From Candidatus Latescibacterota bacterium (GTDB lineage Bacteria > Latescibacterota > UBA2968 > GCA-2709665), in assembly GCA_965208835.1 (NCBI GenBank), contig OZ242358.1:480001-544000 (forward strand): 64,000 nucleotides of DNA. Direction: 5' to 3'. The stretch's first letter is position 1; every line of letters starts with the position of its first letter. The position numbers and the translations under genes were made by a program. Under the pieces are notes generated by a model. The model worked only from the letters and a program-made list of their open reading frames with translations. It did no database searches and was not told where the DNA came from. Below are positions 1 to 64,000 of the stretch, one piece after another.

Positions 1-939
1 CACGAGTCCTGCGGGGATTCGTCCCGGCTGGCTCATCACGGCCGGCACTTTGACGGAATTCTCGTACATGTTGAGGGGGCGCGTGCCGTTCCCCTTGCCC
101 CAGAACCCGTGGTGACCGCAACTGAACCCGTTGTCGCTGACAAAGACCACCAGCGTCTGTTCGCGAATTCCGTGCGCTTCGAGCCTGTCCAGAATCCGCC
201 CCACGTCCGCGTCCATCGCGGTCACCGCGGCGAAATACCCCTTCAGCATTTCCCGGTTGCCCAGGCATTGGTCCGTCAACCCGATGGCCCAGGGATGCCG
301 GGCTTCCTGCGGGCAGGAATCGAACGCGCAATCGTCGTACGAATCCACGACCTCCTGCGGATGGCCTGTCCACGGGCTGTGCGGCGCCGTATAGTGCACG
401 CTGAGGTAGAACGGGTCTTCATCGTTCGCGTGCCGGTCGATGAATGCCAGGGCGTCGTCCGTAATGACGTTGGTCACGTATCCCGGCGCATCGATCAGCC
501 TGCCGTCGCGTACCATTGGCGCATCGTTGTATTTGCCGCCGCCCCGCTGGTGTACGAACCAGTGTGCGAACCCGTGCTGCGGTATCCGGCTGTTGCCGAG
601 GTGCCATTTGCCGCTGATTCCGCACGTCCATCCGTGTTCCGCCAGCACATCTGTGTAGGTGACCTCTTCCGCCAGGTAGGATGCAGCGTCCTCCCCCACG
701 TTTCCGCCGCTGATCCAATCGTGCACGCCGTGCTGCGAGGCGATGCGCCCGGTAAGAAACGTCGCGCGGCTGGGGGAACAGACGGGTGTGGCCACGAAGA
801 AATTCTCGAACCGCACGCCAGCATTCGCGATCCGGTCTATATTGGGGGTACGGATCTCCGGATTTCCGTAGCATCCCGCCGCCCAGACCCCCTGGTCGTC
901 CGTAAGAATAAACACGACGTTCGATCTGCCGGAAGCCAC
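1..939 (-). CDS. Sulfatase (formylglycine-dependent), runs off the window start
   Basis: Reverse strand from GTG at 939 reads ...NVVFILTDDQGVWAAGCYGNPEIRTPNID...VCSPSRATFLTGR, with the CxPxR motif. Not in the ORF track because it is truncated. Confidence 0.9.
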   Translation of the reverse strand, partial: MASGRSNVVFILTDDQGVWAAGCYGNPEIRTPNIDRIANAGVRFENFFVATPVCSPSRATFLTGRIASQHGVHDWISGGNVGEDAASYLAEEVTYTDVLAEHGWTCGISGKWHLGNSRIPQHGFAHWFVHQRGGGKYNDAPMVRDGRLIDAPGYVTNVITDDALAFIDRHANDEDPFYLSVHYTAPHSPWTGHPQEVVDSYDDCAFDSCPQEARHPWAIGLTDQCLGNREMLKGYFAAVTAMDADVGRILDRLEAHGIREQTLVVFVSDNGFSCGHHGFWGKGNGTRPLNMYENSVKVPAVMSQPGRIPAGLV

Positions 940-1176
940 GATCCGCTCCCTCTTTTCAAAGACTCCAGCCCGCCGGGGCATCGCTTGAAATGCCGCAATT
1001 CATACGGAATATTCGATTCCGCAATCTAATGAGACTGCCCGGAAAAATCAACGCGAATGCCCTGCGACCCCCGCGTCATTTGTCCTTGCCTTCCATCGGT
1101 TAAGGGCGGTATTCTACAAAAGCGGGGAGACGGGAGTCGCGGTTGACGGAAGGTGTTCCGACCGCCGCCGAAGGCA

Positions 1177-1201
1177 GGGCGCCCACAAGGGACGCCCCTA
1201 C
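1177..1201 (-). repeat. Solitary GTAG-family REP hairpin
   Basis: Reverse complement GTAGGGGCGTCCCTTGTGGGCGCCC matches the REPs at 8.3-14 kb. Confidence 0.8.
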
Positions 1202-1288
1202 GAACCATTGACAAGGCCGGGAATCTACGTCGTAACGGTCGATGATCCTGTCGAGACTGAAGCACATGTATAAGCTGGGGAAATCGCC

Positions 1289-2197
1289 ATGGATATCACA
1301 TGTCTTAACCACTGCATGACGGACGAACAGCGGGAACATTTCGATCAGCAGGGCTTTCTGATCGTCGAAGATGCGCTGGATTCGGGAATGCTGGAAAGGC
1401 TCCTGGACGCCGGTGACCGCGTGGATGCGCGTGAACGGAAAACACAGGGCGTCGGAGCCGGTCAAATCATGAACAAATTTCGAAGCATCGTCGAAGATGC
1501 CGCGTTCCTGGATCTGCTGGACCTGCCAAAGACGTTTCCCCTAATCTGGGACATCCTGGGCTGGAACGTCCAGCACTACATTTCCCACCTGGTCTATTAC
1601 CCGCCGGAGCACCCGGACAGGGCAGATTCGAAAACGGGCGGTTGGCATCAGGACGGCGGCCGTCCCGTACCCGAGATGGAGCGCCCGCATCCCCGGCTGT
1701 CCCTGAAAGTCGCGTTCTGGCTGACTGACACGAGCGCACCGGACCGGGGCGGAATTCGCATTGTTCCGGGCAGCCACAAGCGCGACATCCCACCGGAACG
1801 CTGGCCTGAAGGCGGAAACGGGTCGCCCGGAGCGTCGGGGTTCGAAGACATGGTACAGGTCAGGGTAAAGGCCGGAACAGCGGTCCTCTTCGACAGGCGT
1901 CTGTGGCATTCGCGGGGGTTCAATACCTCCGATATCACGCGAAAAGTGTTGTTTCTGGGTTACAGCTACCGCTGGCTCAGAGGGTTGGACTACAACCTGA
2001 TTCCGGACGAAATCCTTGAGGGATGCGATCCGATTCGACGCCAGCTTCTGGGAGACGGGGTGGACGTCAAGGGATGGTGGCAGCCGACGGATGCCGACGT
2101 GCCGCTCAAGGGATGGCTACTGGAGCACAAGGGCGAGTCCTACGTGGAAAAGATCGGACAGAAGCAATGGGAACGGGAAAAATGGGCTGTGTCCTGA
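1289..2197 (+). CDS. Phytanoyl-CoA dioxygenase (PhyH) family Fe(II)/2OG dioxygenase
   Basis: FDQQGFLIVEDAL, WHQDG (HxD), IVPGSHK and LWHSRG motifs. Confidence 0.9.
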   Translation: MDITCLNHCMTDEQREHFDQQGFLIVEDALDSGMLERLLDAGDRVDARERKTQGVGAGQIMNKFRSIVEDAAFLDLLDLPKTFPLIWDILGWNVQHYISHLVYYPPEHPDRADSKTGGWHQDGGRPVPEMERPHPRLSLKVAFWLTDTSAPDRGGIRIVPGSHKRDIPPERWPEGGNGSPGASGFEDMVQVRVKAGTAVLFDRRLWHSRGFNTSDITRKVLFLGYSYRWLRGLDYNLIPDEILEGCDPIRRQLLGDGVDVKGWWQPTDADVPLKGWLLEHKGESYVEKIGQKQWEREKWAVS

Positions 2198-2228
2198 TTC
2201 CCGACCCGCATTTCAGGGAGGAAGAGCA

Positions 2229-3998
2229 ATGGACCAGGAATCCATGAGCCACGAAGAGAATTACTGCTTCGACGTTGGAGGTTACCTCGTTGTCAGGGGT
2301 GTCCTCGGAAGGGGCGAGGTTGCCGCCCTGAATTCGGCGATCGATACCAGCGGGAGGAATGAGGGCATGCTGGGTTGGCCGCATCCGTTGCGCGAGCCCT
2401 TTCGCGACCTTCTCGTCCACCCGCACCTCGTTTGGTACCTGAACCAGATTGTCGGGCAGGGCTTCCGCCTGGAAACCGAACCGGAGCTGCTTTGCGACGA
2501 CACCTGCGAAACGAATGCGCCCCTTCAGGGTGGCAACGAACCGCGCGATCCAACCCGGGCGTACTACTACCAGAACGGACGCCGCTTCAGTGAAACGGTC
2601 CGGGCGGTGTGGGCCCTTGCGGACGCGGAAGCGGGCGCGGGCGGCTTTGTCATGGTGCCCTGCTCTCACAAATCCAATGTGGAGACCCCGGACGACGTGC
2701 TTACCGGCAATGACGATATGGGTGTCACGCTGCAGCCCGCGCTGGAGGCGGGCGACCTGCTTCTGGTCGCAGGCGCCCTGCTGCAGGGCATGCGACCATG
2801 GAAGGGGGCAGGACCGCAGCGCCTTCTGTCGTATGACTTCGCGGGCCGGGGCGCCATCCGCTGTGCGGGGACAGGTCCGAAAACCAGAGAAGCCCCCACG
2901 CCTGAATGGATGTCCGCCATTTCACCCGAGCAGAGGGCATCGATCTGGCGGCCCGGCTACCGGAGCACGTCGCCGCCGCCAACGGTCCGCACGGACGGAA
3001 AGACGGCGCGCCTCGACGAATCCCGGGAAATCTACCATCCGTCCATCTATATCAGAAATCCCGATTCCCGCATCGACGAGAAGGAGTTCTATTTCTGGGA
3101 CCTCTGCGGTCATCTCGTCCTCCGGAACGTGATGGACGAAGCGTGGCTGGAACAGGCCAACGCCGCAATCGACCGGTTCGACGACAGGATCGAGGTGGGC
3201 GGCGAGCTCTCCCGCGGATCGAAGGCGCTGGCCGGAACCGGCCGGCCGCTGCTGCCCAACCTGCTGCGCCTTCCGGAACCCTATTGCAATCCCTTCCGGC
3301 GCATGGTCGCGCACCCCGTTGTGGAGCACCGTCTCAACTGGATGGGCGCCAGTGGCGTACGGTTTGGCGACGCCACCGCCTTCTGTTCCGTGAAGGGCGG
3401 TTCCGGCCACTCCCTGCACGATGCGAACGAACCGCTCAATCCCGGGCGCGGCTATGTCTACCAGAACGGCCGCAGCTATTGCGAGGCCGTGACGGTGAGT
3501 TGGCAGCTGCGGGACGTGCCCGCGGGACTGGGCGGATTCGCATGCGTGCCCGGAAGCCATAAAGCCCAGTACCGCGTGCCGCCGGGGGTGCGGTCGTGCG
3601 ACGACGACATGGGGCTGGTCGTGCAGCCCGAAATGAAGGCCGGCGACGTGCTCTTCTTTATGGACGGGGGTCAGACGCACGGCGCCCTGGCGTGGAAGAA
3701 CGAGATCGCCCGCCGTGCGATCCTGATCAAATATTCCTCCCGCAACTTCAACCGCAGCGGCGGCGAGATGGTGCACCCGGAGAACCGGTGGGGTGAGCTC
3801 GTTGACGAGATGACCGACGCGCAGTTGGCGGTCATGCGCGGACCGGACCGGGATGTCTTCAACCAGAACGTCCCCCGGCTGGAAGTCAGCGACGGGCAGG
3901 TTTCGGTGTCGTACGAGCGGGGCGGCGCCCTGTACAGCAAGGATGCCCCAACCGGGCCGCTCGCCTCGAAAGACAGCAGCACATCCAAACAGCGTTAG
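2229..3998 (+). CDS. Tandem two-domain PhyH-family dioxygenase
   Basis: Two PhyH repeats (FDVGGYLVVRGVL...VPCSHK; WDLCGHLVLRNVM...VPGSHK). Start taken at ATG 2229, after a GGAGG RBS. Confidence 0.85.
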   Translation: MDQESMSHEENYCFDVGGYLVVRGVLGRGEVAALNSAIDTSGRNEGMLGWPHPLREPFRDLLVHPHLVWYLNQIVGQGFRLETEPELLCDDTCETNAPLQGGNEPRDPTRAYYYQNGRRFSETVRAVWALADAEAGAGGFVMVPCSHKSNVETPDDVLTGNDDMGVTLQPALEAGDLLLVAGALLQGMRPWKGAGPQRLLSYDFAGRGAIRCAGTGPKTREAPTPEWMSAISPEQRASIWRPGYRSTSPPPTVRTDGKTARLDESREIYHPSIYIRNPDSRIDEKEFYFWDLCGHLVLRNVMDEAWLEQANAAIDRFDDRIEVGGELSRGSKALAGTGRPLLPNLLRLPEPYCNPFRRMVAHPVVEHRLNWMGASGVRFGDATAFCSVKGGSGHSLHDANEPLNPGRGYVYQNGRSYCEAVTVSWQLRDVPAGLGGFACVPGSHKAQYRVPPGVRSCDDDMGLVVQPEMKAGDVLFFMDGGQTHGALAWKNEIARRAILIKYSSRNFNRSGGEMVHPENRWGELVDEMTDAQLAVMRGPDRDVFNQNVPRLEVSDGQVSVSYERGGALYSKDAPTGPLASKDSSTSKQR

Positions 3999-4082
3999 CA
4001 GCCCGTTGAAGAAGCCCATCCGGGCCGGGACACCAAGCCTCGTCTTCAGAGCGACTCTTCCAACGGACTGTTAGGGGAACTG

Positions 4083-4760
4083 ATGCCGACAGACGTCACC
4101 ACCATATTCTTCGATGGCTACGAGACGCTGTTCGCTGGCGCTATGGACAAACTGCATGCGATGTGCGGCCGCATCGTCCGTGAGCAGAAACTCGGCATGT
4201 CCGCAATGGATTTCTTCAACACGTGGGACCTGTCGTTTTTTCCGCTCCTCAGGGGCGAGACGTTTTACACGATGCGGCAGGCGCATCTCATCAGCCTCGA
4301 GCTGACGCTTGAGAAACTGGACAAACGCGTCTCCTTCGAACATTACGTCGACGGCCTGTTCGAGGTTTTCGCCGACGCGCCTCTCTACGAAGATGTCAAG
4401 CCCGCGGTGGCCGGGCTCGAGTCCTTTCGGACAGGCGTGATATCCAACGCGGACGAGGACCATCTGAACATCGCGCTCCGGAAAAACAACCTGTCATTTC
4501 CGGTGGTCGTCAGCTCGGAATCCGCCCGCGCGTACAAACCGGCGCCGGAGATCTTCCATGAAGGCCTGCGCCTGATCGGCAGCCGCCCGGATGAGACCCT
4601 CTACGTGGGGGATTCCCAGGACGACGACATCGTCGGCGCGCGGCGGGCGGGCATCAGGGTCGCCTGGCTGAACCGCAAGGGCGAGACGCTCAAGCCGAAC
4701 GTCCCGCAGCCGGACTACGAGATATCCAGCCTCCGGGAGGTTGCCGGACTGGCGTCATAG
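4083..4760 (+). CDS. HAD-superfamily hydrolase (haloacid dehalogenase-like)
   Basis: FFDGYETL, SN, KP.PEIF and VGDS.DDDI motifs. Confidence 0.9.
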   Translation: MPTDVTTIFFDGYETLFAGAMDKLHAMCGRIVREQKLGMSAMDFFNTWDLSFFPLLRGETFYTMRQAHLISLELTLEKLDKRVSFEHYVDGLFEVFADAPLYEDVKPAVAGLESFRTGVISNADEDHLNIALRKNNLSFPVVVSSESARAYKPAPEIFHEGLRLIGSRPDETLYVGDSQDDDIVGARRAGIRVAWLNRKGETLKPNVPQPDYEISSLREVAGLAS

Positions 4761-4821
4761 TTCAAGTCCTCCCGCAACCGATTCCGGACTCTTCCGGTAC
4801 CGGACCAGCCGTCGACCGAAC

Positions 4822-4868
4822 AAAAAATAGCCCGCAACGCATCTCCTGAGGAGGTGCATCGCAGGCTG
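4822..4868 (-). terminator. Rho-independent terminator after the peroxiredoxin gene
   Basis: Long GC stem-loop followed by a T-run on the minus strand, between convergent genes. Confidence 0.6.
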
Positions 4869-4893
4869 AGAGGTATCGATACCTGGAGGCGCG

Positions 4894-5529
4894 CTATTTG
4901 TTCGGTTGCGGGGTGTACCTCAGGTAGGGTTTGATGGTTGTAAACCCCTTGGGGAATTTCTCGGTCGCCTCATCGTCAGTCACTGCCGGAACAATGATGC
5001 AGTCCTCGCCGTCCTCCCAGTTGACGGGCGTTGCCACCTGGTGGTAGGCCGTCAACTGCAGCGAATCGATCACCCGCAGGATCTCGGCGAAATTCCGCCC
5101 GGTAGAAGCCGGATAGGTCAATGTCAGCTTGACCTTCTTGTCCGGCCCGATCACGAACACGGACCTGACCGTGGCCTTGTCGTCCTCGTTCGGGTGAATC
5201 ATATCGTACATGCTGGCCACCGATTTGTCCGGGTCCGCAATCAGCGGGAAGTTCATCGTGGTATTCTGGGTCTCGTTGATGTCGCTGACCCAGCCGTGAT
5301 GAGAGTCCAGCGGGTCCACGCTCACCCCGATTACCTTTACATTCCGCTTTTCAAACTCCGCCTTCAACTTGGCAACCGCGCCCAGTTCGGTGGTACAGAC
5401 CGGCGTATAATCGGCGGGATGAGAGAACAGGATACCCCAGCCGTCTCCAAGCCATTCGTGAAAGCGGACCGTGCCCTCGGTCGTCTCGGCCGTAAAATCG
5501 GGTGCGTCGTCCCCCAGTCGCAACGGCAT
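4894..5529 (-). CDS. 1-Cys peroxiredoxin (Prx6 family)
   Basis: FSHPADYTPVCTTE and YPASTGRNF motifs. Confidence 0.95.
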   Translation of the reverse strand: MPLRLGDDAPDFTAETTEGTVRFHEWLGDGWGILFSHPADYTPVCTTELGAVAKLKAEFEKRNVKVIGVSVDPLDSHHGWVSDINETQNTTMNFPLIADPDKSVASMYDMIHPNEDDKATVRSVFVIGPDKKVKLTLTYPASTGRNFAEILRVIDSLQLTAYHQVATPVNWEDGEDCIIVPAVTDDEATEKFPKGFTTIKPYLRYTPQPNK

Positions 5530-5757
5530 AGCAGACCTCCTTATATTTGTGAAACTTCGGGACGCTCCGGTTTACCGGGCGTTTTCGGGTAACCGAAACC
5601 CTTCCAACGCTTTTGCGAATACTGAGACCGGTACCGGACAGGATAATAAAGAAAGGAACTGGAATATCGATGTCAAGGGATTTATCGAAAACAGGCGCAT
5701 CATTTGTCTGGCAGTGTTCGGACGGCGCCGATGCCTGAAGTAAAGAAAGAGGCCGCC

Positions 5758-8208
5758 ATGCAATCCCATGCGCGCCTGGTTGTGATCGGCGCCGGCATCG
5801 TTGGCTGCAGCGCGGTCTACCATCTTACGCGAATGGGCTGGAAGGACATTGCGGTCCTGGACCAGGGGCCGCTGTTCGATACCGGCGGCTCGACGTCCCA
5901 CGCGCCGGGGCTGGTCTTCCAGACCAACTTTTCAAAGATGATGACCGGCCTGTCGGGAAAGACCGTTTCGTTGTACAACTCCCTGGACCTGGACGGGGAT
6001 CCCTGTTTTTATCCTGTCGGGAGCTTCGAAGTCGCTTACACCCCCGAACGCTTGGTAGACCTGAAACGCAAACTGGGCGCCGCCAGATCCTGGGAGCTGG
6101 AAGCCCATCTCATGTCGCCTGAAGAGGCCGGATCCAGGCTCCCTCTGCTCGATGCGGATCGGATTCATGGCGCGTACTATGTTCCCTCCGACGGCATCGC
6201 CAAAGCCGTACGCGCCTGCGAGGCAATGGCGCGCGCGTCGGAACCCGGCGCCGCGTTTCACGGTAAAACCACAGTCACCGGTATCGAGGTCGCCAACGGC
6301 ACGGTGAGGGGGGTAAATACCGACCGGGGCCGCATTGCCGCGGACCACGTGTTGATCTGCGCGGGAATCTGGGGCCCTCGCATCGGCCGCATGGCGGGCA
6401 TTTCCATTCCGCTCACCCCTGTGCAGCATCTCTACGCCCTCACCGCGCCGCTGCCGGAACTGGCGGGAGAAACCCGCGAAGTCGTCCATCCCATCCTGCG
6501 CCACCAGGACTCCGCCATGTATTTCCGGCAGCATGGCGACCGGTATGGCATCGGGTCCTACAGACACGAGCCGCTTCTGGTGCGTCCGGACGACCTGGTC
6601 AGCCCGGATGAAGCCAGGCTTTCACCCTCCATCATGGAGTTCACCCCGGAGCACTTCGCGGCGGCTCGCGAAGCGGCGGACGAACTCCTTCCCGCCCTCC
6701 GGAACGCTATGTTCGACTACCGGATCAACGGTCTCTTCTCCTTCACGCCGGATGGGCTGCCCCTTCTCGGAGAGTCCGTTGACGTTCGCGGTCTCTGGGT
6801 TGCGGAGGCCGTGTGGATCACGCATGGCGGCGGCGTCGGGCAGGCCGTTGCGGAATGGATGGATTCCGGCGCGTCCGAAATCGATCTGGGTGACGCCGAC
6901 CTGAACCGCTTCGGTCCGCACGTCCACACCCGGGAATATGTCGAAGCCCGGGGGGCGCAGCAGTACCGCGAGGTGTATGATATCATCCACCCGCTGGAAC
7001 AGATGGACCATCCGCGCGGCCTGCGTGTGAGCCCGTTTCATCCGCGGCTTGAGAAACTCGACGCGGTGTTCTTCGAAAACGCCGGATGGGAGCGCCCGCA
7101 GTGGTTTGGCGCCAATGGCGTCCTGGTGGACGTGGAAGACGACCTGCCATCGCGCGCCGGGTGGGAGGCGCGGTACTGGTCTCCCATCCAGGGTGCGGAA
7201 CACCGGGCCACGAGGCGCGGCGCGGGGCTGTGCGACATCACCCCGTTCACGAAGATCGAAATCGCCGGCGCGGGCGCCATGGATTTTCTGCAGCGCATCG
7301 CCGCCAACCGGATCGACCGGCCGGTTGGAACGGTGATCTATACGGCGCTGCTCAACGCGAGGGGCGGCATTGTCGCCGACCTGACCGTCACCCGCGTGGC
7401 CGCGGACCGGTTCCTGGTTCTCACCGGCGCCGCGTCGGGGATTCGGGATCTGGCGTGGATTTTCCGCCACGCCCGGGATGAACGCGCCGTTCACGTCGCG
7501 GACGTGACCTCCGCCCGTTGCGGCGTGGGCCTCTGGGGGCCCGAAGCCCGAAGGATTCTCCAGCGGGTCTGCGGTGACGATCTGACGAACCGAGCGTTCC
7601 CCTATTTTTCAGCGCGGGAGATCCGGATCGGCGCCGTTCCCGCCCTCGCGCTGCGGCTGTCCTACGTGGGAGAACTGGGTTGGGAGCTCTACGCCCCGGC
7701 TGAATTCGGGCTCCGCCTGTGGGACACGCTCTGGGAGGCCGGCGGCGACCACGGGCTCGTCGCGCTGGGCGGCGGGGCATTCGACTCGCTCCGCCTTGAA
7801 AAGGGATACCGGCTGTGGGGCGCGGATATCCACACGGAGTACAACCCGTATGAAGCCGGCCTCGGATGGGCGGTCAGACTCGATAAGGGCGACTTCACGG
7901 GGCGGGACGCCCTGCTGAGAATCCGGGAAGAGGGAATCCAACGGAAGCTCTGCTGCCTTACCCTGGACGATCCGGAAGCGGTTGTGATGGGCAAGGAACC
8001 CATACTGGACGGCAGCCGCGTTCTCGGGTACGTCACCAGCGCCAATCACGGTTACACCGTCGGCCGATTCATCGCCTATGGCTACCTGCCGCTGGAATAC
8101 GCGCAGCCTGGCACATCCGTGGAAATCGAATACTTCGGCGAACGCAATCCGGCCACGGTCTCGCGCGAACCGCTCTACGACCCCCGCGGGGTGAAAATGA
8201 AATCGTGA
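5758..8208 (+). CDS. Dimethylglycine oxidase/dehydrogenase-like flavoprotein (DAO + GcvT domains)
   Basis: GAGIVG FAD motif, GGSTSHAPGLVFQTN as in dimethylglycine oxidase, and GcvT motifs LSYVGELGWE and SLRLEKGY. Confidence 0.85.
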   Translation: MQSHARLVVIGAGIVGCSAVYHLTRMGWKDIAVLDQGPLFDTGGSTSHAPGLVFQTNFSKMMTGLSGKTVSLYNSLDLDGDPCFYPVGSFEVAYTPERLVDLKRKLGAARSWELEAHLMSPEEAGSRLPLLDADRIHGAYYVPSDGIAKAVRACEAMARASEPGAAFHGKTTVTGIEVANGTVRGVNTDRGRIAADHVLICAGIWGPRIGRMAGISIPLTPVQHLYALTAPLPELAGETREVVHPILRHQDSAMYFRQHGDRYGIGSYRHEPLLVRPDDLVSPDEARLSPSIMEFTPEHFAAAREAADELLPALRNAMFDYRINGLFSFTPDGLPLLGESVDVRGLWVAEAVWITHGGGVGQAVAEWMDSGASEIDLGDADLNRFGPHVHTREYVEARGAQQYREVYDIIHPLEQMDHPRGLRVSPFHPRLEKLDAVFFENAGWERPQWFGANGVLVDVEDDLPSRAGWEARYWSPIQGAEHRATRRGAGLCDITPFTKIEIAGAGAMDFLQRIAANRIDRPVGTVIYTALLNARGGIVADLTVTRVAADRFLVLTGAASGIRDLAWIFRHARDERAVHVADVTSARCGVGLWGPEARRILQRVCGDDLTNRAFPYFSAREIRIGAVPALALRLSYVGELGWELYAPAEFGLRLWDTLWEAGGDHGLVALGGGAFDSLRLEKGYRLWGADIHTEYNPYEAGLGWAVRLDKGDFTGRDALLRIREEGIQRKLCCLTLDDPEAVVMGKEPILDGSRVLGYVTSANHGYTVGRFIAYGYLPLEYAQPGTSVEIEYFGERNPATVSREPLYDPRGVKMKS

Positions 8209-8302
8209 CGGGCTAAACCGGGTGTGCGGGAATAAGGGTACCCGCGAGGGGTGCACGGCGTTACCGAGGCGGGGATCTGTTGTGCCATCGACAGAGAACC
8301 CA

Positions 8303-8488
8303 GGGCACCCACAAGGGGTGCCCCTACGACGTCGTGGTCGGTCGTGGGGGATTGCGTTGGAGAGGTACAGACGAATTCGGGGAACACGTCGAATGGAATC
8401 TTGTACGTTGAATTGAGGACATATGTTGCGATGTCTGACCACCTGGGTGGGATTGTTCCAGGTGTAAGGGCGCCCCTTGTGGGCGCTC
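8303..8488. repeat. Composite REP repeat, copy 1 (inverted REP + 136-bp spacer + REP)
   Basis: GGGCACCCACAAGGGGTGCCCCTAC...GTAAGGGCGCCCCTTGTGGGCGC; spacer homologous to copies 2-4. Confidence 0.9.
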
Positions 8489-8525
8489 TTACGTTTTGCC
8501 ATTGCCGCGCAGTGAAACGCGTTTT

Positions 8526-8570
8526 CAAAAAAGACAGACCCCCTGGGGAAACTGAATCTCCCAGGGGGTC
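8526..8570 (-). terminator. Rho-independent terminator of the RDD gene
   Basis: GACCCCCTGGG...CCCAGGGGGTC stem with a T-run on the minus strand. Confidence 0.75.
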
Positions 8571-8596
8571 ACATGTGTGTTGTCCGGAAATTCGTT

Positions 8597-9058
8597 CTAA
8601 TTCTCCTCGCGATCTTCTTTATTAACGATTATACAACCAGCAATCATATCGTGAAGGGTCTGCTTTCGTTCAGTAAACGCCGCCATAACATAACCAATAT
8701 AGGCAGTCATTCTGGAGATCATCTTTGCAAAATGACGACCGGAAGCTCGCGCAAACGAAATACGGTTTCCCTTGAGATCGGTAACTACAATGCCGAGAGC
8801 CAACTTGCCTAACGTGGCTTGTAGACTGGAAGATTCCATTATGGCATAGTATAGCCAATCAATGGAGAGATAGCAGATCAGGAAGCCGATCATCACAGTA
8901 ACAAAAAATGCATCTCCTGCGAGAAATGCACCCGCCGTACGCGTACCGAAGTCATAGAACCAGGCGCCCAAAGCAGCATATATTCCAGCAAATGTCCCGG
9001 TAATCAACACGTCAACAATAGCTGCTGCAAAACGCTTCCAGAATCTTGCAAGGGTCAT
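8597..9058 (-). CDS. RDD family membrane protein
   Basis: ARFWKRFAAAIVD, QATLGKLALGIVV and QTLHDMIAG motifs; AGGAGG RBS before ATG 9058. Confidence 0.9.
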   Translation of the reverse strand: MTLARFWKRFAAAIVDVLITGTFAGIYAALGAWFYDFGTRTAGAFLAGDAFFVTVMIGFLICYLSIDWLYYAIMESSSLQATLGKLALGIVVTDLKGNRISFARASGRHFAKMISRMTAYIGYVMAAFTERKQTLHDMIAGCIIVNKEDREEN

Positions 9059-9109
9059 CTTTCGCCTCCTGCGGTATCTAACCTTGATTTGTAAGTCTTC
9101 GGGAACGAT

Positions 9110-9272
9110 AATTCGAATATGTGCTTGTAAATAAAGGCGATTAAACGGCGGATTACCAGGATACACCAGGTCACTGGACGTCAAGGGAAAAGACGTCATT
9201 CCATACGTCGATATTGCCCCGTTTAGGAGGGTTTTATCGCGTCGCCGCGTTGCAGTTTTTTTCGGATTGAGG
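9110..9272. repeat. Dispersed 163-bp non-coding repeat, copy A
   Basis: Ungapped similarity to 54247-54409, including an identical GGCGGATTACCAGGATACACCAGGTCA. Confidence 0.85.
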
Positions 9273-9429
9273 ATGATGCCACCTCAAACCACGGTTACCG
9301 TGAGTTTAGACAACAAGGTATCTTCGTTTGTTTCAAGATCAAAACAGCTCCGACACCTGCTGAACCAGGTACCGTCCCGTTCCACGGATCCGACGGAATG
9401 GAAATCCGCAGGATTGACGTCTTAGCGGG

Positions 9430-9465
9430 GACGTCGACGTCATCAGTCCTTGGGAACCGCAGTGA
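9430..9465 (+). pseudogene. Remnant 3' end of a vapC-like gene
   Basis: Encodes DVDVISPWEPQ*; 30/36 nt identical to the end of vapC at 11273-11308 (DVRVINPWERR*). Confidence 0.65.
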
Positions 9466-9480
9466 CCTGGAGAGAAACCA

Positions 9481-9667
9481 GGGCACCCACAAGGGGTGCC
9501 CCTACACCATCACGGTCGGTCGTGGATGAATGAGGAGGAGAGGTACAGGCGAATTGGGGGAACATTCTGCACCGATTGAAATCCGCTGGATTGACAACAA
9601 ATGTTGCGATGTCTAACCACCTGCGCGGAATTGTACGAATTGTAAGGGGCGCCCCTTGTGGGTGCCC
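9481..9667. repeat. Composite REP repeat, copy 2
   Basis: Same architecture as copy 1, with a 136-bp spacer (9506-9641). Confidence 0.9.
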
Positions 9668-9693
9668 GCCTGTCTTTTGCCTCGCTTGAGAGC

Positions 9694-9728
9694 TTGACAT
9701 CGCCCGATAAAGTAATTACTATAATTAC
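9694..9728 (+). promoter_or_regulatory. Sigma70-type promoter with overlapping operator palindrome for the mazEF-like operon
   Basis: TTGACA-17 bp-TACTAT; inverted repeat GTAATTA-CTA-TAATTAC. Confidence 0.65.
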
Positions 9729-9770
9729 ATAACGTCCTTCATAGTTTAAATCCAACCAGAGGTCAGCAAT

Positions 9771-10013
9771 ATGGCAATCCGGGATGTCAAACTTATCGCT
9801 ATTGGCAACTCCAGGGGTATTCGGCTACCGAAAGCTGTGCTGCAGAAATACGGATGGGGAGACTCGCTCGTAATGGAAGAGACCGAACGAGGGATTTTGC
9901 TTTATGGGAAAGAACGTAACAAGCTGTCCTGGAAGGAAACATACCGCGAGATGGCCGCTGAGAATGAAGACTGGAGCGACCTCGATGCGACGATCTCCGA
10001 TGGTCTGGACTGA
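9771..10013 (+). CDS. AbrB/MazE/SpoVT-family antitoxin
   Basis: KLIAIGNSRGIRLPK swapped-hairpin motif; overlaps the toxin start. Confidence 0.9.
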   Translation: MAIRDVKLIAIGNSRGIRLPKAVLQKYGWGDSLVMEETERGILLYGKERNKLSWKETYREMAAENEDWSDLDATISDGLD

Positions 10014-10345
10014 TGTCCACATTTCCCCGCCGATACACGATATATTTGGCCGACCTCAATCCCACCGTCGGTGGAGAAATCCGAAAGGTTCGCCCGGTTG
10101 TGGTCGTCAGTCAGGATGAGATGAACAGGTTTCTGGATACGGTAGTCGTCTGTCCTCTTACCTCGTCGCTCCATCCTCATTGGCGGGCTCGAATGCAGGT
10201 CGAATGTGCAGGCCGAGAGGCTGAGATTGCTGTGGACCAGATTCGCACCATTAGCAAACAGAGACTTAAGCAACGAATTGACAATCTGTTCGCCGACGAA
10301 GCGGCGCAACTCCGCCGCCTCATCACCGAGATGTACGGGGAATAG
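10013..10345 (+). CDS. mazF: PemK/MazF-family endoribonuclease toxin
   Basis: ADLNPTVGGEIRKVRPVVVVS, PLTS and DQIRTISKQRL motifs. Confidence 0.92.
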   Translation: MSTFPRRYTIYLADLNPTVGGEIRKVRPVVVVSQDEMNRFLDTVVVCPLTSSLHPHWRARMQVECAGREAEIAVDQIRTISKQRLKQRIDNLFADEAAQLRRLITEMYGE

Positions 10346-10607
10346 CGACAATCATGGGAAGCTGTGGATTCAACTGGAGCAGTCAACACAGTCGCTCGAA
10401 CTGAGATTGGGGTTCTCCTGCGATATAAGGGCTCGTGTATACCGCAGCGAATCTGACGTAAGAAAATCGGCATGGTCGATTCGTCGACTGGTCTGGCCGG
10501 TCCTCATTGATCGAGGATCGGCTTTTATGTGGTTCTCCTGCACAGACCGCCTTGATTTTAGGATGAACATAGACTATATTGGACTATATCTGTCGAGAGG
10601 AGATAAA

Positions 10608-10892
10608 ATGACCATAGAATATGGCAAGCCAGGCCGGGTCTGGACGGTCGCGGAGGCCAAGGCGCGCCTGTCGGAAGTCCTCCGCCTTTCCGTAGACGAA
10701 GGCCCGCAGCGCATCGGTGTGCGAAGGGGGTACGTTGTGGTGCCGGAGCACGTATGGAAGGCTCAATCGTCACCGCGCAAGCCGCTCGGCCAGTGGTTGA
10801 TCGACAACATGCCGCGCGGCGCGAATCTCGACATTCCTTCCGATCGAATGTCCCGGCGGGAGATCCCGTTCGCCGACGGAGGCGCAGTGTGA
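10608..10892 (+). CDS. Phd/YefM-family antitoxin
   Basis: WTVAEAKARLSEVLR...EGPQRI; GGAG RBS; upstream GACTATAT direct repeat; GTGA overlap with vapC. Confidence 0.85.
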   Translation: MTIEYGKPGRVWTVAEAKARLSEVLRLSVDEGPQRIGVRRGYVVVPEHVWKAQSSPRKPLGQWLIDNMPRGANLDIPSDRMSRREIPFADGGAV

Positions 10893-11308
10893 ACGGGTTT
10901 CTCCTGGATACCAACGTTGTCTCGGAACTGACCAGGGCCGAGCCGGACGGGAACGTTATGGCATTCCTGGCTGCGCATCATGATCTGTGGCTGTCCGCCA
11001 TCGTGGCGCATGAACTGGAATTCGGATTGCAGTTATTGCCTCACGGTCAGCGGCGTGACCTGTTGAGCGCCGCGCTGTCGGGGATCTTCACCGAATACGA
11101 GGACCGTGTCCTTCCTGTCGACAAGGAAGTGGCAGAGTGGGCCGCTGTCTTTCGATCGCAGGCGCATCGAGACGGACGGATGCTGGATCTTGGGGATGCA
11201 CTCATCGCCGGGACCGCCCGGGCCCACGATCTGTCGGTTGCAACCAAAAACATCGCCGACTTCATCGGCCTGGACGTCCGCGTCATCAATCCCTGGGAAC
11301 GGCGGTGA
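10889..11308 (+). CDS. vapC: VapC PIN-domain toxin
   Basis: FLLDTNVVSEL, DALIAGTA, T.N..DF and INPW motifs. Confidence 0.92.
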   Translation: MNGFLLDTNVVSELTRAEPDGNVMAFLAAHHDLWLSAIVAHELEFGLQLLPHGQRRDLLSAALSGIFTEYEDRVLPVDKEVAEWAAVFRSQAHRDGRMLDLGDALIAGTARAHDLSVATKNIADFIGLDVRVINPWERR

Positions 11309-11323
11309 ACAAGAAATAAACCA

Positions 11324-11643
11324 GGGCACCCACAAGGGGTGCCCCTACACCTTCACGGTCGGTCGTGGATGAATGAGGAGGAGAGGTACAGGCGAATTGG
11401 GGGAACATTCCGCACCGATTATCATCCGATGATTTGATAACATATGTTGTAAATCCCAACCACCTGCGCGGAATTCTTCCAATTGTAGGGGTACCCCGTG
11501 TGGGTGCCCGCCTCCCCCGACATCCGTAAAATTACCTGGGAATACACGTTGGTAGGGGCACCCCTTGTGGGTGCCCGCGTGTCTCGACATCCGCATAATT
11601 GCCTGGGACAATACATCCGTAGGGGCGGCCGTTGTGGGCGCCC
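11324..11643. repeat. Composite REP repeat, copy 3, plus two extra tandem REPs
   Basis: 136-bp spacer (11349-11484); plus-strand REPs at 11485, 11552 and 11619, a 67-bp period. Confidence 0.9.
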
Positions 11644-11767
11644 TGCCTTTTTTTGTGCCAACGAATCCTTGACATCATGCAGTAAAGTAACTATATGAAT
11701 TCTGTAGCCGAAAGAATTCAGCAGGGGTCCGCAGAAGTTGCGGGCTAATCCAGTGTATGGAGGAAAT

Positions 11768-12052
11768 ATGATTCGACCAACCGATGTCGAACCGCGAAGC
11801 GGCCACCGAATCTGGCTTCGTTTCTCGGACGGCGCCGCCGGAGAAATCGACCTGTCTGAACTCGCCGGCCGTGGTGTATTCGAGTCCTGGAACAGCCGAA
11901 CCTTCTTTGAGAATGTGCAAATAACGAAGAACGGGGGTGTCGCCTGGGGTAAGGATGTCGAACTGTGTCCGGATGCTCTTTATTTAAAGCTTACCGGCAA
12001 ATCCGTAGAGGATGTAATGCCGGATGTAAAGGCTCTGCTGGAAGATGCCTGA
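11768..12052 (+). CDS. DUF2442-family protein (putative antitoxin)
   Basis: IWLRFSDG..GEIDL, GVF..W, W..DVELCPDALY pattern. Confidence 0.8.
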   Translation: MIRPTDVEPRSGHRIWLRFSDGAAGEIDLSELAGRGVFESWNSRTFFENVQITKNGGVAWGKDVELCPDALYLKLTGKSVEDVMPDVKALLEDA

Positions 12053-12305
12053 GCTCTGCCGCTTCTACGGAATTATCATACGAATATACTTCGACGATCA
12101 CGCACCTCCTCACTTCCACGCAACCTATGGCCAAGAGGAGGCGGTCGTCGGCATTGATAGTTTGACCGTTTTGCAGGGGCGTCTACCGCGTCGGGCTATT
12201 GGGCTGGTTGTGGAGTGGGCGTCACTTTATCAGGACGAGCTACGGCAAGCCTGGATTCGGGCGAAGCGCCTCGAATCGCCGGGAAAGATCGCACCTCTGG
12301 ACTGA
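12045..12305 (+). CDS. DUF4160-family protein (putative toxin)
   Basis: MPELCRFYGIIIRIYFDDHAPPHFHA...VVEWA pattern. Confidence 0.85.
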   Translation: MPELCRFYGIIIRIYFDDHAPPHFHATYGQEEAVVGIDSLTVLQGRLPRRAIGLVVEWASLYQDELRQAWIRAKRLESPGKIAPLD

Positions 12306-12598
12306 TCTGGCGCTACCTTTTCTACACATTTGCCACGATCTTTGTACGTCCGATTTTCGGCAGCTCTGACTTTGCGGCTTCCGCGGGGTTTGCTGACAGG
12401 ACTGCACGGCGGATTCTGGTTGTCTTGTGCGAAGGGGATGTGGACTTGACCCGATTTGGTGGAGCGAGCGCGATGAGGTACGCATTGAGCTTGCCGCATA
12501 ACTGTCGGAGCTATTTTTCTCATACCAGGCAATTGCCAACCGGAAGCCTTCAATTCGTCCCCTACTCCACGCACGTGTACTATATTATCCCGACGATT

Positions 12599-12639
12599 TA
12601 CTCAATACGTTGAGTATTTTTTCTCAATGCATTGAGTAA
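12599..12639. promoter_or_regulatory. Tandem palindromic operator-like sites
   Basis: TACTCAA-TACG-TTGAGTA and CTCAATGCATTGAG, 22 bp apart. Confidence 0.5.
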
Positions 12640-12696
12640 TCCGTCATTTTGGCGTTTGCGAGGCGGAGACCTGTTGTGCCATCGGCATAGAAACGA

Positions 12697-12948
12697 GGGC
12701 ACCCACAAGGGGTGCCCCTACACCATCACGGTCGGTCGTGGATGAATGAGGAGGAGAGGTACAGGCGAATTCGGGGAACATGCCACACAGATTATCATCC
12801 GATGAATTGAGAACGAATGTTTCAATTTCTGACCACCTGCGCGAAATTATCCCGGTCGTAGGGGCGCCCCTTGTGGGCGCCCGCCTGCCTTGACATCCAC
12901 ATAATCGCCTGGGATGTGCATTTGTAGGGGCGTACCTTGTGGGTGCCC
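12697..12948. repeat. Composite REP repeat, copy 4, plus one extra REP
   Basis: 136-bp spacer (12722-12857); REPs at 12858 and 12924. Confidence 0.9.
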
Positions 12949-13106
12949 TGTCTTACCCAGAAACTGGTGAAAATCCTACATGTCGGCACGTTGCTTGCAA
13001 CACCGAAAACAGGTCCACGAGATGATTGGATTTGCAGGAACGCCCCATGTAGCCGCCACAGCGAAAACCTGGTCAAACCCGAGGGTCGCCCTTTCACGGG
13101 AGAATC

Positions 13107-13715
13107 GTGTACGATCCGGAAATCCACCATCGCCGGTCGATGAGACTGAAGGGATACGACTATTCACAGGCAGGGGCGTACCTTGTAACTGTTGTCGCAC
13201 AGGGCCGGATGACGCTGTTTGGCGACGTGGTTAAAGGTCGGATGCAGTTGAACCCGGCCGGAGAAATGGTCCAACGAATATGGATTGAAATGCCTACTCG
13301 ATTCCCACCAATCGTTATCGACACATTTGTCGTCATGCCAAACCACTTACATGGAATCATCATTCTGGCAGGTGTGGACCTTGCGGGCACCCCAAATACC
13401 AACGAATGTTCGGACGTCGATATAAAAACCAGGGGAACAACATGGGTCGCCCCTACAGAGGATGGTCGCACAAGACTGGGGAATGTGGTCGGCGTATTTA
13501 AATCACTGACAACGTTGGGATATACGCGTGGCGTGCGCGATATGAACTGGCCGCCGTTCCACCGACGGTTGTGGCAGCGGAACTTCTACGAACATATCGT
13601 TCGGACCGACGCGTCATTACAGAAATATCGCAAGTATATTGTCGACAATCCCGTACAATGGCCATTTGACCGGGAGAACCCGAGGGCCGCAAGTCCCATG
13701 TTGCATTCGCCATAA
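13107..13715 (+). mobile_element. rayT: REP-associated tyrosine transposase (RAYT, HUH/Y1, IS200-like)
   Basis: RRSMRLKGYDYS, VMPNHLHGII (HUH), WQRNFYEHIVR and YIVDNP motifs; flanked by GTAG REPs. Confidence 0.9.
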
Positions 13716-13754
13716 TCATCGATATTCCGGCTATCGCCTCAATACGCGCAACCA

Positions 13755-13992
13755 GGGCACCCACAAGGGGCGCCCCTACACGGTACGGGGTATACAATTT
13801 TCGACCAGATCGGATGAACGAATGAAATTGTAGGGGCGTCCCTCGTGGGCGCCCGTCCTTCCAGGATGCAAACGTCGCCACCACGAAAACCAGGGCACCC
13901 ACAAGGGGTGCCCCTACACGGAACGTGTAATACAATTACCAACCGGATCGTATGGATGATTGAAATTGCAGGGGCGTCCCTTGCGGGCGCAC
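13755..13992. repeat. BIME-like REP cluster downstream of RAYT (4 REPs, two 138-bp units)
   Basis: REPs at 13755, 13830, 13893 and 13968; the two 50-bp spacers are homologous. Confidence 0.9.
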
Positions 13993-14032
13993 GGTCTTCC
14001 GATTATCTTTTTTGAAAAACGGAGAAATTTCG

Positions 14033-15022
14033 ATGCCCGAATCGATATTGGAAAGACTGAATGAGGGGGTGGTGCTGGGGGACGGGGGGTACCTGCTCGC
14101 CCTGGAGAACCGGGGCTACGTTCAGGCCGGGCCGTTCACGCCGGAAGTGACGATTGAGAATCCCAACGCGCTTCTGGCCCTGCACGAGGAATTCGTGCAC
14201 GCCGGCGCGGAGGTGCTGCAGGTACTCACGTTCTACGCCAGCGAAAACAAGCTGGCGCAGACCGGCTACGCGGGGAGGCTGGAAGAGATCAACCGCGCGG
14301 CCGTCAGGATCGCCCGCGAGGCCGCGGCCGGCAAGGCCTTGGTGGCCGGAAATATCTGTCTCACGTGGAAGTACCCCGAATCCGAGGACGAATGCCGGCG
14401 GCTGTTTGACACCCAACTCGGCTACCAGATGGCCGAAGGCGTCGACTTCATCATCGGCGAGACGTTCCTCCACGTGGGCGAGGCTCTCATCGCCCTCGAA
14501 TGTGCCCGAAAAACCGGCCTGCCCGCGGTGATCACAATGGCATTCGAAGGCCCCGAGACGCGGGACGGAAAAACTCCGGGTGAGGCCGCGCGCATGCTGG
14601 AGGGCGCGGGCGCCGACGTCGTGGGCGCAAACTGCTGGCAGGATCCCACTTTCATGCTCCCCGCCATCGAGCAGATGCGAGAGGCGGTAACCTGCCACGT
14701 GGCCGCCCAGCCGGTCGCCTATCGATGCACGCCCGAAGTGCCCTTCTTCACCGGCCAGCCGGGCTTTCCGGACAAGCTCGATTCGTTCAAGATCAGCCGC
14801 TACGAAATGGGCGATTTCGCCCGCAAAGCCTTGGACCTCGGCGTGAATTTTATCGGCGGTTGCTGCGGCTGCGAGGGTTCGCACGTCCGCCAGATGGCGC
14901 GCGCAATCGGCAAGATGCCCGCTGAAGAGCGCGAATGGGACGCGGACTACGGGAAACCCCAGTCGGCGACAGAAGCGTACAGAGATATCCGGGAGCAGTC
15001 CGGCGCCGCTCCCGGGGGATAA
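14033..15022 (+). CDS. Betaine-homocysteine S-methyltransferase-like protein
   Basis: ILERLNEGVVLGDGG...RGYVQAGPFTPE...TFYASENKL is BHMT-like; GANC and GGCCG Zn ligands. Confidence 0.85.
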   Translation: MPESILERLNEGVVLGDGGYLLALENRGYVQAGPFTPEVTIENPNALLALHEEFVHAGAEVLQVLTFYASENKLAQTGYAGRLEEINRAAVRIAREAAAGKALVAGNICLTWKYPESEDECRRLFDTQLGYQMAEGVDFIIGETFLHVGEALIALECARKTGLPAVITMAFEGPETRDGKTPGEAARMLEGAGADVVGANCWQDPTFMLPAIEQMREAVTCHVAAQPVAYRCTPEVPFFTGQPGFPDKLDSFKISRYEMGDFARKALDLGVNFIGGCCGCEGSHVRQMARAIGKMPAEEREWDADYGKPQSATEAYRDIREQSGAAPGG

Positions 15023-15061
15023 TCCGGGCGCATTGCTACGACCGGGTCAAGCCCGGCCGAT

Positions 15062-15826
15062 TCAACGGGCCCGCCACTCCCAGCAGGTCACCCTGTATCC
15101 CCTTCCCTTCAGCGCGACGGCCCCTACAAAGCCGTTCCCGGGCGCCAGTGCGCGCATGAACCATTCGGACGGCGCCACCGGATTGTCGTCGATGCGCAGC
15201 ATCGCCGCGGGCGCTCCCGGAGTCAGGGAGACTTCGAATCCGTCCAGCGGGCAGGCCAGTCCCGCTCCCAACGCCTTGATATACGCTTCCTTTCGGGTCC
15301 AGCAGTTGAAGAACGCCTCGTAGTGGACCTCCCCTGGCAGCGCCTGGATCGCGGCGACTTCACCCGGTGCAAAATAGCGCCCCGCCAGCCGCAGGTGCTC
15401 CTTCACCTGACGGATGCGTTCCACGTCCACACCGATTTCCCTCGCTTTGATCACCGCGAGTAGACCCAGTTCGCCGGAGTGGGAGAGGTTGAAGCGCAGC
15501 CGGTCGCCATCCGAACCCTTTTTCAAGTAAGGTTTGCCCCGCCATCCATAGCCGAACTCCAGCCGCCGGGGGGCGAGCCCGACGTACAGCCCCAGGATGC
15601 TCCTGAGCGACGCACGGCCGACAATAAAACGCGCCCGGTGTCTGTCAAAGACAAACCGGGCGGCGCGGGCGGTTTCGTCTTCGGAAAGCACGCCCCGCAT
15701 TTCCTGGACCTCTGCAGCCGGCCGGTCCAGATTCATGCGCCAGACCTGAATCTCATCGTGCGACGCCACCGGACACCCGGGCGGCCGGCGCCAGATATCG
15801 GATGTCGATCGGTTGAGCCGGGTCAT
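15062..15826 (-). CDS. Sfp/HetI-type 4'-phosphopantetheinyl transferase
   Basis: GKP, FNLSHS, IGVDVE and [10 protein letters not shown] motifs; ATGA overlap with the upstream gene. Confidence 0.9.
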
Positions 15827-17811
15827 GGTGTTGTACCGCCGTTCAACCGCTGCACAATCGCCTCCACGTCGTAGACGCATCCCCCCCAGGTTCCGCCGCC
15901 CACGTTCTGAAGGGCCGCCCAAAGCCGGGTGTCGTCGGGCAGGTCCGCGTCTGGCGCCAGATCGGACCGCGAGGGCCGGTCCTCCAGAATGCGGCGACCC
16001 TCTTCGGGACCAAAACGGGTCTCGCCCACACCAACAAAGTGGATGCTGCCGGAAAGCTCCTTCCGGTCGATTACAATCTCCACGACGTCACCGTCCACCA
16101 GCTTGCCGATCGGGCCCCCGGCCAGCGCCTCCGGTCCGATATGACCGATGCAGGCTCCGGTAGAAAACCCCGAAAAACGCGCGTCCGTGAGAACGGCGAC
16201 GTGTTTCCCGAAGTCCAGGTACTTCAACGCGGTGGTGATTTGTGCGATCTCCTCCATCCCGGCGCCCATCGGGCCGCGGCCGATCAACACCATGACGTCT
16301 CCCGGCTTTACGCCCTTCGGACCGGAGTCCTTCAGCGCGGCGGCAGCCGCCCTCTCGGTGGTGAACACTTTGACCGGGCCGGTTATCCGGTAGATGCCAT
16401 CTTCGTCGACAACCGTCGGGTCGATTGCCGTACTTTTCACCACGGACCCTTCCGGCGCGATATTTCCTGTGGGGAAACAGACGGTGCTGGTCAGCCCCCT
16501 CGCACGCGCGCGGCCCGGGTCCATGATCACGTTGTCAGGGTCGACTCCGTCCTGATCGCGCAGCGCCTGCCTGAACCTGACTCGCCGTTCGGATCCCTCC
16601 CACCAGTCCAGGTTTTCGCCCAGCGTTCCTCCGGATATCGTAAGAGCGCCCGTTTCCAGCAGCCCCAGTTTCCGCAGGTGCAGCATGACTTCCGGAACGC
16701 CGCCCGCCAGAAACGCCCGGACCGTGGGGTGGAACTCCGGACCGTTGGGCAAGACGTCGACCAGCCGCGGTACCTGCCGGTTCACGTGGCTCCAGTCGGC
16801 AACGGTAGGCCGGGAGCGCCCGGCCGCATAAGCGACAGCCGGAATGTGCAGGAGCAGGTTTGTGGATCCGCCGAACGCGGCATGCGTGACCATCGCATTT
16901 TGAAGAGCGGCATCGGTTATCACGTCGGCCGTGGTGTGTCCGGCGGCCTGCATCGCGAACACCGCACGGGCGGAACGGAGCGCCATATCCAGCCAGACCG
17001 CCTCACCCGAAGGCGCAAGGGCTGTATGGGTGAGCGCAAATCCCAGAGCTTCGGCCACCACCTGTGAAGTGGCCGCGGTACCCAGAAACTGGCAACCGCC
17101 CCCGGGCGTTGCACAGGCCCGGCAGCCCAGATCCTGCACATCCGAAAGCGACATCTCTCCGTGCGCCAGCCTGACGCCGACCGACTGGATCTTGCCGGCG
17201 TCCTCCCCGTCTTCCGGCGGAAGCGTCACACCGCCCGGAACGATCGCGGTGGGCAGCGAATGCATCGCTGCCAGCGCGATCATCATCGCCGGCAATCCCT
17301 TGTCGCAGGTTGCAACGCCAATCACGCCTTTCCGCGTGGGAAGCGATCGGACCAGGCGCCGGAGCACGGTCGCCGCGTCATTGCGATAAGCCAGGCTGTC
17401 CATCATCCCCGTCGTGCCCTGCGTACGTCCGTCGCAGGGGTCGGAGCAGTACCCCGCAAAGGGTATACCGCCCAGGCGGTGAATCTCCAGGGCGGCCTCC
17501 CGCATCAGCAACCCGACTTCCCAGTGTCCGGTGTGGTATCCGAGCGCGACGGGTCGTCCGTCCGGTTCGCGGATTCCCCCCATCGTACTCAGGATCAGGA
17601 CCTCGGGCCGGCCCAGTTCCGCAGGATCCCATCCCATGCCCGCATTCTGGCTATAACCGAAGATATCCCCGCTGGGTGACTCAACCACCAGCTCTTCGGT
17701 CAGGGAAATCAGCCGGCCTTCGGGTCCCGGCGCGCGCGTTCGGACCTCAAAGACCGATTCGTCTCCCGACTGCAGTACTGATTGCGGGGATGGATTGCTT
17801 ACGTCAGGCAT
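15823..17811 (-). CDS. YjhG/YagF-type D-xylonate (sugar-acid) dehydratase, IlvD/Edd family
   Basis: [34 protein letters not shown] and TDARFSG motifs. Confidence 0.9.
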
Positions 17812-17860
17812 GAAAACTCCTCAATTCAGCGCAGACGCCTTGTTGCGTACCGCTCGTCGT

Positions 17861-18631
17861 TCATTCCAGGCCCATTGCTTTCAGATTCCGGAGACTGATG
17901 CCAAGGCTCTCGAACGGGTCCCCCTGGCACGTGTCCTGCTCCACGATGTACCACCGGGTGCCGGCCGCCGTACACGCATCCAGAATGGCCGGCCAGTTCA
18001 GGTTGCCCTCGCCCACCTCTGCGTAGAGCTGCTCCCGGCCGCGCATGGCCATGTCTTTCACGTGAACCAGGTCCGCCCGGCCGGCGGCCTTCCGAATCCA
18101 CGCGGCGGGGTCCCCGCCTCCGTGCTGTATCCAGTAGGTGTCGATTTCGAGCTGGAAGGTCTCGGGGTCGCTTTCTTCGAACAGGATCTGCAGCCCCGTT
18201 CGATCGCCGAATCGCTCCAGTTCGAAACTGTGATTGTGATACCCGAACGTGAGTCCGGCCGCCGCGAGTTTTCGCGCGACACCGGATGCCTCGCGGGCAA
18301 ACCGCCTGTAACCTTCACCGCCGTCTTCGCGATAACTCTGGGGAAGCCCGCCGATTGCCGGGTATCTGCACCCCCACAACAGGTGTTCGTCGATCACAGC
18401 CTGGGTTTCATCCCTCATGCGTTCGTAACTGGTGTGGGTGGCACAGATCTCGAGGCCCTCGCCATCCGCCAGGTCTTTGAGTTCCCGGGGGCTGATGTCT
18501 CCGAATGCCGACACCTGCATGGCGTCGTATCCCAGCGCCTTCACCTTCTTCAGACTGACCGCGACGTCCGCGGGTGTCTGTGTGAATTCGCGCACCGTAT
18601 ACATCTGCGCAGCCAATACCGTACCGGCCAT
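17861..18631 (-). CDS. Sugar phosphate isomerase/epimerase (xylose-isomerase-like TIM barrel)
   Basis: QMYTVRE, YHNHSFE, EIDTYW, VHVKD and VEQD motifs. Confidence 0.88.
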   Translation of the reverse strand: MAGTVLAAQMYTVREFTQTPADVAVSLKKVKALGYDAMQVSAFGDISPRELKDLADGEGLEICATHTSYERMRDETQAVIDEHLLWGCRYPAIGGLPQSYREDGGEGYRRFAREASGVARKLAAAGLTFGYHNHSFELERFGDRTGLQILFEESDPETFQLEIDTYWIQHGGGDPAAWIRKAAGRADLVHVKDMAMRGREQLYAEVGEGNLNWPAILDACTAAGTRWYIVEQDTCQGDPFESLGISLRNLKAMGLE

Positions 18632-18895
18632 CTTCCGCTCCTTTCCACAATCGCCAAGGCATCACTTATTTGCTCGATTTCAAGTACAAAATACCACAGG
18701 ATCGAGGATCTTCCAAGCCAAGATTTCCTGCCGGGAATCTTGCGTCCTTCCGCGATAGCAGGAACGATTTTTAACTGGTATTTTTCCGAAACCACTGTAT
18801 TTTTAGACCGAAGTTTCCGCTCCCCGCTACCTCCCCCGTATTGCACCATCCTCCCGTTTCAATCGAACCCGCCTCCCTCGCAGAGGAGCCCGTTT

Positions 18896-21160
18896 ATGTC
18901 CGCATTGCAGCACGCGACGTCGCAACAGGAGCGCCGCAACCGCACGCTGCTGGACGGTTCGCGATATCTGTCCGACGCCGTTTCGTCGGAAGTTCTCCCA
19001 ATACACATCGACATCCGCCAGACAAAAACGTTGACGGAAGCGCAGGTCAACCACTTCACCGCCCTGCAGATCGAGGGCGCTCGCACGGCCGTGCGTTCCC
19101 TGGCGTCCCTGGCCGAAATCGGCGAGGCCGACCACCTGGGCGGCGGCATCGGCCTGATTCCGCCATTGCTGCTCACCCTCGCGGTTGTCGACTTCGAGCG
19201 AATCGAATACACCATTGAACACGCCCACACCAGCGTCGGGTATTTCGCCGCGCTTTCCGCCGTCGGATTTGTGGATCCCGACCACGTCGTTACCGACTTT
19301 CGCCGCGGTCTGGATCTTCCCGGCCACGTTTCCTGGCTGCCGGGAGGCACGCAGATGAACGGCGGACGCTTGGGCGTGATGATTCCCGTTGCGGTTGGCA
19401 ACGCGCTGGGCAAACGCGGCACGTACGGCGACGGATGCTGGGTTGTCGCCCATTGCGGAGACGCCGGATGGATCTCGGGCCAGGCGTTGAACGGCTTCAA
19501 CGCTGCACACGTTCACGGCGCGCCCATCACGTTTGTAATGGACCGGAACGGCATCCAGCTTTCCGGCAGCACCAGAAGCATTCTGGACAAGGACCCGCGG
19601 TCCATCATCGGCGCAATGGGGGTCGAGATTCTCGAAATCCCCACGCTTCTGGATCCCGCCGGCCTTTTTAGCGCGTACCGCGAGGCGTACGGATTGGCGC
19701 AGGAAGGCCGTCCCAGTCTGATTTATCCGGTCGGCTACCGATCGGGGAACGGAAAACGGATCGACCTGTCGCATTTCGGCAGATATCACGGTATTCTCGA
19801 AGAAGTCGAAGCATTCGCCGGACGGCACGACGTTCCTCTGGATCGGGAGATCTGGGTTCCCGGATCGCTGATGAGCTATAGAGACGTGGAACCCATGCTG
19901 GAGTGTCTCTTTCTCGTGAACGACCTCCCCGGTGGCGCCGGCCACCACGACGGGAGCATGAAGGATCGAGACGCGGCGGACGTACTCGCCAATCCCATGT
20001 TCAGGTCCACGCCCGGCCAGGCGGAAGCGCTGGAGGATCTGAAGTCGCGGCCGTCCCGGAGGGTCACGACCCGCGCGCGGCCGTCCCCGGGAAGCCCCAA
20101 TCTGATATTGCCCGACGGTACGGTGAAGCGTGTCGCATTACCGGGACCGGGTGAGATGAAGAGCGCGCGCGACGGCTCGGAAGCCGGTTACGCGCTGGTG
20201 GCCGAGACCTTTCCGGAACAGGTCTTCGTGGTCAGCTGCGACCTGGACGCTTCCACCAAGCTGGCGAAGGCGCGGAGTCACCTGGCTGAAAACCACCAGT
20301 TCGAGATCAGCATCGAAGAGCAGGCGGCCACGCTCATCGCCAACGGCCTGGCCACCAGTACCCCGAACCCGCAGCTGAACGTGGTGTCCACCTTCGCGGC
20401 CTTCTTCGAAGGCATCGCCCGCGAAGGCTTCGACATGTGGCAGTACCAGCGCAACCTCACGGGCGTAAACGAGGGTCTGAACGTTACGTTCCATCTCTCC
20501 CACGTTGGCGCGTGCACGGGCCGGGACCATTTCTCCGGATGGGGACTGGACTGGATCAACGTGGGGCTCAGCTACCTTCCGTACCTGCACCGATTCTATG
20601 CCCCGGCCGACGCGCGGTCCGCCTTTCTTGCCGTGATCGACCTGGCCGCCAGTTACGGCGGGCATATCATCGGTATTCCCCGCGACAACCTGCCCGTCCT
20701 CGAAAAACAGGACGGCTCCGGCCCGCTCTGGTCAGCGGATGAGGGATGGCAGCCCGTCACACCCCTGCGGTCCTTTGCCGGGGCCCGTCGCGCGATCCTT
20801 GCATTTGGCGCGCCGGCCTTCCTGGCGGCGGAAGCCGCTGACATCCTGAACGAGCGGGGCGAAGCCGCGGACGTGCACGTCGTCAACGGACTGCCCCTGC
20901 CGGCCGGGCGCCTGGAATCGTTGGTTTCACGGTATACGGGGGGAGTCGTCACCGTCGAAGACGGAAAGATCGGCACGCCCGACACCGGATTCAGGGGTTT
21001 TGCGGGCCTGGTGGCCACCGCGGCATCGTCCTCGGGCATTGCCCATGCGCACGTGGGCCTCACAGATCCGAAAATCGCCCCTTCCGACGGGCATATGGAG
21101 ACCTGGGCGCACTTCGGCATCACCACCGGCGCGCTGGTCGATGCGGTTGATCGTCTGTAG
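18896..21160 (+). CDS. Divergent transketolase-like ThDP enzyme
   Basis: DHLGG, LPGH, GDAG...VMDRNGIQLSG, DLDAST, ISIEEQ, STFAAF and HFGI motifs. Start taken at ATG 18896, after GAGGAG. Confidence 0.75.
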   Translation: MSALQHATSQQERRNRTLLDGSRYLSDAVSSEVLPIHIDIRQTKTLTEAQVNHFTALQIEGARTAVRSLASLAEIGEADHLGGGIGLIPPLLLTLAVVDFERIEYTIEHAHTSVGYFAALSAVGFVDPDHVVTDFRRGLDLPGHVSWLPGGTQMNGGRLGVMIPVAVGNALGKRGTYGDGCWVVAHCGDAGWISGQALNGFNAAHVHGAPITFVMDRNGIQLSGSTRSILDKDPRSIIGAMGVEILEIPTLLDPAGLFSAYREAYGLAQEGRPSLIYPVGYRSGNGKRIDLSHFGRYHGILEEVEAFAGRHDVPLDREIWVPGSLMSYRDVEPMLECLFLVNDLPGGAGHHDGSMKDRDAADVLANPMFRSTPGQAEALEDLKSRPSRRVTTRARPSPGSPNLILPDGTVKRVALPGPGEMKSARDGSEAGYALVAETFPEQVFVVSCDLDASTKLAKARSHLAENHQFEISIEEQAATLIANGLATSTPNPQLNVVSTFAAFFEGIAREGFDMWQYQRNLTGVNEGLNVTFHLSHVGACTGRDHFSGWGLDWINVGLSYLPYLHRFYAPADARSAFLAVIDLAASYGGHIIGIPRDNLPVLEKQDGSGPLWSADEGWQPVTPLRSFAGARRAILAFGAPAFLAAEAADILNERGEAADVHVVNGLPLPAGRLESLVSRYTGGVVTVEDGKIGTPDTGFRGFAGLVATAASSSGIAHAHVGLTDPKIAPSDGHMETWAHFGITTGALVDAVDRL

Positions 21161-21362
21161 CGGGTTTATGTTCGGATGAATCGCGGAGGTCGGGGAAGGG
21201 GCCAACGAGAGGCAGGCGGGACAGACGGCGCCATCAGGCGCACGTTACATCGGTAGGCGGAAAGAGGCTTCTTTCGCGTGTGTCTTTGTGTGAAACAAGG
21301 AATCCGCAACACGCGTCAGCTTGTCGGTACGACCCGGTTTCCGGACAACAACACTTCCGGCG

Positions 21363-22691
21363 TCAGAAAATCCTGTAGCTCAAGCCCATATTGAAGCTTT
21401 GCCTTGACTTTTCGCCCCTGGCGACGCGAAAGGACTCGGAAAGCGTCATGTTGATTTTGTTTTCGATGTAGAAGCTGAGCGCAAACGCGATATCCGAGAT
21501 GATCTCTGCTTGTCGATCCTCGCGCTTCCTTGCACGGATCGTCTTCAGTGTCGTGAAGCGGATCCTGTTCGTCACCTCGTAGATGAAATCCGTATTCCAG
21601 CGCAGGTTGTAGTCGCTCCCGAAGGTCTTGGAAAACGGCGTATCGTAGTGGAAGTCGGTGTTGATCTGCGTACTCCAGCTGATCGGGTGGGAATATCGAA
21701 AGTTAATCAGCAGGCCGGGCGGCGGGCGGTCCGTATCTTCATAGGGATTCAACACCTGAAACTGTACGCCGGTGGTGATGTCCCATCCGTAGAATCTCTT
21801 GCTGATCTGCTCCTGTGTCAACACTTCCTGTATCCGCACGAGGCCGAATCCGATCTCTTCTCCCAGGACCTTGCGGGACTTCCTGATCTCGGCCAGCATG
21901 TCTTCGAACCAGTAGTTCTCGTACCGGTCACCGTGCTGTTCCTTGTATTCCCTTTCCCTGTCTATTATATGCGCCAGTTCTATCATGGTCTCTTTGGAGA
22001 AATGCTCGCCGATGATGCCCTCCTCCAGGAAGAATTCCTCGATTCTCCCGGCCTTCCGAAGCGCGGTGGCGTCGATAAACCGACCGTGTCCGAAGCCGAG
22101 CGTCATCTCGATGTTGGGACGGTCGTATCCGGAATCCAGGTCCGAGTCCGTGCCCCACGAATAGAACAAGCTGCCCTCGTTCCGGTGGTACTTCTTGAGA
22201 TTCGTCCTCATGGTGGTCAGGGCGTCGCGCTCGTTTTTCTTTGTGATGATATTCTTCCTGATCGAACCCCGGCCGGTTGCGTCCACGGAATAAGCATACG
22301 GCAGCGACTCGTAGAACTTCTTGTATACGACGGTCACGTTGCCATTCTGTACAACGGTTTCGTCACCTTCCGTGACATAGTTGAAGCTGAGCGCGTCCAC
22401 CCGCAGGTTGTGCGCCCGGCTGACCGGCACCACGTAGTCCGTAATCGATACGTTTTGCGCCGTCGCTGCAGAAGCCGTCAGCAGGCAGAGCGCCGCCGTC
22501 CGGACAAGCGCTACCCGGAGGAGAATTTGTACGTATCCCGCCACTGCGCACGGCCAGCCCGCCGGCGCCAGTCTGTGCAGATACGGGTATCTTGCATTAT
22601 AACCTCGTGCCGGACCGCAGCCGGGATCCGCCGGCCGACCCCTATTTGCTTTTTGCAACTGCTCCCGCCTCGCTCCCATTTTTGCTGTCAT
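21363..22691 (-). CDS. Hypothetical exported or outer-membrane beta-rich protein
   Basis: Signal-like segment ending ATA-Q, alternating beta pattern, C-terminal ...GLSYRIF. Start is uncertain. Confidence 0.55.
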   Translation of the reverse strand: MTAKMGARREQLQKANRGRPADPGCGPARGYNARYPYLHRLAPAGWPCAVAGYVQILLRVALVRTAALCLLTASAATAQNVSITDYVVPVSRAHNLRVDALSFNYVTEGDETVVQNGNVTVVYKKFYESLPYAYSVDATGRGSIRKNIITKKNERDALTTMRTNLKKYHRNEGSLFYSWGTDSDLDSGYDRPNIEMTLGFGHGRFIDATALRKAGRIEEFFLEEGIIGEHFSKETMIELAHIIDREREYKEQHGDRYENYWFEDMLAEIRKSRKVLGEEIGFGLVRIQEVLTQEQISKRFYGWDITTGVQFQVLNPYEDTDRPPPGLLINFRYSHPISWSTQINTDFHYDTPFSKTFGSDYNLRWNTDFIYEVTNRIRFTTLKTIRARKREDRQAEIISDIAFALSFYIENKINMTLSESFRVARGEKSRQSFNMGLSYRIF

Positions 22692-23467
22692 TTCTCTTCC
22701 CCCCTGTCTTCGTGTAAGGCATCGGCCTTCGATGAATCGGGTGGCTCCATCAAGAACGCTATATCGTCGTAGTCCGCCTTTACGAGTGTTCTTGTGTTGT
22801 CCGAATCCGTCAGCACGGCAACGGCGCCGACGAGTCGCGGATCACTACCGAAAACACGTTTGTAGTCTTCGTATGCGTTGACCTCTTCCCATATCCATTT
22901 GCCTGCATTTTTGCTTCCCGATTGCAGGACGATCACTTTGGTGTTTTCATGTTGCGGGCTCTCCGTCTCGGTACCTGCAGGCAGCGTCGCGCTCCACACG
23001 TACTTGAGTGTCTTGGGAATGAATAATCGACCCTTGAATACCAGCCTTACCGCCGCCGCACTATCGTTCTTCTTCTTTATTGATTCATCCCCACCTTCGG
23101 GAAGCTTGTGCACACGCCAGCGCCACCTGAACTTCTTGAAGACACGGAGGTTGATATTTCTGCCTTTTATTTTCGCAGCACGACCCGCATTGGTGGACCT
23201 GCCCACGGTCTCCGCTCTCAGAAAATGATCGCCGTTCTCAGCCTGAATCGTGTAATACAGGTCCTCTTTCTTCTTTGTTTTCTTGTGGCGCCAGCCCACC
23301 CTTCCTTCCCAATTTCCGGGAAATCGCCCGAGCTGCTCGGGGTATTCGAATGTCTCCAGAACGAGGATGGAATCCCCTGAAGGCGTATGGAACTCCGGGG
23401 GCGGATCACCCGCATACGCCGACGATCCGATCAGGACCCCGATGATGATTTTCTGGAATCGTCTCAT
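22688..23467 (-). CDS. DUF3047-family exported protein
   Basis: Signal peptide; WRWRV...DSAA, LKYVWS and TDSDNT motifs. Confidence 0.75.
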   Translation of the reverse strand: MRRFQKIIIGVLIGSSAYAGDPPPEFHTPSGDSILVLETFEYPEQLGRFPGNWEGRVGWRHKKTKKKEDLYYTIQAENGDHFLRAETVGRSTNAGRAAKIKGRNINLRVFKKFRWRWRVHKLPEGGDESIKKKNDSAAAVRLVFKGRLFIPKTLKYVWSATLPAGTETESPQHENTKVIVLQSGSKNAGKWIWEEVNAYEDYKRVFGSDPRLVGAVAVLTDSDNTRTLVKADYDDIAFLMEPPDSSKADALHEDRGEEK

Positions 23468-23727
23468 AGGAGATTGGGTCAGTTCAACTTCACGGAACGC
23501 CGTGGGAACGGAAAACCGGCAGGGGAATCGACGTTGATCCGGACCACCCGGTTGTAACCCACCGCGTATTCTGAAAATATAGGAAATAGACTCTTCATGG
23601 TGTACAAAAAAGCCCGAAACCACAGCCTTCGGCCCGCCTCGTGGAACAGACATAAAGATACCGCCACGGAACCCATTCCCGTGGCGGTGACGATACCTCT
23701 CTTCACCACAAAGTATCCACTTCTGTG

Positions 23728-24858
23728 CTACGCGCCAAATTCCCGTGCGAATCGGATAAAATCGTTGAACCCGATGCGTCCGTCTCCGTCGAGGTCAAAT
23801 CGGGTTTCAAAATCCACGTCCCCGGCCTCGGAACCAAAGGCCTTTGCAAACAACAGAAAATCGGCAAAGTCCACCTGGCCGCTGCTGTCGAAGTCCGCGG
23901 GCCGTTGCCGGATGCTGACGCTCAAGGCGGGCAGTATGCCCTCACCGTAGTTCCAGCCCGTCCCCCAGTCCACATTCCTCGTTTCCGCATCGACAAGACC
24001 GACGTGATACCAGAGATCGTTACTGTTGTGGGACTGATGCACCTCCATCACGATTCCGTTGCCCAGTGCGACGTTGGGAGCAAGGCCCCTGTCGAATTCC
24101 ATCGCCTCGCCCCAATCGACGATCTTTCGTTCCACGTCCAGAACGCCCACGTTAAACCATAGCCGCAGCCCGCCGATCGACTCATGCATCTCCACCACCA
24201 CGCCGTCGTCCATATCCACGGAGGGCGTCTGGCCGCCGTCGTATACCTGCGCATCACCCCACGCAATAGACTTCGACGTGGTATCCACGGTACCCACATT
24301 GTACCATAGACGTTCGTCCTCTTCGGACTGGTGGACTTCCACGACCATCCCGTCAGACAGCGCCACCGACGGGAACCGCCCCCCATCGAACTTCCCCGAA
24401 ACGCCCCAGACAATCGAATAGGCCGCGGTATCCACGATGCCCACGTGATACCAGAGATTCGTCCCGACATGCGACTGGTGAACTTCCACAACCACCCGGC
24501 CGTCCAGCGCCACCATCGGGTACTGGCCCCCGTCGAACTTTCTACCCCCGCCCCACCGGATCGACTTCGTCACCGCGTCGACCTTGCCAACCTTGTACCA
24601 CAGGTTCGTTCCCTGGTGGGACTGGTGTACCTCCACGGCAATTCCGCCGTCCACGGCAACGGACGGGAACCGTCCGTCGTCGTGCGCCCCCACTTCTCCC
24701 CAGTCGACCGTGCGGGTTGCCGCGTCGATCACGCCGACGCGGTACCGCAATTCCGCCTCTTCTTCCTCCTGGTGCATCTCCACGACCACGTCGGCTGCCG
24801 GAATCGAAATCCCCCAAAGGCACGCGCACAGAAAGATCGTGAATCGAACGATTTGCAT
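23728..24858 (-). CDS. Secreted protein with six 49-aa repeats and a C-terminal dockerin/EF-hand-like tag
   Basis: Repeats of VEVHQS..LWY.VG.VD....I.WG....D.G..P.VA; tail DFDSSGQVDFADF...DLDGDGRIGFNDF. Confidence 0.8.
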   Translation of the reverse strand: MQIVRFTIFLCACLWGISIPAADVVVEMHQEEEEAELRYRVGVIDAATRTVDWGEVGAHDDGRFPSVAVDGGIAVEVHQSHQGTNLWYKVGKVDAVTKSIRWGGGRKFDGGQYPMVALDGRVVVEVHQSHVGTNLWYHVGIVDTAAYSIVWGVSGKFDGGRFPSVALSDGMVVEVHQSEEDERLWYNVGTVDTTSKSIAWGDAQVYDGGQTPSVDMDDGVVVEMHESIGGLRLWFNVGVLDVERKIVDWGEAMEFDRGLAPNVALGNGIVMEVHQSHNSNDLWYHVGLVDAETRNVDWGTGWNYGEGILPALSVSIRQRPADFDSSGQVDFADFLLFAKAFGSEAGDVDFETRFDLDGDGRIGFNDFIRFAREFGA

Positions 24859-24946
24859 AACGTCACATTTCGGGAAATAGAGAACCGGGTGACGATCGGC
24901 AGTTCCGTAAGATTTGCCTTACCGCGGCCGGATGGAAATCGGGTGC

Positions 24947-25702
24947 CTATTTCAGGCACAACCCTCCGTCCACTTTCAAAATCGTCCCGGTAATGTAATC
25001 CGCGGCGTCGGAACACAGAAACGTGGCCGCTTTCCCAAGGTCCTCGATGGTGGCCAGCCTTCCCCATGGCATGCCTCTTGCCGCCTCCCTGATCTGCTCG
25101 TCCGTGGCGAATTGCCGTTCTCCCGGCGTGTCGGTGTAACCGGGTTCGATCACGTTTGCACGGATGCGATGGGGTGCGAGTTCGGCCGCGATGGTGCGGC
25201 ACATCTGGTTGATGCCGGCCTTGGCCGAATTGTACGGCATGGACGTCGGCATCGGTACGTGCGCCAGCACGGAACTGATGAACAGGATGCTGCCGCCACC
25301 GCCCTGGTCCACCATCTGCCGGGCGCCTGCCTGCGCGGCGTGGAAGCTGCCCCACATACAGACCTCCCAAGTCCGCCGCACAGCCTGTATGGAGAGATCC
25401 AGAAAGGGTTCACGCTTGCTGTAATAGGCATTGGCCACGACGATATCGAGCCTGCCAAAACGGTTTACCGTTGCTTCGACCATCCGGTCCACGGCGCCCC
25501 GGTCCGAAACATCGGCCTGTACGACCAGCGCCTCGCGACCCACTGCACGGACCTCGTTCGCAACGTCCTCCGCGTCGTCAGGATGCGAATGGTAATTAAC
25601 CGCAATATCGGCGCCCGCACGGGCCATCTCTACGGCACATCCACGTCCGATGCCCCTGGAAGACCCGGTTATCAGCGCCGCCTTGCCTGTCATATCAACC
25701 AT
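24947..25702 (-). CDS. Short-chain dehydrogenase/reductase
   Basis: TGSSRGIG and YNSAK motifs. Confidence 0.92.
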   Translation of the reverse strand: MVDMTGKAALITGSSRGIGRGCAVEMARAGADIAVNYHSHPDDAEDVANEVRAVGREALVVQADVSDRGAVDRMVEATVNRFGRLDIVVANAYYSKREPFLDLSIQAVRRTWEVCMWGSFHAAQAGARQMVDQGGGGSILFISSVLAHVPMPTSMPYNSAKAGINQMCRTIAAELAPHRIRANVIEPGYTDTPGERQFATDEQIREAARGMPWGRLATIEDLGKAATFLCSDAADYITGTILKVDGGLCLK

Positions 25703-25752
25703 AAGGACCCTTCCTCTTCAATATAGCCGGCGTAGACTAACGGGACCGACCG

Positions 25753-28700
25753 CTATTCCCCGCCGGAACCGCCGGATGCTCGCATTCGCGCGTGAACAGG
25801 GTCGCCTTCCGCGATTTCCGATGTCCGCTTTTCGCGCTGGTCCTGCGCTTTATGCCTTCGGGTTTCCCGATGTGTTTCGCGGTATCGGTCCGGAATGACC
25901 AGTTCGTCGCCGAGGTCGGGCGCATCCGGGGTCACCTTCCAGAATTTGGGCAGGAATTTCTCCCATCGGGCGATAATGTCGCTCGCGCGTCGGCTGTTGG
26001 TGTTTTCGAGGTGTCGTCCGATCATCTTCTTCAGCAGGCCGACGTCGTCAGCCTGGTTGATACGATGGATGCGCACGAGTTGCGGGTTGTATCTGCTTTC
26101 AAACGATCCCTCTTCGTCCAGCACATACGCGACTCCGCCCGTCATTCCGGCGCCGAAATTCCGCCCGGTGCCGCCCAGCACAATCACCACGCCGTCGGTC
26201 ATGTACTCGCATCCGTGGTCTCCCACACCCTCTACCACCGCACGACCGCCGCTGTTGCGCACGCAGAATCTCTCGCCGGCAACGCCCGCCGCGTAGAGTA
26301 CGCCTCCGGTGGCGCCGTACATGACGGTGTTTCCGACGATGGCATTCCTGTGGCTCGGAAATCCGGCGTTACCCGGCGGTCGCACAATGAGTTCTCCACC
26401 GTGCATGCCCTTGCCGACGTAGTCATTTGCCTCGCCGGTAAGGACCAGCCGCAACCCGCGTATGCAGAATGCCCCGAAGCTCTGTCCCGCGCTGCCCCGA
26501 AACCGGCACTCGATGGTACTGTCGAGGCCGCCGTCTCCATAATGAAACGCGATCTCTCCGGCCAGCTTGGCGCCAACCGCCCGACGCGTATTCTGAATAT
26601 CGTAACTCAGTGTAATCGAGCTGTCTTCCTTGATGGCATCCATTGCGTCCTGAAGCAGCAGGTCGTCAATCGATGCATCGGGCCGGTCGTTGCGTTCGCG
26701 GGTATGCAGCCGCGGACGGGTGCCGGCCGAGTCCGGATCGGCCAGCAGACCGCCCAGGTCGATACCCCGCCACCGATGTTTCTTCGGATCGACGCTGGAT
26801 TCCAGAATTTCCGGGCGGCCGATCAGGCTCTCAATCGACCGATACCCCAGTCCCGCGATGACTTCACGGACCTCTCCGGCGAGATTGGTAAAATAGCGAA
26901 CGACGTTCTCGGGGGAGCCATTGAATTTCCCGCGCAATTCGGGCTTCTGCGTGGCCACGCCGACCGGACAGGTATTCAGGTGGCATTGCCGTGCCATCAC
27001 GCAACCCATTGCCACCAGCGCCGCCGTGCCGAATCCGTACTCCTCTGCACCGAGAGCTGCCGCGACAACCACGTCCCTGGCGGTTTTCAGACCGCCGTCC
27101 ACGCGAAGCACAACCCGTCCGCGCAGGTCGTTCATCACCAGCGTCTGCTGCACCTCGGCCAGGCCCAACTCCCAGGGCCCGCCCGAATGTTTGATGGCGC
27201 CCAGGGGCGAGGCGCCGGTACCGCCGTCGTGCCCGCTGATGTGGACCACGTCCGCGTAGCCTTTGACGACCCCCGCCGCGATGGTACCGATTCCTGCCAC
27301 CGAGACCAGCTTGACGCACACCTTTGCCCGGGGATTCACGCGTTTCAGGTCATAAATGAGTTGTGCGATGTCTTCGATACTGTAAATGTCGTGATGTGGC
27401 GGCGGCGAAATCAGCGTTACCCCCGGAACGGAATGCCGGATCAACGCGATCTCCGCGGAAACCTTGTGCCCCGGCAGCTGCCCGCCCTCGCCCGGTTTGG
27501 AACCCTGTGCCATCTTGATCTCCAGTTCCTTTGCCGAAGCCAGGTACTCGGGCGTGACACCAAACCTTCCGGAGGCCACCTGCTTGATGGCGCTGTTGGG
27601 CCGGTCTCCGTTGGGCAGGCGCCGATACCGGGCGGGGTCTTCGCCGCCCTCCCCGCTGTTGCTCTTGGCGCCAAGCCGGTTCAACGCAATCGCCAGCGTT
27701 TCGTGTGCCTCGCGCGAGAGCGCACCGTGCGACATCGCGGAGGACACAAAGCGTCGACAGATGGCTTCAGTCGGCTCGACCTCCTCTATGGGGACAGAAG
27801 GCCCTTTCTGAAACGTCATGAGATCACGCAGCGAGGCCGCCGGACGCCCCTCGACCAGCCGGGAATAGGCCGTAAAGTCGTCGTAATTCCCGGAGTTGGC
27901 CACATTTCGGATGGCCTTGAAGACCGGGGGATTGAAGGCATGGAACTCGCCGTCCCGCCGGAACCGGTAGATTCCAGCGTCCGTCATCGCGGGTGACTCT
28001 TCGGGCTGGAACGCCAGCCGGTGCCGGTCGGCCGCGTCGTCGGCAATTTCGGCAAGTCCGATCCCGCCAACCTGGGATACCGTACCGGAGAAATACCGGT
28101 CCACCACGTCCGGATGCAGACCGACCGCGTCGAAAATCTGAGCGCCGCAGTAGCTGCTCAGGGTGGATATTCCCATTTTACAGATCACCTTCAGGATACC
28201 CGCTTCCAGCGCGCGCCGGTAATTGTCCAGCGCTTTTGCGTAGGTGATTTCGCCTTCCAGGTCGCCGGTCCGGATCAGTTCATACAGACCTTCGTAGACC
28301 AGATATGGATTTACGGCGCTGGCGCCGTACCCAATCAGCGCGGCGATGTGGTGAACTTCCCTTGGCTCCCCTGACTCCACAATCAGGCTCGCCTGCATCC
28401 GCTTCCCTTCCCGGATCAGATGATGATGTACAGCGCCCACGGCCAGCAGCATGGGGATGGGGGCGTGATTCGAGTCCACGCCACGGTCACTCAGAACCAA
28501 CAGGGCCCTGCCCGACTCGACTGCGCGCGACGCCTGGAGACACATCCTGTCCAGGGCCGTTCGCAGACCTTCGACCCCCTCCGACGGATTGAACAGCGCC
28601 GGCAGTTTTTCAGATTCAAATCCCGGCAGACCGGAGCTGGAAAGCCGCCGAAATTCAGAATCCAGCAGGACCGGGGAAGGGATTCGGATCAGCCGCGCGT

Positions 28701-30363
28701 TGGCCGCCTTTTCCCTGAAGATATTCCTCCGGCGACCCAGCAATACATCCAGCGACATCACCAGTTCTTCCCGCAACGGATCGATTGGCGGATTTGTGAC
28801 CTGCGCGAATCGCTGCGTAAGGAAGTTGTATAGGAGCTGTGGCCGTTCCGACAACATCGCAAGGGGGGTATCGTCACCCATGGATCCCACGGGTTCCTTG
28901 CCGTCGTTCGCCATAGGTACCAGGACATATTCAATTTCGTCGGCGGTGTATCCGAATGCCACCTGCCTCCTTGCCAGGTCCGTCCGTTCTCCAACCGGCA
29001 TGGGCTCGTTACGGGCTTCCGACTGATCCAAAAAAGCCAGATTGTCCCTGACCCACCGCCTGTAGGGTCGGCGGGCCGCAAAATGAGATTTGATCTCGTC
29101 GTTTTTCAACAACACGCCCCTGCCCGTGTCTACCGCGATCATCTGGCCCGGCCCCAGGCGGCCCTTCTCCACGACCTGGCGGTCGTCGATCTCCAGCATC
29201 CCGACCTCCGAACCCATAACGATCAGACCGCTATCCGTGATTTTGTAACGAGCCGGCCGCAACCCGTTCCGATCCAAAGAGGCGCCCACGACCGTACCGT
29301 CGCTGAACGCGACCGCGGCGGGTCCGTCCCAGGGTTCCATCAGACAGTCGTTATATTCATAAAAGCCACGCAGATCCTTTGGCATGTCGGGTATTTCCCG
29401 ATACGCCTCGGGAATCAGCATCATCATCGCGTGCATCGGATTCCGTCCGGCCACCACGAGCGCTTCGAAGACGTTGTCGAGCATCGCGGAATCACTTCGG
29501 GTCGCGTCGACAATGGGCTTGATTCGATCCAGGTACCGCCCCCAGCCCCTGGATTTGAGCTCCGCTTCGCGCGCACGCATCCAGTTCACATTACCCCGAA
29601 GCGTGTTGATCTCGCCGTTGTGGGCGAGGTATCGAAGCGGCTGCGCCAGAAACCAGTCCGGCAGCGTATTTGTGCTGTATCGCTGGTGAAAGACCGCCAG
29701 CGCGGTATCGAAGTCAGGATTCTGCAGGTCCCGGTAAAACCGCGCAAGCTGCGGCGCCACCATCATTCCTTTATAGACGATGGTCCGGTTGGACAGCGAG
29801 CAGATATAACATCCCTCTATTCCGTGCCGCCGCACGGACCGCTCCACCTGACGTCGAACCAGGTAAAGCGCACGCTCGAACTCCGCATCGGACATCCGTT
29901 GGCCCCGGGCGATCAGCACTTGCTGAATGTCGGGCATCAGTTCCGCGGCCCGGTCGCCCAGGACCGTCCGGTCTACCGGTACCGTTCGCCAGCCGATAAG
30001 TACAAGCCCGTAATGGTCCGTTGCTTCGTCGACGATGATCCGGTACCGGTCGTTCGTCACCTTGTCCTGCGACAGGAACAGCATGCCGATGGCCAGATCC
30101 TCGGCGCGCAGCCCGCCGTATCCCAGTCTCTCCGCCTCCCTCACGATCAACCGTCCGGGAATCTGTGTGAGCACACCGGCCCCGTCGCCGGTTTTCGCAT
30201 CCGCGTCCATCGCGCCCCGATGGGTCAGATTGGCCAGCCCGAGCACCGCATGGCGCATGATTTCGCTGTTACGGTTGCCCCGGATATCCGCGACAAAGCC
30301 CACGCCGCAGGCATCGTGCTCGAATTCGGGCCGGTACAGCCCGGTTTTGGTGGTTGCTTGCAT
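25753..30363 (-). CDS. gltB: Glutamate synthase large subunit
   Basis: EHDACGVG, HQRYSTNT, HNGEIN, IKQVASGRFG, KPGEGG and CHLNTCP motifs. Confidence 0.97.
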   Translation of the reverse strand: MQATTKTGLYRPEFEHDACGVGFVADIRGNRNSEIMRHAVLGLANLTHRGAMDADAKTGDGAGVLTQIPGRLIVREAERLGYGGLRAEDLAIGMLFLSQDKVTNDRYRIIVDEATDHYGLVLIGWRTVPVDRTVLGDRAAELMPDIQQVLIARGQRMSDAEFERALYLVRRQVERSVRRHGIEGCYICSLSNRTIVYKGMMVAPQLARFYRDLQNPDFDTALAVFHQRYSTNTLPDWFLAQPLRYLAHNGEINTLRGNVNWMRAREAELKSRGWGRYLDRIKPIVDATRSDSAMLDNVFEALVVAGRNPMHAMMMLIPEAYREIPDMPKDLRGFYEYNDCLMEPWDGPAAVAFSDGTVVGASLDRNGLRPARYKITDSGLIVMGSEVGMLEIDDRQVVEKGRLGPGQMIAVDTGRGVLLKNDEIKSHFAARRPYRRWVRDNLAFLDQSEARNEPMPVGERTDLARRQVAFGYTADEIEYVLVPMANDGKEPVGSMGDDTPLAMLSERPQLLYNFLTQRFAQVTNPPIDPLREELVMSLDVLLGRRRNIFREKAANARLIRIPSPVLLDSEFRRLSSSGLPGFESEKLPALFNPSEGVEGLRTALDRMCLQASRAVESGRALLVLSDRGVDSNHAPIPMLLAVGAVHHHLIREGKRMQASLIVESGEPREVHHIAALIGYGASAVNPYLVYEGLYELIRTGDLEGEITYAKALDNYRRALEAGILKVICKMGISTLSSYCGAQIFDAVGLHPDVVDRYFSGTVSQVGGIGLAEIADDAADRHRLAFQPEESPAMTDAGIYRFRRDGEFHAFNPPVFKAIRNVANSGNYDDFTAYSRLVEGRPAASLRDLMTFQKGPSVPIEEVEPTEAICRRFVSSAMSHGALSREAHETLAIALNRLGAKSNSGEGGEDPARYRRLPNGDRPNSAIKQVASGRFGVTPEYLASAKELEIKMAQGSKPGEGGQLPGHKVSAEIALIRHSVPGVTLISPPPHHDIYSIEDIAQLIYDLKRVNPRAKVCVKLVSVAGIGTIAAGVVKGYADVVHISGHDGGTGASPLGAIKHSGGPWELGLAEVQQTLVMNDLRGRVVLRVDGGLKTARDVVVAAALGAEEYGFGTAALVAMGCVMARQCHLNTCPVGVATQKPELRGKFNGSPENVVRYFTNLAGEVREVIAGLGYRSIESLIGRPEILESSVDPKKHRWRGIDLGGLLADPDSAGTRPRLHTRERNDRPDASIDDLLLQDAMDAIKEDSSITLSYDIQNTRRAVGAKLAGEIAFHYGDGGLDSTIECRFRGSAGQSFGAFCIRGLRLVLTGEANDYVGKGMHGGELIVRPPGNAGFPSHRNAIVGNTVMYGATGGVLYAAGVAGERFCVRNSGGRAVVEGVGDHGCEYMTDGVVIVLGGTGRNFGAGMTGGVAYVLDEEGSFESRYNPQLVRIHRINQADDVGLLKKMIGRHLENTNSRRASDIIARWEKFLPKFWKVTPDAPDLGDELVIPDRYRETHRETRRHKAQDQREKRTSEIAEGDPVHARMRASGGSGGE

Positions 30364-30456
30364 TAACGCCTTCGTCCTTCCGTGTCAAATTCGTTTTGGG
30401 TCAAATACTGCTTCTGCTCCCCATATACTTTAGGAGAGGGTGTTGGTGTAGAGGTT

Positions 30457-30635
30457 CCTAAAAGGCGGTGAGCGGGTAGACGGTAGACGGTAGAAAAAAT
30501 GCGGGGAGACGGAAGAGGTGAGACGGTAGAAGAGATCCTTGCCATGTATGTTTTCCCTCCTTGCCTCCGGCACGAGAAGAAACCTCGCAAGGCAGGCAAT
30601 CTCTCCCGTTTTGCGTCTCCCCTCTCCCCGTCTTC
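30457..30635 (+). repeat. Heptamer-flanked hairpin element, copy 1
   Basis: AGACGGT-type heptamer arms around the core CTTGCCTCCGGCA; shared with the 37.4 kb and 50.9 kb copies. Confidence 0.75.
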
Positions 30636-30722
30636 AGGTTGTTCCAAATTCAAAATGCCAGGATCGGCAGGATCCTGGCATTTTCTCCACGTCGTATGAA
30701 CGAGCGAAGAGTTCGAAACGCC

Positions 30723-30986
30723 CTACTCGAAAGCCTTCGCATTGATTTCGATATATTCCTTCCACTCATCAGGTGTATCGTCTTCTTCAAAAATCGCCTC
30801 GACCGGGCACTCGGGTTCGCAGGCCCCGCAATCGATGCACTCATCCGGGTGGATGTAGAGCATCTGGCGTTGCTCGTCCTCCGGCAGATTGGTTGCATCG
30901 GGCTCGTAAATGCAGTCGACCGGGCAGACTTCCACGCATGCCCTGTCCATTACGTCGATGCATGGCTCGGCGATAATGTACGTCAT
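30723..30986 (-). CDS. Ferredoxin (7Fe, FdxA-like)
   Basis: MTYIIAEPC...[10 protein letters not shown]...[12 protein letters not shown]. Confidence 0.93.
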
Positions 30987-31176
30987 TCTGTTCACCCCTT
31001 TCCTTGTGTCTGTCTATACATCCTTCATCTTAGAACATTGACTTCGTGAAATCAAAGCCGACTGAATACAGACGGATATGGCAAACCATCACGAAGTCCA
31101 CGTCACTGCCACCCGATCCCGCGTCAATCTCATTCGAAATATAGAACTTTCTTTCCTTTTGTCAAGGCACAAAAAG

Positions 31177-31758
31177 CTAAGAATCCCCTTTGATATTCCG
31201 CAGCAGATCAGAGGCGCTTTTCCGGCTGTCCGAACGAATTCTGACGGTGAATCGCTGTCCGGGATCCGGATCGCGAGCGATGGAAATCGCGTCGCCATCG
31301 TATAGTCTGCCAATCACGCGGTCCAGGTCCGCCCGAACGGCCGCGAGCGTCTCTTCCGAATTGGGGGCCAGCAGCCGGTCGTTCAATGCGATCAGGACTT
31401 CATCCGTCCTGAATCTCGCGGCGCCTGCCAATATGGAGTTCCCTTCGAGCTTGCGGCACGCCTTCAATGCAAAGACAAGCGCCATCCGCAGCCGGTCCGC
31501 GAAATTTCCGCCGGACGGCTGCTTGCGGTCGTACAGGAGACCTGCCTTCCCGTCAGTGCGGTCGATACTGTAGTTCGCCTCGTGCCCGACCAGCAGGGTG
31601 ACCGGTCCCCGATGCACGTGGCTGTAGTCCGCGACATCAACGAGCACTTCGTCCGTGGTCTCCGGAATCCAGGTGTTGAAGACCCGGAACCAGGTGTCCG
31701 GAGCCACGTCCTGCCCGCTCTCGAGGTAAAACTTGATCTGAATTCGATACGCGTTCAT
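31177..31758 (-). CDS. Hypothetical protein between the reductase and ferredoxin genes
   Basis: Clean 193-aa ORF in operon context, containing DVADYSHVH.GP. Confidence 0.7.
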   Translation of the reverse strand: MNAYRIQIKFYLESGQDVAPDTWFRVFNTWIPETTDEVLVDVADYSHVHRGPVTLLVGHEANYSIDRTDGKAGLLYDRKQPSGGNFADRLRMALVFALKACRKLEGNSILAGAARFRTDEVLIALNDRLLAPNSEETLAAVRADLDRVIGRLYDGDAISIARDPDPGQRFTVRIRSDSRKSASDLLRNIKGDS

Positions 31759-31801
31759 AGATCAGCCACGCGAAGACCGCTGGGGATTTTAAAACAGCTT
31801 C

Positions 31802-34057
31802 TCAATTGCTGACGACGTTCATCCGCCCGTAGCAGGCGTACGCGGCTTCGATAAAGAGCTGCGTCTCCTCGATGAACCGGTGCGCCAGGTCTTCGCCGTA
31901 GGACTCGACGTTTCGCCTCTGGGCATGGAAGAGATAGTTGGCGAACTTGCCGCGGGTTACCGGGTTGTCGTGCAACAGGCCCGAATCGACGATCCTGGTG
32001 CGAAACTCCGACACGATCGTATCGGGATCTTCCGGGACATCCAGGAACTGGGTCTTGACAAGGGCCTTGGCGGCGTGAACCATCGCGCTGTACGCCTGTT
32101 TATAGGCCGTTTCGTATTGGCCGTTTTCCAGCAGCACCTGGGCCTCGAAGGCCTCGCGCTCGCAACCGGACAGTTCGAACTGAACGAGCGGCACCACCTC
32201 TCCGGCGCACTCGCCCTTCCCCATGTCCCCTGTGGTGAACACCCGGCTGTCTCCCCAGTCCATATAATAGGAGGAGTCGATCTCATAGGGAGGCACGTCG
32301 GTCAGGTCGTCCAGCATGCGTTTCACCTTCACTTTGCCGATACGCCGGATATACTCCTGAAAGCTCTCGTCTCCGGACCGACCCTGAATGTAGCTCTCGC
32401 TGATCCGGGCGACGACGTCGGGGATCCGTTTGGACGGGACCGCCCCCATCGCCAGTCCGAAGGACGCGGCGTTACCGGTCCACTGGCCGCCGAGTACCAC
32501 CTGAAAGTGCGGCACCGTGTAACCGCCCACCTTGCGGCTGATCCCATAGAATCCCAGGTCGGCCACGTGATGCTGCCCGCAGGAGTTGAAGCAGCCGCTG
32601 ATCTTGATGCGCAGCCCTTCCACCGCGGCGTCCATATCCAGCCCCTTTTCGGCCAGGCGCGATCGCATTTCCGCGGCCAGACCGCGGGACGACGCGATGC
32701 CGAGTTTGCAGGTATCCGTTCCGGGGCATGCCGTCACGTCCGCAATCGTCCCGGCGCCGGGTTCATTCAGTCCGATCTCCGCGAGCGCGTTGTAGAGTTC
32801 GGGGAGGTCCGCCTCGCTCACCCAGCGCAGTACGATATTCTGTTCCACCGTGGCGCGGATGGTGTCGTTCACGAAACGTCTTGAAATATCGGCGAGGGCC
32901 CGGGTCTGGTTGGACGTGAGGTCGCCGAGCGGCAGCGTGACCGTAACCACCGCGTAGCCGTCCTGGCGCTGCCGGTATACGTTGGTACGCGCCCATTCTT
33001 CGAAGCCGTCGGCGGCTGCGGCGCCGTTCAGGGGCTGTGCGATCTTCAGCGGCTTCTCATCATAGGCATGGAGATCCGAAAGGAACGCCGTCCACTCGGG
33101 GTCGTCGGGCATCACCTTCCGTTCCTCGTCCACCAGGCGCTTGAACTCTTCCAGGCCCAATTTCGCGATCAGAAACTTCAGCCGCGCACGGGCCCGGTTC
33201 CGCTTTTCGCCGAGCCGGGCGAACACGCGTGAGATCGCCTGCGACACCGGAAGAAGCTCCTCTTCGGGCAGGAATTCCTCAAGCAACTTTGCCTGGTGCG
33301 GTACAGCGCCCAACCCGCCGCCAACGAAGAATCTGAACCCGCGTTCCTCCCTGCCGTCCACGGTCCTCGTAACCGCAATAGCGCCGATGTCGTGCATACT
33401 GGCAAGTCCGCAGGCCTCGTGTTCGCATCCGGAGAAGGCAATTTTGAACTTCCGGCCGAAGTCCTGCGCGTCCTGGTGCCCCAGCAGGAATTTTGAGCAT
33501 GCCCGGGCATAGGGCGTTACGTCGAATGTCTCCGTCCTGCACACGCCCGAGAGAGGGCAGGCCGTCACGTTCCGCACCGTATTGCCGCAGGCTTCACGGG
33601 TTGTGATGCCTACAGACGCCAGGCGATACATCAGATCCGGCGTATCGTCGATATGCACGTAATGCAGCTGGACGTCCTGGCGCGTGGTAATATGCAGGAT
33701 GCAGTCCGAATATTCCTCCGCGAGATCGCCCAGCACATCAAGTTGATCCGCGGTCAGGCCCCCGAACGGGATCTTGATCCGCTGCATCCCGGGCGCGTCC
33801 CACACCGTATCCGGCCCCTTCACCAGGTCGCCGCTCGGAAAATCCAGAGCCTGCGTATTGCTGCCGTCGAACCGTTTGCCGTTATCGTAACGCTGCCCGT
33901 AGACACCCCGGCGCAGGCGGGTCTCGGCGAAAACGGTATCTTCAATCTTGCCCTGCTTCCGCAGCTCGATCTGGGTGGCGAATATATCCACTTCCCGGCC
34001 CATTTCGTCGGGTATGCGATCCGCGAGAACTTCCTTCCAGGTTTTGGATTCAGACAT
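31802..34057 (-). CDS. Ferredoxin-dependent nitrite/sulfite reductase with C-terminal extension
   Basis: HITTRQD, ACGNTVRN, RKFKIAFSGC, ACPGTDTC...SGCFNSCGQH (siroheme/4Fe-4S) motifs. Confidence 0.92.
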   Translation of the reverse strand: MSESKTWKEVLADRIPDEMGREVDIFATQIELRKQGKIEDTVFAETRLRRGVYGQRYDNGKRFDGSNTQALDFPSGDLVKGPDTVWDAPGMQRIKIPFGGLTADQLDVLGDLAEEYSDCILHITTRQDVQLHYVHIDDTPDLMYRLASVGITTREACGNTVRNVTACPLSGVCRTETFDVTPYARACSKFLLGHQDAQDFGRKFKIAFSGCEHEACGLASMHDIGAIAVTRTVDGREERGFRFFVGGGLGAVPHQAKLLEEFLPEEELLPVSQAISRVFARLGEKRNRARARLKFLIAKLGLEEFKRLVDEERKVMPDDPEWTAFLSDLHAYDEKPLKIAQPLNGAAAADGFEEWARTNVYRQRQDGYAVVTVTLPLGDLTSNQTRALADISRRFVNDTIRATVEQNIVLRWVSEADLPELYNALAEIGLNEPGAGTIADVTACPGTDTCKLGIASSRGLAAEMRSRLAEKGLDMDAAVEGLRIKISGCFNSCGQHHVADLGFYGISRKVGGYTVPHFQVVLGGQWTGNAASFGLAMGAVPSKRIPDVVARISESYIQGRSGDESFQEYIRRIGKVKVKRMLDDLTDVPPYEIDSSYYMDWGDSRVFTTGDMGKGECAGEVVPLVQFELSGCEREAFEAQVLLENGQYETAYKQAYSAMVHAAKALVKTQFLDVPEDPDTIVSEFRTRIVDSGLLHDNPVTRGKFANYLFHAQRRNVESYGEDLAHRFIEETQLFIEAAYACYGRMNVVSN

Positions 34058-34255
34058 GGAAATGCCTCCTGGTTCGCGATTGCGAGGACAACGGCATCAA
34101 TCAGGCGGGTAATCTATCGAACTCACCCGGTGAAGTCAACGAAATTATCCGGAACAGGCAGCCGTTCCCATCGGGCAGAACGGGGCCCGGATCTATTCTT
34201 AAGTTTTTCGATCAACAATATAATAAATAATAGAAAGAAAGGGCAGGTCGTCAAC

Positions 34256-34284
34256 AAAAAGCGAGAGACGATCGTCTCTCGCTT
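34256..34284 (-). terminator. Terminator hairpin after moaA
   Basis: Perfect palindrome AAGCGAGAGACGATCGTCTCTCGCTT with a T-run on the minus strand. Confidence 0.65.
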
Positions 34285-34355
34285 CCCGGATTGACGCCCT
34301 CCCCCGCCGTGGACTGCAGGATACGACGTATGAGACCGAATGTGCCAAGTGCGGT

Positions 34356-35378
34356 CTATCCCCCGATCTGGTACATTTCCACCTTGGAGAATGAGGGCAT
34401 TTCCGCGGTCTCGGCCGTCCTTGATTCGGAATACCGGTCCTCCCGGCGCTCCCATATTTCCGAGATCGTCGCCAGAAGATCGTCGTTGCTCGCCCCGTCG
34501 CGCATGGGGTCTCTAAGATCTACGCCCGTGCCGGAAAACAGGCAGGTATACACTTTCCCGTCGGTGGACAGCCTTGCCCGTGTGCAGTCCCCGCAGAACG
34601 GCTGGGTAACGGAGGCGATCACGCCTATTTCCCCGCTTCCGTCGAGATATCGGTACCGCCGCGCGACCTCGCCCGGGTAGTTCGGCGCAACGGCCGTCAC
34701 CGGCATTTCCTCATGGATTCGCTGAACGATTTCCGCCGCGGGAACCACCTGATCCAGGCGCCAGCCGTTGCGGTTGCCAACGTCCATATACTCGATAAAC
34801 CGGACGATATGCCCCGTTCCGTGAAAATGCCTGGCGAGATCCACGACGGTATGGTCGTTCACCCCTCGTTGAACCACCGCGTTGATCTTGAGCGGGGTAA
34901 ACCCCTCCGCTTCCGCCGCACGGATTCCATCAAGCACCTGAGAGACCGGGTACCCTCTCCCGTTCAACAGTTCGAATACGTCCTCGTCCAGGGAATCCAG
35001 GCTGACGGTTATCCTGTGCAGCCCTGCATCCCTGAGTTCCCCGACCGTCCGCGGCAGCAGATAGCCGTTGGTCGTGAGCGTGAGGTCTTCGACGCCGTCG
35101 ATCGCCGCCAGGCGCCTGATCAGCGCCGCGAGTTCCCGCCGAAGAAGGGGCTCCCCGCCCGTGATCCGGACCTTACGCACCCCCAGACCCACGAAAAGCC
35201 GCGTCAGCCGCTCGATTTCCTCGAACGTCAATATCTCCGCTCTGGGCAGGAACGTGTAGTTCTCTCCGAAGACCTCGGCCGGCATACAGTACGGACACCG
35301 GAAATTGCACCGGTCCGTAACCGAAATCCGGAGATCCCTGAGCGGTCTGCCCAATCTGTCTGTCGCCGCGTCCGTCAT
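34356..35378 (-). CDS. moaA: GTP 3',8-cyclase
   Basis: LRISVTDRCNFRCPYCMP, FCGDCTRARL and C-terminal IGG motifs. Confidence 0.97.
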   Translation of the reverse strand: MTDAATDRLGRPLRDLRISVTDRCNFRCPYCMPAEVFGENYTFLPRAEILTFEEIERLTRLFVGLGVRKVRITGGEPLLRRELAALIRRLAAIDGVEDLTLTTNGYLLPRTVGELRDAGLHRITVSLDSLDEDVFELLNGRGYPVSQVLDGIRAAEAEGFTPLKINAVVQRGVNDHTVVDLARHFHGTGHIVRFIEYMDVGNRNGWRLDQVVPAAEIVQRIHEEMPVTAVAPNYPGEVARRYRYLDGSGEIGVIASVTQPFCGDCTRARLSTDGKVYTCLFSGTGVDLRDPMRDGASNDDLLATISEIWERREDRYSESRTAETAEMPSFSKVEMYQIGG

Positions 35379-35393
35379 TACAATAGCCGTTTC

Positions 35394-35975
35394 CTAGTAG
35401 GATTCCGCGCGCGTGACCGCTGTTTCAAACTGCTTCTTGTCGACAATCGCCCCGCGCAGCCGCGCCTCGTACAAGAATGCGCCGTTCAAGTTGGCGCCCC
35501 GCAAATCCGTTCCCCTGAAATCCGTCGCGCCCACCACCGCCGCTTCGAGGTCGGCATTCCTGAAACTCGTCGGCCGCCCCGAGGGATTCGGAAACGACGC
35601 TTGCACCACGCCCAGGCGCGCGCGCTTCAGACTCGCGTCCGTGAAATTGGCGCCGCCGAGTACCGCGCCCGACAGAAACGCATCGTCCATCACCGCGCCG
35701 GCAAGGTTTGCGCCCAGCAGGTCGGCGGCGACCAGATATACCCCGTTCATTTTGGCTCCACTGAGGTCGGCGCCCTTCATGCTCGCGTTGTGAAACCTGG
35801 TTTCCACGAGTCTCGCATCTTTGAACGTGGCGTTGTCCAGTTTCGCCGCTGTGAAATCCACGCCGGAGAGATCCTCTCCACTGAAGTCCATCCCCGAGAG
35901 ATCCTCTCCCGCCAGGTTCCCGGACGATTTCGCCCTGGCGATCAACGCTTCCCTGTCGACAAACGCGGCGCTCAT
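35394..35975 (-). CDS. Pentapeptide repeat protein
   Basis: A(D/N)LxG repeats throughout. Confidence 0.9.
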   Translation of the reverse strand: MSAAFVDREALIARAKSSGNLAGEDLSGMDFSGEDLSGVDFTAAKLDNATFKDARLVETRFHNASMKGADLSGAKMNGVYLVAADLLGANLAGAVMDDAFLSGAVLGGANFTDASLKRARLGVVQASFPNPSGRPTSFRNADLEAAVVGATDFRGTDLRGANLNGAFLYEARLRGAIVDKKQFETAVTRAESY

Positions 35976-36082
35976 CCGTTATCCCTTTTTGAAATCGGCA
36001 ACATTTGGTGGAAATATAACAAACTTGCCATGGCGGTCAACCTGTATCCCCTGAGTTTGAAACCCGCGCCATCCACTCCCGG

Positions 36083-37363
36083 TCAATCCACCACAATCGT
36101 CTCCTTGCGGTCCGGTCCCACGGACACCATGGCAATGGGCGTGCGGCTCAACTCCTGAATTCTGTCCAGGTACCGCCGGGCGTTATCAGGAAGTTCCTCC
36201 ATCCGCCTCGCATCGCTGGTGGGGGTCCGCCAACCCGCCATCGTTTCGTACACGGGCTCACATTCCGCCAGCACCTTCACGTCGCTCGGGAAGTGTTCCA
36301 GCTGCTTTCCACGACATGTATAGTGTGTGCAGATCCGGATCTCCTCCAGGGGATCCAGTATGTCCAGCCGGGTCACCGCGATACCCGACAGACCGTTCAC
36401 CCGCGCGGCGAACCTGAGAATCACGGCATCCAGCCAGCCACATCGCCTGGGCCGGCCCGTGGTCGCCCCGTACTCGTGTCCGATTTCCCGGATCCGGTCT
36501 CCCATGGCGCCGGTAAGTTCGGTTGGAAAGGGTCCGTTACCCACTCGCGTCGTATACGCTTTCACCACCCCCACGACCTCGGAAATCCGGGTGGGTCCGA
36601 TACCCGCGCCGGTACACGCGCCGCCCGCCGTCGTATTCGAAGACGTCACAAAAGGATACGTCCCGTGATCGATATCCAGCAACGTGCCCTGGGAGCCCTC
36701 GAACAGGACGTCCTTGCCCGAGTCGATCATTTCGTTCAGGTACACGGAGGTATCGGTAACGAATGGCGCCAGGCGTTCGCCGAACGCCGTATAGGCCTCG
36801 ATGATCGGCGTTGCGTCCAGCCCATCCTGGCCGTACACGCTTTCGAGTATCTCGTTTTTCTGCCGGACGTTCTCCCGCACTTTGGCAGGAAGCGCGTCCG
36901 CGTCGAACAGGTCTCCCACGCGAATGCCGGACGAGCGGTTGACTTTGTCCTGGTAGCATGGGCCGATGCCCCTCAGCGTGGTCCCGATCGCGCCTTCTCC
37001 GTCCCTTTCCTCGCTGGCCTCTTCGACGCGTTTGTGATACGGCATGACCAGGTGGGTATTCGGACTGACAAACAGCCGGTTCGCGATGGAGACGCCCTTC
37101 GACTCCAGTTCCTCCACCTCGAGGAACAGCGCCTCGGGGTCCATTACCACACCGTTGCCTATCACGCAGGTCTTATCGGGATGCACGATCCCGGCGGGAA
37201 TGAGATGAAACACGAACTCCAGATCGCCGGCCTTGATGGTGTGCCCGGCGTTGGCGCCTCCCTGGAAACGCACCACGACGTCCGAGTCCGCCGTCATAAA
37301 GTCCACCACCTTGGCCTTGCCTTCATCTCCCCACTGGGCCCCGAGCACTACGCGCACGGACAT
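36083..37363 (-). CDS. purA: Adenylosuccinate synthetase
   Basis: GAQWGDEGK, GGANAGHT and TTGRPRRCGW motifs. Confidence 0.98.
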   Translation of the reverse strand: MSVRVVLGAQWGDEGKAKVVDFMTADSDVVVRFQGGANAGHTIKAGDLEFVFHLIPAGIVHPDKTCVIGNGVVMDPEALFLEVEELESKGVSIANRLFVSPNTHLVMPYHKRVEEASEERDGEGAIGTTLRGIGPCYQDKVNRSSGIRVGDLFDADALPAKVRENVRQKNEILESVYGQDGLDATPIIEAYTAFGERLAPFVTDTSVYLNEMIDSGKDVLFEGSQGTLLDIDHGTYPFVTSSNTTAGGACTGAGIGPTRISEVVGVVKAYTTRVGNGPFPTELTGAMGDRIREIGHEYGATTGRPRRCGWLDAVILRFAARVNGLSGIAVTRLDILDPLEEIRICTHYTCRGKQLEHFPSDVKVLAECEPVYETMAGWRTPTSDARRMEELPDNARRYLDRIQELSRTPIAMVSVGPDRKETIVVD

Positions 37364-37381
37364 GATCTATCTCCTCAAAAA

Positions 37382-37566
37382 ATGCGGTTAGACGCAAGAC
37401 GGAAGAGGGTAGAGGACCACACCCCGCCCCGCAACCTGGTGAGACGTAAGACGTGAGACGGGAGAGATCGCATGCCGTAAAGGGTTTCTTCTCATGCCGG
37501 AGGCAAGTCGGAGGAACAAATCGGCAAGGATTTCTTCTCCCGTCTACCCTCTACCGTCTCCCCGCT
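37382..37566 (-). repeat. Heptamer-flanked hairpin element, copy 2 (inverted)
   Basis: Reverse complement contains AGAAGAAATCCTTGCC...CTTGCCTCCGGCATGAGAAGAAACC...GATCTCTCCCGTCT. Confidence 0.75.
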
Positions 37567-37567
37567 C

Positions 37568-39154
37568 TTAAAATTTCGCCTGCCTCACCCACAGGAATTC
37601 CGGCGCCCCGGCGATTCGCTTCAGAACGTCGTCCGGCGCGGGCGAATCCAGACTGATCATCATGATGGCCTGCCCCCCGCGGCTGTCCCGCCCCAGCGCC
37701 ATATCCGCGATATTGAGCTCCTCCTCGGCCAGGAGCGACCCGATCCAGCCGACCACGCCCGGAACGTCCCGGTTGCAGCAGATCAGCACGTCCCCTTCCA
37801 GTTTGGCCTTCACTTCAAACCGGTCGACACGCACGACGCGCGCGTCGCTGCTGCCGAATACGGTGGCCGATATCGAAGTCCTTCCCACCGTCGTTTCGTA
37901 GTCTACCGTCATCAGGTTCGTGTAGTCTTTATGGGCGCTGCTCCGCGTCTCGTCGATCTTGACGCCGCGCTTCTGTGCGAAAAGAGGGGCGTTCACGTAC
38001 GTCACGAGTTCATCCGTCAGATTCGTAATGGCCCCTTTCAACACCGCTGCCGTCATCGGCGAAGTTGCGTATTTCAGGATATCGCCGTGGTACTCGATGG
38101 CGATTCGCCGGAGACTGCCGTGGCTCAACTGAGCCTGCAACGCGCCCACCTTCTCGGCCAACAGGAGATACGGACGGACGTCCTCGTAAAGGGACGGATC
38201 CACCGACGGCATATTGACGGCCCGATGGGCCGGCCGTTCCTTCAGAACCTCCCAGACGTCCTGTGCGATCTGACGCGCCACGCGCTCCTGCGCCTCCGCG
38301 GTTGAAGCGGCCAGATGGGGTGTGCAGATCACCTCCCGACGCCGCAGGAGCGGGTAATCCCTGGGCGGGGGTTCCTCCTCGTAAACGTCGAGCGCGGCTC
38401 CGGCCACCCTTCCATCCTCGATCGCATTCAGAAGCGCAGCCTCGTCGACCAGGCCTCCCCTCGCACAGTTGAGAATGCGAACGCCGGGTTTGCATTTCTC
38501 CAGTGACGCCGCGGAAATCAGGTGCCGCGTGTTCTCCATCAGCGGCGTATGCAGCGTGATATAATCCGCCGCCGCGTAGATTGCTTCCAGGGACGTCAGC
38601 TTCACCTGGTATCTGGCAGCCATCTCTTCAGAAAGGAAGGGATCGTGGCCCAGGGCCGTCATCCCCAGAGCCCGGGCCAGGCGGGCGACATGCTGTCCCA
38701 CCCGCCCCACGCCGATTATCCCCAGTACCTTACCATCCAACTCCACGCCCGTATAGGACTTTCGCTCCCACGCCCCGCGTTTCAGAGAGGCGGTCGCCTG
38801 CGGAATGTTGCGGCTGAGCGCAAGCAGCATCCCCACGGTATGTTCGGCCGTGGCAATGGTATTCCCGCCAGGCGAATGCACCACCACCACGCCCCGTTCA
38901 GTGGCGGCGCCAATATCAATGTTGTCCACGCCGACTCCCGCGCGTCCGATTACGCGGAGCCGGTGCGCCGCGGCCAGAATCTCCCGCGTTACATGCGTTT
39001 CGCTTCGGATGATCATCCCGTCGTAGGCGCCGATTTCACGTGCCAGTGCCTCCGGCGAGAGGCCCGTCCGGACGTCCACGTCGACATCCGGCGCCTCCGC
39101 GAACACGCTTTGCCAGCCGCGAGACAACGTATCTGCGATCAATACCCGCTTCAT
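37568..39154 (-). CDS. serA: D-3-phosphoglycerate dehydrogenase
   Basis: GRAGVGVDN, NCARGG and TPHLAAST motifs; C-terminal ASB/ACT domains. Confidence 0.95.
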   Translation of the reverse strand: MKRVLIADTLSRGWQSVFAEAPDVDVDVRTGLSPEALAREIGAYDGMIIRSETHVTREILAAAHRLRVIGRAGVGVDNIDIGAATERGVVVVHSPGGNTIATAEHTVGMLLALSRNIPQATASLKRGAWERKSYTGVELDGKVLGIIGVGRVGQHVARLARALGMTALGHDPFLSEEMAARYQVKLTSLEAIYAAADYITLHTPLMENTRHLISAASLEKCKPGVRILNCARGGLVDEAALLNAIEDGRVAGAALDVYEEEPPPRDYPLLRRREVICTPHLAASTAEAQERVARQIAQDVWEVLKERPAHRAVNMPSVDPSLYEDVRPYLLLAEKVGALQAQLSHGSLRRIAIEYHGDILKYATSPMTAAVLKGAITNLTDELVTYVNAPLFAQKRGVKIDETRSSAHKDYTNLMTVDYETTVGRTSISATVFGSSDARVVRVDRFEVKAKLEGDVLICCNRDVPGVVGWIGSLLAEEELNIADMALGRDSRGGQAIMMISLDSPAPDDVLKRIAGAPEFLWVRQAKF

Positions 39155-39166
39155 AGTTATCAAACA

Positions 39167-39315
39167 AGCTGTCAGCTGTCAGCTCTCAGCCGTCAGCGTA
39201 AACCAAAAGGCCAAACAGGCAACGTGCGCCCCGATTGCATATCCGGAGGGGCCGCCCTTGCGGCTGCCCGGGTCAATACGCAAGGTAAACAGGCTGTCAG
39301 CTCTCAGCCGTCAGC
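39167..39315. repeat. Two direct runs of AGCTGTC-type heptamers
   Basis: AGCTGTC AGCTGTC AGCTCTC AGCCGTC AGC at 39167 and a near-identical run at 39292. Confidence 0.7.
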
Positions 39316-40490
39316 GCGCACTGCGCGGCCTCGACACCGGCCCCGACTTCAAATTCCCAACCGGTCTCCCGAAGACCGGCTTCAAACGCCCCGACAGCCT
39401 CCAGGATTTCGGCATCGTCCACGTGCCCCAGGTTGGAAACCCGCACCATGCGGCCTCTGTAATCGCCCAGACCGCCGCCGACCACCACGCCGCATTCGCG
39501 CCGCATATGTTCCATCAACGCGAGGCCGTCCACACTCTCGGGCAGGACGATCGCGGTCAGCGCGTTTGAAGGCCGCCGCGCGAAACAGGTCAGTCCCAAC
39601 GCGGCTGCGGACCGACGCACCGCCAGCGCGTGCCGCGCATGCCGCGCCCAGACGTTCCGGATGCCCTCCTCGCGGAACATCTGCAGCGCCGCCCGAAGCC
39701 CCGCCAGCAGCGTAACCGGCAGGGTGGCCGGCGCCCGACCCTGGACCATTGCCGTCCTGTAATGTTCAAGGTCCCAGTAGTACTTCGGAAGCCGGCTCCG
39801 CCGGTGCGCTTTCCAGACCCGCGGCCCCACCGCCGCGATTCCCATACCCGGAGGCAGCATCAGTCCCTTCTGGGACGCCGTCACCGCCAGGTCCACGTTC
39901 CACGCCTCCGGAGGCAGCGGATGAGCCGCCACGCTTGAGATGCCGTCCACGACGAGCAGCGCGCCCGTCCCCCTGACGATCTCGCCAATCGAGGCGATGT
40001 CGTGCAATACGCCGGTGGACGTCTCGCTGTGTGTGGCAAACACGACTCGTAAACCGGGGTCGTCCCGAAGCGCTTCGGCCACGACCTGCGGATCCACCGC
40101 CTCACCCCAGGGGAATTCGCTTTCGACGACCTCGACCCCGTAAGCCCGGCAGAGGTCCGTCCATCGCGCGCCGAACTGCCCTGCCTGCACGACCAGGGCC
40201 CGGTCGCCGGCGCAAAGGGAATTGGCGACCGCAGCCTCCATCACGCCCGTACCCGAGCATGAGAGCAGAAACACGTCGTAGGCAGTCGGAAAGACCTCCT
40301 GAAGCCCTTCGACCGCATTTCGAAGCAGCGCGGGAAATTCCGGGCCGCGGTGGTAGACCGGAGTACCGGCCATCGCAGCCTGGACCTTTTCGGGAATGGG
40401 TGTCGGACCGGGTGTAAAAAGCCGTTGCCGCCTCAGCCCGTCGGGCGAACCGTGTTTTTCCTCACCAACGGGGTTATTCTTCGATGACAT
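39297..40490 (-). CDS. Class V PLP aminotransferase (serine/alanine-glyoxylate type)
   Basis: LFTPGPTP, HSETSTG, VDGISS and SQKGLMLPPG motifs; adjacent to serA. Confidence 0.9.
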   Translation of the reverse strand: MSSKNNPVGEEKHGSPDGLRRQRLFTPGPTPIPEKVQAAMAGTPVYHRGPEFPALLRNAVEGLQEVFPTAYDVFLLSCSGTGVMEAAVANSLCAGDRALVVQAGQFGARWTDLCRAYGVEVVESEFPWGEAVDPQVVAEALRDDPGLRVVFATHSETSTGVLHDIASIGEIVRGTGALLVVDGISSVAAHPLPPEAWNVDLAVTASQKGLMLPPGMGIAAVGPRVWKAHRRSRLPKYYWDLEHYRTAMVQGRAPATLPVTLLAGLRAALQMFREEGIRNVWARHARHALAVRRSAAALGLTCFARRPSNALTAIVLPESVDGLALMEHMRRECGVVVGGGLGDYRGRMVRVSNLGHVDDAEILEAVGAFEAGLRETGWEFEVGAGVEAAQCALTAES

Positions 40491-41061
40491 GCCGGATCCA
40501 ACTCCAGACATCCTGCCTGCCCAGACCCGAAACCGCGGAAAACGGTACGAGATCGAACTCCCCCACCCGGGAAAGCAGGTCCCGCGTCCGGTCCAGCCGG
40601 GACTTCTGCCGGCTCCCCGGAAGCTTGTCAGCCTTGGTGGCAACCACGAGAAACGGCCGGTCGAACTGCATGAGCCAGTCGGCCATTTCCACGTCGCGGG
40701 CCGTCGGATCGTGCCGGGCATCCATGAGATGCAATATGCCGCGCAATGACGTCCTTGTATCCAGATAACCGTTGATCAGTTCGGCCCACTGCCGGCGTTC
40801 CTGCTGCCCCCGCTTTGCGTAGCCATACCCGGGCAGGTCCACGAAATGCAGCGCCCCGTTCACGCAGTAGTAGTTCAGCGTTCGGGTCTTGCCCGGCGTC
40901 TTGCTGGTGCCCGCGAGTTGTCTTCGGTTCAACAGCCGGTTGAGAAGCGAGGATTTCCCCACGTTCGAACGGCCGGCAAACGCGATTTCCGGCAGGCCTT
41001 CCATTGGAAGACGATCCGGATCGGCGACACTCGTAACAAAACTGGCGGAACGGATCTGCAT
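40474..41061 (-). CDS. engB: Ribosome biogenesis GTPase EngB/YihA
   Basis: GRSNVGKSS, DLPGYG and TKADK motifs. Confidence 0.95.
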   Translation of the reverse strand: MQIRSASFVTSVADPDRLPMEGLPEIAFAGRSNVGKSSLLNRLLNRRQLAGTSKTPGKTRTLNYYCVNGALHFVDLPGYGYAKRGQQERRQWAELINGYLDTRTSLRGILHLMDARHDPTARDVEMADWLMQFDRPFLVVATKADKLPGSRQKSRLDRTRDLLSRVGEFDLVPFSAVSGLGRQDVWSWIRHVIEE

Positions 41062-41163
41062 GACGGGCAACCGGGATCGTGCTCATTGCCGGACACATAG
41101 AAAACCGGGGCAATGGACCCCGGTTCCGAGGGCTACTAAAAAATGGATGAAGCCGAAATAATT

Positions 41164-42405
41164 CTATGCGCTCTTTTTCTCTTCGATGTGAAGCCGTGGC
41201 CTGGATTTGCCGGCCACCATCTCTTTCGTAACCACAACCGGCTTGCGTGCCGGATTGGAGGGGAGGTCGTACATCAGATCGATCATGATGTCCTCCAGAA
41301 CGGATCGCAACCCCCTGGCGCCCGTACCCTTCTGGACGGTTCGCTTTACCACCTCGTTCAGGGCCGCGTCCTCGAATTCGAGATCGGCGCCATCCATCTC
41401 GAACAGTTTCTGATACTGCTTGGTAATCGCATTCTTCGGCTCGGTCAGAATCTTGAACAATGCCTCCTCATCGAGATCGCTGAGAGAACACGTTATGGGC
41501 AGCCTGCCGACCAGTTCGGGAATCAGGCCGTACCTGATGAGGTCCTCCGGCTCCACATCTGCAAAGAACGCGCCCGCGTTCCGTTTTTCCTCGGGACCGT
41601 CCTTCGCGCCGAAGCCGATGGTCTTTTCGCCGATCCGGTTGCTGATGATTTCTTCCAGGCCGTCGAATGCTCCGCCGCAAATGAACAGGATATTCCTCGT
41701 ATTCACCTGGATCAGGGGCTGCTCGGGATGTTTCCGTCCGCCCTTCGGCGGTATGCTGGCGACGGTGCCCTCGAGGATCTTCAACAGGGCCTGCTGCACG
41801 CCTTCCCCGGATACGTCGCGTGTAATCGACGGGTTGGCCGCCTTCCTGGAGATCTTGTCGACTTCGTCCAGATAGAGAATGCCCATTTCCGCCTGCGCGA
41901 CGTCGTAGTCGGCCGCCTGCAAAAGGCGGACGAGGATATTCTCAACGTCTTCGCCTACATATCCGGCTTCGGTGAGAATTGTCGCGTCCGCGATGGAGAA
42001 AGGAACGTCCAGGATGCGCGCGAGCGTCTGCGCCAGCAGGGTCTTCCCTGTACCCGTGGGCCCGACGAGCAGTATATTGCTCTTCTCGAGTTCGACGTCG
42101 TCCGTAATGACGCGGGAGCGGATCCGCTTGTAGTGGTTGTAAACCGCGACGGAAAGCGTGCGCTTGGCCGCCTCCTGGCCGATCACGTAGTCGTCCAGCC
42201 GGGTCTTGATCGTTGCGGGTTTGGGAAGCTTCTGCCGTGACGAAACCGGCTTTTGCCTGGCGTCCTCCTGCAGCACTTCGTTGCACAGTTTGACGCAGTC
42301 GCTGCAAATGTGCACCGAAGTCCCAGTGATGATCTTTTCGACCTGGTCGTTGCCCTTGTCGCAAAAAGAGCACCGTACATCGGCTCGGGAAGTTCGCCGT
42401 TTCAT
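41164..42405 (-). CDS. clpX: Clp protease ATP-binding subunit ClpX
   Basis: CSFC zinc finger, GPTGTGKT and [10 protein letters not shown] motifs. Confidence 0.98.
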
Positions 42406-42466
42406 AAGTCACCCATGATTTCGCGACCGTTGATACAGGACGACATCGTTGACGCCAGGGTGGGGC

Positions 42467-43081
42467 TTACTCATCGTCCTCGATCACGAGGCCTTCTTCC
42501 TTGCTTGGCGCCAGTACCTCATCGATCACCCCGTACTCCAGGGCCTCGTCGGCGGACATGAAGAAATCCCGATCGGCATCCTTGGCAACCCGCTCGATCG
42601 GCTGCCCGGTCTGCTCCGCCAGAATCTCGTTGAGCCTGTCCCGCCACTGGAGGATTTCCCTGGCATGGCGTTCCACGTCTGAAGCCTGACCGCCGGCTCC
42701 GCCCATGGGCTGATGCACGAGGATCCGGGAATTCGGGAGGGCGCGCCGCTGCCCCTTTGTGCCACCGGCAAGGAGCACGGCGGCGATACTGAATGCCTGG
42801 CCGACGCAAACGGTTTCGACTTCGTTGGGCACGTACTGCATGGTATCGTAAATGGCCAGTCCGGCCGTAATACTGCCCCCTGGCGAATTGATGTACAACC
42901 GAATGGTCTTGTCCGGCGATTCCGAACTGCAGAACAGCATCTGGGCAATCACCAGGTTTGCAATGGTATCGTTGATCGGAAACCCGATGAAGATAATATT
43001 GTCCCTTAAGAGACGGGAGAAGATGTCGTAGGACCGTTCGCCCAGCCCCGTCTTCTCCAATACCATGGGTACAAGTGCCAT
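42467..43081 (-). CDS. clpP: Clp protease proteolytic subunit
   Basis: [16 protein letters not shown] and HQP motifs. Confidence 0.98.
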
Positions 43082-43133
43082 AAGCGTCTAATCTCCCTCC
43101 CTCTTCGGTCCTGAATCCGTAACGCGGGCCGTC

Positions 43134-44441
43134 CTATTTTGCGTCGACTTCTTCGATTTCGGCATGTTCGATCAGAAAATCGAACGTCTTTTCCGTCAGC
43201 AGGTTGGACTCGATTCTTTCGATCTGGTCCGAACGTTTGAGTATCTGTCGGAGTTGTTCGCGTTCCGTGTTGTATCGACGCGACATGACGTCGAGTTGGC
43301 TGTCCATCTCCGCCTCTTCCACTTCCAGTTCTTCCTGCTTCTGGATCGCCTCCATTAATATATGACGCTTCAAGCCGCGAATGGTGCCCTCGCGGCTTTC
43401 CTGGCGAATCGCGTCTTCATCGATGTCCTGTTCGCGTCCTTCGTGTTCTTTCTTCTGATTCTCCACCAACGTGTCCAGCGCACTTTCAACCATGGTCTCA
43501 GGAAGGTCGAACGCGTTTTTTCGAATCAATTCGTCTACGATGTGGCCCTCGAGATAGCGCCGGGAGGCGAAATCGGCCTGCGCTTGGAGATCGGTCCGGA
43601 TCTGAGCCGTGAGTTCGTCCAGCGACTCGAACTGACCCTGATCTTTGGCGAATTCGTCGTCCAGTTCCGGCAGCGTGCGTTCCCGAACCTCTCTTGCCGA
43701 AAACATCATGCGGATCTCACGTCCATCCTGGTGTTGGGAACCCTCGTTTTGGGCTTCGTTTTCGTCTTCACCCGTATGCGTCAGCACAATCCGCCGGGTT
43801 TCGCCCGCGGAAATGCCCACAAGCTGATTGTCGAGGTCGTGGTTGGCGTTCCTCCCGCCGATATGAAAAGGGCGTTCTTCCTGTTTGCGGCCGATAATCG
43901 GCAACCCGCTCTCATCCAGTTCCTGAAGATCGGCAACCACAACATCGCCCAACTCGGCGGGCCTGTCGACTTCCTGCTCCGTGGCGTTCTGTTCCTGGAC
44001 GCGCTGGAGTTGTTCCTCTACGTCGGCGTCCGTGACTTTAAATACGGGTCGGGTGGTTTTCAGGCCCCGGTAATCCTGTGCGACGATTTCCGGCTTGACG
44101 TCCACCGAAGCCGTAAATTTCAGCGGCTGCCCCTCTTCGTAGTTCACGTCTTCGATCGTGGCTTCCGAAATCGGAGTCAATCCCTCCGATCTGCTTGCAT
44201 CCCGGTAGCATTCCTGCATCACCTCTTGCAGGACCTCGCCCTGGATCGCCTTGCCGAACCGTTTTTTGACCAGGCTCACAGGTATCTTTCCCTTGCGAAA
44301 ACCCGGCAAATTCAACGATTTACTGTAATTCTTGTATGCGGTCTCGAATCGCCGGCGCACGTCCGCGCCAGGGACCTCGACCTCAAACGTCCTGCGCCAC
44401 GCGTCCGACTCTGAAACGGTCACTTTCATAACGTCCGGCAT
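43134..44441 (-). CDS. tig: Trigger factor
   Basis: PGFRKGKIP motif; located upstream of clpP-clpX. Confidence 0.95.
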   Translation of the reverse strand: MPDVMKVTVSESDAWRRTFEVEVPGADVRRRFETAYKNYSKSLNLPGFRKGKIPVSLVKKRFGKAIQGEVLQEVMQECYRDASRSEGLTPISEATIEDVNYEEGQPLKFTASVDVKPEIVAQDYRGLKTTRPVFKVTDADVEEQLQRVQEQNATEQEVDRPAELGDVVVADLQELDESGLPIIGRKQEERPFHIGGRNANHDLDNQLVGISAGETRRIVLTHTGEDENEAQNEGSQHQDGREIRMMFSAREVRERTLPELDDEFAKDQGQFESLDELTAQIRTDLQAQADFASRRYLEGHIVDELIRKNAFDLPETMVESALDTLVENQKKEHEGREQDIDEDAIRQESREGTIRGLKRHILMEAIQKQEELEVEEAEMDSQLDVMSRRYNTEREQLRQILKRSDQIERIESNLLTEKTFDFLIEHAEIEEVDAK

Positions 44442-44636
44442 CCTTCCGACGCTTCCGCATCTTCTTTTCAGATTTCAGGACGATCCAATCGCAAATGATA
44501 AGTAAACGCAGCGGTTTTGTCAATTCGTTTGCCGCAGACGCAAGGGGTTTCGTCCGAGGGACGCGAATTACCCGATCCCGACTGCTGCAGCGGGAGATGC
44601 ACCTTCTCTCGCACCATTCAAGGCGACGCTGGCACG

Positions 44637-44670
44637 AAAAAAAATCCGGACACGACTCCTGCCCGGATCT
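44637..44670 (-). terminator. Terminator after the radical SAM gene
   Basis: ATCCGGGCA...TGTCCGGAT stem followed by a T-run on the minus strand. Confidence 0.65.
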
Positions 44671-44693
44671 GATCAACGTCTGTGGGCGGTACC

Positions 44694-46631
44694 TCAGGAG
44701 GCCACCGGCTCCTGTGCGTCCGGCGCCGCAATGATCTTTCGAATGGTGTCCTTCTCGGAGCCGCAGCAGCCACTGCCATTTTCGTTTCCGTTGATGACCG
44801 GCAGCTCGAGTTCGCCGTCTTCGGTCTCCCGGACCCGCAGCGTGTGTTCCGTCCCGGGCAGCGGCATGTCGCGGTTGCCCGCGTAAATGGAGTGCCGACC
44901 CCTGGTCTTGAACCACTCGGCCGTTGTAGCGGTCATATGCATATTTTCTATAATCTGACGCCAGCCGACGCCCGTGTTGTAAGCGCAGAAGGAGATTTCG
45001 CCCTCCTGGGTCCCGTACGGAATTACGCACATTTCAGTTCGGCGGAAATCGTAGGTCCACAGATCCTGGAACCACATTCCGCCTACCCACATAATGCGCC
45101 ACTGCCTGTCTTCCGGTCTGGGACCGCCGCTGATGGAACCCCCCACCCTGCGGTCGAGAATCCGCGCGAGGTCCTGAATGCCGAACCCGGCCGGCGCTTT
45201 CTTCGGGTTGAAGTTCCGGAGCAGCGACATGCCCACCTGCAGCTTGATCCATCCGGGGTCGCGCGCGGTGTCCGTCATCACCTCGATGTCCTTCATAAAC
45301 TGTTCCTGGTTGAAGAACTCGGTGATGGTCGCCCACTTCCCCGTTTTCTCGTTTACGACGATGTGGGCGGCGGAACCACAGTTGGGGTGGCAGGAGCAGG
45401 TCTGACCCCCGAACTCAACGTCCTCCCCGCGCAGATGGTCTGCCAGCGTGGTAAACAGCGTCCCCGCTCCCAGCGGGTACCAGTCCCGGTGGGCGTCGAT
45501 CTTCCCGTTGGACCACGTCTGAAGATCGTGTGCGAGGTGGGATATGGTGTAGCGCTGCCGGTGCCGCATTTCGTCGGAGATGTCTTCGTCGCGTCCGGTA
45601 AACGACACGGGCTGGAAGGATATCGAACCGACCTTGTCGCTGTTGTCGATGCAGAACTGGAGTATCGGCCCTACCTGATCGTTATTGATGGTATTCAATA
45701 CGGTTGTGACGGGCGTGATATCGATACCGGCGCGGGACAGATTCTCAATTGCCAGCAGCTTGGCGTCGAACAGATTGGAAATCTGCCGATGCTGGTTGGC
45801 CGCATTGGTTACGCCGTCGAACTGCAGGTACGCCATGTCGAAACCGGCCGCCTTCGCCTCGAACGCGAAATCCGGCTCTTTGGCGAAGCGCACCCCGTTG
45901 GTTGCGGCCTGCACGCACCAATAGCCGACCTCCTTGGCATACCGGCACGCATCGAGAAAATGAGGCGAAATCGTGGGCTCTCCGCCCGAAAACTGTACCG
46001 ACATCTGCCGGCGCGGTTTGAAGGAAATCGATGCGTCCAGGATCCGCTTCACGTCATCAAGGGTGAGTTCGTGGACGTACCCCACCTGGTTCGCGTCCAT
46101 GAAACAGGGATTGCACATCATATTGCAGCGGTTGGTGAGGTCGATCGTCAGCACGGCCCCCCTGCCGTACTTGATGCTGGACGTCCCGTGCCGGTGCACG
46201 TGCTCGTCTCCCCATGTGCGGTAATCGCGTCCGGGGAAACGGCCCTCAATCAGGCGCGTAAATTCCGGATCGATAGAGAGCACGTCTTCATAGGTGCCGT
46301 GGACCGAGCAGGTCTTCCGCATGATGATACACCCGTTTTCCTCGAGGATCTCCGCCTTGATCTCTCCGGGATTCCCGTGTACCAGTTCCGCGACGTCCCG
46401 GGTACCTTCGATGATGGCGGTCCGGACCTCCTTCACGCAATCGGGACACAGCGAATCGGTTTCGCGCGGAAAACCGAGTGTCGGCATGGATCGCTGATAA
46501 CTCTTCAGCAGCGGCGCCGACGCCCATGCAGGCTGGAACGGCTGACCCTCGGGGAGCCTGGTATTCACGCTCTGGAAGACATTCCAGGCGACGTTGGCAG
46601 CCCCCGAAACGACGCGGTCACGAAAACTCAT
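44694..46631 (-). CDS. Radical SAM protein of the tetraether synthase (Tes)/MJ0619 family
   Basis: N-terminal SLCPDC...KTCSVHG, DLTNRCNMMCNPC (CX3CX2C), CHPNCG, and C-terminal YDFRRTEMCVIPY...ISFCAYN. Confidence 0.78.
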   Translation of the reverse strand: MSFRDRVVSGAANVAWNVFQSVNTRLPEGQPFQPAWASAPLLKSYQRSMPTLGFPRETDSLCPDCVKEVRTAIIEGTRDVAELVHGNPGEIKAEILEENGCIIMRKTCSVHGTYEDVLSIDPEFTRLIEGRFPGRDYRTWGDEHVHRHGTSSIKYGRGAVLTIDLTNRCNMMCNPCFMDANQVGYVHELTLDDVKRILDASISFKPRRQMSVQFSGGEPTISPHFLDACRYAKEVGYWCVQAATNGVRFAKEPDFAFEAKAAGFDMAYLQFDGVTNAANQHRQISNLFDAKLLAIENLSRAGIDITPVTTVLNTINNDQVGPILQFCIDNSDKVGSISFQPVSFTGRDEDISDEMRHRQRYTISHLAHDLQTWSNGKIDAHRDWYPLGAGTLFTTLADHLRGEDVEFGGQTCSCHPNCGSAAHIVVNEKTGKWATITEFFNQEQFMKDIEVMTDTARDPGWIKLQVGMSLLRNFNPKKAPAGFGIQDLARILDRRVGGSISGGPRPEDRQWRIMWVGGMWFQDLWTYDFRRTEMCVIPYGTQEGEISFCAYNTGVGWRQIIENMHMTATTAEWFKTRGRHSIYAGNRDMPLPGTEHTLRVRETEDGELELPVINGNENGSGCCGSEKDTIRKIIAAPDAQEPVAS

Positions 46632-46787
46632 CTCGTGGTCCCTTCAAAATGGTCCAAACAATTCAGATTCAACATTTTGTCACGATGTACTCACGTCCGA
46701 ATGATGAAATAGTTCGATTATTCACGGCGCATAGCAAAAGGAATATAAACAAAAACTACTTGCCGTCAAGCGCTTCGTGTTCAGTTG

Positions 46788-47567
46788 TTACACTCGTTGC
46801 CGCATAATTCGTCTCATATTTTCTCCGAAGATTCCCTTGCGCTGGCGCGCCGTGATCGCCGCTCCCAGCACCTTGCCCACCCCGGCCTCCATCGACACAT
46901 CCGTCGCAAACAGCACGCGGCCCGCCCCCAACTGGCGCACGGCCATCTCGATGAATCCGTCGTCGTTCAGGCTTCCGCTGGTATCCACGTATACATTCGG
47001 GACATCCCGCAGTGTCTTGATCGCCCACTCCCAGTCTCCCACGATCGGATGCCCCTCTATTATGGTAACTTCGGGATAGAGTCGCGCCAGCCGCGCAAAG
47101 TCGCCGCTGTCCGAGCGGTATGTCTGCCACGGTCTGCCGGACACGGGCGTCTGCTTTCCGCCGTGGTGCAGAATCGGCACGCGCAGTTCGATGCACCGCT
47201 CCACGATCGGCAACACCATGGGGTCCCAGCACCTGCATTGGTTGTAGAGCTTCACGCCCATCATACCGTGCTTCAGAACACACCGGTCAATTTCATCTCT
47301 CGCTTCATGCTGGAACCGGGGATCCAGAAATGCATATCCCAGAATGCGTCCGGGAAATCGCCGCATGGCGTAGATGACGCTGTCGTTCACCTCCCGCATT
47401 CCGTCCGGCCGGGGGTTGTCCAATCCCTGAATCGGTATCGAACAGCAGAGCTGATCTATCTTCAGTCGATCCGCCGCTTCGATCACCATCCGGTCGTCGG
47501 TCCATTTGCCCCGCCAGCCCACGGATGCGAGATTACCGGCGACGTGCATGTGCGCATCGATCCGCAT
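46788..47567 (-). CDS. Amidohydrolase family protein
   Basis: IDAHMH, YVDTSG and VLFATD motifs. Confidence 0.85.
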   Translation of the reverse strand: MRIDAHMHVAGNLASVGWRGKWTDDRMVIEAADRLKIDQLCCSIPIQGLDNPRPDGMREVNDSVIYAMRRFPGRILGYAFLDPRFQHEARDEIDRCVLKHGMMGVKLYNQCRCWDPMVLPIVERCIELRVPILHHGGKQTPVSGRPWQTYRSDSGDFARLARLYPEVTIIEGHPIVGDWEWAIKTLRDVPNVYVDTSGSLNDDGFIEMAVRQLGAGRVLFATDVSMEAGVGKVLGAAITARQRKGIFGENMRRIMRQRV

Positions 47568-47793
47568 GCCTGCCGCTCCTTTTAGGAAGACCCTGCCGCA
47601 AGACCTTGACGCCCCGATTGCCAATCCCTATTATGGCTCACCCGGAACGGATTTACAAGCAGTTTCGACGCGTTTTCAGATTCAATAGGGTCAGATCACG
47701 GATGCCCGGGGAAGGCGATCCCGGAACAACCCCACACGGGCGCGGAACGGCTGCCGGCAATGCGCTACCGCGATTTATTACAGGAGAAATCCC

Positions 47794-48696
47794 ATGCGCC
47801 GGTTTACCCGAAAACCTTATCTGACAGGGTCCGAAGCCGTCGAGCGCGGCCAGGTTCGCGGCACGATCGAACTCGGCGAGACGCTCGTCATCGAAACGCC
47901 CGGCGGCGCCGACGGCGATCTGAAGCCGGGGGTCATCCCCGAAACCACCACGCCGCGGGGCTCGCGCCAGGGGGGTCCGTTTCTCATCGAGGGTGTTGTT
48001 CCCGGCGACTGGGTTTCCATCGAAGTCATCGATATCGAAGTGGGTCCCTATGGGTACTACAACAACGGCGGACCGTTTCGAGGCAGCCTGCGTTCGGTCG
48101 CTCCTGTAAAAGACGGCTTCCTGCACTTCCCTCCGGACTTCGTGGTCCCGGTCCGACCGATGATCGGCGTTATGCAACTGGCGCCCGTCTCCGAGGACAC
48201 GGGTCCCTGGAACCATGGCGGCAACATGGACTTCAATTCCATCTGTCCGGGCAGTATCGTGCATATCCGCGCCCAACGATACGGCGGCCACTTCTACGTG
48301 GGCGACGTCCACGCCCGCATGGGCGACGGCGAACTCACCGGCACCGGCGTGGAAATCGACTCCGCGCTCACGCTGCGATTCGATCGCTCGCCGGGTTTTC
48401 CCGCCGGCGGGCCGGTCGTGGAAACCGGCGACGAGATCCTGACCAGCGGAATGGGCGCAAACTGGGAAGAAGCGCTGAAAATCGCCTGGACGGACATGGT
48501 CGGTCTCATCGCAGACCGTTACGATACCACCGTGGAACACGCGAATCTGATTGTGGGTACGATAGGCGACGCGAGGCCGGGGTACGCGGCGGGCCAGCTG
48601 AATACCCGGGGTTTCAGAAGAGAAAACGCGTACGTCACCTGTCAGATCGGCATCACGAAAGACTTGAAGAGAACCGGTCGACCCTTCCAGCCGTAA
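47794..48696 (+). CDS. Acetamidase/formamidase family protein
   Basis: GPFLIEG, PMIGV, HGGNMD and GDVHARMGDGE motifs. Confidence 0.88.
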   Translation: MRRFTRKPYLTGSEAVERGQVRGTIELGETLVIETPGGADGDLKPGVIPETTTPRGSRQGGPFLIEGVVPGDWVSIEVIDIEVGPYGYYNNGGPFRGSLRSVAPVKDGFLHFPPDFVVPVRPMIGVMQLAPVSEDTGPWNHGGNMDFNSICPGSIVHIRAQRYGGHFYVGDVHARMGDGELTGTGVEIDSALTLRFDRSPGFPAGGPVVETGDEILTSGMGANWEEALKIAWTDMVGLIADRYDTTVEHANLIVGTIGDARPGYAAGQLNTRGFRRENAYVTCQIGITKDLKRTGRPFQP

Positions 48697-48710
48697 CAGG
48701 AGTCCATTTT

Positions 48711-50867
48711 ATGTTCCATCACGACGAATTCCCCGATAAACTCGTTCATATCTCCGATGCCTCGTTCTTCGAAGCCCTTGACCCCGGCCGTCACGGACTT
48801 GAAGAGGTCCGGAACGATGCGGATTCGAGACGCTACGATGAGGCATTCGGCGCGTGGTGGCGGCATTTTCTCTCCCGGAGCCATCCGGTTAACCCCTTTG
48901 CGCGTTCGGATGAGCAACTCAGGTCCAGGGTTGTGGCCAACCGCGATCTGGCCGACACAATCGTCAAGGGGGGGCGGCGGCAGTTCGGACAGGTCGAAAT
49001 CGACTTCGCCGGTCCGGTCGCGTTCAACGCCTGGTTCGGCGACCAGTCCAAATACGGCTTCCATTACCTCGGCTGGATGGATTGCCTGACCAGGGCCGCC
49101 CTGGACACGCGGGATGAGCGGTACATCGCAGCCTACCTCGAAATCTTCCGGCAGTGGTACGCCGCCAGACACGAAATCAGAGGCGCTCGCCGGATGCATC
49201 CGGTCTTCTACGAACTGGGTCTCTCCGTAAGAAGCCACAGGTTCGTGAACTTCCTATCCGCCGTGAAACTTCTGGAAATGGGACACCTGCTCTCCCCGGA
49301 CCACATCCGCCAGCTATTCAAGTCGTTCCTGGGTGCGGCCCGGTGGCTGACGCTAGAACAGAACGCCACGGGATACCGCGAGGGCAACTGGCAGGTGCAC
49401 GGCATCTCGGGCATGATCCTGATCGGGTTCCTTCTGCCCGAATTCCGCGAGTCCGGCGACTTCCGTGCCGTCGGCGCGCACTACCTCGAGCAACATATGG
49501 AGAAGGACTACCACGCGGACGGCGGTCACAGCGAGCGCTGCTATTCGTACGGAAGCGGATGCCTGCGCCACCTGGAAGAAGCCACCCTTCTGGCAGAAGC
49601 GAACCCGGACCTTCAGCCGCCGGCGACGCTCGATTGGCGGGAGCGCACCTCGAATGCCTACGCCTGGTTCCTCAAGATGGCGGGTCCCGGAGGCGAGATG
49701 CCCGGCATCAACGACGGCAGCTTTCTGGACGGGACGGGACTCCTGAAACAGGCGTGTGACTTCACAGGAGACGGGACGTATCTCTGGCCCGTCCGCCACA
49801 AGCTGGACGCAATTGTCCCGGAGCCGGCGAAACCCGGTTTCGAGAGCCTTCGCCTGGAAACCAGCGAGTTCTGCGTGATGCGCTCGGGCTGGGAACCTGA
49901 AGACGCGTTCATGCTCATCAACCACGGGCAGTGGCCCGGCGGCCACAGCCACATGGGCATTCTGGACATCAATCTCTACGCCTTCGGTGTGCCCCTGGCC
50001 GCCGAAGTCTCCCGCTTCGGTCCCTACGACGCCCCGTGGGATATGTACTTTCGCTCCGAACAGGCGCACAACCACGTCGTCATCGAAGGAGCACCGTCAG
50101 CCCGTCCTGATATCCGCGGCGAGCAGATTCAATTCGGCAGCACCGCATCCTGCGACTTCTTCTCCGGCCGGCACCGCGCGTACGAAGCCAGTGCAGGAGT
50201 CATTATCGAACGCCGGATCCTGTTCTTCAAACCGTGGGGCTTCCTCGTCTCCGATGCCGTCGGGTGCTCGCATCGCCGGAGAAGCGCGCTGTGGTACCTG
50301 CACAGCGTCTTTCCATTCGTCAAGCACGATACTGTGGCCGCGGCCGAAGGTGACCGCAGGGGCCTCCTCGTTGCCCCCGCGAATACCAGGCAGCTCAAAT
50401 ACGCATTCAGCGGGATCGATTACCTGGAGGAAATGGTCAGGGAAATCCCCGTATACTCCGGTCACCCGCCAGCCGCCCAGTGGCCGGACCGGTATTTCAT
50501 CGCGCTGCGAGGCTGGGGGGTTGAGGAGCCTGTCGTCCCGTTCGACGTCCTCCTGCTGCCGTATCGGGGCGCTCGTCCCGATGCGAGCGTGACGACGCTC
50601 GAGTGTCGGATTGACGGCCGCGCCGAATCCCCGGTTCTGCCCCGCGCGCTCGAAATTACCGCGGAAGACCATCGCTTTCTCGTGATTCACGGCGCTCCGG
50701 GTATCTCCGTGGCCGCCAATGACATTTCCTTTTCGGGACACACCGCCGCCATCGAATACACGAACGACCGTCCGTCGAAAGCCCTGGTTCAGCGCGGCAG
50801 CCACCTGACCGTAGACGGGCGGAACATCGCCGTCTCCAACCAACCGACACAGGAAATCGAACTCTGA
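48711..50867 (+). CDS. Heparinase II/III-like protein
   Basis: NW, DGGHSER...Y, MRSGW, GHSH and AHN motifs. Start taken at ATG 48711, after AGGAG. Confidence 0.8.
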   Translation: MFHHDEFPDKLVHISDASFFEALDPGRHGLEEVRNDADSRRYDEAFGAWWRHFLSRSHPVNPFARSDEQLRSRVVANRDLADTIVKGGRRQFGQVEIDFAGPVAFNAWFGDQSKYGFHYLGWMDCLTRAALDTRDERYIAAYLEIFRQWYAARHEIRGARRMHPVFYELGLSVRSHRFVNFLSAVKLLEMGHLLSPDHIRQLFKSFLGAARWLTLEQNATGYREGNWQVHGISGMILIGFLLPEFRESGDFRAVGAHYLEQHMEKDYHADGGHSERCYSYGSGCLRHLEEATLLAEANPDLQPPATLDWRERTSNAYAWFLKMAGPGGEMPGINDGSFLDGTGLLKQACDFTGDGTYLWPVRHKLDAIVPEPAKPGFESLRLETSEFCVMRSGWEPEDAFMLINHGQWPGGHSHMGILDINLYAFGVPLAAEVSRFGPYDAPWDMYFRSEQAHNHVVIEGAPSARPDIRGEQIQFGSTASCDFFSGRHRAYEASAGVIIERRILFFKPWGFLVSDAVGCSHRRRSALWYLHSVFPFVKHDTVAAAEGDRRGLLVAPANTRQLKYAFSGIDYLEEMVREIPVYSGHPPAAQWPDRYFIALRGWGVEEPVVPFDVLLLPYRGARPDASVTTLECRIDGRAESPVLPRALEITAEDHRFLVIHGAPGISVAANDISFSGHTAAIEYTNDRPSKALVQRGSHLTVDGRNIAVSNQPTQEIEL

Positions 50868-50884
50868 CTCGGGTCAGATCTACC

Positions 50885-51022
50885 CCCTAAAGGCGGTGAG
50901 ACGTAAGACGTAAGCCGGTAGAAGATATCTTTGCCCGATGTTTATTCCTTCTTGCCTCCGGCACGAAATGATTCCTCACGAGGCAGGTGATCTCTCCCCT
51001 CTCCCGTCTTCCGTCTCCCCGC
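50885..51022 (+). repeat. Heptamer-flanked hairpin element, copy 3
   Basis: CCTAAAGGCGGTGAGACGTAAGACGTAAG...CTTGCCTCCGGCACGA...GATCTCTCCCCTCTCCCGTCTTCCGTCT. Confidence 0.75.
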
Positions 51023-51141
51023 ATTGAAGGAACACGCCGTAGGCAGGGAATTTGGGGAGAAGTGATTCTGATTTGGGTTTTCGCCTTTGACTGATGACTG
51101 ACGTCTGACCGCTGACAGCTCTATCTTGTAAGGACCACCAG

Positions 51142-52725
51142 ATGCCGCAACCACGAATGATGTTCTACCACGACGGACGCCATCCCCTCATCTATATGTA
51201 CGAGCCCCCCATGCAAAAGGAGGAATTCGAAGCCGGCGTGGATGAACTGGCGGGCACGCCCGTGGACGCCATCATGTTCTGTCTGGGCGACGGCCGCACC
51301 TTCCTTCACGACACGAAAGTCGGCGAGATCTGGGGCCATAACGTGAATGATTGGCCCCACCTCATCTTCGACAGGGCAAACCGGAACGCCATGCGGCTCA
51401 TCCGGGAAGGCCACGATCCCCTGCGCCTCATCTGCGACCGGGCCCACGAAAAGGACCTGCTCTTCTACCCCACCCTTCTGGTGCAGCAGGGCCGCGGAGG
51501 CCGCGACGAGGACGTCCGGTGCTCCGACTTCCGGTTTGAAAATACCCACCTGGAAATCGGCGCACGGGGAGACCTCGACCCGGAGTTTCCCGGGCTGACC
51601 TGCCTCGACTTCACGCACTCCGAGGTCAGGGAAGAACGGTTCGCCATTGTCGAGGAAACGCTGAACGTCTATCCGGTCGACGGCTTCGAGTTGCAACTCA
51701 ACTACACGCCGTATTATTTCCACCCTGACGCGGTCGAAGATGGCAGTAAGGTCATGACTGAATGGATCGCCCGGATCCATCGCGCCGTCAGGAACAGCGG
51801 CCGCGAGCGCGAACTCGCCGTACGGATTCCGGCCAGTATCGAGGGGTGCCTGCAGGTGGGGTTGGACGTTCGGGAATGGCTGCGGCTGGGAATCGTCGAC
51901 GTCCTGATCGGGCAGACATTCTCTACCCCTGAACTGCTCGACTCGACGGTCGACTTCGGCGGGCTCGTTGACGCGGCCGAAGGCACCGGGTGCCGGGTCC
52001 ACGCCGCGCTGGACAGCCACGTGGACTCCGACCGCCTGGCCGAAGCCACCATCGAAATGATCCGGGGAGCGGCCTGCAACTACTGGGCGCAGGGGGTTGA
52101 CGGCCTCTACATGGCCCACTGGTTTGGCAACTGGCCCTACCAGGCGTCATTCTATGAGAAGCTGCGGGAACTGCCCCACGCGGACGTGATGGCCCCGAAG
52201 GACAAGCACTACTACGTTCCCACCGAGACCGGGCGGTACCCCAGGCCCGTCACCGAACCCGGCGTTGCCATGGGCCTCCCCGCGGCGCTGACCCCGGAAG
52301 AACCGGCCCGCGTTTCAATCAGGGTCAGTGATGACCTCCCCCGCTGGGATGAAACCGGACGGGTGCACGACATTCTGCTTCGCGTGCGGATTATGAATGC
52401 CACGGAACGGGACCGGTTTCGTTTCCGCTTGAACGGCAAGGAACTTCCGGACGCGCAATTGCGCAGGATCAACGAGATGTACCGCATGAGCGCCCCGCGA
52501 TACCGGACCGGCTGCGGATACTGGTTCGTATTCCGGCCGGACCGCGCAAACTGGCCGCGCCAGGGCCGGAACGAACTGGAGGTCGGCCTGCTCGAACGGG
52601 ACCCGGACGTCACACCGGACGTCTACGTCCGCGACCTGGAGCTGGAGATCAGGTACCTCATGGGGAGGAGCTTTCACCGGATGGACGATCCGGATCTGGG
52701 AAAGTCCGAACCTACCGGGGAGTAA
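51142..52725 (+). CDS. GHL10/DUF187-like glycoside-hydrolase-fold protein
   Basis: G.DPL, LDFTHSEVRE and YPVDGFELQ motifs; paralogous to the two nearby genes. Confidence 0.65.
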   Translation: MPQPRMMFYHDGRHPLIYMYEPPMQKEEFEAGVDELAGTPVDAIMFCLGDGRTFLHDTKVGEIWGHNVNDWPHLIFDRANRNAMRLIREGHDPLRLICDRAHEKDLLFYPTLLVQQGRGGRDEDVRCSDFRFENTHLEIGARGDLDPEFPGLTCLDFTHSEVREERFAIVEETLNVYPVDGFELQLNYTPYYFHPDAVEDGSKVMTEWIARIHRAVRNSGRERELAVRIPASIEGCLQVGLDVREWLRLGIVDVLIGQTFSTPELLDSTVDFGGLVDAAEGTGCRVHAALDSHVDSDRLAEATIEMIRGAACNYWAQGVDGLYMAHWFGNWPYQASFYEKLRELPHADVMAPKDKHYYVPTETGRYPRPVTEPGVAMGLPAALTPEEPARVSIRVSDDLPRWDETGRVHDILLRVRIMNATERDRFRFRLNGKELPDAQLRRINEMYRMSAPRYRTGCGYWFVFRPDRANWPRQGRNELEVGLLERDPDVTPDVYVRDLELEIRYLMGRSFHRMDDPDLGKSEPTGE

Positions 52726-52770
52726 TCGCACCGGGAGAGACATCACCTGGCCTGAGGGGATACGTTCACG

Positions 52771-54231
52771 ATGAGAAAACAACGCACGATCTACTTCAAC
52801 GACGCCCGCCACTACTATCTCTTCGTCTTCGAACCGCCGATGCGGCTGGAAGACGCCCGGGTGCCCGTGGACGAAGTCGCCGGCACGGCAGTGGACACCT
52901 TCGTCTATGGCGTCTCCCGTGCCGACGGTCTCTTCTATCCCTCTAGGATCGGCCTGATGTTCGGTGACGATCTTCGACCGTTCCAGCATGTCCACGAGTG
53001 GCGCGCCTGGGAGAATATGCAGAGTCTCATCGCGCGCGGCCTCGACCCGCTGACCGTCCTGGTCGACCGCGCCCACGAGAAGGGAATGGACTTCATCGCC
53101 AGCCTGCGGATGGGCGCCTACGGCGGCATGGCCGCGGAACACGCGCTCCACACCGGAGGGCGGGGTTTCGTGCACCCTGAAGTGCGCGACCATCAAAGGG
53201 CGATACTGGAAGAACTCGCCACGAGGTACGCCGTCGAAGGCGTGGAACTGGACTTCGCGGCCTCTCCCGGCGGAAGTCCCTTCTGGCTGAGGGAGGAAGA
53301 CGTGTCGGAATACACCCCGGTGATGACGGAGTTTGTAAGAGAGACCGCCGAAATCGTCCGGAATCGTCCGGGAGCCCCTGCCCTGATCGGCGCGCGAGTC
53401 TACCCCACCGAAGAGTTGAACCTGAAGACCGGGCTGGACGTGCGGACCTGGGTTCGGGAAGGGTTGGTCGACTTCGTGGTCCCGATGCTCTATGTCGACT
53501 TCGTACTGGATGCCAATATGCCTGTTGACTGGCTCGTGGATGCAGCCCACGAAAGCGATATCTCCGTCTACGGCATGCTTCAGCCTTACCGCAGCGACGA
53601 GAGCCGTCGGTTCGATACGGCGGGCAACGCGACCACCTCCATGATGCGGGCGGCCGCCGCGAATTTCCTGGAACTGGACGTCGACGGCCTGTACACCTGG
53701 TTTCTTCCCTGGCCCGTTGACGAGTCCGGCCGTAGCCTCCTCACGCAACTGGGCGATGCGGACCTCATACGGGAAGCCGACAAACACTATTTCCTGCGCC
53801 GCCGGTGCGACGCGGCATCCGAATACGACTACGGCGCCTTTCTCCCGCTTGAGATTGCCTCAGCCGACCCGGGGAGAGTTCATCAGATCCCTTTCTCCAT
53901 CGCCGACGAACCAGAAAATGACCGCATACGGCACATTGGCCTCAGAATCGGTGTGAGCAATCTCGTCTCGGCGGACAGACTCGAGATCCGGCTGAACGGC
54001 GCCCGTCTGGACAGCGGGTCATGTCGTCGCTCACCGATCCGGTCCCGGGATCCGTACGCGGGACAGCTGCTGGAATTCGATCTGGAAGACGTGCGACCCC
54101 GGAAGGGCCGCAATGTACTCGAAATATCCTTGCACGAAAGGCCTCCCGGATTCGAAGGAGGGATCGTGGTCGAAGACGTGGATATCTTCGTCGAATACGG
54201 GACGTTTCCGACACCCAACCTGGATTCGTAA
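52771..54231 (+). CDS. GHL10/DUF187-like glycoside-hydrolase-fold protein
   Basis: YFNDARH, GLDPL, FVHPEVR and VEGVELDF motifs. Confidence 0.65.
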   Translation: MRKQRTIYFNDARHYYLFVFEPPMRLEDARVPVDEVAGTAVDTFVYGVSRADGLFYPSRIGLMFGDDLRPFQHVHEWRAWENMQSLIARGLDPLTVLVDRAHEKGMDFIASLRMGAYGGMAAEHALHTGGRGFVHPEVRDHQRAILEELATRYAVEGVELDFAASPGGSPFWLREEDVSEYTPVMTEFVRETAEIVRNRPGAPALIGARVYPTEELNLKTGLDVRTWVREGLVDFVVPMLYVDFVLDANMPVDWLVDAAHESDISVYGMLQPYRSDESRRFDTAGNATTSMMRAAAANFLELDVDGLYTWFLPWPVDESGRSLLTQLGDADLIREADKHYFLRRRCDAASEYDYGAFLPLEIASADPGRVHQIPFSIADEPENDRIRHIGLRIGVSNLVSADRLEIRLNGARLDSGSCRRSPIRSRDPYAGQLLEFDLEDVRPRKGRNVLEISLHERPPGFEGGIVVEDVDIFVEYGTFPTPNLDS

Positions 54232-54246
54232 GTTTTCGCGGAAGTA

Positions 54247-54409
54247 AATTCGAATATGTGCCAGTTAATAAAGGCGATTAGAAGGCGGATTACCAGGATA
54301 CACCAGGTCATTGGACGTCAACGGAAAAAATGCCCTTCCGGATGACGATTACGCCCCGTTTGGGAAGGACTTATCACGACGCCCCGTCGCTGTTTTTTTC
54401 GAATTGGGG
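54247..54409. repeat. Dispersed 163-bp non-coding repeat, copy B
   Basis: Ungapped match to 9110-9272 at a constant offset of 45137. Confidence 0.85.
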
Positions 54410-54516
54410 CTAATCAGGGGTCGATCGAATTGCCCGAGGGGAGGTGACGTGGCGCTCAGGCTGCTTCCAATCCTGGCTTCTACCCCGGATATCGCGGCAA
54501 GGGAACGGATCGCCCG

Positions 54517-55101
54517 TCAATCATCCACAAGCAGCCCACCGGCCCGCAGCACCCGCCAGAAGGCGTAGTCCGCGGCGTTTACGATTGTATTCTCGAGGCT
54601 CCGCACCACCAGTTCTCCTTCCCCCGAATGCCCGCCGGCGATATGCGCCACGGTTTCCGGAAGCCCCACGCTCAGGCATATGTGAACGCCGTAGGCCGGA
54701 TGCCTTATTGAAGGGTATCCGGCGGCGCCCGGCGCCCGCTTCCAGCGCGCCTGGTTCCTTGGATCGAATTCCCAGGGCTTGCCGACGTCGTGACAAAGGG
54801 CGCCGGCAACGAGAATGTCCCGGTCAACCTTCAGATCCGGAAACATCGACACCAGTTCATCGGCCATTCCCATTGCCAGGCGGGTCACGCCGCGGATGTG
54901 GTCGGTCTGCGTCCCTTTCCTGAGGGGCGGCGTATCCGGATTCCCTGATGGCCGGATATCGGCGATCGCCTCGAAGCTACTGTTCGCAAGCGCCGTCGCC
55001 CACGCCTCGATGACCTTGTCCCGCAGTGCGGCGTCGACGATTTCTCCGGCCTCCGGCAACTCGGCGCGGACCCTTTCGCGCAACGAATCGGTAACGGCCA
55101 T
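54517..55101 (-). CDS. HD-domain metal-dependent phosphohydrolase
   Basis: DH...GALCHDVGK...RH...H...AD motifs. Confidence 0.85.
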   Translation of the reverse strand: MAVTDSLRERVRAELPEAGEIVDAALRDKVIEAWATALANSSFEAIADIRPSGNPDTPPLRKGTQTDHIRGVTRLAMGMADELVSMFPDLKVDRDILVAGALCHDVGKPWEFDPRNQARWKRAPGAAGYPSIRHPAYGVHICLSVGLPETVAHIAGGHSGEGELVVRSLENTIVNAADYAFWRVLRAGGLLVDD

Positions 55102-55157
55102 TGTATCTCCCTTCAGTCAGAAATTCTTATGCCCGTGCACTGCGGTTTTACAGGGCG

Positions 55158-56741
55158 TCAATAGCGAATGACCACTTCCACGTCCGTAAGGACGAGGTCG
55201 CACGCGATTTGCGGATTCCGTTCCACCAGTCCGACCTCGACGGTATGCCTCCCCTGGGCGATGTCGTCAGGTCGCAGTGGAAAGCAGAGCCATGCCGCGC
55301 GGCTCACGTCGGAAATACGGCGGATGCCGGGCGGAGTCTGGAAGGCCCCGCCCGGAGGATTGGTGTTGTCCATAACGCAGTAACTGAATTCGGGTGCTTC
55401 CATTTCACGCCCGTCCCAGCATACCCGTACGCGATCGCCAACCACCCAATGGTCCAGGCGGACACGGAGTTCGATGTGGTCCGGTCTGTCCTTTTCGAAG
55501 TCGTCGGCAATATCGAGGGTGATGGCCGGCATTTCGCCCGTCATCGTCTTCTTGAGGGCAACCGGCACCTCGCCCAGGATCCGGTCGATGCGGTAGGCGC
55601 CGCGCCAGGGTCCTTCCTTCTGGATAAACCGATGGGTGGCCGCGTAGATCTTGTCCGTGCGGCGGAGCGTTTCGGGCGAGGCGATCTGCGAGAGCAATTC
55701 CCGCTTCATGTCCCGGTTGGCGTGCCAGTTGAACACGTAAATTCCGTCGGCGCCGGCGCGATGGTAGCGGGAGGCAATCGCCCGGGTGCGCATCCGATCC
55801 TTGATTTCAAGCGCTTCCGGGCCCACGAACGGGTCCGGCAATCCGCTGTCGAATCCCGCGTAGACGGCGATCCCCCTGTCCCGGCACATCTCCACAAACG
55901 CGGCCACCTCCAGGGACGCGTCGGTTACGGCGCCTCCTCCCAGAATCAGGATGTCCACCAGCCCCTCTTCGATCCACACCGGAATATCGTAGCCGATGCG
56001 GCGGCACATCTCCTCCGAGCCCGCCACGCGCGCCGCCAGATAGAACGGCCGGCCGCGCCGCTTTGCGACGTCGTTCGTCAACTGCCGGACCCGGCGCTGG
56101 AGGTCGGTAAGCACGTATCGCAGCCGGTATGCCTCGTCTTCGGGAAGGTGGAACGCATGCCGCTGCCAGTCCAGTTCCACGCCGTCCCAGTCGTACCGCG
56201 TTACGACCTCCTCGATATGGGTATACCGGTGCTCGCGGACTTCGGGGACCGCCATATTCCACGAAAGCGCGAACCACTCAGACGTCCGGTCGCCCAGCAC
56301 CCACTCCGGGTGTTCCACCCGCATTCTGGTCAACTCACTGTGGTGGAGCCCCGGGAGGTCTTCCAGCTGCGCTCCGTCGAAATGGTTGTCGTTCATGCGC
56401 ACCGATGCGTAGACGGCCAGGCCCAGGGCGCGGCCGTGTTCGATCAGCGAGACATGCGGGTCCTCGCCGCGCTCGAGCATCAGTCGGATGTTTTCGGTGT
56501 GGGTATACGCCGAGACGTTCTCGTACCGGCGTCCGTGGACGTCCCCCAGCATTTCAAGCGCGGAATCCGGCCAGCGGGCGGCGTGCTCGCCGATGCACCA
56601 GAACAACGCCCCCACCTGCGTATCCTCGATCGGCGCGCAGGTCTTCTCGAGAAACGCGTTCATTGACTGAGGCACCTCGGAATAACCGTGCGGCGCCCCG
56701 TCCCAGTTGTAGATGATCCCGTAGTCAAAGGGTCCGGACAT
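55158..56741 (-). CDS. GHL10/DUF187-like glycoside-hydrolase-fold protein
   Basis: IYNWDG, SVRMND.H, PEVRE, DGVELDW and ADGIYVFN motifs. Confidence 0.7.
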   Translation of the reverse strand: MSGPFDYGIIYNWDGAPHGYSEVPQSMNAFLEKTCAPIEDTQVGALFWCIGEHAARWPDSALEMLGDVHGRRYENVSAYTHTENIRLMLERGEDPHVSLIEHGRALGLAVYASVRMNDNHFDGAQLEDLPGLHHSELTRMRVEHPEWVLGDRTSEWFALSWNMAVPEVREHRYTHIEEVVTRYDWDGVELDWQRHAFHLPEDEAYRLRYVLTDLQRRVRQLTNDVAKRRGRPFYLAARVAGSEEMCRRIGYDIPVWIEEGLVDILILGGGAVTDASLEVAAFVEMCRDRGIAVYAGFDSGLPDPFVGPEALEIKDRMRTRAIASRYHRAGADGIYVFNWHANRDMKRELLSQIASPETLRRTDKIYAATHRFIQKEGPWRGAYRIDRILGEVPVALKKTMTGEMPAITLDIADDFEKDRPDHIELRVRLDHWVVGDRVRVCWDGREMEAPEFSYCVMDNTNPPGGAFQTPPGIRRISDVSRAAWLCFPLRPDDIAQGRHTVEVGLVERNPQIACDLVLTDVEVVIRY

Positions 56742-56881
56742 GGGTTCCTCCCGTCGGCGTGATGGGCTCGTTCGAATTACTGTTTGAAATCAGCTGCTGC
56801 GAATCTATTTTACGGGCGGTTAGAGTCGATTTTCAGGAGCTTTCCACGTACATCCCGTCGGGTTTCCCGACACTGCTTCCT

Positions 56882-57661
56882 ATGAAATCCTCATTCTGCA
56901 CCAACGCATTCGGCAACGACCAGGCCGATCAGGAAAAAGCCATCCCCTACCTGGCTGAACTGGGTTATGACGGCATCGAGCTCTGGCAGCAGTACCTCTG
57001 CAACGCGGACCTGGGTTGGGTCCGCTCGATCGCAGACGGACACGATCTCGAGATCGTGCAGATCTGCCCCTACTTCGATTTCACCACCAGCCAGGACACC
57101 TGGGACCAAAGCATCCGGGATGCCGAAACCTTTATCGAATACGCGGTCGAGCTCGACTGTCCCTTAATCCGCACCTACACCGGCAACGTGGGGAGCGCGG
57201 ACGCCACCGTCGCGCAATGGGACGCCTGCGTCCGGGGCCTGCGGAGAATCTGCGAAATGGGCGCCGCGTACAATATCGTCTTCCCGCTGGAAACGCACCA
57301 GGTCATTCACCATGGCCCCAACCTGACGGATACCAGCCCGAGTACGCTGAAGCTGCTCGACGACGTCGGTATGGAAAACCTTACGGTCAATCTGCAGACG
57401 CCTCTCGTCGGCGAAACCGTCTTCCAAACCGTCGACCAACTCGGAAAACACGTTGTGCACCTGCACGCCCACAACTGGGTGGGCAACTGGCCAAAACTCA
57501 CGTTTCTGGACGCCGGCGACGTGGATTTCACAGCGTTCATCCGGCGTCTGCAACACAAGGGCTTCGACGGCTATATATCGATCGAACACGGCAGCCATCA
57601 TCCGCCGTACGAGACGGCCGCACATGAAATCGCATACCTGAAGCAACTCATCGATGGATAA
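56882..57661 (+). CDS. Sugar phosphate isomerase/epimerase (TIM barrel)
   Basis: GYDGIELW, LETH, HLHAHN and FDGYISIEH motifs. Confidence 0.85.
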   Translation: MKSSFCTNAFGNDQADQEKAIPYLAELGYDGIELWQQYLCNADLGWVRSIADGHDLEIVQICPYFDFTTSQDTWDQSIRDAETFIEYAVELDCPLIRTYTGNVGSADATVAQWDACVRGLRRICEMGAAYNIVFPLETHQVIHHGPNLTDTSPSTLKLLDDVGMENLTVNLQTPLVGETVFQTVDQLGKHVVHLHAHNWVGNWPKLTFLDAGDVDFTAFIRRLQHKGFDGYISIEHGSHHPPYETAAHEIAYLKQLIDG

Positions 57662-57832
57662 CAGGGTGGGCACAGGGCAGCGAATTGGCTCCGAAACGCG
57701 GGCATTTCGACAAGCTCAATGAACGCGTTTCGGTCGCGCTTGAAATGACCGGCCAACCGATCATCATGCCGGCAGGTCTCCCGAATATGCAGTACGAAAC
57801 AGATAAGGTCGAATCGACGATCGGAGTTCGCC

Positions 57833-60800
57833 ATGCTGCAGCGGAGAATATCCCTGAAAAACCTGAAGAAGCCCAAACCGCTTTATCCCGACACCGTTCT
57901 CGTGGAACAGGGGCGTGCCGCGTCTGCCATCGTACGCCCGTCGGACGACCGGTACGGCGTCGTTGCGGAGACGATCCGGAGGAAAGTCCGTGACGTTTCG
58001 GGCGCCGATCTGCCCATACTGGACCACGGCGCCGCCGCGAAGACACCCCGGAGGCACCTCATCCTTCTGGGCAACCTGAACAACAACAAGGCGGCCTTCC
58101 GGCTCTACGGCTACAGCTATACGCCGGCGGACGACCACTTTCCCGGCGCCGGCGGCCACCTTCTCCACACGATTCACGATCCCTGGGGCAACGGCAGAAA
58201 CGCCGTCGGCCTCTTCGGCAGCGATTTGTCAGGTGTCGAAACCGCCGCCGGCCTGCTGCTCGAGCGCTTCGGTTCGGGATCGACCCTTGCCCTCGGTCCC
58301 ATGTTCGATGTCAAGTATGGACCGAATGCGCGCAGCGACGCCGGAATCCCCGAAGAACCGGACCTGGACGCCGAGATGGCGGAAGCCGAAGAAGACCTCG
58401 CGCGTGGCTCCCATACCGGTCTGTGGAGCAGGATCGGTCAGCGGGGCCTGCTCTACGGGCTCACCGGAAACGACGTCTACGCCGAAATCTACAAGCGACT
58501 GGTCTTCCGGATGTACGACCACGTCCTGTCCGACCCGGATAACTACGGCAGCGTATGGGGTTTCGACGCGGACTTCGCGCTGCAGTACGTCATGCCCGGG
58601 TGGGACCTGGTGGAAGAGAGCCCTGCGATCTCCGACGAGGACCGTCTGCGCATCACCCGTATCCTGTTTGAATTCATCGCGGATTGCGTGTCTCACGTGG
58701 GTGACGTCGAGAACGATCGCGTCCGCCACAACCACGCGACGTACGCCGCGCTGGGCCTCCACTATGCCGGCGCCTATTTCAGGAAATACTACAGGGCCAC
58801 GCAGGCCTATCGTTGGCTGGCCCTGTCGGAGAAATGCTTCAGGGTGCAGGTCAACGCGTTCAAGCCGTACGAGGACTGCGGACACTATCATTGGCGCACC
58901 CATTTCCACGCGATGCGCTACACGCTCAGCACGGGCGACATGACGTTCTTCGATACGGGAAATGCGCAGCGGGCCGGCGACTACGCCATCCTGACAACGG
59001 ACAACCTGGGCTGCGTCGTGCCCAATGGAGACACGGCCTCGCCGTTCGGCTCGTGGACGGAAGTGCCCTATCTGCGCGCCATGGTCTGCGTGACGGGAGA
59101 CGGCCGCTACCAGTGGATGCTCGACAAGAAGAAAGCCATGTCGCCGCGGTCCCACCCGTACGAACACAGCCGCGACGTGGAACCGGTTGAGCCGTCGGAC
59201 CTGGAGGGGGCGCAGGTCTATCCTGTAGATCCGAAGTATTACGATTCAACAAACGGCGGCGACCACCTGCCTCTGGACAGGACCTTCGACAAGGTTGTCT
59301 TCAGGGACGGGTTTGCACCCGAGAATCAGTATCTGTTTCTCGACGGCCTGTCCAACGGCGGCCACAAGCATTACGACGGCAACTCGATCTGCCGCCTCAC
59401 CCAGAACAGCCGCATCTGGCTGGCAGACTGCGACTACATCAAATCGCTGCCCAAATTCCACAACGGCGTCCTCATCTTCAAAGACGGACAGTCTGCAGAA
59501 ATCCCTCCTTTCGTGGAACTCGAGCGGTTTTCCGCCAACCGGGATACCGGTTTCTCCCAGACGACCCTAGGCTCGTACAGCGGCGTGGACTGGCGCCGCA
59601 ACATCCTCTGGAACCGGGGCGCTTTCTTCCTGGTCATCGACGAGATGGAAGCCCTGGAAGAAGCGGAATACAGTTTCCGCGCCGTCTGGCAGACGCTGGG
59701 CGACGTACAGCTCCGCAAAGGCGGCCTGGCCGTGGAACAGAACGGCGAGCGATTCTTCATCCACGGTCTGCCTGGGCCCGGACTCAGGCTCGAGGACGAC
59801 CCGGTTACCGGCAAGAACTGGGAACGATACGAACACGCCGAGCCGATCGTGCGTATCCTCCAGCAGATTGCCAACGTGCGCCTCAGGAAAGGGGAGGCCT
59901 ATCGGTTTTTCAACCTGCTTTATTGCGGCCCTTTGAAGCTCGGAATGTCGCAGGTCGCGGAGAACGCCGTGCGCATCGACGGTGGTCCGGAAACCGTTTT
60001 CGCGGGCGTCGGGCAGACACGGGCGGCGACGGCTCTGCCTTCGGGCCCCCGGGTCGCGGCCGCGCAGTTTCAGATATCTCCGCTTGCTCTTGCCATTGTC
60101 GACGGAACGGAAGTGTCATGGGGAGATACGGTGTTCATGAGCGATCGTCCTGTGTCCCTCGAATACGACCTGTCGTCGGCGCGGGGCGTCGTCGTCTCCT
60201 CAGGTCCGACCGAGATCAAACTGTCCGCGGGAAGCAGTACGGAGGTCGAAGTGGACGGCCGGCCGGTCGCCGCCGACGTCTCCGGCGGCGCCGTCACGTT
60301 CCCTGTGCCCGGGGGCAGGCACGAAATTGCACTGATTCCTCCTGCCCTCGCGGGAATCCGTCGCGCCGCTGCCGGAAAACCCACAACAGTCTTCGTGCCA
60401 CGCTTCCGGACCCCGCGCGGGATGGGCCGAATTCCGGACCTTTCCTCGCTCTGGTCTCACCGGGAGGACAACGCCCTGCTTTCCCTGCAGGCCGCGGATC
60501 TGGACGGCGACGGCAGGGATGAAGTCATCGCCGGCGGCCGCACCAGGGCCATCCACGCATACAAGGAAGGAAGCCCGCTCTGGCAGTATCCCACGGGCGG
60601 CGCCGTGAGGTCCGTCTGTGCCGCGGACCTTGAAAACGACGGACGGCCGGAGATTGTCGCCGGTTCGGAAGACGAACGCGTATATGTCCTCAACGCCACG
60701 GGTGATCTTGAGTGGGACTTCAAAATCCCCTTCTACTTCCAGGAACCTGTCGTGCGCTCCGTCTTTACCGGCGATATCGACGGCGACGGACGGCTCGAGG

Positions 60801-61528
60801 TCATCGCCGCCGTGGAATCCTGGCGCTACTACGCCTTCAGCCACGACGGGAAGGAACTCTGGCACCAGATGACCGTCCGCCCCTCCTCCACAGGCTGCGC
60901 CGCGGACCTGGACGGCGACGGCCGGGACGAGGTCATCGCCGGAACGGACTACCACCGCTGGCACTGCATCGACGGGAACGGCGACGTCAGGTGGTCCTAT
61001 CATCCCGCCACCGGGCCCCGCGCCAACAGCGCCGCGGCCGGCGACGTCGACGGAGACGGGCTGAAGGAAGTCGCCTTCGCCGGCGCCGACACCCACATCC
61101 ACCTCCTCAGCGCGGAGGGGGTCCTGCTCTCGCGATTCAATACCGGTGACGAAGTTACTCGCGTCCTGATGACCGATATGGACGGTGACGGCGTGGATGA
61201 AATCGTCGCCTCTTCCATGAGCTTCAACGTCTACGTCGTCAAGGGCGACGGCAAGACGCTCTACTGGCGAACCGACCTCGGCGAAGTCGTCCGCTGCATC
61301 GCCGCCGCCGACTTCGACGGCGACGGAAAACCGGAAGTCGCCGCGGGCGTCGAGGATGGAACCGTGTACCTGCTTTCCAATGCGGACGGACGTCCCGTCG
61401 GCCGGTTTCAGGCCGGCGGACCCATCCTTGACATCGTCCCCGCGGACGTCGACGGTAACGGCATTCCCGAAATCGTTGCCTGTTCGGAGGACGGCTTTCT
61501 GCACGTCATCAGTAGTATCGCGAAGTAA
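57833..61528 (+). CDS. Large heparinase/lyase-like protein fused to a C-terminal FG-GAP/VCBS beta-propeller
   Basis: HNH, GHKHYDGN and HNGV lyase-like motifs; about 8 repeats of AD(L/V)DGDG..E(V/I). Confidence 0.7.
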   Translation: MLQRRISLKNLKKPKPLYPDTVLVEQGRAASAIVRPSDDRYGVVAETIRRKVRDVSGADLPILDHGAAAKTPRRHLILLGNLNNNKAAFRLYGYSYTPADDHFPGAGGHLLHTIHDPWGNGRNAVGLFGSDLSGVETAAGLLLERFGSGSTLALGPMFDVKYGPNARSDAGIPEEPDLDAEMAEAEEDLARGSHTGLWSRIGQRGLLYGLTGNDVYAEIYKRLVFRMYDHVLSDPDNYGSVWGFDADFALQYVMPGWDLVEESPAISDEDRLRITRILFEFIADCVSHVGDVENDRVRHNHATYAALGLHYAGAYFRKYYRATQAYRWLALSEKCFRVQVNAFKPYEDCGHYHWRTHFHAMRYTLSTGDMTFFDTGNAQRAGDYAILTTDNLGCVVPNGDTASPFGSWTEVPYLRAMVCVTGDGRYQWMLDKKKAMSPRSHPYEHSRDVEPVEPSDLEGAQVYPVDPKYYDSTNGGDHLPLDRTFDKVVFRDGFAPENQYLFLDGLSNGGHKHYDGNSICRLTQNSRIWLADCDYIKSLPKFHNGVLIFKDGQSAEIPPFVELERFSANRDTGFSQTTLGSYSGVDWRRNILWNRGAFFLVIDEMEALEEAEYSFRAVWQTLGDVQLRKGGLAVEQNGERFFIHGLPGPGLRLEDDPVTGKNWERYEHAEPIVRILQQIANVRLRKGEAYRFFNLLYCGPLKLGMSQVAENAVRIDGGPETVFAGVGQTRAATALPSGPRVAAAQFQISPLALAIVDGTEVSWGDTVFMSDRPVSLEYDLSSARGVVVSSGPTEIKLSAGSSTEVEVDGRPVAADVSGGAVTFPVPGGRHEIALIPPALAGIRRAAAGKPTTVFVPRFRTPRGMGRIPDLSSLWSHREDNALLSLQAADLDGDGRDEVIAGGRTRAIHAYKEGSPLWQYPTGGAVRSVCAADLENDGRPEIVAGSEDERVYVLNATGDLEWDFKIPFYFQEPVVRSVFTGDIDGDGRLEVIAAVESWRYYAFSHDGKELWHQMTVRPSSTGCAADLDGDGRDEVIAGTDYHRWHCIDGNGDVRWSYHPATGPRANSAAAGDVDGDGLKEVAFAGADTHIHLLSAEGVLLSRFNTGDEVTRVLMTDMDGDGVDEIVASSMSFNVYVVKGDGKTLYWRTDLGEVVRCIAAADFDGDGKPEVAAGVEDGTVYLLSNADGRPVGRFQAGGPILDIVPADVDGNGIPEIVACSEDGFLHVISSIAK

Positions 61529-61582
61529 GCTCAGTTTTAAGTTCACGTCCCGCCGTTCATCCCCACACTAAAGGAAATTACC

Positions 61583-62797
61583 ATGAAGATCACCGACGTC
61601 GACATCATCCCGATCTACCCGAAAATCGCGGCACGGAATGCCGACCAGAAGACCCGTTTCATCAACCTGAACCGCCGTACCATTTTCAAGATTACGACGG
61701 ACAACGGCATCGTCGGGTACGGCGATGCGCGCTGTGAGGCGCCCGACAGGTCCACCGTCGAACACGTTATCGGGCGCGATCCCTTCGACTACATCAACGC
61801 CAATTTGAACTCGGGGGTGATGGGGGCGCTGTACGACGTCATGGGCAAGCATCTCGATATTCCTGCGTACAAACTCATGGGCCAGAGGATACGTGACAGG
61901 GTGCCCGTGGCGGCGTGGACCCGGCCCGCGTCGCCGGAAGACCTGGCCAAAGACGTCCAGCGGGCCGTCGGCGAAGGATACATGATCTTCAAGATCCACA
62001 CCTGTGCGCATTACGACGTCATTGAACAGACACGGGCCGTGGAGGAGGTGGCGCCGCCGGGATTCAAGATGCACTACGACTTCAATCACAACCGGCCGCT
62101 TGCCGCCGTCCTTCGAATCCTGAAGGTACTGGAAGACTCGCCCGTGGTGGGGATGATCGAGGACCCCCTCGTTCTTTCCGACGTGGAAGGGTGGCGCCTG
62201 CTGCGGCAGAAGACCAGCTTCCCGCTCCTCATGCACGTGCCGCAGCTCGGCGGCGGGCAGGAAATCATCAGGGGCTGCGCCGACGCCTACATGATCGGCG
62301 AAGGCGGGATCGGCCCCACCCTCGTGCGCGGTTTTGCCGCGGCCCTTGCCAATGTCTCCTCGGTCATCCAGCTTACCGGCGGTACGCTGACCAAGGCGAT
62401 GGCCCTGCACATGGGCGCCGTAATACCAAATGTCGCCCATTGCACGAACCTGGACGACCAGTACGACCAGGACGTTGTCAAACAGCGGATCGAGGTGGCG
62501 GCGGGTTCGTCTCCCATACCGGAGGGTCCCGGCCTGGGCGTCGAGGTCGACGAAGACGCGCTGGCCGAATGCGCGGCCAACGAACCCACGGTTATCCCGG
62601 CCACAATCGGCATCCTGCACCTGCCCGGCGGGAACAGACTCTACACGAAAGGGTTTCCAAACGTGCCCCGGGTCACGGGATTTCCCGAAGGCAATACCCG
62701 GGGCATACGCCTGGAGGTGTGGGAGGACGACGGCACGGAAGCGTTTCGGGAGACCCTGGAGCGCATTGAACAGGATGGTCCGTTCATGGAGAAATAG
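61583..62797 (+). CDS. Mandelate racemase/muconate lactonizing (enolase superfamily) enzyme
   Basis: ALYDVMGK, FKIH, DFN, IEDP and GPGLGVEVD motifs. Confidence 0.88.
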   Translation: MKITDVDIIPIYPKIAARNADQKTRFINLNRRTIFKITTDNGIVGYGDARCEAPDRSTVEHVIGRDPFDYINANLNSGVMGALYDVMGKHLDIPAYKLMGQRIRDRVPVAAWTRPASPEDLAKDVQRAVGEGYMIFKIHTCAHYDVIEQTRAVEEVAPPGFKMHYDFNHNRPLAAVLRILKVLEDSPVVGMIEDPLVLSDVEGWRLLRQKTSFPLLMHVPQLGGGQEIIRGCADAYMIGEGGIGPTLVRGFAAALANVSSVIQLTGGTLTKAMALHMGAVIPNVAHCTNLDDQYDQDVVKQRIEVAAGSSPIPEGPGLGVEVDEDALAECAANEPTVIPATIGILHLPGGNRLYTKGFPNVPRVTGFPEGNTRGIRLEVWEDDGTEAFRETLERIEQDGPFMEK

Positions 62798-62854
62798 TCG
62801 TGCAGTCCCCGCCCGCCCGAGGGTTGGGGCTGAATCGCAGGAACAGGAGTTGCC

Positions 62855-64000
62855 ATGCCGCTTCTCAACGTCGAACGCGCGCGCGAAAACGTGCGGCGCT
62901 ACACCTGGGCGCAGGCCATCGTCGAAGCCTGGAAGAAAGAGGTTGACTATATCGTCAGCCAGGACCGGGATTTCGTCGAGGCGATGATATCCGAACTCAC
63001 GCTCTGGCCGGAGTACGGCCAGAACTGTCCCGTCTGCGTGGACCGTCTCTCGTCCATGGGCGAGACCGGTATCTACGATTGGGACCCGGCCGATCCGGAT
63101 CGGCTCGTCTGCAAATACTGCGGAACGGAGTACCCCAACGCCGATTATCCGGAGACCGGCAGCGTTACCGCGCCCCGAATGAACCAGACATTCACCTTCT
63201 ATCTTACCGAGGCGGAACGCGCGCACCCCGAAGACAGATCGGGTGAACACGCGTTCAAATGGGTCAGATGGCCCGTGCATACAAGCTGGACCGGGGTCAT
63301 CCGCGCGAAGAAGGGCCGCTGGTGCTTCGAGAAGATATCTCCTCTCGCCAAGCTGTACGCACTCACAGGCGACGTCCGGTACGCGCAGATGAGCGCGTGG
63401 ATCATGGACTGTATGGCGCGGCGGTATTCCAACTGGTTGTTTCACTCCTACGATGGGACCGTTGCGGACTGTCCGCCGGCAGAGGCCGCGGCATCCATGG
63501 GAAAATATCCTCCCGCGGGCCGATTCCCTGTGGAAACCATCATCTCCGCCTTTGAGGGCCGACACCGGGTGGGTGACCACGCCGTACTCAACAACGGCTT
63601 CTGGGGCGCCGGACGCTTCGGGTGCAGCGGGTCCGACGGGTGGTACCTACTTGCGATCGTGCAGGCCTACGAACTGATCAGGAGCGCCCGGCAAGCGGAC
63701 GGTTCACCGGTCATCACGCCGGATATGGACCGGCGCATCGTGGACGACCTCATCCTGGCGGGCTGTGCAGACACCGAAAACTGGAATGACATCAACAACA
63801 AGTGCGGTCCCGGTCGCGCGCTCAGCGCCGCGGTGGGTATTCTCTTCGGCAAGCCGGAAAGCGTGCGCCGCGCTGTGGAGGGGTTCGAATTGCTGATGGA
63901 CGACGCCTTCCATTTCGACGGCTTCTGCACGGAGTCGCCGAGTTATTCGGCCATGCACCTCAACCAGTTGCGAGAGATTCCGGAACTGCTCGACGGGTAC
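62855..64000 (+). CDS. Hypothetical protein with two CxxC pairs, probably alginate-lyase/heparinase-like; runs off the window end
   Basis: AGGAG RBS; MPLLNVERAR...NCPVC...CKYCG...NNK...DGFCTESPSYS; open to the end of the window. Confidence 0.65.
   Translation, partial: MPLLNVERARENVRRYTWAQAIVEAWKKEVDYIVSQDRDFVEAMISELTLWPEYGQNCPVCVDRLSSMGETGIYDWDPADPDRLVCKYCGTEYPNADYPETGSVTAPRMNQTFTFYLTEAERAHPEDRSGEHAFKWVRWPVHTSWTGVIRAKKGRWCFEKISPLAKLYALTGDVRYAQMSAWIMDCMARRYSNWLFHSYDGTVADCPPAEAAASMGKYPPAGRFPVETIISAFEGRHRVGDHAVLNNGFWGAGRFGCSGSDGWYLLAIVQAYELIRSARQADGSPVITPDMDRRIVDDLILAGCADTENWNDINNKCGPGRALSAAVGILFGKPESVRRAVEGFELLMDDAFHFDGFCTESPSYSAMHLNQLREIPELLDGY

Follow-up and report, generated by a model that had tools for sequence, protein, structure and literature searches.

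A toxin-antitoxin/defence island in a genus of Candidatus Latescibacterota with a REPtron at one end and REP doublets confined to the locus

Introduction

In integron and superintegron cassette arrays rich in toxin-antitoxin (TA) genes, structured repeats stand between small TA operons, and one end of the array is occupied by a recombinase gene. A locus of similar appearance is present in a window of 64,000 nucleotides (the whole stretch of DNA analysed here) from a Candidatus Latescibacterota genome, in which composite repeats built of REP sequences divide a row of small genes that ends with a RAYT (TnpA_REP) gene. The question raised by this locus is whether the RAYT has assembled the array from REP-flanked cassettes, as an earlier note on this DNA suggested, or whether its organization has another origin. 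The reading that we favour, with a probability of about 0.7, is that a subclass 2.4 REPtron stands at one end of a decaying TA/defence island, and that REP-derived repeats have spread locally and serve as substrates for recombination.

Results

Genes and Repeats of the Island

The features of the island and of its flanks are as follows:

5704-8208, dimethylglycine-oxidase-type (DMGO) gene, flank of the island (Pfam)
8297-8520, + strand, composite repeat 1: REP(+) 8303-8327, RAYT-fragment spacer, REP(-) 8464-8488
8597-9199, - strand, RDD-family membrane protein gene (Pfam E 1e-23)
9079-9278, no strand, dispersed MITE-like repeat of ~195-200 nt, inserted in this genome only
9475-9698, + strand, composite repeat 2: REP(+) 9481-9505, spacer, REP(-) 9643-9667
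9694-9722, + strand, promoter-like TTGACA-17-TACTAT (10/12 match), just downstream of REP(-) and upstream of mazE
9771-10013, + strand, mazE-like gene (Pfam 24.6 bits, cutoff 24.7)
10013-10345, + strand, mazF/PemK gene, in an operon with the mazE-like gene (Pfam E 4e-26)
10608-10892, + strand, Phd-like antitoxin gene (weak Pfam match, E 0.003)
10889-11308, + strand, PIN/VapC toxin gene (Pfam E 1e-13)
11318-11643, + strand, composite repeat 3 with extra units: REP(+) 11324-11348, spacer, REP(-) 11485-11509
11577-11735, + strand, leader with promoter-like TTGACATCAT...TAAAGTAACTATATGA, fused here to the DUF2442 gene
11768-12052, + strand, DUF2442 gene, DhiA-like (Pfam/NCBIfam)
12045-12305, + strand, DUF4160 gene (DhiT model, E 3e-21)
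12691-12948, + strand, composite repeat 4 with an extra unit: REP(+) 12697-12721, spacer, REP(-) 12858-12882
13107-13715, + strand, RAYT/TnpA_REP gene, 202 aa (NCBIfam NF047646, E 1e-15, below the curated cutoff)
13755-13992, + strand, pair of short REP doublets behind the RAYT gene: 13755(+)/13830(-) and 13893(+)/13968(-)
14012-15022, homocysteine S-methyltransferase (BHMT) gene, flank of the island (Pfam)

Pfam and NCBIfam searches bear out the gene blocks proposed earlier (viz. RDD, MazEF with Phd-like/VapC, DUF2442-DUF4160, and RAYT). The MazEF operon, found in 5/15 genomes of the genus, shares one block with Phd/VapC and no REP lies between the two operons; the Phd-like and VapC genes overlap by GTGA and constitute the core module of the island, being present in 15/15 genomes. 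DUF2442 is found in 4/15 genomes and DUF4160 in this genome only. The first ~40 codons of the RDD gene fall within the MITE-like insertion and relatives match residues 41-200 only. This MITE-like repeat, with 61 near-full copies in the genome, an empty site in four relatives (G009, G011, G006, and G005) and an empty-site contig in run X5, is no part of the REP system.

The Island in Related Genomes

The interval between the DMGO and BHMT genes is an old, vertically inherited TA/defence island throughout this Candidatus Latescibacterota genus, measuring 5-23 kb in the 15/15 genomes in which it was found, and the REPtron, consisting of the RAYT gene and its cognate GTAG-tagged REP hairpins, occupies its BHMT-proximal end. 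Relatives were expected to differ in cargo at this locus and they do; however, the order of shared modules is essentially kept in all 15 genomes, which speaks against shuffling. The differences are mostly those of presence and absence, with ORF calling in the relatives being crude so that small genes may have been missed, and collinearity is not perfect: Fic stands on one side of the AAA_21/DUF4276 pair in G010 and on the other in G014, while G012 is irregular. The REPs of the islands are confined to the left TA part and the right REPtron, leaving REP-free runs of cargo of 13.8 kb (G002), 11.8 kb (G008), 14.6 kb (G004), and 9.4 kb (G006) that include MmeI-type restriction-modification, Fic, SIR2_2, AAA_21 with DUF4276, DUF1828/1829, and ATPase genes. 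The RAYT gene has been lost with retention of REPs in G009, G013, and G001, and islands without it carry the same kinds of cargo. The 5.8-kb island of the present genome is a reduced form of islands that measure 15-23 kb in its relatives, and the restriction-modification, Fic, and ATPase genes have been lost from its centre.

Structure and Distribution of the Composite Repeats

A repeat search of the window identified a direct-repeat family with four copies of 224 nt (starts at 8297, 9475, 11318, and 12691). The four composites previously described are thus real, but the term near-identical was too strong for copies whose identity to the reference copy over 224 nt is 67-85%, the first being the most diverged; the positions reported for them (8303, 9481, 11324, and 12697) mark where the 25-nt REP(+) cores begin. 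In each composite a REP(+) is followed by a 134-nt spacer and a REP(-), the distance from start to start being 161-162 nt. The REP core GGGCACCCACAAGGGGTGCCCCTAC is identical in 4/4 composites, and at up to 3 mismatches it has 12 matches in the window compared with 0 in 100 shuffles. Two additional REP(-) units with a 67-nt period (11552-11576 and 11619-11643) lie behind composite 3, and a further REP(-) at 12924-12948, after composite 4, directly precedes the RAYT gene. Every block is bounded, as had been noted, in the manner of the RAYT gene itself, by a GTAG-hairpin REP(-) at the left and a hairpin-CTAC REP(+) at the right.

As the cassette proposal would have it, the composite is local rather than scattered over the genome: all spacer matches of this genome (4/4) are in the island, and all of those in relatives (20/20) are at this locus, with 7 of 21 whole genomes carrying matches. 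Short REP doublets like those downstream of the RAYT gene (75-80 nt spacing) are also dispersed in the genome, and no TA genes stand alongside the REP sites elsewhere in it. In a tree of the composites, copies form within-genome clusters (e.g., three copies in G002), which indicates that copying or conversion was not only ancient. Genomes with a RAYT gene tend to contain more composites, a comparison that is confounded by relatedness. The confinement of the composites and their higher number alongside RAYT are what a cis-acting RAYT activity would give, and they would count against our favoured reading.

Origin of the Spacer

The RAYT gene has intact motifs (HUH at residues 80-82, Tyr 161) and contains two in-frame REP-like sequences, at 13365-13389 in REP(-) orientation and at 13432-13456 in REP(+) orientation. 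When the RAYT protein was compared with the composites by tblastn, composite 3 aligned to residues 52-94 with 42% identity, NHL-G of the HUH motif included, a G014 copy to residues 50-94, and three tandem G008 copies to residues 58-121; with a 215-kb database the same matches were recovered at E values of 3e-5 to 7e-6. These alignments identify the 134-nt spacer as a piece of the RAYT gene in decay, which covers about codons 50-94, includes the HUH motif, and has a stop but no start; the right-hand REP of the composite corresponds to the in-frame REP that follows HUH in the intact gene. In the RAYT paralogue P2, whose REP is a different one, this REP recurs as a near-perfect copy at the equivalent position of the ORF, and among RAYT relatives 53/77 loci share a stretch of the ORF with their own flanks, situated 12-54 codons after HUH in 49/53. 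Quentin et al. (2018; PMC6006769) have described a REP within the RAYT ORF for subclass 2.4. Rather than being sites dedicated to the recombination of cassettes, the four composites are REP doublets confined to this locus, with a decayed RAYT fragment as spacer.

Leaders and Segmental Duplication

The promoter-like site of mazE has a paralogous copy at 11668-11693, the two belonging to one repeat family of the window (D8). In relatives the leader that precedes DUF2442 here stands before mazE2 or a nucleotidyltransferase-like gene, and the block formed by a REP(-) and this leader (11552-11731) is 86-91% conserved in four relatives, in front of different genes. Positions 9429-10033 of the window match the second composite and mazE2 of G008 with 69.6% identity over 632 nt, and mazE2 is 63-79% identical to MazE. 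Two of the composites are thus likely to be parts of an older segmental duplication of a composite, promoter, and mazE.

Breakpoints at REPs

REPs and composites in intergenic gaps coincide with many deletion and replacement junctions. In this genome 20/42 synteny breakpoints are at REPs, and for intergenic breakpoints the count is 20/38 against 11.0 expected under an intergenic null; over 12 islands, 135/518 breakpoints are at REPs, where a uniform null predicts 35. The RDD block is bounded by composites here, and G002, which is without RDD, retains a single composite; the left edge of MazEF is at a REP(-) in three comparisons; collapsed or chimeric REPs mark junctions in G002, G011, and G012; and half-REPs are joined to truncated mazE in G010 and G013. 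The proposal that breakpoints coincide with the repeats thus holds for about half of them, but not for the edges of the DUF2442 block (11735-11756 and 12048-12079) or the right edge of MazEF (10349-10494). The enrichment would also fit a RAYT-driven exchange of cassettes and to that extent counts against our favoured reading; ordinary recombination between repeats explains the REP-associated deletions equally well.

Discussion

Proposed History and Alternative Explanations

Under the favoured reading, RAYT fragments would have arisen by rearrangement within the REPtron and then spread over a few kilobases, whether by segmental duplication, by gene conversion, or by the RAYT acting locally, with at least composites 2 and 3 having travelled with the duplicated unit of composite, promoter, and mazE. 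The junctions at REPs may have resulted from homologous or microhomology recombination, to which RAYT cleavage at GTAG hairpins is a possible, unproven contributor.

The integron-like alternative, in which the RAYT recognises the REP hairpins flanking a block and captures, excises, or reshuffles single-stranded cassettes, producing a TA array without IntI or attC, agrees with the variable cargo, the REP-associated half of the breakpoints, the composite-bounded RDD block missing from G002 with one composite left, the left edge of MazEF, the confinement of the composite to the RAYT locus, and the intact HUH and Tyr motifs. We nevertheless consider it very unlikely: TA modules are never permuted among the 15 genomes, 9-14.6 kb of cargo contain no REP at all, a single block holds two operons, edges of DUF2442 and MazEF lie away from REPs, and islands lacking RAYT hold the same kinds of cargo, while the origin of the composites as RAYT pseudogene fragments and the segmental duplication that would account for part of the array also oppose it. 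The co-occurrence of RAYT and TA genes that it anticipates was not seen either, as the 126 ORFs adjoining RAYT relatives at 29 loci of other phyla include no TA family with at least two members, and this genome's other two RAYT loci have no such array among ORFs of at least 90 aa. Capture of cassettes by the RAYT in the manner of an integron therefore received no positive support in our analysis and met with contrary evidence.

The regular placement of the composites could instead reflect selection for insulated expression rather than mobility, with REP hairpins that terminate one TA operon or stabilise the 3' end of its mRNA, and with the sequence behind REP(-) supplying the promoter of the next. 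The distance of 16 nt from the vapC stop codon to the REP(+) start, the promoter match right after REP(-) at 9694-9722, the conservation of the REP(-) and leader block before different genes, and the report by Di Nocera et al. (2013) that REPs are found for the most part downstream of coding regions are in keeping with this role. REP hairpins with T-rich tails are also terminator-like on the minus strand (15 sites in the region, 6.4 +/- 2.4 in shuffles), but the REP(+) calls are thereby on the strand opposite to the operons; promoter-like sites show no excess (8 vs. 5.2 +/- 2.2), and the spacer is a decaying coding fragment rather than a conserved regulatory RNA, Rfam giving matches at chance level only (E 0.06-0.075; 24 bits, where the cutoff is 50). 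This explanation is in our view improbable. It is also conceivable that the island in its entirety is, or once was, a single large mobile unit bounded by REPs, i.e., a REPtron that carried passenger genes and was inserted as a whole between the two metabolic genes. In most genomes, among them some that have no RAYT gene (G013, G001, and G003), REP doublets adjoin the genes on either flank. The likelihood of such a unit is slight in the extreme, given that the locus is the same in 15/15 genomes with no empty site seen, that in G015, a member of another genus, homologues of the TA genes are ~250 kb from the BHMT homologue, and that REPtrons are described as not transposing as units (PMC6006769, PMC3333891).

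Comparison with Known Systems

The island resembles integron arrays in its small TA operons, the structured repeats between them, and the recombinase gene at one end. It differs from them in lacking a per-cassette site and permutation of order, in its collinear vertical inheritance, in repeats that are pseudogene fragments, and in its recombinase, an HUH Y1 enzyme with a hypothetical activity on cassettes. A further parallel is the REPtron of E. coli, whose tnpA_REP gene has yafL and fhiA on its two sides (Ton-Hoang et al., 2012; PMC3333891). In both systems one RAYT gene occupies a constant position in the chromosome and is flanked by GTAG REPs and doublets (REP/BIME in E. coli) that vary in number and are amplified locally, and in some lineages the gene is lost and the REPs persist (here G009, G013, and G001). 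In E. coli, hicAB TA genes occupy the locus in strains without the REPtron (PMC3333891), whereas here the REPtron and several TA/defence genes occur together, the REP doublets extend 5 kb into the island, and the long doublets have a RAYT pseudogene fragment as spacer.

The in-frame REP insertion between the HUH and Tyr motifs and the moderate REP copy number agree with TnpA_REP subclass 2.4, which is distributed in Cyanobacteria and scattered phyla (Quentin et al., 2018; PMC6006769), as are the RAYT relatives found here (Nostoc, Chloroflexota, Poribacteria, and others); the assignment is made by this hallmark and the taxonomic spread, not by the tree of Quentin et al. Gene fragments bounded by the internal REP and copied outside the gene, as suggested here, are not part of the account of subclass 2.4 in the passages of that paper drawn upon. 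The composites share with REPINs the two inverted REPs around a spacer and the association with a single-copy RAYT (Bertels and Rainey, 2011; PMC3116915, PMC3337134), but these 161-nt composites are not dispersed, being 67-85% identical copies within one 5-kb locus with a spacer of coding origin. Lastly, the variable folA-apaH region of E. coli, where ccdO157 is found together with REPs (Mine et al., 2009, summarised in Delihas, 2011; PMC3184786), likewise has a decaying or absent TA system between two conserved metabolic genes and REPs suspected of promoting plasticity; it involves one TA pair and no RAYT, whereas the locus described here is a multi-gene island that includes one.

Gene content and repeats of the island

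The window spans positions 480001-544000 of a single contig of 5.18 Mb (59.5% G+C), and eight small genes, identified by Pfam and NCBIfam models, lie within it between a dimethylglycine-oxidase-type gene (DMGO) and a homocysteine S-methyltransferase gene (BHMT). In order, the features of this island are:

5704-8208, dimethylglycine-oxidase-type gene, left flank
8297, composite repeat 1
RDD gene, minus strand
9475, composite repeat 2
mazE-like gene and mazF
Phd-like gene (weak match), overlapping a PIN/VapC gene
11318, composite repeat 3
DUF2442 and DUF4160 genes (DhiA/DhiT models)
12691, composite repeat 4
13107-13715, plus strand, RAYT (TnpA_REP) gene, 202 aa
14012-15022, homocysteine S-methyltransferase gene, right flank

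Three of the gene pairs (viz. MazE/MazF, Phd-like/PIN and DUF2442/DUF4160) place a small antitoxin gene next to a toxin gene of known family and are predicted type II toxin-antitoxin modules; the Phd-like and PIN genes overlap by 4 nt.

A repeat search of the window recovered the composites as a four-copy family of direct repeats of 224 nt, each consisting of a 25-nt hairpin-CTAC unit, REP(+), a spacer of 134 nt and a GTAG-hairpin unit, REP(-). The REP core is matched 12 times in the window but never in 100 shuffles, and the four composite repeats which the earlier note placed between gene blocks are thus real; its description of them as near-identical holds for the 25-nt REP(+) unit, which is the same in all four, but not for the whole copies, which are only 67-85% identical. 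The two REPs of a composite lie 161-162 nt apart, start to start, and form the inverted doublet that characterizes a REPIN. REP(-) units also occur in head-to-tail tandem arrays with a period of 66-67 nt, with 3 units at 11485-11643 of the window, 4 units in the island of one relative (G009), and in that of another (G006) 5 units upstream of the RAYT gene and a further array of 4 units before BHMT.

The island also contains a MITE-like dispersed repeat of about 195-200 nt (9079-9278), unrelated to the REPs, which is inserted here specifically in this genome (G000) and sits in the 5' end of the RDD gene, where it supplies the first ~40 codons of a 200-aa open reading frame (ORF). Of its 88 blastn matches in the genome, 61 are nearly full-length and about 93-95% identical, and it has many copies in genomes of the same genus; its empty site is seen in relatives and in one metagenome contig.

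The RAYT gene and its subclass

In an alignment with 77 relatives, the RAYT of the window has all of the conserved residues, including the HUH motif and the catalytic Tyr: H80 and H82, the MPN motif and W156 are present in 78 of the 78 sequences, Q157 in 77 and Y161 in 73. Its match to the NCBIfam model NF047646 (E 1.2e-15, 57.6 bits) falls below the curated cutoff of 80 because an insert splits it into two stretches. Pfam Y1_Tnp does not match it at E 0.01, and the structure of E. coli TnpA_REP (PDB 4er8) matches residues 153-185 with an E of 0.007; the top PDB sequence match, a designed repeat protein, was rejected as spurious, being aligned via the low-complexity insert. The gene is flanked by GTAG-tagged hairpins that are dispersed in the genome (8-bp stem, 5-nt loop, GTAG foot): two REP(-) units precede it (12858 and 12924) and a REP(+) follows it (13755).

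Two REP-like sequences lie in frame within the gene, at 13365-13389 (residues 87-94) and 13432-13456, and such sequences are also present in its orthologues from three relatives (G011, G002 and G006). Insertion of a REP in frame between HUH and Tyr motifs is, according to Quentin et al. (2018, PMC6006769), the hallmark of TnpA_REP subclass 2.4, and the occurrence of a REP within a RAYT gene is therefore not new. An ORF that shares a stretch with its own flanks was found at 53 of the 77 relatives' loci, from many phyla; the stretch is 12-114 nt long, often 100% identical, and in 49 of these 53 loci lies 12-54 codons after the HUH motif. On these sequence comparisons, the in-frame cognate REP of subclass 2.4 appears to generalise to Nostoc, Chloroflexota, Poribacteria, Acidobacteriota, Brocadia and others.

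The genome encodes two further RAYT paralogues, 35-40% identical (3110099-3110605 and 4005867-4006388 of the contig), which share a further REP family, a perfect palindrome whose 14-mer occurs 40 times, different from the REP of the window RAYT. One of them, P2, carries a near-perfect copy of its own REP in frame after the HUH motif and has an hsdS-like gene on one side and hsdM on the other, within the operon of a type I restriction-modification system; the other, P3, matches Pfam Y1_Tnp (E 2.6e-5) and lies among ordinary genes. Neither paralogue locus shows an array among ORFs of 90 aa or more.

The earlier note had suggested scanning genomes for co-occurrence of RAYT, composite repeat and toxin-antitoxin genes, and no association of toxin-antitoxin genes with RAYT or REP stood out at 29 RAYT loci of other phyla or at 60 other REP sites of this genome. 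The 126 ORFs within 1.8 kb of the RAYT relatives at the former include no toxin-antitoxin family with at least two members among the families listed. At the latter, the 119 nearest ORFs have a median length of 360 aa, 15 of them being no longer than 160 aa, and no toxin-antitoxin family is prominent among the 25 commonest Pfam families listed, a tally filled by WD40 synonyms of 4 members each, so that neighbour size is the firmer figure. At 4465682-4474843 of the contig, four single REP(+) units about 3 kb apart each adjoin a WD40-repeat gene, which suggests a tandemly repeated unit of gene plus REP.

Origin and confinement of the composite repeats

Although the REP hairpin is dispersed, the composites are not. 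At up to 4 mismatches the hairpin has 78 sites in the genome, with compensatory stem variants, and a degenerate pattern finds 93 sites in 62 clusters, 14 of the sites being in the island; these REPs are typically single or in doublets 75-80 nt apart, and only such short doublets are dispersed. The 134-nt spacer has 4 copies in the genome, all of them in the island, and all 20 of its matches in relatives (7 of 21 whole genomes searched) fall in the DMGO-BHMT locus. We therefore rejected the view of the composite as a genome-wide REPIN, and the genome-wide scatter that would have counted against the cassette proposal is likewise not seen.

The spacer of composite 3 aligns by tblastn to residues 52-94 of the RAYT (42% identity, HUH-motif residues included); its frame lacks a start codon and is interrupted by a stop ahead of the aligned stretch. 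A composite copy of G014 covers residues 50-94, and residues 58-121 are matched by three copies that stand in tandem immediately before the RAYT gene of G008; E values for these fragments are 3e-5 to 7e-6 in the larger database of all islands. In our repeat families D2, D6 and D11, REP(-) of the composite corresponds to the REP-like sequence at 13365-13389 of the intact RAYT gene, and REP(+) with its left flank to 13407-13457. Hence, the composite is best understood as a rearranged and decayed piece of a RAYT gene, bounded by REPs.

In a tree of 30 such long doublets, some copies cluster by position: composite 1 falls with copies from the DMGO side in G002 and G005, and composite 3 with the G006 copy that follows VapC. 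Other clusters lie within a single genome, such as three copies of G002, and the two patterns together point to vertical inheritance as well as local copying or conversion. The unit of composite 2, mazE promoter and mazE is paralogous to that of the post-VapC composite and mazE2 (69.6% identity over 632 nt in comparison with G008; MazE2 and MazE are 63-79% identical), and the promoters of the two units form a repeat family (D8). A segmental duplication therefore carried along at least two of the four composites.

The locus across the genus

Named relatives of the RAYT assign the genus to Candidatus Latescibacterota. We compared the DMGO-BHMT interval with those of 14 other genomes of the genus, mapping each island with tblastn searches of 22 proteins, REP positions and lists of non-nested ORFs. 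The closest of these genomes is 94% identical in the last 250 residues of DMGO and none exceeds 98%. DMGO is present in 15 of the 15 island stretches and BHMT in 11 (it was not reached in G002 and G012, and the contigs of G003 and G005 end). The interval, 5 to 23 kb in length, is a conserved hotspot, with core genes on both sides and variable defence cargo between them across the relatives, and its gene order follows one essentially collinear framework:

Left: DMGO, [REP doublet], RDD, [doublet], [MazEF], Phd/VapC, [doublet]
Middle: [MazE2 or nucleotidyltransferase-like gene], [DUF2442], [Fic], [AAA_21 + DUF4276], MmeI-type restriction-modification enzyme
Right: more large genes, DUF6978, DUF1828/1829, AAA_14/DUF4143, [REP doublets, RAYT, REP doublets], BHMT

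Collinearity is broken by Fic, whose position differs between G010 and G014, and by the irregular island of G012. Phd/VapC is present in all 15 genomes, RDD in 8, MazEF in 5, DUF2442 in 4, RAYT in 5 (G000, G011, G002, G008 and G006) and DUF4160 in G000 only. REPs are confined to the left, toxin-antitoxin part and the right end of the island, and no REP occurs in the central cargo over 13.8 kb in G002, 11.8 kb in G008, 14.6 kb in G004 and 9.4 kb in G006; the islands of G000, G011, G009 and G007 are short and are without most of this centre. The central cargo, carried by G002, G008, G004, G006, G010, G013, G001, G014 and G012, is a defence set comprising an MmeI-type restriction-modification enzyme of 927-938 aa, Fic/DOC and SIR2_2, along with AAA_21/AAA_15 + DUF4276, HATPase_c_3, a C-5 methylase, DUF6978, DUF1828/1829 and AAA_14/DUF4143; two large ORFs of G002 (467 and 1369 aa) have no Pfam match.

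In the island of G007 (locus L025, 2523-2940), the match to the vapC homologue is broken into two pieces that overlap (residues 1-39 and 33-139), so that the gene is probably frameshifted, and in several relatives the antitoxin genes that remain, of mazE-like or nucleotidyltransferase-like type, have no intact toxin partner. These observations indicate that the toxin-antitoxin modules are decaying. A view prompted by the REP-less island of G010, that the toxin-antitoxin genes predate the REPs, was dropped, as half a REP is still present after vapC in G010 and G013, and a full composite at that place in the distant G014. Toxin-antitoxin genes and REPs both seem to be ancestral to the genus.

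Breakpoints and junctions

Breakpoints were taken from chained pairwise blastn matches, pooled within 12 nt, and counted as being at a REP when within 15 nt of one. G000 has 42 distinct breakpoints, 20 of which are at REPs (6.4 expected under uniform placement). When only intergenic positions are considered, 20 of 38 are at REPs against 11.0 expected; the binomial p of about 0.002 is not a true probability, because breakpoints are non-independent and conserved repeats are where matches tend to stop. For 12 islands together, 135 of 518 breakpoints are at REPs, with 35 expected under the uniform null. The proposed coincidence of breakpoints with repeats is accordingly borne out for about half of them, the others lying elsewhere:

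8468-8514 and 9433-9475, edges of the RDD block, at REP
9638-9645, left edge of MazEF, at REP
11331-11349, end of the VapC block, at REP
10349, right edge of MazEF (the VapBC block begins at 10451-10633), not at REP
11735-11756, left edge of the DUF2442 block, about 155 nt downstream of REP(-) and at the start codon of the gene that it replaced, not at REP
12048-12079, right edge of the DUF2442 block, not at REP
12459-12588, where the right-hand block begins, 100-230 nt ahead of composite 4, not at REP
9079-9278, insertion of the 195-nt dispersed repeat, G000-specific, not at REP

In junction sequences of relatives, a composite is collapsed to one hybrid hairpin (G002), REP(+) is interrupted or chimeric (G011 and G012), or half a REP is fused to a truncated mazE (G010 and G013).

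Half or more of the sampled words of the stretch occur in 5 of 21 sequencing runs, none of them recorded as RNA, and four runs were examined, in every case as assembled contigs. In the likely source sample (X1) contigs break at REPs, and joints that skip sequence, as seen in these assembled contigs, have sides of 18-57 nt within REPs or come from related strains. Arrangements of related strains in other samples include RAYT-less and MazEF-less forms and the empty site of the 195-nt repeat.

Evolutionary significance of the island

Our favoured reading, to which we assign a probability of roughly 0.7, is that the region is a subclass 2.4 REPtron (a RAYT gene with its cognate REPs) at the edge of an old, collinear and decaying toxin-antitoxin/defence island, in which the long doublets are locus-confined RAYT fragments that mark many, but not all, of the deletion or replacement junctions. 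The integron-like cassette system of the earlier note would, if true, be a new way of assembling gene cassettes, and literature searches on RAYT, REPIN, repetitive extragenic palindromes and toxin-antitoxin systems gave no report of RAYT-driven cassette arrays. Cargo does vary among the relatives, as it proposed, but shared modules almost always follow one another in the same order instead of being reshuffled, and we read the differences in content as cargo deleted or replaced inside a common framework. Nor does every cassette have a site, since no REP separates MazEF from Phd/VapC in the window and the REP-free cargo of G002, G008, G004 and G006 extends over 9.4-14.6 kb; demonstrated activity, the remaining defining feature, is absent too. 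We thus consider this model very unlikely overall, though individual events such as that of the RDD block may conform to it.

Two other readings are somewhat less remote. The REPtron may be a cis recombination engine for its own neighbourhood, that is, a transposase-derived local diversifier and not an integron, which we regard as improbable: cleavage and strand transfer by the RAYT at GTAG hairpins, its own intragenic copy included, would yield the RAYT-fragment doublets, and the same action would drive duplication, deletion and replacement of the adjacent toxin-antitoxin and defence modules. If so, an HUH Y1 enzyme would shape the turnover of a defence island. A regulatory role for the units of REP and promoter, which may coexist with the favoured reading, seems to us similarly unlikely; a promoter scan found no excess of promoter-like sites in the region, where Rfam gave two matches only, both at chance level, to ylbH-leader in composites 2 and 3.

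The evidence thus points to elements of known kinds in a little-studied phylum: a REPtron of subclass 2.4, a toxin-antitoxin/defence island that is decaying at a fixed hotspot, and repeats marking its recombination junctions. The long doublets keep a recognisable RAYT piece bounded by the intragenic REP and so offer a concrete snapshot of doublets arising from a REPtron, and the location of about half of the junctions at REPs gives a defined place to ask whether a RAYT acts on neighbouring DNA in vivo. The literature offers two E. coli precedents for REPs or REPtrons that share variable loci with toxin-antitoxin genes (PMC3184786, PMC3333891). The second of these sources also describes E. coli strains that lost tnpA_REP and kept the REPs, and a parallel is seen here in G013 and G001, where REP doublets persist beside BHMT in islands that have no RAYT gene.
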